The notes below the pieces were generated by a model. That model did no database searches. It saw nothing but the letters and a program-made list of their open reading frames with translations, and had not been told where the DNA came from. A stretch of 24,000 bases of DNA from Candidatus Harpocratesius repetitus (lineage in GTDB: Archaea > Asgardarchaeota > Lokiarchaeia > Sigyniarchaeales > Promethearchaeaceae). A program made the position numbers and the translations under genes. Of this stretch, positions 1 through 24,000 are shown one piece after another; positions within the stretch are counted from its first letter, which is position 1, and every line of letters starts with the position of its first letter. Location: positions 716,448-740,447 of the forward strand of contig JAIZWK010000001.1 in the NCBI GenBank assembly GCA_021498095.1. Direction: 5' to 3'.

Positions 1-13
1 ATAAAAGATTGAT

Positions 14-406
14 ATGTCCGAAAAATCTGTTAAAAAAATGGCGAATTTGCTACGAAATGGAGCAACAATGTTGGATAAATATTGTCCAAAATGCAACAGT
101 ATATTATTCAGATTGCAGAATAATGATATTTTTTGTCCTAATTGTAATAAAGATCTCTCAAAAATAAAGAATCAAAAAGCAGATTTAAATGAAAACCGAA
201 AAGTTTTAACAAATTATGGAAATAAAATTAATCAATACCCAGAATCAACAACTTTTCATGATCTAAATAAAATTTTTTCCAAAAAAATTAATGATCTATG
301 TTTAATGATGGATTCTACAGAAGATTTATATGTTATTGAAAAAATCTTGTCAAATATTGATAAAATTCTTTCTATTATGCAAAAATTGAGAGAATTTCAA
401 AAATAA
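14..406 (+). CDS. Small zinc-ribbon protein, UPF0148 / SSSCA1 (autoantigen p27)-like family
   Basis: 130-aa ORF with ATG at 14. The N-terminus 'ANLLRNGATMLDKYCPKCNSILFRLQNNDIFCPNC' is a CxxC-x13-CxxC ribbon preceded by the LL-x-GA-x-ML motif I recognise from archaeal UPF0148 proteins. The C-terminal half is helical and low-complexity. Confidence 0.6.
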   Translation: MSEKSVKKMANLLRNGATMLDKYCPKCNSILFRLQNNDIFCPNCNKDLSKIKNQKADLNENRKVLTNYGNKINQYPESTTFHDLNKIFSKKINDLCLMMDSTEDLYVIEKILSNIDKILSIMQKLREFQK

Positions 407-469
407 AAAATTAGTGTTTTTATTAATAAATAAAATAAAGAAGATAAATGAAAATAGTAAATTACTAAT

Positions 470-544
470 GCTTCCATAGTGTAGTTCGGTCAAGCATTTG
501 AGGCTCTCACCCTCAGGACTCGGGTTCAAATCCCGATGGAAGCA
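470..544 (+). tRNA. tRNA-Glu (anticodon CUC)
   Basis: Hand-folded cloverleaf. Acceptor GCTTCCA/TGGAAGC, D stem GTGT/GCAT, anticodon stem TGAGG/CCTCA with loop CTCTCAC (CTC at 34-36), T arm TCGGG-TTCAAAT-CCCGA, discriminator A. No encoded CCA. A T9 run follows. Confidence 0.9.
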
Positions 545-547
545 TCC

Positions 548-556
548 TTTTTTTTA
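548..556 (+). terminator. Oligo-T tract after tRNA-Glu(CUC), a candidate archaeal termination signal
   Basis: Nine consecutive T residues 4 nt after the tRNA 3' end. Archaeal RNA polymerase is known to terminate at oligo-T. The surrounding genome is AT-rich, so specificity is limited. Confidence 0.4.
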
Positions 557-599
557 CCTAATTAATTATTGGTTCAAAACAAATAAAAGAGCTTGAAGG

Positions 600-1901
600 A
601 TGCACTCGCGGAAACAGATCACAAAGTATTTTTTCATCAAAACCTTTGGATGTACTTTTAATTTTGGAGATTCAATGAAAATCGAAGCTCTTCTAAGAAA
701 ACAGAAATATTGTAAAACAAGCGAGATTGAATCTTCAGATATTATAATTATTAATACTTGTGCTGTAAAGCATGCTACTGAAACAAAAATTTTACATTAC
801 ATTTTTGACATACGAAAGCAATATCCAGATAAAAGGATGATTGTTACTGGCTGTCTTCCACAAATTGGGAAAAAAATGTATCAGAAGATTAAATCTCAAA
901 TCCATCCAGATGATCTTATTCTAAAACCTGCAGAAATTCACAATATTATTCTCTCATTAGGAGAATCTTTGAAAACAGATGATATCCTACATAAACCAGA
1001 AATTATTCCTGCTCCTTTTAAGAATGGAAATATAGGAATAATTCAAATTTCTGAAGGTTGTAATAATTCGTGTACTTACTGCTGTACGACGATTGCACGT
1101 GGCAAACTTATTTCATTTAATCCAAAAATAATATTAAATCAAATAAAATCTCTATATTTAGATGGTATAAATAATTTCTTCTTGACTAGTCAAGATTTAG
1201 GTAATTATAATTATTCTGGATATACTTTAGTTGATCTCCTTACAGATATTTCTAATCTTCAAGGGAATTTTCAGATTAGACTTGGAATGTTAAATCCAGA
1301 TTATTTAATTAAAAAAATAGATCCCTTTCTTAGGATTTTTATTGACAAGCGATTTTATCGATTTATTCATATGCCAATTCAATCTGGAAGTAATCGCATC
1401 TTACAGTTAATGAGAAGAAATTATAAAATTGAAGAAATTGAACAAATAATAAAAAAATTCAAGAAATTTGATAGAAATTTTACTTTTTCAACAGATATAA
1501 TTGTTGGATTTCCCTCAGAAACAATTAATGATTTTCAAGATAGTGTTAATTTTATCAATCAGTGGAAACCTTTTAATCTAAATATTTCAAAATATTCAGT
1601 TCGACCTAATACACTAGCAAAAAAAATGAAACAACTTCCTTCTCAAGATATTAAAAAGAGATCAAAGTATTTAGATGAAGTCTATAAACATTATTCCCAT
1701 TTATTAAGAATGAACTGGATTGGATGGGAAGGAAAAGTGTTTGTTTCTGATTCCAATATTCTTAACAGTAATGATAACGGATATTTAACCAGGAATCTTT
1801 ATAATATTCCAATTTTTATTGAATCCGGAAAAATTGGAACTGTTTCTCATATTAAAATTGTTAAGATCATTGGGAATAAAATTATCGGAAAAATTACTTA
1901 A
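600..1901 (+). CDS. Radical-SAM methylthiotransferase, MiaB-like (archaeal/eukaryotic MtaB / CDKAL1 type, tRNA ms2t6A37 family)
   Basis: 433-aa ORF. N-terminal UPF0004-type motif 'FIKTFGCTFNFGDS...IIIINTCAV', radical-SAM cluster motif 'EGCNNSCTYCC' (CxxxCxxC), 'MPIQSGSNRIL', and a TRAM-like C-terminus 'GKVFVSD...VKIIG'. Confidence 0.85.
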   Translation: MHSRKQITKYFFIKTFGCTFNFGDSMKIEALLRKQKYCKTSEIESSDIIIINTCAVKHATETKILHYIFDIRKQYPDKRMIVTGCLPQIGKKMYQKIKSQIHPDDLILKPAEIHNIILSLGESLKTDDILHKPEIIPAPFKNGNIGIIQISEGCNNSCTYCCTTIARGKLISFNPKIILNQIKSLYLDGINNFFLTSQDLGNYNYSGYTLVDLLTDISNLQGNFQIRLGMLNPDYLIKKIDPFLRIFIDKRFYRFIHMPIQSGSNRILQLMRRNYKIEEIEQIIKKFKKFDRNFTFSTDIIVGFPSETINDFQDSVNFINQWKPFNLNISKYSVRPNTLAKKMKQLPSQDIKKRSKYLDEVYKHYSHLLRMNWIGWEGKVFVSDSNILNSNDNGYLTRNLYNIPIFIESGKIGTVSHIKIVKIIGNKIIGKIT

Positions 1902-2923
1902 AGCAAGAAAAAAGGTTTTAAAATTTTAACATAATGATCTCGAATCGAATATTCTGCTACGTTCATTGCCTTTGAAGCTGTTTTTTGTGTTAATATCGGT
2001 TTTGTTTGGAATTCTTTGGCAATTAATCTATCTGCACAATAAACAACAGTTGCAGCTAATATATACGGATTTCTTGAACCTCTTATCCTAGCATTTAATT
2101 GTTTAAGAATATACAAGCTTTTTTTATGTAATAAGCGCCGATATTCTTCTTTTTGCCATTTTGAATTTTTTATCTTCATCCTTTTTAATATTTCTTCACT
2201 ATTTACAATATCATTTATAAATCGGCTAATAAAATCTTCACTTTGATGAGGTTTTATTCTATTTTCAATAAAATTTTGGTATTGCATATAATCTCTTATA
2301 ATTAATTTTGGATTGATACGATGTCCCAACAAAGAGAAAGTCTTGCATAATTCTTTTAAGCTAACAGGTGAATGTGATTTATTTTCTTTAGATGCTTGGA
2401 AAATACAAAAACCAATAAGAGAAACGTGATTTACAATGCATGATGCTCTTTTCTTGATTTCATGGTATAAATATGCTGCTCTATTCTTTACAAGTGTTGA
2501 TATATTAAGATATTCACAAATTTGGGTTAAAATTTTTAAAATTCTATAATCTGTTTCATGATTTTTAATTTTTGAAGGTAGTGAATAAAATTTTTTTAGT
2601 TTTGAAAATTTTTTTTGTTTTTCTGCAGGAATTAATTTCTTCTTATAATCATAAAACGTATATTTTGAAAAATAATCAATATGACTCCCCAAGGTGCATA
2701 TATTGTCCACTGTTTTGCCAATAGAAACAAATTGGGTACTAGAACAAGAACTATATTCTTTATTTTCGTTAATCTGAAAACTATTAATGAAAGAAATCGA
2801 ATTAATAACTAATCCACAATTCTCACAAACAATTTCAAACCCGTTATTTATAAGTGTCCCATTACATTCAGGACATGTTTTATTTATGGAATTATTGTAG
2901 GTGTTTATAATTTTTGAAGTCAT
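1898..2923 (-). CDS. tfb: Transcription factor B (TFIIB-family) paralogue, divergent
   Basis: 341-aa ORF. N-terminal Zn ribbon 'CPECNGTLINNGFEIVCENCGLV' (CxxC-x12-CxxC). Two cyclin-fold-like repeats follow ('NRAAYLYHEIKK...SLIGFCIFQASK' and 'NPYILAATVVYCADRL'). The usual B-reader/EWR-type motif after the ribbon is not recognisable. Confidence 0.7.
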   Translation of the reverse strand: MTSKIINTYNNSINKTCPECNGTLINNGFEIVCENCGLVINSISFINSFQINENKEYSSCSSTQFVSIGKTVDNICTLGSHIDYFSKYTFYDYKKKLIPAEKQKKFSKLKKFYSLPSKIKNHETDYRILKILTQICEYLNISTLVKNRAAYLYHEIKKRASCIVNHVSLIGFCIFQASKENKSHSPVSLKELCKTFSLLGHRINPKLIIRDYMQYQNFIENRIKPHQSEDFISRFINDIVNSEEILKRMKIKNSKWQKEEYRRLLHKKSLYILKQLNARIRGSRNPYILAATVVYCADRLIAKEFQTKPILTQKTASKAMNVAEYSIRDHYVKILKPFFLL

Positions 2924-3135
2924 AGGTTAAAGAAAAAATCAAATTCAAGAGTTAAATGATTTCTTAGGAATTTTGATGTAATTAAAGTAATTATTATTTC
3001 ATTTAGATAGTAAAAAGTTTAGATCAGAGAGACATAATTGAAAATAGAATTTTTATGGATACGATTTTTTATATTTTAAAGCTAATAGTAATGTCGGACT
3101 ATTTATCTAAATTTTAAAAATATTATTTAGAAAAA

Positions 3136-4284
3136 ATGCTGAAAAAACCAACTATTTTTGATTACACGCAAATACAAAATTGTATTATCTATAAATTAAA
3201 AAAGAAAAATCTAATTTATAGAGGATTTATGATCGAAGATTTCGATTATTTCAATGAAATTGACCAATATTTAAAAGAACATTTAGTAACACAAAAAATA
3301 AGCTATATCTTCTACTTTTTTCCTAGAAATAATAAACTAATACTATGGATTTTTTCACGAAATTATAATATCCATGAGTTTAATTTAATTATCAATGAAT
3401 TTCTTTCATATTTTTCAATTTTGTTAAAAAATTTATCTGAAGATATCTTAATAAAATCATTTTTTGTTAATTCTTTTTTACAACATTCAGAAATTGAGAT
3501 TATAGATGATTTTGATGATGAAAAATTTGAACTTGTAGATCAAAATTCAAATTCATTATTTATCTTCAAAATTTCATTCAAATTAAAAACACATCAAACA
3601 AAATACTGTAATATATTGAAAAAATTCCTAGAATATACAAATACTGCTAAAATTCAAACTCTAATTCAGATTAAATCAAAAAATGACTATGTCCAGAAAG
3701 TAGCAATAATTGTTTTTTTTAAAACTCTTACTGAAAAAAAAACTCTTGAAGGATATATTAAATCACTTAAAATATCTGATTTTCTAGCATTGCATAAAAT
3801 AAGATTAAAAGACTTTAAAAGAATGATCTCAAAAAAAATAATAAACAATTATAATCAAATACGCTTAGATGAAGTTTTTCCATATTTTACTAGAAAAATA
3901 GACGAAAAAATCTTTCAACCAAATTATTTACTTAATTCTTTAACTAAAGTTAAAGAAATACTAAAACATTCCTCAAAAAAATTAAAAATTTCGGAATATT
4001 TAATTATAAATAATAAGAATCAATATATTTTTATTTTAAATAACAAAACTCTCTTAAAATTAACTCAATCTCTACTTAAATATTACCCTAATTGTGTAGA
4101 TTTTTTAATCATTTCTTCTAATTCTGAATTAATTCAAATCTTAAAAAATAGAACTTCAATTGAAAAATTATCAAAATTATCTCTATTTTTTTATGAAAAT
4201 CTTCAAAGTTTAATGCAAACAATTTTACACGATACCAATCAAGATCAGAAATCTAGTGAGAGTCCATTATTGATAATCAATTAA
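3136..4284 (+). CDS. Hypothetical protein (382 aa), no recognisable domain
   Basis: Long uninterrupted ORF with ATG at 3136, divergent from the TFB gene. The composition is strongly K/I/N/L-biased and I see no motif I can name. Confidence 0.55.
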   Translation: MLKKPTIFDYTQIQNCIIYKLKKKNLIYRGFMIEDFDYFNEIDQYLKEHLVTQKISYIFYFFPRNNKLILWIFSRNYNIHEFNLIINEFLSYFSILLKNLSEDILIKSFFVNSFLQHSEIEIIDDFDDEKFELVDQNSNSLFIFKISFKLKTHQTKYCNILKKFLEYTNTAKIQTLIQIKSKNDYVQKVAIIVFFKTLTEKKTLEGYIKSLKISDFLALHKIRLKDFKRMISKKIINNYNQIRLDEVFPYFTRKIDEKIFQPNYLLNSLTKVKEILKHSSKKLKISEYLIINNKNQYIFILNNKTLLKLTQSLLKYYPNCVDFLIISSNSELIQILKNRTSIEKLSKLSLFFYENLQSLMQTILHDTNQDQKSSESPLLIIN

Positions 4285-4317
4285 ATATAAATATTATATT
4301 AATTTATTTTTTAATGA

Positions 4318-4585
4318 TCGTGGGGATCTAGGCAATCCCTTGAAACTCTATACAGAGTGGAGCCGTGCCTATAACGGACTGAGAAAATTTCGAAAGAATA
4401 TGAATTTAGTTAAAAAAATAATCTTACTAACCAATGATACACTCCCTATTTGAGATGAGCTATGGTAAAGTCATTTTCGTAGGAAAATGATAATTACCTT
4501 AAAGAACAAAATCGGCAAGGCCAGGGATGGAGCAACCGTAAGTTCAATAGTTTATGCACAAGTTGTGGGGTGTTAAGGTCCAAGA
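4318..4585 (+). ncRNA. Signal recognition particle RNA (7S / SRP RNA); ends approximate
   Basis: GC-rich, ORF-free island between two genes. Helix-8 apex 'GGCCAGGGATGGAGCAACCG' (4519-4538) is CCA-GGGA-TGG (a GNRA tetraloop hairpin) followed by the conserved AGCA(AC) loop. Helix-6-like hairpin CATTTTC-GTAG-GAAAATG (4472-4489) has a GNAR loop. Alu-domain-like 5' part has hairpins GGGAT-CTAGGCA-ATCCC and ACTCT-ATAC-AGAGT, plus 'CCTATAACGG' resembling the UGUNR motif. Confidence 0.7.
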
Positions 4586-4623
4586 TTATAGATTTAATTA
4601 AACAATTATTCCTGAAAAATTGA

Positions 4624-4983
4624 TCATTCATATATTAATTGAAAAATTATTAAAAAAAAATTTACAATAAATAAAGAAGCAATACCAATAAATGAGATAT
4701 TTATTATTTGGTAAATTTCATTCATTACTTTCAATAATAATATGTTAATATGGGCTTCAATTACCATATTGTTAATGTATTTACTCATTTCTAAAATAAT
4801 AATTCGTTTAATTTCTGAGATTTTAAGAACTAAATATTCAATTAAAATAAAAAAAATACTTTTAATTGCAATTTTTGGAATAATTTGAATAAAAAAAAAA
4901 AGAAAAAAAACAAAAATGCAAAGAAATGTGTAAATTGAAAATAATTTTAGTAAAAAATCGAATGTATTGCTGAATAGAATCAT
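4624..4983 (-). CDS. Small predicted multi-pass membrane protein (119 aa), last gene of the GTPase operon
   Basis: ATG lies 7 nt after the stop of the upstream GTPase gene. Hydrophobic segments are 'FLLKLFSIYTFLCIFVFFLFFFIQII' and 'ISFIGIASLFIVNFFLIIFQLI', with an amphipathic middle. Caveat: poly-A/T DNA readily yields F/I/L-rich shadow ORFs. Confidence 0.4.
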   Translation of the reverse strand: MILFSNTFDFLLKLFSIYTFLCIFVFFLFFFIQIIPKIAIKSIFFILIEYLVLKISEIKRIIILEMSKYINNMVIEAHINILLLKVMNEIYQIINISFIGIASLFIVNFFLIIFQLIYE

Positions 4984-4990
4984 TTTATTT

Positions 4991-5575
4991 CTACTTCACA
5001 ATAATTGATGGGAAAATCATTTCTAAGATATATTTAAATGCCTCTATGATCCCTCTGTTATCTATTGCAATAGTTGGGATTAATTGGACTTTTGATAAGG
5101 AATTTAATTGAAAATGTTGATTAATTTCATCTAAACTAATTAAATTATCTAAATCTTGCTTGTTTAAACAAATTACAATTGGTAAATCCGAGATTTTTTC
5201 CTGTAAATAGAAATTTAATTCATTCCAAGATGAGAGGTTATCATTGAAATATTTTCTTTGTGAATCGACAACAAACATTATTCCATCTATCCCATAAAGA
5301 GTTGCTGGTCTGGTAGACGCATAGAAATCTTGTCCTGTCGCAGTTAAAAGAGAGATTTTTACTATCCATTCCCCTCCTTTTAATTGTAGTACTCCAAAAT
5401 CAAAAAAAAGGGTTCTTCCTGTTGTTGTTTCAATCGAAGTTAGTAAGTCTTCGCGATTAAACGATCTAAATAAATTTTTCAAGCTAGTTGTCTTTCCAGA
5501 CATAGCACAGCCATAATAAACTATCTTAATCTGAATTTCTTTTTTTTTATAATTAATTAACATTTTTATCCCCAT
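4991..5575 (-). CDS. MglA-type Ras-superfamily small GTPase
   Basis: 'MLINYKKKEIQIKIVYYGCAMSGKTTSL' matches the MglA N-terminus/P-loop pattern (INY...KIVYYGPGLCGKTT). Switch I is 'TTGRTLFFDF'. G3 is 'LTATGQ', with Thr in place of the Ras Asp as in MglA 'TVPGQ'. G4 is 'NKQD'. The more likely start is the ATG at 5563 (MLINY...), preceded by the SD-like GGGGAT. The ORF-track start at 5575 would overlap the upstream stop. Confidence 0.85.
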   Translation of the reverse strand: MGIKMLINYKKKEIQIKIVYYGCAMSGKTTSLKNLFRSFNREDLLTSIETTTGRTLFFDFGVLQLKGGEWIVKISLLTATGQDFYASTRPATLYGIDGIMFVVDSQRKYFNDNLSSWNELNFYLQEKISDLPIVICLNKQDLDNLISLDEINQHFQLNSLSKVQLIPTIAIDNRGIIEAFKYILEMIFPSIIVK

Positions 5576-6465
5576 AAACTTTCAAATGTATCAGATAACT
5601 TTGATGTTTTTTCTAAATTTAATAATGAAAAGAAATTTGCACCCCATTCATTCAAAATAAACTGTAAAATCCTTTCTATAGGTGCATGTTTATAATCAAT
5701 AGTAGAAAATAAAACCCTAGGAGAAAGATTTGTTTTTATATTTAATGCATCTAATATTTGAATTCGATTTAAAATATTAATTGATCTTTTACAAGCATTA
5801 AAGAAGTTTAAAATTTCTTTTTTTATTATGTTTTCTTTAATCTCTTTCTCTTCAATTTCAAAATTCATAATTGATTTTTTTTCTTCTACTGGAATTTTTC
5901 GATAATTTGTTCGTTTTGAAATAATTCGCTTCATTTTTTCAATTTCAATTTCTGTTCTATTTATAGCATTTTCATAAATCCACTTTTCAAGAGAAAGATC
6001 AAAACTTGGAAATGACTTACCGACTATTTCTGTTTTTAAGCTTTTTTCATCAATTTCAAGCTTTAAAAAATAATCAACAAGTGAGTACATTTTATTATAA
6101 ATTTTAATATAGTTTGCATAGGAGTTTTTGTCAATAATAACTCCAAATATCCAAGATTGGAAAGTGGTGATTGTCTCAATTGCTTTTAAAGAGGCGTTAG
6201 GAAAACATAAGAATACGTTTCGTTCACTATTTAAATCATTTTCTTCATATTCTCGAATCTCCAAATAATCACTTAGTTCAATAAAATCAGATAGAAAAAT
6301 CAAATTATTCCTGAAAGGTATTAGTGATATTAGTTCATTGATTAAATTTTCTATAATCTCTTCTTGATCTGATATAATTACAATAGGAATTCTATCTAAT
6401 AAGCATTTTAATAATAATGATACATCTTCAATTTCTGATTGACTAAAACGATTTATCAAATCCAT
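5566..6465 (-). CDS. Uncharacterised 299-aa protein with a core-DENN-like motif pattern in the N-terminal half (hypothesis)
   Basis: ATG at 6465 is preceded by GGTGA (minus strand, 6476-6472), complementary to the 16S 3' end. It is wedged between the Roadblock and GTPase genes. 'LLLKCLLDRIPIVIISDQEEIIENLINELISLIPFRNNLIF...SWIFGVI' resembles the cDENN pattern LL-x-R-hhhh-S/AD...L-hYPF-W-x-h-YIP...PFhIG. The C-terminal half is helical. Confidence 0.75.
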   Translation of the reverse strand: MDLINRFSQSEIEDVSLLLKCLLDRIPIVIISDQEEIIENLINELISLIPFRNNLIFLSDFIELSDYLEIREYEENDLNSERNVFLCFPNASLKAIETITTFQSWIFGVIIDKNSYANYIKIYNKMYSLVDYFLKLEIDEKSLKTEIVGKSFPSFDLSLEKWIYENAINRTEIEIEKMKRIISKRTNYRKIPVEEKKSIMNFEIEEKEIKENIIKKEILNFFNACKRSINILNRIQILDALNIKTNLSPRVLFSTIDYKHAPIERILQFILNEWGANFFSLLNLEKTSKLSDTFESLWG

Positions 6466-6476
6466 TGTATTTCACC

Positions 6477-7490
6477 TTATAATAATAATTGGTTGAAAAT
6501 AGATTCAATTTTTATTGGTGGAACTAATTTTGAGCTATTTTCTGATTCTTTCAAGATTTTTTCTAATTTATTACAATATTTTGGAATTACTAATCTTAAA
6601 AGCCCTAATTTTTGTCTACCTTTTGCGATTCTGGCAGAAAAAATTGCTGATCGAATTTGATTTATAAATTGAAACTCATCAATACATTCTAATAAAATTG
6701 ATGTTATATGCATTCTCTTCAATTGCCAAGCACATTTATCTGCTGTATAGAATAAAGATTGACTGAGAGTTGCTTCTTTTTCCAAATTATCACTGGTTCT
6801 ATTCATTTTATTTTCTAAACTTGAGAGAATGAAGCCACCTTCAAAAGTAATGAATGTATTTATCAAATCAAATGTATTCCTACTAAAATCATCTAGTAGA
6901 TTATCTAGTTGATCATATGAAGATTGAGCAAAACTTAATGAAAACATAGGAATTCGCTCCTTCTTTTCAACCTCGTCTTTATTTTCTATTGAATTAAGAA
7001 ATCTTTGCATTTCTTCAGGAGAATAATGTCTCATTGGTGGTTTAAAAGAATTCTTTGATAAAATAAGACATTTTTTAATTTCAGCTAAACTAGAACGAAT
7101 TTTTAAAAATATTCCTCCTAAATTTACATTTGATTTCGTTGTTATAGCAACGTAAAATTCTTCATTTAGATTTTGTAAATTTTGAGCTTGAATGATCTTA
7201 TTAATTGTGGTGTTTCCATAATTTTTTAAAGGTGTGATTAATATTTTTGCCATTTTTCCTTCAATTAATATATATTTTAACTTATTTTGATGTAAACTTA
7301 ATCCACAATTATAGATTGCTGAGGTCGCAGCACAGATACTAAATAATTCTTCTTTAGAAAGCCAAATGCCACTATGTTGAATTGGATTTCCGTCTCGTTG
7401 TGTTAAAACAACATTATCTACTCCTTTTGTGGCTTTAATAAGATCCAAATAAGATTTTATTTTCATTGTTAGTGAAATTTTCTTCACCAT
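6477..7490 (-). CDS. Tandem Roadblock/LC7-domain protein (MglB-like), 337 aa
   Basis: The N-terminal domain 'YLDLIKATKGVDNVVLTQRDGNPIQHSG...ELFSICAATSAIYNCG...ILIEGKMAKILITPL' fits the Roadblock/LC7/MglB pattern. A second similar unit lies near the C-terminus ('FDLINTFITFEGGFILSS...SQSLFYTADKCAWQL...SILLECIDEFQFINQI'). It is the first gene of the operon that contains the MglA-like GTPase. Confidence 0.8.
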   Translation of the reverse strand: MVKKISLTMKIKSYLDLIKATKGVDNVVLTQRDGNPIQHSGIWLSKEELFSICAATSAIYNCGLSLHQNKLKYILIEGKMAKILITPLKNYGNTTINKIIQAQNLQNLNEEFYVAITTKSNVNLGGIFLKIRSSLAEIKKCLILSKNSFKPPMRHYSPEEMQRFLNSIENKDEVEKKERIPMFSLSFAQSSYDQLDNLLDDFSRNTFDLINTFITFEGGFILSSLENKMNRTSDNLEKEATLSQSLFYTADKCAWQLKRMHITSILLECIDEFQFINQIRSAIFSARIAKGRQKLGLLRLVIPKYCNKLEKILKESENSSKLVPPIKIESIFNQLLL

Positions 7491-8129
7491 TTTTTATTTA
7501 TAGTAATTGCAATCAATTTTAAAAAATCCTAAAATTAATTAAAGAATTAATGATAAAAAAAAGGAAAAATAAAGTTAAAATTCAAAATAAAATGAAAAAT
7601 ATCTATATGATAATGCAAATTTTAGAAATTACTTGATATTTATGCTATTTTTTTTGAATTTCTTCATTACAAAAAAAATACAAAGGAATTTACATATTCC
7701 TTTATAATTTTAAACAATAATTTTGAAATCATAAAATCTATTCAATTTTGTATATTAATTAAAATTAAACTTATGAATCTAAAAATTTATATCTTGATTC
7801 TTTTATTTTGAAAAGAAAGAAACGTTAAAATTTATTAAGGAAGAATCCCACAATTGATTTCTAGAGCCACTTTCGATATGTTTAAATTAACATTTGCATT
7901 GTATATTTTGTAGTTGGAGACAACTCAATCCCATATCAATCGGCGTGAATATGGATCAACGACACATGTCACGGAGATGAAGTATTCCATTCCTTGATGA
8001 TGGGAAAAATATGAAGTCCTCTAAAAAGGACTGAAGTTGTTATGCACAGATGGTCGGTAAGTAAACGACCCCCAAAAAGGAATTTAAGTTGAATAGAAGC
8101 GAGATCAAATGGAAGGATAATGAAAACCA

Positions 8130-9627
<1,498 letters not shown>

Positions 9628-9718
9628 ACAACGCACCGAAGGTATCATCCTTCGGGCATTTCTTTTTATATAATTGATTTTAAATTTATTGTTTGACTAT
9701 TACAACTAAGCTGCTTTT

Positions 9719-9791
9719 GGGCCTATAGCTCAGTTGGTAGAGCGCCTGACTTGCACTCAGGAGGTCGGGGATTCAAATTCCCCTAGGTCCA
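9719..9791 (+). tRNA. tRNA-Ala (anticodon UGC), in the 16S downstream spacer position
   Basis: Acceptor GGGCCTA/TAGGTCC with the G3:U70 alanine identity pair. D arm GCTC-AGTTGGTA-GAGC, anticodon stem CCTGA/TCAGG with loop CTTGCAC, T arm GGGGA-TTCAAAT-TCCCC, discriminator A. A T5 run follows. Confidence 0.95.
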
Positions 9792-10010
9792 TTTTTATTC
9801 ATGAAGAATGAGATTAATTTGTACCAAAATTTTTAATATTTTTAACATATAAGAAAAATTAATGTTCTTAATACCTTTAAAGTTAGCAGATTGGGATATG
9901 GATAAATTTCGATTGCGATTACAATTATTAAGTGTGTTGGTAATTGTTGTAATACTTATTTATGTTGTTTTTTCTTCGAAAGATAATGAGAGTTAATTTT
10001 TTTTAATTAA

Positions 10011-11225
10011 TTATTTTGGTTTAACTGCAGATACTATTTTGATAATATCATTATTCTTTAATTCATAATGTTCACCTAAACGCATTTTTGATCTTGCATC
10101 TAAACCGTAAATGAAATTCTTTGCTAGATCTGAATGAATTTTTGTTTCAACAAATTTCTTCAATTTTGTATTTTTTAAGACTAAATGTGCATCAGGTAAT
10201 ACATTTCCATCTTTATCAGAAAATGAATTCGTATCATAAACAGGATATACAACAATTTGATTTAATACATTGAAAACAGAATAATTTATTATATCTTGAA
10301 TACCTGTACTATTGTATTTTTTGAGTATTTTTTCTTCAATATTTTTAAGTGCGTTTAGTTCAGATTTTTGCAATTTTTCATTTTGTATTATTTTAAACTT
10401 AGTATCACCTGGTAAATATTCAATAATTCGATCTTCTGCATATTTTCTTAACCAATACTCTGCTAAAGCACTACATGGGATAATTTTCCCTTTATATTTT
10501 CTTTTTAATTCTGTTAACATTTGTTCTCCATTATGCTTATCTATTTTATTTGCTGCAATTATTATTGGTTTTGAAATTTCTCTTAATTTTCTTGCAAAAT
10601 CGAAAATATTGTCATCATTCCATTTTGTTAATTTCTCAAAATCTAGATTAATAGAATTCATTGCATTAAGAATATGTTCTTTTTGAATACCAATTCCAGC
10701 TAACCTTTCATGCAATAAATCTACAAATGATAGTTTTTCTTGTTCAATCTTTCTAACAAATTTTCCCCAATCTTTTTTAATAATAAGATCCTTAAACCAG
10801 AAATTAATTTCATCCTCCAAAAATTTTATATCATCTAGCGGATCTCTTGCCCCTTCATCAATATCTTGACCTTCAGCATCTAGACTTCCAGAAATATCTA
10901 TAACGTGAATTAATACATCTGCTCGTGCAAGATCTGATAAAAATTGATTTCCCATTCCCTTTCCTAAATGCGCATCAGGAACTAATCCTGCAACATCCAG
11001 AAGTTTCACAGGAATAAACCTATTTTGGTTTATGCAAATAGAGTTTTTTGGATTATCTTTAATATTTAATTCTCGACATGCACAAATTGTTCTAACAAAA
11101 GATTTTCCTAAATTTGGTTTGATAGTTGTAAATGGATAATTTGCTGTTTTATATTGAGTCAAACAAGCTGCATTAAGGAATGTACTTTTCCCAGAAGAAG
11201 GTTTCCCAACAATTCCAATAAGCAT
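10011..11225 (-). CDS. Obg-like GTPase of the Ygr210 type (TRAFAC GTPase with C-terminal TGS-like domain)
   Basis: 404 aa. G1 'GIVGKPSSGKSTF', G2 'NYPFTTIKPNLG', G3 'LLDVAGLV', G4 'AANKID', and a C-terminal 'GEHYELKNNDIIKIV' TGS-like beta-grasp. The long insertion between G3 and G4 is typical of the archaeal/yeast Ygr210 subgroup. Confidence 0.85.
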   Translation of the reverse strand: MLIGIVGKPSSGKSTFLNAACLTQYKTANYPFTTIKPNLGKSFVRTICACRELNIKDNPKNSICINQNRFIPVKLLDVAGLVPDAHLGKGMGNQFLSDLARADVLIHVIDISGSLDAEGQDIDEGARDPLDDIKFLEDEINFWFKDLIIKKDWGKFVRKIEQEKLSFVDLLHERLAGIGIQKEHILNAMNSINLDFEKLTKWNDDNIFDFARKLREISKPIIIAANKIDKHNGEQMLTELKRKYKGKIIPCSALAEYWLRKYAEDRIIEYLPGDTKFKIIQNEKLQKSELNALKNIEEKILKKYNSTGIQDIINYSVFNVLNQIVVYPVYDTNSFSDKDGNVLPDAHLVLKNTKLKKFVETKIHSDLAKNFIYGLDARSKMRLGEHYELKNNDIIKIVSAVKPK

Positions 11226-11272
11226 AATTATTAGTATTTTTTAACATTTAAAAGAGTTTGATTTTTAGGAAG

Positions 11273-13852
11273 CTATGAATTTTGACTTAAAAGATATTTT
11301 ATTGCTGGCTCTAATTCGTGAATTATAACATTTTCAATGATTTTTTCATTTGGTTCTTTGATTAACAAAGGTTGTGATTTATTAAGTAAAATTTTTAATT
11401 TTCTATGTAATTCTTTTAATTCTTGCTTGATCAATTTGCTATTTTCAATTATTTGTTTCTTCTTATCTAATATATCTACAGAAGAATTAGGTGATTGTAA
11501 TTTTGGCAGATTATATCCTAAGAAAACCTCATCGCTTTTCTTTTTTAATTCATTAAGATGAATTTCAATCAAATTGATTATTCTGCTTTCTTCAATATTA
11601 AATAATTTAGAATGTGAACTTGCTAAGGTAAAAATGATTTTAAAATCATAATTAGAGTATTTTAATTCTTTTGGAATAAAAATAACATATCTTTTCTCGA
11701 TTTTTTCTTTATATAAATTTTTAGAGAGATTTTGATAAGTTTCTTGACAGTAATTTTTATACAATTCATTTATCCGTAAACCTAAGGAATAAAAATCCAA
11801 AACATGATTTGAATCTTTTTCAATAATAAAAACCTGAAGTGATAATAAATCTTTATTATCTTGGAGATTTTTCTTAAAATCTTGTATATTTTCATTATCC
11901 TCAAAACTATTTTCCGTTTTTAGCGCATTTCTTACAATTTTCAATAATTTCAAGCCATTAAGACAGTCTTCAATTCTTAATTCAGAATTATGCGATTTTT
12001 CAAAAAATTTCTTTAAAAGAATATAGCGCTTTTGAATTTCATTCCATCCTCTAACAGTTAATTGCTCATTCTGAATTTTTGATATCAATTTGTCAAAAAT
12101 GGAGAAAATTTTTGACATAGCTCCCAAGTAGTTATCGCAAAATATGAGTTCTTCAATTTGGTGAATATGCTTTAATAGGTCTTTATAAATCTCATGCATA
12201 ATTCTAAGTTTTCTTTTATTAAAAGTCAAAGTTTCTTCTTTTTCTAAGTTGTTTTGTATTTTTTTCGGTATTTTATCTATTTTTTTAATTAATTTTGGGT
12301 AATTAGTAATATGTTCTCTTTTTTTCAGCTTTGACTTTCGGAAAAATTGATTTTGATTTTTATTCTTTTTAATTATAGATCCTTCAATATTATTCGTGTA
12401 AAGTAGAAAAGGTTTTGCATTTGAGTAGGTTTTAATTATACACATCCCAGTAGGAAGATCTTGAATATTGAATATCTGGTCTTTTTCAATGCCTAAATGA
12501 TAAATGACATCTTCACTTCTTTCATTAAACTTAAAAAACAGTTTTGTTCCTGAGTTTAATATTATGTTTTTACTGATATCCAATGAAGTAGTAATCGAAA
12601 GGAGCCCTTCTCCTTTTCCTCTTAATAATAATGCTATATCTTCTAAATATAATGATACATTCGATAAATTAACAAGTTTATTTGATGCAATGTATGAGAC
12701 ATCCTCAAAAATTGTTAAATGCATTAACTGATCTGTTGGTTTACGATTCATTGCCATTTCCCAAATCCATTTTAGAATTAAATTGGCAAAGAATATTAAA
12801 TCTTGCTTTGAACCACCTAACTTTAAAATACTTCCTAAATCGATAACCGTTTTTCTTTGAAGTATCTCTGAAACTTTTAAAGTTTTATTAGAATCATTAA
12901 ATACAGCACTTAATGGTCCAGAATAAAATCGTCTTAATCTGTTCTTGATGCTAACAATTGTATTTCCAATTTGTGGAATACTATTTTTTAATTGATTTTT
13001 TGAATCATCCAAGATTGAAAAGAATTTATTCCATGTCTTTGGTTCTGATGATTTGCATACTTTATTTAACACATTTACAAGCACACTTTCCATTTGAGGT
13101 GAAAATTCTGAATTGAACTCAAGGATTCTACATGATTTTAGGCTATCAAATAGAATTTCTGCATAATTATCACTAGAAAATATATCCTTATCAAAAAGAT
13201 TAATTGCAAAATTAATTCCTGGTTCTAGTATTAAAAGATCTGGAATAAATGTCTGTAATTGGGTATATTCTCCTTTAAATTCAAATAATGTAAATGGAAT
13301 TGTTTTTAATTTCTTGCTTATTTTTTTTAAGAAATACATAATAAAACTAGTTTTTCCAGTGCCCGTCTGGCCATAAATTAAAATATGTCTTTTTAATTCT
13401 TCAATATCAAGACTAAATTTTTGTAAATAATGATTTTTATAAATGATTACTCCTAGGGGAATGGATTTTCTTCTTTTTCTTTTTGGTTTTTTTGTAGGTT
13501 TATATCCCCACCAAGTACAATTAAAACGTTTTTGGTGAATTCTTTCTATATAAAAAATACCAATAATAAAACAAAAATCGATAATATAAAAAATTTGCAT
13601 TTTAATATTAAATTGGATTAAATTCACAAGAAACATAATTAAGTTTTTAAAGATAATTAAAAATAATAAGGATTTTATGAAAATTGAGTTATAGATTTTA
13701 AATTTTCTCAGTTTCCATATCTGAAATATAAATACACTAAAACTAGCACAAACAATACAAATATTTAACACTAAAGTAATTATCCAGAAATTGTTATACG
13801 TCATTATTAAGGAATCAATTCTAAAAATTGAGGAAATCACGAGTAAAACCAT
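11273..13852 (-). CDS. Membrane-anchored HerA/FtsK-superfamily P-loop ATPase with long C-terminal coiled-coil region (859 aa)
   Basis: About 100 aa of hydrophobic helices are followed by the basic patch 'KKPKRKRRK'. Walker A is 'ILIYGQTGTGKTSF' (aa ~157-170). HerA/DUF87-like blocks are 'TLFEFKGEY', 'TVIDLGSI' and the Walker B-like 'HLTIFEDVSYIA'. Further blocks are 'RGKGEGLLSITTSLDISKNIILNSGTKLFFKFN'. The last ~370 aa are K/E/L/I-rich heptad-like sequence. Confidence 0.75.
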   Translation of the reverse strand: MVLLVISSIFRIDSLIMTYNNFWIITLVLNICIVCASFSVFIFQIWKLRKFKIYNSIFIKSLLFLIIFKNLIMFLVNLIQFNIKMQIFYIIDFCFIIGIFYIERIHQKRFNCTWWGYKPTKKPKRKRRKSIPLGVIIYKNHYLQKFSLDIEELKRHILIYGQTGTGKTSFIMYFLKKISKKLKTIPFTLFEFKGEYTQLQTFIPDLLILEPGINFAINLFDKDIFSSDNYAEILFDSLKSCRILEFNSEFSPQMESVLVNVLNKVCKSSEPKTWNKFFSILDDSKNQLKNSIPQIGNTIVSIKNRLRRFYSGPLSAVFNDSNKTLKVSEILQRKTVIDLGSILKLGGSKQDLIFFANLILKWIWEMAMNRKPTDQLMHLTIFEDVSYIASNKLVNLSNVSLYLEDIALLLRGKGEGLLSITTSLDISKNIILNSGTKLFFKFNERSEDVIYHLGIEKDQIFNIQDLPTGMCIIKTYSNAKPFLLYTNNIEGSIIKKNKNQNQFFRKSKLKKREHITNYPKLIKKIDKIPKKIQNNLEKEETLTFNKRKLRIMHEIYKDLLKHIHQIEELIFCDNYLGAMSKIFSIFDKLISKIQNEQLTVRGWNEIQKRYILLKKFFEKSHNSELRIEDCLNGLKLLKIVRNALKTENSFEDNENIQDFKKNLQDNKDLLSLQVFIIEKDSNHVLDFYSLGLRINELYKNYCQETYQNLSKNLYKEKIEKRYVIFIPKELKYSNYDFKIIFTLASSHSKLFNIEESRIINLIEIHLNELKKKSDEVFLGYNLPKLQSPNSSVDILDKKKQIIENSKLIKQELKELHRKLKILLNKSQPLLIKEPNEKIIENVIIHELEPAIKYLLSQNS

Positions 13853-13936
13853 ACGTAATAAAATGTTTAAAGATAAAAATAACGAAAATTTTAGGCATAA
13901 ATTTAAAATTTTTGTTGACTTAGACTTCCTATCAAA

Positions 13937-13944
13937 GGGGTGAT
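13937..13944 (+). promoter_or_regulatory. Shine-Dalgarno-like site for the thermosome gene
   Basis: 'GGGGTGAT' lies 5 nt upstream of the ATG at 13950. GGTGAT is complementary to the ATCACC of the 16S 3' end present in this same window (9616-9625). Confidence 0.45.
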
Positions 13945-13949
13945 TTGTA

Positions 13950-15533
13950 ATGAGTTTAAACCAACCTTATTTAGTATTAAAGGAAAACACGCAACAATTG
14001 AAAGGAAAAGATGCATTAAAAACTAACATTGAAGCAATTAAGGCAATTGCAGAAACAATTCGAACAACTTTAGGCCCTAAGGGTTTGAATAAAATGTTAG
14101 TAGATTCGTTAGGTGATATAACTATCACTAGTGATGGTAGCAAAATACTAGAAGAATTAAGTATAGATAACCCAACAGCTAAAATGATTGTTGACCTTGC
14201 TAAAACCATTCATAAGAATGTTGGAGACGGCTCAAGTTCTGTTGTTTTATTCATTGGTGCTTTAATGGATAAAGCTGATGAAATGATATCAATGAATTTA
14301 GCACCAACAATAATTTATGAAGGTTATTTAAAAGCTATAAAATTCTTAAAACAAGAAATTAATAATATTTCCAAAAAAGTAACACCAGAAAATACTGATT
14401 TTGTTAAATCTTCAATTGTTCAGACTGCATTACGTAGTAAATCTCTGATGGATGCTCAAGATTTATTTACTAATATCATTGTAGATGCAATTAGTAAAAT
14501 ACAAGAAAATCGAGCAGATAAACCATATATTGATTTAGACAATATCCAGATTATCAAGAAAGAAGGAGAAGGGTTACATTCAACAAGATTAGTTGATGGA
14601 ATTATTATCGATAAAGAAGTTGTTAGTCCAATTCTTCCTAAAACTATCCAAAATGCAAAAATTGCCCTTCTCAACGGTGCTTTAGAGATAGTTAAAACAG
14701 ATTTTTCTTCTGAAATCCAAATTTCTGATCCTGAGGAAATCCAGAAATTTTTAGAACAAGAAGAAAATATGATAAGGGTTTTAATTGAATCCATTCATTC
14801 ATCTGGAGCAAATGTTGTTTTTTGTCAAAAAGGTATAGATGAAACTGCACAGCATTTTCTTTCGAAATATGGGATTCTTGCTGTTCGTCGTGTTAAAAAT
14901 TCCGATATGCAGAAAATTGCTAAAGCTACTGGGGCTAAAATTGTCACTCAAATCAAAGATTTAACTTCATCAGATCTTGGAACTGCAGGAATTGTCAGCG
15001 AACGAAAGATCGGTGGAGATAATATGGTTTTTATTGAACATTGTCATAACCCAAAGGCAATTACAATATTAGTAAGAGGCGGGACTGAAACAGGAGTAAA
15101 TGATGCAGAACGTTCTTTAAAAAACGGATTGAGCGCTCTTAAATCTTTAATTGAAGTACCAAGATTTGTTGGTGGTGGTGGCTCCATTGAAATTGAATTG
15201 CGCAAACGAATCCTTCAATATGCAGAAAAAGTTGGAGGAAAACAGCAAATTTCTATTGAAAGTTTTGCAGATGCTTTAGAAATTGTTCCCACAATATTAA
15301 TTGAAAATTCTGGTAATGATCCCTTGGACATTCTTACATCACTAAGATCTCAAGTCGATTACAGCCAAAACAAATGGTTTGGATTTGATGCAATTTCACG
15401 TAATATTGTAGATGTGCAAAAAGCAGGAATTATTGATTCAATGGAGATTAAATGGCAAATTTACAACCTTGCAACTGAATTGGCTGTTATTTTCATTCGA
15501 ATTGATGATTATATTAAGGCAAAAGGAAAATAG
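13950..15533 (+). CDS. ths: Thermosome subunit (group II chaperonin, CCT/TCP-1 family)
   Basis: 527 aa. Motifs: 'TLGPKGLNKMLVDSLGDITITSDGSKILEEL', 'GDGSSSVV' (a variant of GDGTT), 'ILVRGGTETGVNDAERSLKNGL', 'VGGGGSIEIEL' and 'GIIDSMEIK'. Confidence 0.95.
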   Translation: MSLNQPYLVLKENTQQLKGKDALKTNIEAIKAIAETIRTTLGPKGLNKMLVDSLGDITITSDGSKILEELSIDNPTAKMIVDLAKTIHKNVGDGSSSVVLFIGALMDKADEMISMNLAPTIIYEGYLKAIKFLKQEINNISKKVTPENTDFVKSSIVQTALRSKSLMDAQDLFTNIIVDAISKIQENRADKPYIDLDNIQIIKKEGEGLHSTRLVDGIIIDKEVVSPILPKTIQNAKIALLNGALEIVKTDFSSEIQISDPEEIQKFLEQEENMIRVLIESIHSSGANVVFCQKGIDETAQHFLSKYGILAVRRVKNSDMQKIAKATGAKIVTQIKDLTSSDLGTAGIVSERKIGGDNMVFIEHCHNPKAITILVRGGTETGVNDAERSLKNGLSALKSLIEVPRFVGGGGSIEIELRKRILQYAEKVGGKQQISIESFADALEIVPTILIENSGNDPLDILTSLRSQVDYSQNKWFGFDAISRNIVDVQKAGIIDSMEIKWQIYNLATELAVIFIRIDDYIKAKGK

Positions 15534-15567
15534 TCGATTTTAAAATTAAATTTAGATATTTTAATTA

Positions 15568-15578
15568 TTTTTTTTTTT
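15568..15578 (+). terminator. Oligo-T tract downstream of the thermosome gene
   Basis: T11 run 35 nt after the stop codon, in the convergent gap with tsr3. Consistent with archaeal oligo-T termination, but the AT-rich background lowers confidence. Confidence 0.4.
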
Positions 15579-15621
15579 ATCTTTTCTTTGACTATAAAAT
15601 AAAAGATATATAGAATTAGGA

Positions 15622-16131
15622 CTATTCATATTTGGGTAAAAAATTGCGATTAATTTCCCAAAAAGTAATTCCCCATTTAAATTTCTCTAAAAGATTGTAC
15701 GCTTTTTGCGGAAACCCTGCATAGTATAAAGCAGCTGCTAAAGCTTCTGCAGAACTTAGTTTATCCCATTTTCCATAGTTTACAGTATTAGCTGCAAGTA
15801 AATGTGGAAGTCTGCGTCCTGTTTGAAATTTATGGGTGAAAATCGTATCAATTTGTTCCCACGAGCAATCAATTACAATTATTCCATATTTTGCAATCGA
15901 AATATGATCGTTTTGAGAAATTTCTTTTTCTGAGAAAGGATCCAAGATAATTGCTTTTTTCGGAAATCGCTGCAATTTTTTTCCCATTTTAACCACACCA
16001 AATTTTGCTAGTTTAACAACAGTATTTTTCTTGGGATCATCTTGATTAAGATATAAACAAAATAAACGAGGTTCTTGAGGCTCCATTTTTTGTGAGGGAA
16101 TTTTTATATGTTTGGAAACGTTGACTAACAT
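15622..16131 (-). CDS. tsr3: Tsr3, 16S/18S rRNA aminocarboxypropyl (acp) transferase
   Basis: 'DPKKNTVVKLAKFG', 'IIVIDCSWEQ' and 'RRLPHLLAANTVNYGKWDKLSSAEALAAALYYAGF...FKWG' match the conserved Tsr3/DUF367 core. The true start may be the internal Met at 16086 (MEPQEPRLFCLY). Confidence 0.85.
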   Translation of the reverse strand: MLVNVSKHIKIPSQKMEPQEPRLFCLYLNQDDPKKNTVVKLAKFGVVKMGKKLQRFPKKAIILDPFSEKEISQNDHISIAKYGIIVIDCSWEQIDTIFTHKFQTGRRLPHLLAANTVNYGKWDKLSSAEALAAALYYAGFPQKAYNLLEKFKWGITFWEINRNFLPKYE

Positions 16132-16153
16132 AAACAGTTTTGCATTTGATAAT

Positions 16154-16237
16154 CGCGGGGATAATCAAGTCTGGTCCACGATGCTGGACTTAGGATCCAG
16201 TGCATAGCGCCGCGAGGGTTCGAAGCCCTCTCCCCGC
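16154..16237 (+). tRNA. tRNA-Leu (anticodon UAG), class II with long variable arm
   Basis: Acceptor GCGGGGA/TCCCCGC, 3-bp D stem ATC/GAT, anticodon stem CTGGA/TCCAG with loop CTTAGGA, 13-nt variable region, T arm GAGGG-TTCGAAG-CCCTC, discriminator A. Confidence 0.85.
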
Positions 16238-16518
16238 ATTTTATTCATAAATGGATAAATTTTTCGAATTTATAAGAGAGATGATAAATATCATTACACT
16301 TTTTTAATTTCATTCTCGTCTTTTCGCCAAATTTTACTAATAATAAAAATTGAAATTGTTATAAAATAATACTTTTTCGAAATTTGTAATTATAATAAAA
16401 CTAATTCAGTTGATGTTAGTTTTGTTATGGGATACTGAAATTTTTACGGTATTCTTATTTAGTATATTAGTAATACATAGATTATTAATCAATATATTGC
16501 ACTGCGAAGTTGAAAACT

Positions 16519-17526
16519 ATGAGTGTTAGAGAAAGTTTAGTAAAACATTTATCTACCATCATCCGCTCTTCGAAAGCAACAATAATGGCGCTATTATCTG
16601 ATGAAAATGGCCTAAGTATTGCTAAGACAGGTCGTAGCACAGATTTAATTCTTGATAGTAACGCCATTACCAGTGTTTCATCTGCTGCTTTTTCATCAAG
16701 CGAAGAAAATTGGACTGATTTAGGGATTCAAGATCAAATTATCGCCTTTTCTTTTTTTGAAAAAATTTGTCTTATTACTATCCGTATTCAACAAACTCTT
16801 TTGACTATTGTTCATGATTATAATCTGGACTGGCCTTTAGATGCAGATAGTATAGGCTCAAGTATTTATCACTTAAGACGAGAAATTCATAATTTCTTTG
16901 GTTCAGGGGAGATTAGTGAATCTGAAATAGAAGAATTCAGTAATAATGTTAGAGGCGCGATATATCTAAGTAGCATGGGAACCGAAATTCCATTTGCTTC
17001 TTATGCTCCATCAAATCATCAATCATTAGAATTAAATCAGAATATTTCTGCTATCTTAGATTCAATACAAAATCCAATATTTATTGAGTATGGGTTAGTA
17101 AATTCAAGTGGACTAACAATTGATGCAAGGGATTTATCTCCTGATGATGTAGAATTGTTGTCAGTAGATGCTTTTAGTGCAAATGCTAATGTTGGCTTTC
17201 AAAAGATGGTAGAGGAAGCAGATTCTATGAATATTGGAGGGTTGGTTTCATATCTCTGTGTTTCTGGCCCTGATCCAGAAAATTTCTATGGTATTCTTAG
17301 TAATCCTTGTGGAAAACTGCATTTTAAAGATTCAGCAAGTGGTAGTGAGATTCTTTTACCAGTTTCTTTTGTTTCTTTATTTCCAATGATGTACGGTGCT
17401 GTTCCAGTACTGTGTGAAGCAAGAAATATTGCCCATTCTATTATTGAGGTTATTGGTGAAGATCATATCACCAAAAAATTTATCAATAGTATCAACGTAA
17501 TTGTTAAGTCAAAATACGAAGAATAA
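16519..17526 (+). CDS. Second tandem Roadblock/LC7-domain protein (about 335 aa)
   Basis: The N-terminal unit is 'LVKHLSTIIRSSKATIMALLSDENGLSIAKTG...ITSVSSAAFSSS...IIAFSFFEKICLITI'. The second unit is 'ILDSIQNPIFIEYGLVNSSGLTIDARD...SVDAFSANANVG...LVSYLCVSG'. The ORF track begins at a TTG (16510), and I prefer the ATG at 16519 (MSVRESL...). Confidence 0.75.
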   Translation: MSVRESLVKHLSTIIRSSKATIMALLSDENGLSIAKTGRSTDLILDSNAITSVSSAAFSSSEENWTDLGIQDQIIAFSFFEKICLITIRIQQTLLTIVHDYNLDWPLDADSIGSSIYHLRREIHNFFGSGEISESEIEEFSNNVRGAIYLSSMGTEIPFASYAPSNHQSLELNQNISAILDSIQNPIFIEYGLVNSSGLTIDARDLSPDDVELLSVDAFSANANVGFQKMVEEADSMNIGGLVSYLCVSGPDPENFYGILSNPCGKLHFKDSASGSEILLPVSFVSLFPMMYGAVPVLCEARNIAHSIIEVIGEDHITKKFINSINVIVKSKYEE

Positions 17527-17907
17527 TTTTTTAAGAATTAACAAATAAAATTTTTTTTGTTTTTTCACCAGTATAATATAGATTAACTAGATTAATTGAG
17601 GATATTTTATCATTTTTAATTTAAACGCTTTTTTGAATATCATTTATATATATCTGACTTAAATGTGAAATATCGCAATTCTTTTTTTGTCGAACTCGAT
17701 TTTTTCAAAGAATTTGTTAAAAATTTACCATCTTGTTTATAAATTCTTCAATCTAATGTCTATTTTATTATAATTCTTGATTTACATATCTTGAATTTGG
17801 CACCTTGGTAAAATCGACAAAAAATAAGAAAGGATATTTTAGAATTGAGTCGGGAAAGTTAAGATGATAAAATGAAAAACTTCGAATTTTTAAAATTTAA
17901 AATACCC

Positions 17908-18627
17908 TCAATTGATATTTGAAATTCTTTTCCGGATAGGTTTTTTTGCTACTGTTTTATTCACTTTTCCCTTTTCTTCAGGATAATAGCGCGTTTCAAA
18001 ATCATCCCAAGATTTTGAAAAAACATGATTAGTAAATGCTTCCTTCAATCCTGAAATCTGTTTTAATCGGAGAACTTCATCTTTATCCATTCCTAATTTT
18101 TGGCAAATTTTTTCATCACTCCAACCTTGTCGAACTAAATCTAGTACTATATCAGACATGGAACGAATATGATGCGTTCCTCTCGCTCTATTATGCCGAA
18201 TGGTAGATCCCATGCGTTCATCTAGTGGTTTATCAATAATAGTTAAGGGAAGATGAGCATTTATTCGCTCTTTAATATCTTTGAATTCGCGTCCAACTCG
18301 ATTTCGGTGAAATCCGTCAACAATTTCATAATTTCCGTTTTCTAAGCGATATGCGACAATTGGTTGTGTATAACCATCGGATTTAATTGATTCATAAAGA
18401 AGTTTCATTTCTGGTTGTGCGACTCTGTTTGGATTGTATGTATTCGCCTGTATTTTCTCTATAGGAATCCATAACACTGTATCAACAGGTTCGCTAAATG
18501 GGGAAAACTGCGAGATTTGAGTACGTAATTCATTCAAATATGACACTTGTTCTTCAAATGACATGCTTTCTAGATCTCTACGAATTATTTTTATGATCTC
18601 TTTTATATTATTCATTATATTACTCAC
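17908..18627 (-). CDS. ParB/sulfiredoxin-fold (ParB N-terminal domain) protein, IbrB-like
   Basis: 239 aa. 'IPIEKIQANTYNPNR...LLYESIKSDGYTQPIVAY...NYEIVDGFHRNRVG' is the ParB-N/Srx core with the DGxHR motif. It is followed by 'STIRHNRARG' and an HTH-like 'SDEKICQKLGMDKDEVLRLKQ'. It lies 64 nt downstream of, and co-directional with, the PP-loop gene. Confidence 0.8.
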   Translation of the reverse strand: MSNIMNNIKEIIKIIRRDLESMSFEEQVSYLNELRTQISQFSPFSEPVDTVLWIPIEKIQANTYNPNRVAQPEMKLLYESIKSDGYTQPIVAYRLENGNYEIVDGFHRNRVGREFKDIKERINAHLPLTIIDKPLDERMGSTIRHNRARGTHHIRSMSDIVLDLVRQGWSDEKICQKLGMDKDEVLRLKQISGLKEAFTNHVFSKSWDDFETRYYPEEKGKVNKTVAKKPIRKRISNIN

Positions 18628-18691
18628 TTTTGTATTTTCTTTTTATATCTTTATCTTTCATATTCTTTTTTGTGTTTATTCCCCTTTTTCA

Positions 18692-20284
18692 TCAATCTTC
18701 CTTTTTTTTTCCACATTCAATTGCCTCGATTCTCTTTCGTAATTTCCGTTGAATATGACCGTCTCCTGTTAATCGATGTTTTTCACGTAGTTTAATTAAA
18801 AGTTCGTCTCCTGCTTTGTCATATCCAAAATCCAGATAAGTCATATAAAAATCATTTTTTTCAATCGCTCGAGCTACTGTCTGCCAAGAAACTGATTTTC
18901 CTTTTCCTGCATCAGGCATTTTTCCATACGGAATTCCTAGATTCTTTTCACACCAAAGCATATAGTATTTTATTTTCTCGTAATAACGTCGCATTATCAA
19001 TGGTTCATAAATTCCTATAGATTCAAGTAAAAAAATCGTGTACTGTTGCCAGGTTAAATGATCGGGTTTCATTGAGGTGAGGTTTCCCAATAGAGATGTA
19101 CGACAGTATATCGCACCAAAATTAACTCCCTCCACCCGCTGCAGTAACCGCTCCCATGTTTCTGGTTCAATTACTCGATATTGATCCAATCCTGCTTTTT
19201 GTGCTGAACCAAATGGTTGACATATTCGCTGGAGCGAAAGAGGAACTCCATTTTTATACATATCTTCATAAACATGATTATAATCTAAATTAAATTTTGC
19301 CACACAACCCCAAATATCTTCTACTTTCCAATCATAAATCGGATATGCATTATAAATATTTGGTAATATTTCTGTAGTCCAAAATAATCCCTTATAACGT
19401 GGTTTATCTCGGTTTGCTACAGCTAAAAAGCGACGGAGAGATTCATCAGTGCGAATTCCTACAACTATTGCTGTTCGTTTGGCTTTTTTCGTTTTATGAA
19501 GCCATTGTGAGTATTGAAAAATAAAACGGTCAAAATCATTTATGTTTTCAGCAAAAGGGAAAGGATTATTATCCCAAGTAATAGCACCTTCAGGAATATC
19601 TCTTACCCAATGTTCTCTTGCAGATTCATCCCAAGTAATAAACTCAGGATTTAAAGCTGAGGTAGCATTGTCTTCACAAAACGGTAAACAAATCCAGTAA
19701 AAATTTTCACAATTTGGTTTCACTTCTTCACGTAATGATTCCACAAAGCGAGCAGTCTCCATATACATGGCTTCAAAATCAATGAACATTACAGAAAACT
19801 TTTTGCCCATTTCTGCAGCTACCATATTAGCAAGTTGAAGTGTTACCCCCGAATCTTTTCCTCCGCTAATGGCAAAGCTTATATTATCAAATTCAGTAAA
19901 AAGTAATCGAAGTCGGGCAAAAGTAGCATCTAATACATTTGTTTCATTATATATTTTTTTGGATTTTCTCACGTATTTTATTTCAGGCGAAGTTATCTGA
20001 GATATTTTTTGTTTGGGTATTTTTCCTTTTTTTGAAGTCTTTTCTTTTTTCTTTTTTGATAAATCAGAATTAGCTGAGAGACTTCTCTTTGTTTCCATTT
20101 TACTTTTTATTACAAATTCTGATTGTTTTTGTTTTTTTTTTCTTTTTAGAGTGATTGAATGAGAAGGTTTCGGAATGACTTTCACTGTGTCTTGAAATCC
20201 TCTTTCCTTTTTTAGCTGATCAAGAAGTTTAGATTGATTTTTAACTACATTCATAAATTCACAGTCACCCCGCCTCTTACCCAT
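18692..20284 (-). CDS. PAPS-reductase-family PP-loop ATP pyrophosphatase with C-terminal extension, IbrA-like; Lys-rich N-terminal extension
   Basis: 530 aa. The PP-loop 'ISFAISGGKDSGVTL' (aa ~136-149) is followed by 'FIDFEAMY' and 'VVGIRTDESLRR', typical of the PAPS reductase/DndC/CysD fold. A ~170-aa C-terminal region lies beyond the fold. The first ~108 aa are K/S-rich ('KRKKKQKQ', 'SKKKKEKTSKKGK'). Confidence 0.8.
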   Translation of the reverse strand: MGKRRGDCEFMNVVKNQSKLLDQLKKERGFQDTVKVIPKPSHSITLKRKKKQKQSEFVIKSKMETKRSLSANSDLSKKKKEKTSKKGKIPKQKISQITSPEIKYVRKSKKIYNETNVLDATFARLRLLFTEFDNISFAISGGKDSGVTLQLANMVAAEMGKKFSVMFIDFEAMYMETARFVESLREEVKPNCENFYWICLPFCEDNATSALNPEFITWDESAREHWVRDIPEGAITWDNNPFPFAENINDFDRFIFQYSQWLHKTKKAKRTAIVVGIRTDESLRRFLAVANRDKPRYKGLFWTTEILPNIYNAYPIYDWKVEDIWGCVAKFNLDYNHVYEDMYKNGVPLSLQRICQPFGSAQKAGLDQYRVIEPETWERLLQRVEGVNFGAIYCRTSLLGNLTSMKPDHLTWQQYTIFLLESIGIYEPLIMRRYYEKIKYYMLWCEKNLGIPYGKMPDAGKGKSVSWQTVARAIEKNDFYMTYLDFGYDKAGDELLIKLREKHRLTGDGHIQRKLRKRIEAIECGKKKED

Positions 20285-20415
20285 TTATCTATGCTTTTCT
20301 TTGTTTATTATATATCAATATCGGTATTTTATCAATGTAATTATTAATACTAAACTATTTTTAGATTTTGATGATTGTTCTTATATTTTTTAGTAATGCG
20401 CTCAATATTTAAATT

Positions 20416-20964
20416 ATGGCTTTAAACTCTGATTTTTATTCTATTAATGATTTTAATTTAACCTTACTTGAATATTCATCTATTGATAAATTTATTCGAG
20501 TCATTAATTCGAATTACGAACGGATTAAACCTTTTCTAATCAACCGATACCAACATCAAGCTTATTTCTTGACACCATTATGGGTGGATAAAATTTTTAA
20601 AAAACACAAATGCTATTACTTTCATTCAAAAAAGAATCCTAATGACGCAATTGGGGCTGTCACCCTCAAAAAAATTGTCGATTTTGCCTATATTGAATAT
20701 TTCTTCATCGATGCTTCTTGTCTTCATCGTGGATATGGAAAAATTATGCTGGATTTGATGGAGAAAATCATTCGAGATCTCAAACTCAATAAAATACGCC
20801 TTTTAGTTCATAAAGATGCTGTATGGGCACAGCATGCTTATCAAAAATATGGATTCCACCTTCTTCTTACAGATAAACATCAAATCATGGAGTTTGAAAA
20901 TGGAAGAATTGCACCTTATTTTCTAGTCAACCATTTACTCTATGAAAAAATATTATTAAATTAA
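20416..20964 (+). CDS. GNAT-family N-acetyltransferase
   Basis: 182 aa. Acetyl-CoA motif A 'FFIDASCLHRGYGKIMLDLMEKII', then 'IRLLVHKDAVWAQHAYQKYGF'. Divergently transcribed from the IbrA-like gene. Confidence 0.75.
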   Translation: MALNSDFYSINDFNLTLLEYSSIDKFIRVINSNYERIKPFLINRYQHQAYFLTPLWVDKIFKKHKCYYFHSKKNPNDAIGAVTLKKIVDFAYIEYFFIDASCLHRGYGKIMLDLMEKIIRDLKLNKIRLLVHKDAVWAQHAYQKYGFHLLLTDKHQIMEFENGRIAPYFLVNHLLYEKILLN

Positions 20965-21200
20965 GAATGATTAAATAAATAAAAATGCTAAGGTAGTAAA
21001 AGCCGCGAGGAGTGAATAGGTTAAACATAATATTGCCATCGCTCAATTTTTACATTGTTTTTTCTTTATTTCTTTGATAATATAATCATGAACATAAAAG
21101 TTGATTAAATTCGATCTAATTCTTAGATATACTTAATTCTATTTTCCAATTTAACCAAATTAAGATCTAATTATGAATAATTACATAATAATAGAATTGG

Positions 21201-21275
21201 TGCCCACGCAGGGATTCGAACCCTGGTCATCGGGGTGAAGGCCCGAGATGCTTGACCGAACTACACTACGTGGGC
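21201..21275 (-). tRNA. tRNA-Glu (anticodon UUC); CCA encoded at 21198-21200
   Basis: Reverse complement folds as GCCCACG-TA-GTGT-AGTTCGGTCAA-GCAT-C-TCGGG-CCTTCAC-CCCGA-TGAC-CAGGG-TTCGAAT-CCCTG-CGTGGGC-A-CCA. TTC sits at 34-36. Position 33 reads C rather than the near-universal U. Confidence 0.8.
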
Positions 21276-21582
21276 TTGAGAATTCACTTTGGAATATGTT
21301 ATATAATAGGGCATAATTTTAAAATTTTTCGAGAATCTAGAGTAAAATCGTCATTTTTGTCTGAACACCTCAGAAAACCGTAAAAATTTTATGCAACCTT
21401 TCCCAAATAAGAGCGAATTGCCTTGAGTCTTCCATCTTTGCAAAACTGATATGATATTTCAAGGTCAGTTATAATTTTTTTCAGAATCCACTTGTGATAA
21501 AAGTGATTATTCCACCGAACTTATCAATACTCTCATTTCAGAATATATAAAAAAGTATTTCAAATTTTGTGTCTTTCAAATC

Positions 21583-21732
21583 TTATATTTCATATCTTAT
21601 GCGTAATAGTATTTCATCTACAGGAATATCAAGTTCATCTGCCCAACGACATTTCGCTTTAACTGCTGAACACTGTTCGTCTGAGCGCTCTGAGTATTCT
21701 TTCCAAGAAATATGATTATTTGTTAATACCAT
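21583..21732 (-). CDS. Candidate small ORF (49 aa), function unknown
   Basis: My own translation: MVLTNNHISWKEYSERSDEQCSAVKAKCRWADELDIPVDEILLRIRYEI*. It is locally GC-richer and less compositionally biased than the surrounding ORF-free DNA. It is below the ORF-track length cut-off and I recognise no homology. Confidence 0.25.
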   Translation of the reverse strand: MVLTNNHISWKEYSERSDEQCSAVKAKCRWADELDIPVDEILLRIRYEI

Positions 21733-22268
21733 ATAGAAATAGGAACAATTCAAGGATAAATATGTAAAGAATAACGAATTTTGGAATATTTTTGAAGATT
21801 ATTTCCAATCTAATATTAGAAAAATTGCAAAATTTAATTGATTCGACATTTTTCGACAATATAATTATGATTTATAGAGTAGAATACTAATGCATAAGTA
21901 TTCAATCAGATTTTTTCAATTCTATGGATATTCAAAAAAAAATAAGAGATTGAGAAATTGAAAGAAATTTTGGCTAAAAATTAACGAATTCTAATCTCTG
22001 ATATATAATTTTAATTTATGAAAAAAATAGCTAAATTAATTGATAGAATTAGGAAAAATGCGATTTTCAAAACAAAATTATCGCATTAATCAATACTAAC
22101 TAATAAAAATTATAGGAGAAAATGAAAGAATATTCCAATTAATTGTAAGCGTTTTTATAACTGATAACAGACAAATTAACATTTCGCTTTTTGAACAAAA
22201 AAATTTTTAATTGAATGAATATTTTATCTTTTGTTGGTTCTTCAAGTAAAACTAATAGATTTAACCTT

Positions 22269-22341
22269 GCAGGAGTAGCTTAGTCGGTAGAGCGGTCGGC
22301 TGTTAACCGGCAGGTCGCAGGTTCGATCCCTGTCTCCTGCG
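22269..22341 (+). tRNA. tRNA-Asn (anticodon GUU); CCA encoded at 22342-22344
   Basis: GCAGGAG-TA-GCTT-AGTCGGTA-GAGC-G-GTCGG-CTGTTAA-CCGGC-AGGTC-GCAGG-TTCGATC-CCTGT-CTCCTGC-G-CCA, followed by a T5 run. Confidence 0.95.
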
Positions 22342-22515
22342 CCATTTTTCTCCCCATTTTAACCGAGAGAATTGTATTTTTATTACAAAATCAAGCATCT
22401 TTTTTGAGATAAAATCTTTGGTTGAATTTTCTTTTAATTGAAGAAATCAAAATTTTTGATAAAGATTTTTTAGCAAAAGATGAAAATTTTTTCGGGATGT
22501 AATGCTCAATAATGT

Positions 22516-23481
22516 ATGTCAAATAAATCTTTACTGGTGCTTGGTTCTATTGCATACGATTTTATCATGCAGTTTCCAGGAAATTTTAATGATAATCTAA
22601 GCATTGACACTGAAAAGAATATTTTTAATTTAGCTGTAATGCCAAAATCAAAGAAAAAGAGTTTTGGCGGGACCGCAGGAAATATTTCCTATAATTTGGG
22701 AATTTTAAACGTTCCCACTCGAGTGATTACAAGTGTCGGGAAAGATTTTGAAACTTTGGGATATAAACAGCGTATTAAAAATATGAAAAGTGTGGAATTT
22801 TGGGGTGATGAGCATCTTGATGAATTTACTGCAACTTGCTATATTGTGAATGATCAGAATCACAATCAATTAATAATTTTCCATGAAGGAGCGATGAAGC
22901 GATGTTCTAATATAAAACTAGCAGAACATGGTATTTCTAAGGATTCTATTCAATTTGCTTCTGTGAGTCCTGATAATCCTGGAGCGATGGTAGCATGGGC
23001 AAAAGAATTGATTAAGTTAGAAATTCCATTTTTATTTGATCCAGGGCAGATGGTGCATTATTTTAAGAAGCAAGATTTGATGGAAATTATTCCTAATGCC
23101 TATCTAATAATCGGAAATGAGTTTGAAATGACAAAAATTGAAGAGATTCTTGAGACTGATTTGGAAGGTTTACGGGCGCTAAATTCAATGATAATTATAA
23201 CATTAGGAGAGAAAGGAGCGGTTTGTTATTGGGGAGAAAATGAAAAATATATTCCACCAATGACTGTAGAGCATGTAGCTGATACAACAGGAGCGGGTGA
23301 TGCATTTCGTGCAGGCTTACTTTATGGAATATATCATCAGATGTCTTTAGTTAAAGCTTGTAAATTTGGTGCAATTATAGCTGGATATACGATAGGAACT
23401 GTGGGTCCACAAAATCAGTCATTTGCAATTGAAGAAATCCAGGAAAAATTCAGATTAACTTATAGAGATGAATTATTTTAA
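22516..23481 (+). CDS. PfkB-family carbohydrate/nucleoside kinase (ribokinase superfamily)
   Basis: 321 aa. N-terminal 'LVLGSIAYDF', di-Gly region 'FGGTAGNISYNLGIL', and the C-terminal ATP/anion-hole motif 'DTTGAGDAFRAGLLYG'. The substrate cannot be assigned from sequence alone. Confidence 0.85.
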   Translation: MSNKSLLVLGSIAYDFIMQFPGNFNDNLSIDTEKNIFNLAVMPKSKKKSFGGTAGNISYNLGILNVPTRVITSVGKDFETLGYKQRIKNMKSVEFWGDEHLDEFTATCYIVNDQNHNQLIIFHEGAMKRCSNIKLAEHGISKDSIQFASVSPDNPGAMVAWAKELIKLEIPFLFDPGQMVHYFKKQDLMEIIPNAYLIIGNEFEMTKIEEILETDLEGLRALNSMIIITLGEKGAVCYWGENEKYIPPMTVEHVADTTGAGDAFRAGLLYGIYHQMSLVKACKFGAIIAGYTIGTVGPQNQSFAIEEIQEKFRLTYRDELF

Positions 23482-23662
23482 TCTTATAAAAAGAATTACA
23501 AAGATTAAAGAAAAAGTAGATAGGAAAAATGAGAAAATAGAGTGAATATAATCATAAAACTTCTCACATTATTCACTCTCAGTTAGTGAGATTCAAATGA
23601 TGAAATAAGTATATCATATAATTTATAAAGGAAAAAACAAAAAAGACAAATGATCTAATCGC

Positions 23663-24000
23663 TTAGATATATAGAGATTTATCTGTTTCAGTGAGTTTTA
23701 CTTTGGGTTGGAATGAATCGAGTTCATCTTCTAATGCTTTTCGCTTATTTTCTAAATCTTGTGAGATTTCATTAATCCTATTTTCGCTATATGCGTTTTC
23801 TATCGGTAATTCATAAAATTTACCAACTTTTTCCAATAATTGAATTGATGCTTGCAAATCTGTGAAATTATCGTTCATTACAGCAGCATTATCTGTTTCA
23901 GCCAAAAGAACTGTTCCTTCAATACCAAATCGTGCCTTTGCTATGGTTGGAATCAGCCCGTTTGAACCAATAATGACTCCTTTACTTACTTTTTTCGCTT
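23663..24000 (-). CDS. PAC2-family (PbaB-like) proteasome assembly chaperone/activator, C-terminal part; 5' end lies beyond the window
   Basis: The track ORF starts at a TTG (23905), but the frame stays open to position 24000: ...AKKVSKGVIIGSNGLIPTIAKARFGIEGTVLLAETDNAAV.... 'G-x-x-G...A...G...LLAET' is the PAC2/ATP-grasp-like core pattern. A coiled-coil tail follows, ending in L-Y-I, which fits an HbYX motif. Confidence 0.55.
   Translation of the reverse strand, partial: AKKVSKGVIIGSNGLIPTIAKARFGIEGTVLLAETDNAAVMNDNFTDLQASIQLLEKVGKFYELPIENAYSENRINEISQDLENKRKALEDELDSFQPKVKLTETDKSLYI

Follow-up and report, generated by a model that had tools for sequence, protein, structure and literature searches.

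The Lokiarchaeal (Asgard) locus analyzed here is a genuine, tightly packed operon that combines an MglA-type GTPase with double-Roadblock and DENN/folliculin-like partners. It consists of a three-gene core conserved in Lokiarchaeia and of one clade-specific gene. The gene identities are of graded strength: those of the GTPase and of the N-terminal Roadblock domain are strong, that of the second Roadblock domain is moderate, and that of the DENN-like protein is weak to moderate.

Layout of the locus and its conservation

The window, i.e., the whole 24,000-nt stretch of DNA that was analyzed, includes on its minus strand four end-to-end ORFs of 337, 299, 194, and 119 aa (Table 1; the 194-aa frame spans 4991-5575). 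The ORF list and the letters at the junctions reproduced exactly the coordinates and gaps of the initial annotation, which had described four packed genes. Between the Roadblock gene and the 299-aa gene, the TAA stop codon is followed by GGTGAAATACA (11 nt) and ATG; the GGTGA motif of this spacer complements the 3′-terminal sequence, GGATCACCTCCT, of the 16S rRNA encoded in the window. At the next junction (...TGG GGA TAA AA ATG), a GTPase start at the second Met (5563, 190 aa) leaves a 2-nt gap and a start at 5575 gives a 10-nt overlap. The 190-aa start agrees with the MglA N-terminus (MLINYKKKEIQIKIVYYG versus FINYSSREINCKIVYYG in MglA), and the gene calls of the relatives are likewise 190 aa long. 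The GTPase stop codon, TAG, is separated from the ATG of the 119-aa ORF by AAATAAA (7 nt). Such spacing fits the translational coupling that had been proposed for the locus, and the three core genes are probably expressed from one transcript with coupled translation.

Table 1. Features of the operon and its flank (positions in the window)
Feature	Position	Strand	Details and basis
Tandem-Roadblock protein, first gene	6477..7490	-	337 aa; possible alternative start at second Met, 7466; Pfam, AF2, Foldseek
N-terminal Roadblock domain	7059..7472	-	residues 7-144; invariant VLTQRDGNP in β1-β2 loop
C-terminal Roadblock-like domain	6540..6926	-	residues 189-317; AF2 secondary-structure order
SD-like spacer with GGTGA	6466..6476	-	11 nt; GGTGA 6 nt ahead of the ATG of the 299-aa gene
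DENN/folliculin-C-like protein (most likely)	5566..6465	-	299 aa; AF2, Foldseek, Pfam in relatives, hhalign
Group-1 MglA-type small GTPase	4991..5563	-	190 aa (194 aa from 5575); phmmer, Pfam, motifs
Clade-specific small hydrophobic ORF	4624..4983	-	119 aa; 2-3 predicted transmembrane segments
Divergent intergenic region, operon/16S rRNA gene	7491..8129	.	presumed operon promoter region

By using the Roadblock alignment, 80 related loci were gathered from genome assemblies, nearly all of them from Lokiarchaeia. In 79 of these loci, Roadblock, DENN-like, and GTPase genes follow one another in this order on one strand, with gaps of 0-19 nt (mostly 12-13 nt) between the first two genes and of 2-9 nt between the last two. 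In L080, the remaining locus, Roadblock and GTPase genes are present but no DENN-like gene. As the first three genes keep both order and tight spacing in 79 of the 80 loci, the arrangement is not random. Co-conservation, which the initial annotation had required of all four genes, holds for the first three; the fourth gene is confined to the Promethearchaeum/Harpocratesius clade. An orthologous locus is present in the cultured Promethearchaeum syntrophicum MK-D1 (CP042905.2, ~153.5-156.1 kb), hence the predicted GAP and GEF roles are directly testable. In 13 of the 15 relatives with enough flanking sequence, a 16S rRNA gene lies head-to-head with the operon, 350-630 nt upstream of the Roadblock gene.

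Identity of the core proteins

When the GTPase was compared with PDB sequences by phmmer, four solved MglA sequences were matched with E 3e-27 and 98 bits. Judged by score, the next-best solved GTPases (Arf, Arl, Rab, and Asgard GTPases) reach at most 36 bits. The alignment with MglA runs almost without gaps, the G1-G2 region included. The protein contains a P-loop (GCAMSGKTT) and a G4 motif (NKQD) that agree with the Ras-superfamily patterns GxxxxGK[ST] and NKxD, as well as GRT in switch I and TATGQ at G3; in Pfam it matches Arf (E 1.8e-12) and also Ras. Group-1 MglA proteins are characterized by an Arg beside the G2 Thr and by Thr as the first G3 residue, with the catalytic Gln kept (Wuichet and Sogaard-Andersen, 2015). 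Both hallmarks are found here: TTGRTLFFDF, with the intrinsic arginine finger, aligns with MglA TDRTLFFDF, and LLTATGQ, with Thr first and Gln retained, aligns with MglA LYTVPGQ. The two motifs noted earlier, KIVYYGCAMSGKTT and LLTATGQ, are both present in the translation. These sequence comparisons argue strongly that the GTPase is of the group-1 MglA type, nearer to MglA than to other branches of the Ras superfamily, as had been suggested for it. The GTPase is neither Rag-like nor Rab-like: the 190-aa protein is single-domain, with no C-terminal Roadblock domain, and its Gtr1_RagA match in Pfam lies below the cut-off (E 0.064; 13 bits versus 22).

In the 337-aa protein, Pfam identified Robl_LC7 (PF03259) at residues 14-91 (E 8.7e-7, 29 bits; gathering score 23). 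The AF2 model (pLDDT 78, pTM 0.77) contains two α-β-β-α-β-β-β-α units, and Foldseek matched it to MglB, LAMTOR2/3, and Asgard Roadblock structures (target-normalized TM 0.85-0.89, or about 0.8 for LAMTOR2/3; rmsd ~2 Å, E 4e-6 to 1e-4). The MglB match, for which the domain concerned is not reported by Foldseek, has a target-normalized TM of 0.88 and an rmsd of 1.9 Å. Residues 189-317 show the strand and helix order of a Roadblock domain in the AF2 model with pLDDT 85-94; when the N-terminal and C-terminal halves were aligned with hhalign, the match was not significant (E 0.15), though in register. A total of 361 homologues of ~333 aa were found, including one in P. syntrophicum. The Pfam match to the N-terminal domain, the two predicted units, and the Foldseek matches to MglB and LAMTOR bear out the earlier identification of a Roadblock protein, predicted to be tandem; a second domain in the same chain is proposed with moderate confidence from the model, and the pTM of 0.77 suggests a defined relative placement of the two domains.

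The 299-aa protein yielded confident structural predictions (pLDDT 85, pTM 0.83), with an α/β domain at residues 1-150, a helical region at 158-283, and a disordered, invariant C-terminal tail, DTFESLWG. The highest Foldseek TM-scores correspond to the GEF domains of DENND1A/B, which act on Rab35 (0.39-0.41, probability ~0.9, E only 0.06-0.1); no match of this model reaches E 1e-3 or better. The lowest E-values correspond to secretion and F1-type P-loop ATPases, with TM-scores of only 0.19-0.32, and ORC and clamp-loader chains are lower. An active P-loop NTPase was rejected as a reading of this protein, since the family has no Walker A motif. The N-terminal longin (uDENN) domain is missing from the chain, whose α/β domain begins at residue 1; a Roadblock-superfamily protein is encoded apart, upstream of the DENN-like gene.

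The window's 299-aa protein has no match in Pfam (DENN and Folliculin_C included), NCBIfam, or PDB sequences; NCBIfam was uninformative for all four operon proteins. The family, for which 94 cluster representatives were collected, also includes members from Sigynarchaeota. Folliculin_C was detected below the cut-off in three of 46 relatives (best 20.2 bits versus a gathering score of 27, E 4.8e-4), residues 5-62 of the proteins aligning with profile positions 4-62. With hhalign, the family aligned with the FLCN C-terminus over 49 co-linear N-terminal residues (2-50 versus 8-56; P 6.9e-4), and the score of 31.8 lies about 10 standard deviations above shuffled controls (12.0 ± 2.0, maximum 18.6). 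The hhalign score against DENND1A/B was 16, inside the shuffle range. The segment concerned, SWIxG...FLKLEID versus PYLIGIH...VVILNVD, is co-linear with the DENN domain, which is merely suggestive. Among the 3424 ORFs of the 80 loci, the DENN-like ones were not singled out by a metazoan FLCN_C HMM, and searches of PDB sequences with the protein and with two family profiles (A1, A2) returned noise only, e.g., ferritin and CHCHD1. Taken together, the protein is most likely DENN/folliculin-C-like, an identification of weak to moderate strength. The initial annotation had left it as an uncharacterized candidate regulator: a GTPase regulator remains plausible, and the label uncharacterized can be replaced by this assignment.

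A proposed GTPase switch and its alternatives

The reading that we favor, and consider reasonably probable as a whole, is a GTPase switch in which Roadblock and DENN-like regulators form with the GTPase a three-gene core, to which a clade-specific membrane protein has been added. Its complex, its GAP and GEF roles, and its single transcript are all putative. The GTPase would supply its own arginine finger (GRT of switch I) and catalytic Gln (TATGQ). The two Roadblock domains of one chain most likely fold as an intramolecular pseudo-dimer, which would bind one GTPase as the MglB homodimer does MglA (PDB 3T12, 6IZW), and the tandem protein would thereby act as a GAP, repositioning the catalytic residues of the GTPase itself. 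The DENN-like protein most likely joins the Roadblock platform, perhaps via its invariant disordered tail (...SLWG), and might be an exchange factor or a co-regulator. Both regulators together would resemble a longin-DENN module (FLCN, DENND) split over two polypeptides. In the Promethearchaeum/Harpocratesius clade, the appended membrane protein may localize the module.

A more extensive design had been proposed, namely a membrane-tethered switch of four components from one transcript: GAP, GEF, GTPase, and the 119-aa membrane protein as their anchor. The ORF begins 7 nt past the GTPase stop codon and is strongly hydrophobic, as such an anchor would be: its GRAVY is 1.45, and the Kyte-Doolittle scale places hydrophobic segments at residues 7-58 and 89-119. 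It is neither absent nor frameshifted in close relatives, the frame being open in five relatives from the closest clade, where ORF length and the pattern of hydrophobicity are similar; the view that it is a spurious, AT-rich frame was dismissed on these grounds. By base-composition arithmetic, the chance probability of a 119-codon open frame at ~23% GC is roughly 1e-5. Against the four-component design, an ORF of 118-131 aa occurs at the matching position only in loci L008-L012 and in the MK-D1 locus (L007), and about 70 of the 80 related operons, which are Lokiarchaeal, have no ORF of at least 60 aa after the GTPase gene; most operons without the 119-aa ORF have instead a convergent second GTPase gene ~500 nt downstream. 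The small protein is only 18-31% identical to its counterparts (P36, K41, and F109 are invariant), and evolves much faster than the neighboring proteins, which are 50-75% identical in the closest clade. It lacks both an SD-like site and a homologue in the profile libraries (Pfam, NCBIfam). The 119-aa ORF is thus a real, fast-evolving gene confined to the Promethearchaeum/Harpocratesius clade and not a core component. Since about 70 of 80 related operons lack it, a membrane anchor is not a conserved design of the operon, and we consider the four-component switch unlikely.

It is likewise improbable that the locus is a plain two-component module of the MglA/MglB type, the 299-aa protein being a degenerate P-loop/AAA-like scaffold or an unrelated passenger. 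P-loop ATPases do give the lowest Foldseek E-values for this protein, the DENN evidence is everywhere sub-threshold, and L080 does without the gene. However, the gene stands between the two partners in 79 of the 80 loci, 2-9 nt from the GTPase start, its family has no Walker A motif, the TM-scores of the ATPases are below those of DENND1, and Pfam and hhalign independently indicate the same N-terminal FLCN_C segment. Very unlikely, in our opinion, is a direct archaeal forerunner of Rag-Ragulator-FLCN nutrient signaling, i.e., a member of that system and not an analogue. The parts are similar (a Roadblock platform, an FLCN-C-like protein, and a small GTPase) and the operon is head-to-head with the 16S rRNA gene; against this, the GTPase has the single-domain, group-1 MglA character and the sub-threshold Gtr1_RagA match described above, and, by the account of Liu et al. 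(2020), the GTPase of their operon is not a Rag. What the operon shares with Rag/Ragulator is an analogy of parts and does not make it a member of that system.

The 16S rRNA neighborhood allows a further, still less probable suggestion, that the operon is a growth-state switch co-regulated with ribosome synthesis or feeding back on it, with a Roadblock pseudo-dimer controlling the MglA-type GTPase together with a DENN/FLCN-like subunit that has split off. If true, the logic of FLCN-Ragulator-Rag would have a functional precursor in prokaryotes, one that relies on a different GTPase.

Significance and comparison with known systems

No known organisms are more closely related to eukaryotes than Asgard archaea, and the way in which small GTPases came by their Roadblock/longin and DENN regulators is a key question for how membrane trafficking and nutrient signaling arose. 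According to Tran et al. (2024), who give no experimental link for this operon, which regulator belongs to which GTPase can usually not be read from the MK-D1 genome. The operon is an exception to this remark, being among the few places where gene layout pairs a specific Asgard GTPase with specific candidate regulators.

A conserved Asgard operon of a Roadblock ("LAMTOR1-like") protein, a small GTPase, and a DENN protein, FLCN-like, has already been predicted (Liu et al., bioRxiv 10.1101/2020.10.19.343400; Nature 2021), in a work that also describes Rag-family GTPases as abundant elsewhere in Asgard genomes. The same three adjacent components, conserved over many Asgard genomes, and FLCN-like GTPase regulation appear in that text; we infer that the locus studied here is the same operon. 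Accordingly, the layout, compared there with FLCN/Ragulator, cannot be claimed as a novelty, and the locus is a new case of an already predicted, still uncharacterized Asgard operon type, not a new kind of system. In that source the GTPase is termed "Rab-like," whereas it is group-1 MglA-like here, and the accessible main text does not mention a tandem Roadblock, a clade-specific membrane ORF, or 16S adjacency. What is new here is the tandem-Roadblock architecture, predicted from the model, the group-1 MglA identity proposed from sequence, and the conserved head-to-head 16S position. This sharpens the existing prediction on three points: the GTPase is assigned to MglA group 1 and not to Rab-like proteins, both Roadblock domains are predicted to lie in tandem in one polypeptide, and the core does not include the membrane protein.

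Ragulator (LAMTOR2/3, LAMTOR4/5) and the C-terminal dimers of Rag likewise use Roadblock pairs as a GTPase platform; there, the pairs are formed from separate chains, and the locus encodes neither a LAMTOR1-type lipidated wrap protein nor a Rag-type GTPase. Eukaryotic longin-DENN modules comprise the DENND1-Rab35 GEF and the FLCN-FNIP2 and C9orf72-SMCR8 GAP complexes. They resemble the predicted system in pairing a two-lobed protein with a small GTPase and a platform of the Roadblock/longin superfamily; here, the α/β and helical lobes are predicted and tentatively cDENN+dDENN-like. They differ in that the DENN-like chain is here without longin (uDENN), the platform has Roadblock and not longin topology, and the client GTPase is of MglA type and not Rab, Rag, or Arf, the sequence similarity being marginal.

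In the bacterial MglA/MglB system (Myxococcus xanthus, Thermus thermophilus), as in the locus, the GTPase has an intrinsic Arg finger, a G3 of the Thr type, and an N-terminal INY...KIVYYG segment, and a Roadblock-fold partner is encoded beside it. Unlike the bacteria with MglA/MglB, the archaeal host has, to our knowledge, no gliding or type IV pilus polarity system. MglB has a single Roadblock domain, homodimerizes, and binds MglA 2:1, whereas here a single chain carries both predicted Roadblock domains, now diverged from one another, and a DENN-like gene is located between the two partners.

Operon layout and identity of the GTPase

Translation of the window, which comes from an Asgard archaeon of the Lokiarchaeia/Promethearchaeia and is AT-rich (GC about 25% when the rRNA gene is left out), yielded the four minus-strand ORFs described in the initial annotation, and the junctions read from the sequence confirmed their coordinates and gaps. 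The Roadblock gene and the gene of the 299-aa protein are separated by 11 nt (TAA, GGTGAAATACA, ATG). The GGTGA of this spacer complements the 3′ terminus of the 16S rRNA encoded in the window, GGATCACCTCCT. At the following junction (...TGG GGA TAA AA ATG), the GTPase gene either overlaps by 10 nt, if read from its first Met, or begins after a 2-nt gap at the second; the start at 5563 (190-aa form) agrees with the MglA N-terminus and with the gene calls of relatives. The 119-aa ORF begins 7 nt after the GTPase gene (TAG, AAATAAA, ATG). Relatives L001–L005 carry genes of 376–387 aa at the position matching the 382-aa gene convergent to the operon.

Coordinates of features in the window
Feature	Position	Strand or orientation	Remark
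382-aa protein	3136-4284	+	no family match; convergent to operon
119-aa ORF	4624-4983	-	hydrophobic
MglA-type GTPase	4991-5575	-	190-aa form starts at 5563
S[L/M/F]WG end	5566-5580	-	C-terminus of DENN-like protein
299-aa DENN-like protein	5566-6465	-	
337-aa Roadblock protein	6477-7490	-	
RDGNP	7383-7397	-	residues 32-36
Archaeal 16S rRNA gene	8130-9625	divergent from operon	
16S rRNA gene and tRNA-Ala(TGC)	8130-9792		
Protein-coding gene	from 10011		directly after tRNA-Ala(TGC)
ParB_N-domain gene (239 aa) and adjoining PAPS_reduct + DUF3440 gene (530 aa)	17908-20284	-	

When the GTPase was compared by phmmer with all PDB sequences, four MglA sequences headed the list (E 3e-27 to 1e-25, 93–99 bits); the next hits, Arf, Arl and Rab proteins of Asgard archaea and eukaryotes, did not exceed 36 bits. 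From the N-terminal INY...KIVYYG segment through G1–G2 the GTPase aligns to MglA almost without gaps; GRT corresponds to DRT, which is the intrinsic arginine finger of MglA, and TATGQ to TVPGQ. An intrinsic arginine finger and a TVPGQ-type G3 define group-1 MglA (Wuichet and Sogaard-Andersen, 2015). The protein is single-domain, and Pfam, which taken alone would label it Arf-like, gives Gtr1_RagA an E-value of 0.064. Judged by its sequence, the GTPase is a group-1 MglA and not Rag-like, in line with the MglA-type assignment made initially. MglA1-type proteins are a recognised class of Asgard small GTPases, and Tran et al. (2024) describe, on the basis of AF2, 'MglA bacterial-like' GTPases of Promethearchaeum syntrophicum MK-D1.

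Roadblock protein and probable DENN-like protein

Pfam Robl_LC7 matches residues 14–91 of the 337-aa protein above threshold. We detected 361 homologues, about 333 aa long, in which the stretch VLTQRDGNP is invariant. The AF2 model, for which 30 sequences were used (pLDDT 78, pTM 0.77), contains two units in the Roadblock strand/helix order (residues 7–144 and 189–317), joined by a low-confidence linker. In Foldseek, the model matched MglB of T. thermophilus and M. xanthus, LAMTOR2/3 and solved Asgard Roadblock proteins with target-normalised TM of 0.85–0.89 and rmsd of about 2 Å; the multi-longin Mon1/Ccz1 and BLOC-3 subunits gave low-TM full-length alignments only. The N and C halves aligned in register in hhalign at E 0.15, at which sequence alone does not establish the second domain as Roadblock. 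The tandem arrangement proposed in the initial annotation therefore rests on structure prediction, being supported but not proven.

In the first Roadblock domain, RDGNP occupies the loop that leads into strand b2; DG turns occur commonly in ordinary Roadblock domains as well. A 2025 paper describes a 'GP motif' that is confined to longins of the GAP type (FLCN, NPRL2, SMCR8, C9orf72) and lies in the loop preceding b2, and the likeness of RDGNP to it is in position only. At two related loci, L004 (about 5000–5333) and L005 (about 340–692), the N-terminal Roadblock domain is complete and its frame unbroken, but no ATG, GTG or TTG comes before it, and the genes were called from a Met inside the protein, at lengths of 216 and 215 aa. 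At the matching start, MK-D1 shows an ATG accompanied by a strong AGGTGAT site. The two cases would be due either to errors of assembly or to a start codon that is non-canonical.

The 299-aa protein shares 100% identity with hypothetical protein K9W44_02870 ('Candidatus Lokiarchaeota archaeon') and 90% with a protein of 'Candidatus Harpocratesius sp.', and has no match in Pfam, NCBIfam or PDB sequences. A word-indexed search gave 21 close homologues and an exhaustive profile search 94 cluster representatives, typically of about 300 aa and including Sigynarchaeota; the family is real and wider than first apparent. Its AF2 model is confident (pLDDT 85, pTM 0.83) and comprises an a/b domain (1–150), long helices (158–240) and a small helical end, with a C-terminal tail, DTFESLWG, that is disordered yet invariant.

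Foldseek found no significant match for this model in the PDB. The lowest E-values belonged to P-loop ATPases (TM 0.19–0.32), and the Walker A motif is absent throughout the family. The highest TM, likewise not significant, came from Rab35-bound DENND1A/B GEF domains (0.39–0.41 over about 290 columns, probability about 0.9); hhalign against validated DENND1A/B sequences remained within noise. Pfam Folliculin_C matched 3 of 46 family members below threshold, best in the relative P0028 (residues 5–62 against profile 4–62, E 4.8e-4, 20.2 bits for a gathering score of 27). Upon rebuilding a metazoan alignment of the folliculin C-terminal domain (FLCN-C), with the human sequence checked against PDB 6ULG and 3V42, hhalign aligned residues 2–50 of the family profile with its 8–56 (P 6.9e-4), co-linear with the Folliculin_C-matched segment; the score was 31.8, against 12.0 ± 2.0 (maximum 18.6) in 60 column-shuffled controls. 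The metazoan FLCN_C HMM does not rank the DENN-like ORFs. Taking these matches and negatives together, we consider with moderate confidence that the protein is most likely DENN/folliculin-C-like, which replaces the label 'unknown' given before.

Conservation and genomic surroundings

The Roadblock family was scanned over one genome per species, and the best 80 of 119 relatives were used, almost all from Promethearchaeota/Lokiarchaeia MAGs and including MK-D1. Roadblock, DENN-like and GTPase genes follow in this order on one strand in 79 of these 80 loci, with spacers mostly of 12–13 and 2–9 nt; in the remaining one, L080 (1653–3348), the GTPase gene comes directly after the Roadblock gene, without a DENN-like gene. 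Across the 79 loci, DENN-like proteins end almost universally in S[L/M/F]WG, whose TGG-GGN codons form a TGGGG tract 7–14 nt upstream of the GTPase start. This suggests a double constraint: the sequence may matter both for an SD-like site and for a peptide motif at the C-terminus.

The 119-aa ORF is strongly hydrophobic (GRAVY 1.45; segments at about 7–58 and 89–119). An ORF of 118–131 aa with matching pattern follows the GTPase gene only in the closest clade, L008–L012 and MK-D1 (unannotated in the latter), and no ORF of at least 60 aa was found there in the other roughly 70 loci. These ORFs are only 18–31% identical, with three invariant residues; the neighbouring proteins are 50–75% identical. 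On this evidence the ORF is a real, lineage-specific and fast-evolving gene. Co-conservation holds for a three-gene core, and the membrane anchor of the initial annotation becomes a clade-specific accessory; the GTPase, the Roadblock protein and the proposed coupling of the genes are retained from that interpretation.

Several MAGs carry two operon copies, and in L045 and L071 a further GTPase gene precedes the Roadblock gene on the same strand. A few of the records are titled as other phyla; among them, operon contigs in MAGs titled Patescibacteria and Nanopelagicaceae (L045, JANBVM010000002.1; L055 and L070, DATKTW01...) are probably mis-binned; that of L055 also bears an archaeal 16S rRNA gene. 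In most Lokiarchaeal loci (L016, L019, L022, L024, L026, L029–L033, L035–L042 and most others), a second MglA-like GTPase gene lies in convergent orientation about 500 nt beyond the downstream end of the operon. Its product, of about 231 aa, carries GSGKTT and YTVAGQ motifs and matches the window GTPase at E about 1e-22; the gene is not present in the window's clade.

Of 15 related loci with sufficient flanking sequence, 13 (L009, L010, L017, L018, L025, L034, L037, L040, L047, L055, L058, L064, L072) retain the head-to-head arrangement of 16S rRNA gene and operon, the 16S 5′ end lying 350–630 nt from the Roadblock start. In many other loci the contig ends a few hundred nt ahead of the operon, as expected beside an rRNA gene. 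Synteny downstream is less stable. The conserved position may reflect either co-regulation or inertia. As no 23S rRNA was found within the next 14 kb after the 16S, the rRNA genes appear unlinked. Farther along, the ParB_N and PAPS_reduct + DUF3440 genes resemble an IbrB/IbrA-type pair.

Proposed mechanism and relation to the predicted Asgard operon

By analogy with MglA–MglB, a single GTPase molecule would be bound by the tandem-Roadblock protein, whose two domains would form a pseudo-dimer within one chain. Hydrolysis would be stimulated because the Arg and Gln of the GTPase itself are brought into position. The DENN-like protein may be an exchange factor or co-regulator on the Roadblock platform, and both together could represent a longin-DENN-type module split over two chains.

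No experimental work on the operon was found in the literature searched, and a 2025 survey of longin-GAP complexes treats Asgard FLCN/SMCR8-type longins, not this operon. The locus is most likely a member of a previously predicted, still uncharacterised Asgard operon type, to which three refinements are added here: a group-1 MglA GTPase, a probable tandem Roadblock and the head-to-head 16S position. In the text description of Liu et al. (bioRxiv 2020; Nature 2021), the operon, 'conserved in most Asgard archaea', comprises a Roadblock-superfamily ('LAMTOR1-like') protein, a 'Rab-like' small GTPase distinct from Rag and a DENN-domain protein, and is likened to FLCN/Ragulator with a proposed GEF-like role. 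Set against that text description, the window locus agrees in composition and conservation.

Follow-up and report, generated by a model that had tools for sequence, protein, structure and literature searches.

Judged from its domains and homologies, the locus studied here in Candidatus Harpocratesius repetitus is a genuine IbrA/IbrB (E. coli YbdN/YbdM) gene pair, which encodes a PP-loop enzyme of the PAPS-reductase family and a partner with a ParB/Srx fold. The pair lies in a 24,000-nt stretch of DNA that was analysed as a whole (the window), and the following features were located.

18692..20284, minus strand: IbrA-like gene, 530 aa; PP-loop PAPS_reduct domain (~residues 135-344), DUF3440 helical domain (from ~346) and C-terminal helical tail
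19970..20284, minus strand: Lys-rich low-complexity N-terminal extension of IbrA, ~residues 1-105; 25% Lys, net charge +21
19850..19867, minus strand: canonical PP-loop motif SGGKDS of IbrA, residues 140-145; invariant in alignments A1 and A2
18628..18691, minus strand: A-rich intergenic spacer of 64 nt between the co-directional IbrA and IbrB genes
17908..18627, minus strand: IbrB-like gene, 239 aa; N-terminal helical hairpin, ParB/Srx N-domain, helix-turn-helix-like domain and basic C-terminal tail
18304..18318, minus strand: DGFHR motif of the ParB/Srx nucleotide-binding pocket, residues 104-108 of IbrB (from alignment)
18178..18198, minus strand: RHNRARG motif, residues 144-150 of IbrB, equivalent to ParB 'box III' (from alignment)
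17908..17991, minus strand: basic C-terminal tail of IbrB, residues 212-239, net charge +7 (from alignment A3 and composition)
20285..20415, no strand assigned: divergent intergenic region of 131 nt between the IbrA and GNAT genes, with the TATA-like ATATATAATAAA within
20416-20964: GNAT gene, divergent from IbrA
16155, 21198 and 22269: tRNA genes for Leu, Glu and Asn, respectively

Layout of the gene pair

The initial annotation of this DNA had described two co-directional ORFs of 530 and 239 aa separated by 64 nt, and its coordinates were confirmed. The IbrB ORF gives 239 aa from a GTG start, and the NCBI call begins four codons downstream at the ATG at 18615, giving 235 aa. The gap seen here contrasts with an overlap of 4-8 nt between the genes in the Asgard relatives L003, L005 and L008. 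The same 530-aa gene call for IbrA was found in two independent assemblies, and homology searches returned non-identical relatives with E-values down to 1e-254; because these values are so low, chance ORFs are excluded. The TATA-like element, read directly in the sequence at 20304-20315, lies 20-31 nt upstream of the IbrA ATG, which in a genome of 27% GC would be weak evidence for a leaderless or short-leader IbrA transcript. When the upstream regions were aligned for four Asgard loci, no conserved motif, operator or promoter emerged.

The IbrA-like protein

Pfam searches, which the initial annotation had proposed, placed PAPS_reduct (2.6e-13) followed by DUF3440 (4.3e-23) in the 530-aa protein, both above their gathering scores, and ParB_N (7.2e-9) in the 239-aa protein. 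What had been noted as a long C-terminal extension of the larger protein corresponds to the DUF3440 domain and the helical tail. IbrA is a full-length homolog of E. coli K-12 YbdN (37% identity over 387 columns, E 1e-79) and matches phrog_2302 at 1.5e-83. The identification as IbrA/IbrB-like is thus borne out by the domains, by full-length homology to YbdN/YbdM, and by three checks designed to refute it, on CysH/CysD grouping, partition ParB and co-inheritance, all of which it withstood.

The AlphaFold model of IbrA (pLDDT 81) resembles CysH, APS reductase, CysD and the FAD-synthase PAPS domain in its N-terminal half; its structural matches also include FAD synthase and FMN adenylyltransferase, and in BFVD a COG3969 protein comes out on top (E 1.2e-15). 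By sequence, the nearest relative of solved structure is CysD. The SGGKDS PP-loop, already recognized in the initial annotation, was confirmed at residues 140-145, where it aligns with SIGKDS of CysD (PDB 1zun), and all residues invariant in alignment A1 are kept in IbrA, including S140-S145, D169, E171, R278, E281, S282 and R285. By contrast with DndC, IbrA has no conserved catalytic or Fe-S cysteine set: examination of its sequence showed no EC[GS][IL]H (ECGLH), no CxxC and no CC, and C355 is the only cysteine conserved in the family.

The Lys-rich N-terminal extension of ~105 aa went unmentioned in the initial annotation. In alignment A1 it is missing from the bacterial and phage homologs and is shorter and poorly conserved in the two closest Asgard relatives, and a Pfam search of it at E<=10 returned nothing meaningful.

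The IbrB-like protein

IbrB is 49% identical to E. coli YbdM (E 2e-68) and matches phrog_2159 at 2.4e-74. Both core motifs of the ParB N-domain, which had been picked out beforehand together with an HTH-like tail, were confirmed at the residues given above. Across the 52 sequences of the IbrB alignment, D104, G105, H107 and R108 of DGFHR are invariant and F106 nearly so; R144, H145, N146, A148, R149 and G150 of RHNRARG are invariant. Compared with the GERR motif of Noc, H-R aligns with R-R, and Phe takes the place of Glu.

The AlphaFold model of IbrB (pLDDT 82) matches the N-domain plus DNA-binding domain of ParB, Noc and KorB with E ~1e-7, and sulfiredoxin and SbnI match more weakly; ParB, Noc and KorB align over 160-184 columns, compared with ~85-90 for kinases. 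The KorB-KorA repressor complex 8qa9 has the best TM-score of the matches listed (0.48/0.54). In Pfam at E<=10 the C-terminal region gave sub-threshold HTH-type matches only (wHTH-PRTase_assc, 0.0014; HTH_23, 0.026). The ParB N-domain also matches the phage DNA-methyltransferase family phrog_498. The basic tail is present in the Asgard-clade proteins of alignment A3 and absent from the bacterial ones there. NCBI labels the protein a 'ParB/RepB/Spo0J family partition protein', and applies the name 'IbrB-like domain-containing protein' to a close homolog from Harpocratesius that shares its 90%-identity cluster.

Linkage of the two genes and spread of the family

IbrA and IbrB are almost never separated and are co-inherited. 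IbrA was adjacent in all 80 of the viral loci fetched through IbrB (80/80), and IbrB was present in 12 of the 13 genome loci fetched through IbrA, the thirteenth of which stops at the contig end. Moreover, the pairwise divergences of the two proteins are correlated (r = 0.88, a value reached by 0/999 permutations). Separate inheritance in other genomes had been named as grounds for rejecting the pair, and both genes were found together across ~100 loci.

The family is abundant in phages. With an E-value limit of 1e-30, an exhaustive search gave ~250 clusters at 50% identity; relatives are encoded on at least 562 viral stretches, and copies on viral contigs reach 69% identity to IbrB. E. coli K-12 likewise has a copy of the pair. 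In 31 of 104 loci, which span Clostridium, Streptococcus and Flavobacterium phages, the pair adjoins an SNF2 DNA translocase; 21 loci contain an embedded small GNAT. Among ten long family members that were scanned for fusions, a single SNF2-IbrA fusion (P0043) was informative; the ABC_tran fragment of P0333, which resembles a gene-call chimera, was discarded as a fusion clue. Neighbours in phages include integrase, DnaB-primase, ERF recombinase and exonuclease, and no transporter or metabolic genes recur near the family loci.

Genomic setting and origin

On its sequence relationships, the pair was acquired from bacteria or their phages by an ancestor of the Lokiarchaeal lineage and is now stably inherited. 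Its nearest non-Asgard relatives are in Clostridia and on viral contigs, and it forms an Asgard-specific cellular clade; a pattern-based search, in which absence is not proof, found no Asgard-clade copy above 45% IbrA identity on IMG/VR viral contigs. The locus is syntenic with that of relative L008, where IbrA is 81% identical, so that the pair stands intact at one chromosomal position in two lineages. We rejected a provirus or genomic island, since there is no integrase in the window, no break in its composition profile and no integration scar: between 15500 and 23000 only short AT-rich direct or inverted matches of 70-90% identity were seen, with no att repeats or tRNA-fragment duplication. 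Hence, of the earlier description of the pair as accessory or horizontally acquired cargo, the bacterial or phage origin stands, but the conserved chromosomal position and the lack of an integrase or att scars speak against mobile cargo. The archaeal context that it stressed has precedents: the Heimdallarchaeal virus HeimV2 was reported to carry IbrA/IbrB (Wu et al. 2022, PMC8813620), and 'IbrB-like' is already in use at NCBI as a name for Harpocratesius proteins.

The divergent GNAT and flanking tRNA genes are present as described earlier. The GNAT of the window was rejected as a third component of the Asgard module: a profile of the 21 GNATs embedded in bacterial and phage versions finds no match to it at E<=10, and the gene is missing from the syntenic L008 locus. 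The tRNA neighbourhood is not kept at L003 or L005. Dnd, ParA, restriction and Cys-assimilation genes, noted before as missing from the neighbourhood, were found nowhere in the window, and DndD, DndE and DndA were also not found among the annotated ORFs of the Asgard loci. IbrA was rejected as a DndC (TIGR03183, 21.4 against a cut-off of 290.4; no cysteine cluster). PADLOC v2 detected no system, giving weak partial matches for IbrA only, to BrxP and to DndC (26.8 bits over only ~70 residues); IbrB, the GNAT and the 338-aa neighbour had no match. BLAST detected no paralogy between this 338-aa neighbour and the Roadblock protein of the same window.

Proposed function and alternatives

We tentatively propose, at a little under an even chance, that IbrA and IbrB form a DNA-directed, ATP-dependent modification or regulatory unit, with a mechanism that we infer from its parts. 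IbrB would bind DNA via its helix-turn-helix domain, the ParB/Srx N-domain would act as a nucleotide-gated switch, and IbrB would recruit or control IbrA. Through its PP-loop, IbrA would convert ATP to AMP and PPi and adenylate a target group on DNA, a chemistry suggested by the alignment of the invariant SGGKDS with the PP-loop of CysD. Acceptors in the PAPS-reductase branch, to which CysD, FAD synthase and DndC belong, are typically oxyanions, for example phosphate. The outcome could be either DNA that carries a covalent modification or a local shift in the state of the DNA, which alters the expression of genes or the way other systems recognize the DNA. In phage versions the SNF2 translocase would be added to move the unit along DNA, and in Asgard versions the Lys/Arg-rich tails on both proteins may be extra nucleic-acid anchors.

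DNA as the arena is suggested by context, namely the structural matches of IbrB, SNF2 adjacency and fusion, the phage neighbours, the phrog_498 match and parallels with two DNA-modification systems, in which the ParB-like NTPase DndB partners the PP-loop enzyme DndC (PMC10853773) and the ParB-like DpdB partners DpdA (PMC12839542). The initial annotation had conjectured a nucleic-acid modification or conflict module, a reading that the SNF2 and phage evidence strengthens. A bolder version, which we consider speculative and unlikely, is a self-contained, cross-domain DNA-modification system with a new type of chemistry, in which a ParB-type nucleotide switch loads a PP-loop adenylating enzyme onto DNA to create a new backbone or base adduct; phages with SNF2/GNAT helpers would disguise or regulate their genomes with it, and Lokiarchaeia would have domesticated it with basic tails as their own epigenetic mark.

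The strongest alternative, though still rather unlikely, is a purely regulatory pair, in which IbrB is a ParB-family transcription switch resembling the anti-silencer VirB or the repressor KorB, and IbrA has an auxiliary role, sensing or consuming a nucleotide or cofactor, with no covalent modification of DNA. The sole experimental phenotype of the family is of this kind: according to the account of Sandt et al. 2002 given in PMC7649339, ibrAB activates prophage eib genes in E. coli ECOR-9. The TM-score of 8qa9 agrees with it, and E. coli ybdNM is itself repressed by YbdO/CitR (PMC9068703). Such a pair, however, leaves unexplained why an intact, invariant PP-loop enzyme is kept beside IbrB at practically all loci, co-evolving with it, and why it is the enzyme, and not the DNA-binding protein, to which SNF2 is recruited or fused.

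It is decidedly less probable that the pair acts on small molecules or nucleotides, with IbrA, like CysD and FAD synthase, adenylating a metabolite or oxyanion in solution, IbrB being a coupled NTPase like CysN or a kinase like SbnI and sulfiredoxin, and the product being a signal, a cofactor or altered nucleotide pools during infection. The closeness of IbrA to CysD, partner of the GTPase CysN, its FAD synthase and FMN adenylyltransferase matches, the structural likeness of IbrB to sulfiredoxin and SbnI, the H-R of DGFHR where CTPases have R-R, and the frequency of GNAT as a third gene would all fit. Yet the full IbrB model fits ParB, Noc and KorB over about twice the columns of the kinases, SNF2 adjacency and fusion point to DNA, and recurring transporter or metabolic neighbours are lacking.

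PP-loop enzymes such as TilS, ThiI, TtuA and NcsA modify tRNA, and there is a slim chance that the pair modifies tRNA or RNA, with which weak structural matches of IbrA to TtuA, NcsA and TilS and the tRNA genes on both sides of the locus are consistent; against this, the tRNA neighbourhood is not conserved in L003 or L005, the best matches come from the PAPS-reductase branch and not the tRNA-thiolase branch, Fe-S cysteines are missing, and the ParB-type partner and SNF2 association are DNA-type features.

Assimilatory sulfate metabolism, whether CysH or CysD, is assumed where phage copies are annotated as cysH auxiliary metabolic genes, and is for practical purposes already refuted. It draws on the Pfam PAPS_reduct match and on phage literature that places DUF3440-bearing proteins with CysH (bioRxiv 10.1101/2021.01.05.425418). 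The NCBIfam CysH, CysD and APS-reductase models, however, score IbrA at 16-31 bits against cut-offs of 154-413. As a CysH or APS reductase it fails TIGR00434 (23.7 against 165.1), TIGR02057 (22.4 against 254.2), TIGR02055 (19.5 against 235.3) and NF002537 (31.4 against 154), and as a CysD it fails NF003587 (25.1 against 195), with no CysN or EF-Tu-type gene in the window. Grouping with CysH or CysD, which the initial annotation had named as refuting it, is further opposed by the missing ECGLH and CC...CxxC, full-length YbdN homology, the canonical ATP-type PP-loop, the lack of cys genes in the window and a ParB partner that is obligate and always there.

The weakest reading, a chromosome or plasmid partition ParB beside an unrelated neighbour, which the initial annotation had also set against its own, has the ParB_N domain, the ParB/Noc head matches and the NCBI name in its favour, but is likewise refuted for practical purposes by a TIGR00180 score of 25.6 bits against a cut-off of 58.45, DGFHR instead of GERR, the lack of a ParA in the window, a C-terminal end that is a short disordered basic tail and not a dimerisation domain, the 49% identity to YbdM and the strict linkage to IbrA.

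Significance

IbrA/IbrB is a widespread gene pair, and the Asgard locus does not in itself represent a new kind of system. Annotations routinely place phage copies among the 'cysH sulfur-metabolism auxiliary genes'; for the DUF3440 clade we argue, from motif and context evidence, that this is wrong. As the Asgard copy shows, no phage context is needed for the module to work. Between archaea and bacteria IbrB keeps an identity of 60-69%, and this points to a target that is under strong constraint and does not depend on the host, for example DNA or a universal nucleotide. Tractable constructs for finding the reaction are offered by the SNF2 and GNAT partners that recur, by the archaeal form with its minimum of two genes and by the paralogs in E. 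coli K-12.

Comparison with known systems

One parallel is DpdA-DpdB of 7-deazaguanine DNA modification, where a DNA-modifying enzyme depends on a ParB-like ATPase partner (PMC12839542). DpdA is a transglycosylase and not a PP-loop enzyme, so the likeness would be one of organisation only. CysD of the CysD-CysN ATP sulfurylase has the same type of PP-loop as IbrA and acts only together with its NTPase partner CysN (PDB 1zun), but the partner here has a ParB/Srx fold instead of a translational GTPase fold, and there is no sulfate-assimilation context. DndC-DndB, and also SspD-SspE, likewise combine a PP-loop ATP pyrophosphatase of the PAPS-reductase family with a DG.HR-type protein of the ParB/Srx superfamily that acts on DNA (PMC10853773). 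Unlike DndC, IbrA has neither the 4Fe-4S cysteine set nor the cysteine dyad, and DndA, DndD and DndE are missing from the locus.

The phage SNF2-IbrA-IbrB cassettes, for example those of Clostridium phiCs5676-1, Streptococcus CHPC1148 and Flavobacterium VK52, contain the same pair (phrog_2302 and phrog_2159), whereas the neighbourhood of the pair in the window lacks an SNF2 helicase, an embedded GNAT, an integrase and any other phage gene. The HeimV2 virus carries the same pair and is a published Asgard-associated case (PMC8813620). Compared with E. coli IbrA/IbrB, the present pair has an Asgard host, Lys/Arg-rich tails on both proteins that have no counterpart in the aligned bacterial and phage sequences, genes that are spaced and not overlapping, and no adjoining LysR-type regulator such as YbdO/CitR. 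E. coli IbrA/IbrB of the ECOR-9 island and the K-12 paralogs YbdN/YbdM nevertheless have the same PAPS_reduct plus DUF3440 enzyme, the same ParB_N plus HTH partner and the same A-then-B order, and YbdN/YbdM share with the Asgard pair SGGKDS, the R..ES..R block, DGFHR and RHNRARG.

The gene pair and its family

The pair consists of two co-directional ORFs separated by 64 nt:

18692-20284, minus strand, IbrA, PP-loop protein of 530 aa
17908-18627, minus strand, IbrB, ParB-like protein of 239 aa

IbrA carries a PAPS_reduct domain (2.6e-13) followed by DUF3440 (4.3e-23), with the SGGKDS motif at residues 140-145, and IbrB matches ParB_N at 7.2e-9, with DGFHR at residues 104-108 and RHNRARG at 144-150. 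Every element described in the initial annotation was borne out: the co-directional arrangement, the gap, the PP-loop and ParB_N motifs, the tRNA genes on either side and the GNAT gene that diverges from the pair. Over their full length both proteins are homologous to the chromosomal IbrA/IbrB paralogs of E. coli K-12, YbdN (37% identity over 387 columns, 1e-79) and YbdM (49% over 190 columns, 2e-68), and both matched phage protein families very strongly (IbrA phrog_2302, 1.5e-83; IbrB phrog_2159, 2.4e-74). They retain all family-invariant residues; the PP-loop of IbrA is of the canonical ATP type and aligns with that of CysD, and IbrA lacks conserved cysteines for redox chemistry or Fe-S binding.

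The AlphaFold models have pLDDT 81 for IbrA and 82 for IbrB. IbrA has a PAPS-reductase-type alpha/beta domain that matches CysH, APS reductase, CysD and the PAPS domain of FAD synthase at E of ~1e-6, and the top structural match among viral proteins was a COG3969 protein; for the helical half that follows the alpha/beta domain the structure searches gave no match to a solved structure. IbrB has an N-domain and DNA-binding domain of the ParB/Noc/KorB type (E ~1e-7), that is, a ParB/Srx nucleotide pocket and a ParB-type helical DNA-binding domain, and sulfiredoxin and SbnI matched its core alone and more weakly.

IbrA is headed by a Lys-rich extension of ~105 residues (25% Lys, net charge +21), which the initial annotation had overlooked. 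It is shorter and poorly conserved in the two closest relatives and missing from all bacterial and phage homologs in the alignment. Basic tails are also carried by the Asgard proteins, N-terminal on IbrA in the sub-clade of the window and C-terminal on IbrB in the Asgard sequences of the IbrB alignment (A3). A run of ten A at ~20131-20140 (minus strand) lies within the coding sequence of this extension and may be prone to slippage; just downstream of it is the codon of an internal Met (residue 63).

Related families

On IbrA, the models of CysH, APS reductase and CysD reach 16-31 bits, where their cut-offs are 154-413, and both the ECGLH and the CC...CxxC motifs of CysH and APS reductase are missing; the only family-conserved cysteine, C355, is replaced by Asp in a homolog from a Streptococcus phage. 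DndC is rejected likewise: its model reaches 21 bits where 290 is the cut-off, and the neighbourhood lacks DndA, DndD and DndE genes. IbrB scores 25.6 against 58.45 for the partition model TIGR00180, and in the Noc alignment the H-R of its DGFHR falls over the R-R of GERR, with Phe in place of Glu, a substitution from which CTP hydrolysis is predicted to be weak or absent; no ParA gene is present in the window. No PADLOC model covers the pair. The initial annotation had staked the pair's identity on separation from CysH/CysD, separation from partition ParB and co-inheritance of the two genes; all three have now been tested, the last by the locus comparisons below, and the IbrA/IbrB-like reading therefore survives.

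Linkage and recurrent partner genes

IbrA was adjacent in 80/80 viral loci fetched through IbrB, and IbrB was present in 12/13 reference-genome loci fetched through IbrA, the thirteenth of which stops at a contig end. Moreover, the divergences of IbrA and IbrB, compared pairwise over 98 loci, correlate at r = 0.88, a value reached by 0/999 permutations; because some correlation is expected for any two tightly linked genes, this shows co-inheritance and not physical interaction. Either gene may come first. In the B-then-A loci (L061, L062, L064, L071, L073, L075-L104; e.g. L090:7983-9125) IbrB is longer, ~380 aa, with an extra C-terminal region of ~170 aa that has no confident Pfam match, and in nine of them a DnaB-helicase/Toprim primase gene follows IbrA.

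An SNF2-family helicase adjoins the pair, upstream or downstream, in 31/104 loci, which include Clostridium, Streptococcus and Flavobacterium phages (L017, L020-L023, L025, L027-L042, L047, L058-L060, L063, L069, L070, L074, L085), and in one 894-aa protein (P0043) the helicase is fused N-terminally to IbrA. A conserved protein of ~380-450 aa with no Pfam match, phrog_16123, is often encoded before the helicase. In 21 bacterial or viral loci (L009-L015, L027, L039-L041, L047, L049-L051, L053, L055, L057-L059, L074; e.g. L013:7302-7658) a small GNAT of about 118-180 aa, assigned to no PHROG family, lies between IbrA and IbrB, pointing to acyl transfer as a step in some forms of the system. The other recurrent neighbours are early or lysogeny genes of phages (integrase, DnaB-primase, ERF recombinase, exonuclease). 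Annotated Firmicutes phages, temperate or ex-temperate, carry the cassette on the stretch that separates their lysis genes from the integrase or Cro region.

The archaeal copy and its surroundings

The IbrB of the window is identical to NCBI entries from Candidatus Harpocratesius repetitus. The nearest IbrA homologs (53-82% identity) include proteins of Lokiarchaeota, Promethearchaeota and Sigynarchaeota, and the next tier comes from Clostridia, Bacilli and viral contigs (IbrA 46-50%, IbrB 60-69%). In a syntenic Promethearchaeota MAG (L008), whose IbrA is 81% identical, the order PfkB, tRNA-Asn, IbrA, IbrB, a 338-aa gene, tRNA-Leu, Tsr3 and thermosome is shared with the window; in two other Asgard genomes the pair is present with wholly different flanks. 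No integrase, att-like repeats or compositional break was found at the pair in the window, and the IMG/VR contigs yielded no IbrA more than 45% identical. Given these bacterial and viral relatives, the synteny, and the lack of mobility traces and of a close IMG/VR copy, the pair is of bacterial or phage origin and has since settled in the chromosome as a cassette of two genes. The divergent GNAT of the window is a lineage-specific neighbour: it is absent from L008, together with tRNA-Glu, and was undetected by a profile of the embedded bacterial and phage GNATs.

At about 27-33% GC, the window is a GC-poor stretch of archaeal chromosome, and its genes include 16S rRNA, five tRNA genes, thermosome and Tsr3. 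Directly after the 16S rRNA gene and tRNA-Ala comes an Obg-like GTPase gene in the opposite orientation (8130-9792 and 10011-11225). The remaining 14 kb hold no 23S rRNA, so the SSU and LSU genes do not appear to be linked. Asgard genes of the 'eukaryote-signature' type are clustered at 1898-7490. Features of this cluster and of the remaining window are:

1898-2923, minus strand, protein with a TFIIB-type zinc ribbon
3136-4284, 4624-4983 and 5566-6465, three ORFs with no Pfam match
4991-5575, minus strand, Arf/Ras-family small GTPase
6477-7490, minus strand, Roadblock/LC7-domain protein, 337 aa
11273-13852, minus strand, HerA/DUF87-type ATPase, 859 aa
16510-17526, plus strand, 338-aa ORF convergent with IbrB

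The 338-aa ORF keeps its position in L008 (8170-9177) and matches nothing in Pfam, NCBIfam, PHROG or PADLOC; a paralogous relation to the Roadblock protein of the window was not detectable by BLAST. The HerA/DUF87-type ATPase gene lies ~4 kb from the pair, with the thermosome and Tsr3 genes between, and no evidence links it to IbrA/IbrB. The ~1 kb between tRNA-Glu and tRNA-Asn (21276-22268) is free of ORFs above 56 aa and of Rfam matches at E<=1; this segment, too, is missing from L008.

Possible mechanism

PP-loop enzymes cleave ATP into AMP and PPi, adenylating their substrate; the acceptors in the PAPS-reductase branch are oxyanions, sulfate for CysD and the phosphate of FMN for FAD synthase, and the target of DndC is the DNA backbone. 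Proteins of the ParB/Srx type act as nucleotide-gated clamps on DNA, as regulators or as phosphotransferases. In our model, IbrB would target IbrA to DNA and gate it there, and IbrA would adenylate a DNA group, so modifying it or priming it for modification; the outcome would be altered gene expression or recognition by other systems. The pair is effectively inseparable, and DNA translocases have been recruited to IbrA, the enzyme. We infer the model of IbrB-gated adenylation on DNA as a whole and hold it tentatively, at somewhat under an even chance. Dnd and Dpd pair DNA-modifying enzymes with ParB-like NTPases (PMC10853773; PMC12839542), and activation of eib by IbrA/IbrB, to which altered expression may be compared, was seen genetically in E. 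coli (Sandt et al. 2002, as cited in PMC7649339).

Transcriptional control alone, with no covalent chemistry, could also be set beside the eib activation and the DNA-binding domain of IbrB; IbrA has nonetheless kept its catalytic loop intact, and we rank this account as a main rival of clearly lower probability than our model. The other main rival is a CysD-CysN-like pair of adenylyl-transferase and NTPase acting on a small molecule; the shared PP-loop speaks for it, and it is less probable still. For tRNA modification the neighbouring tRNA genes give a slim chance at best. Sulfur metabolism of the CysH type is highly improbable on the scores and motifs, and partition, with neither ParA nor an intact GERR, can practically be set aside.

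Comparison with known systems

The IbrA/IbrB family is already known and named, and the label 'IbrB-like' is already attached by NCBI to a Harpocratesius protein. An Asgard-associated pair is known from the Heimdallarchaeal virus HeimV2, in the same paper that released the genome of the window (PMC8813620). To this the present analysis adds a near-absolute linkage statistic for IbrA and IbrB, the association of the pair with SNF2 helicases and embedded GNATs, and evidence against CysH identity for the DUF3440-type phage genes called 'cysH'. Moreover, the Lokiarchaeal clade is chromosomal, syntenic, phage-free and equipped with basic tails, and the conservation of IbrB across domains is unusually high.
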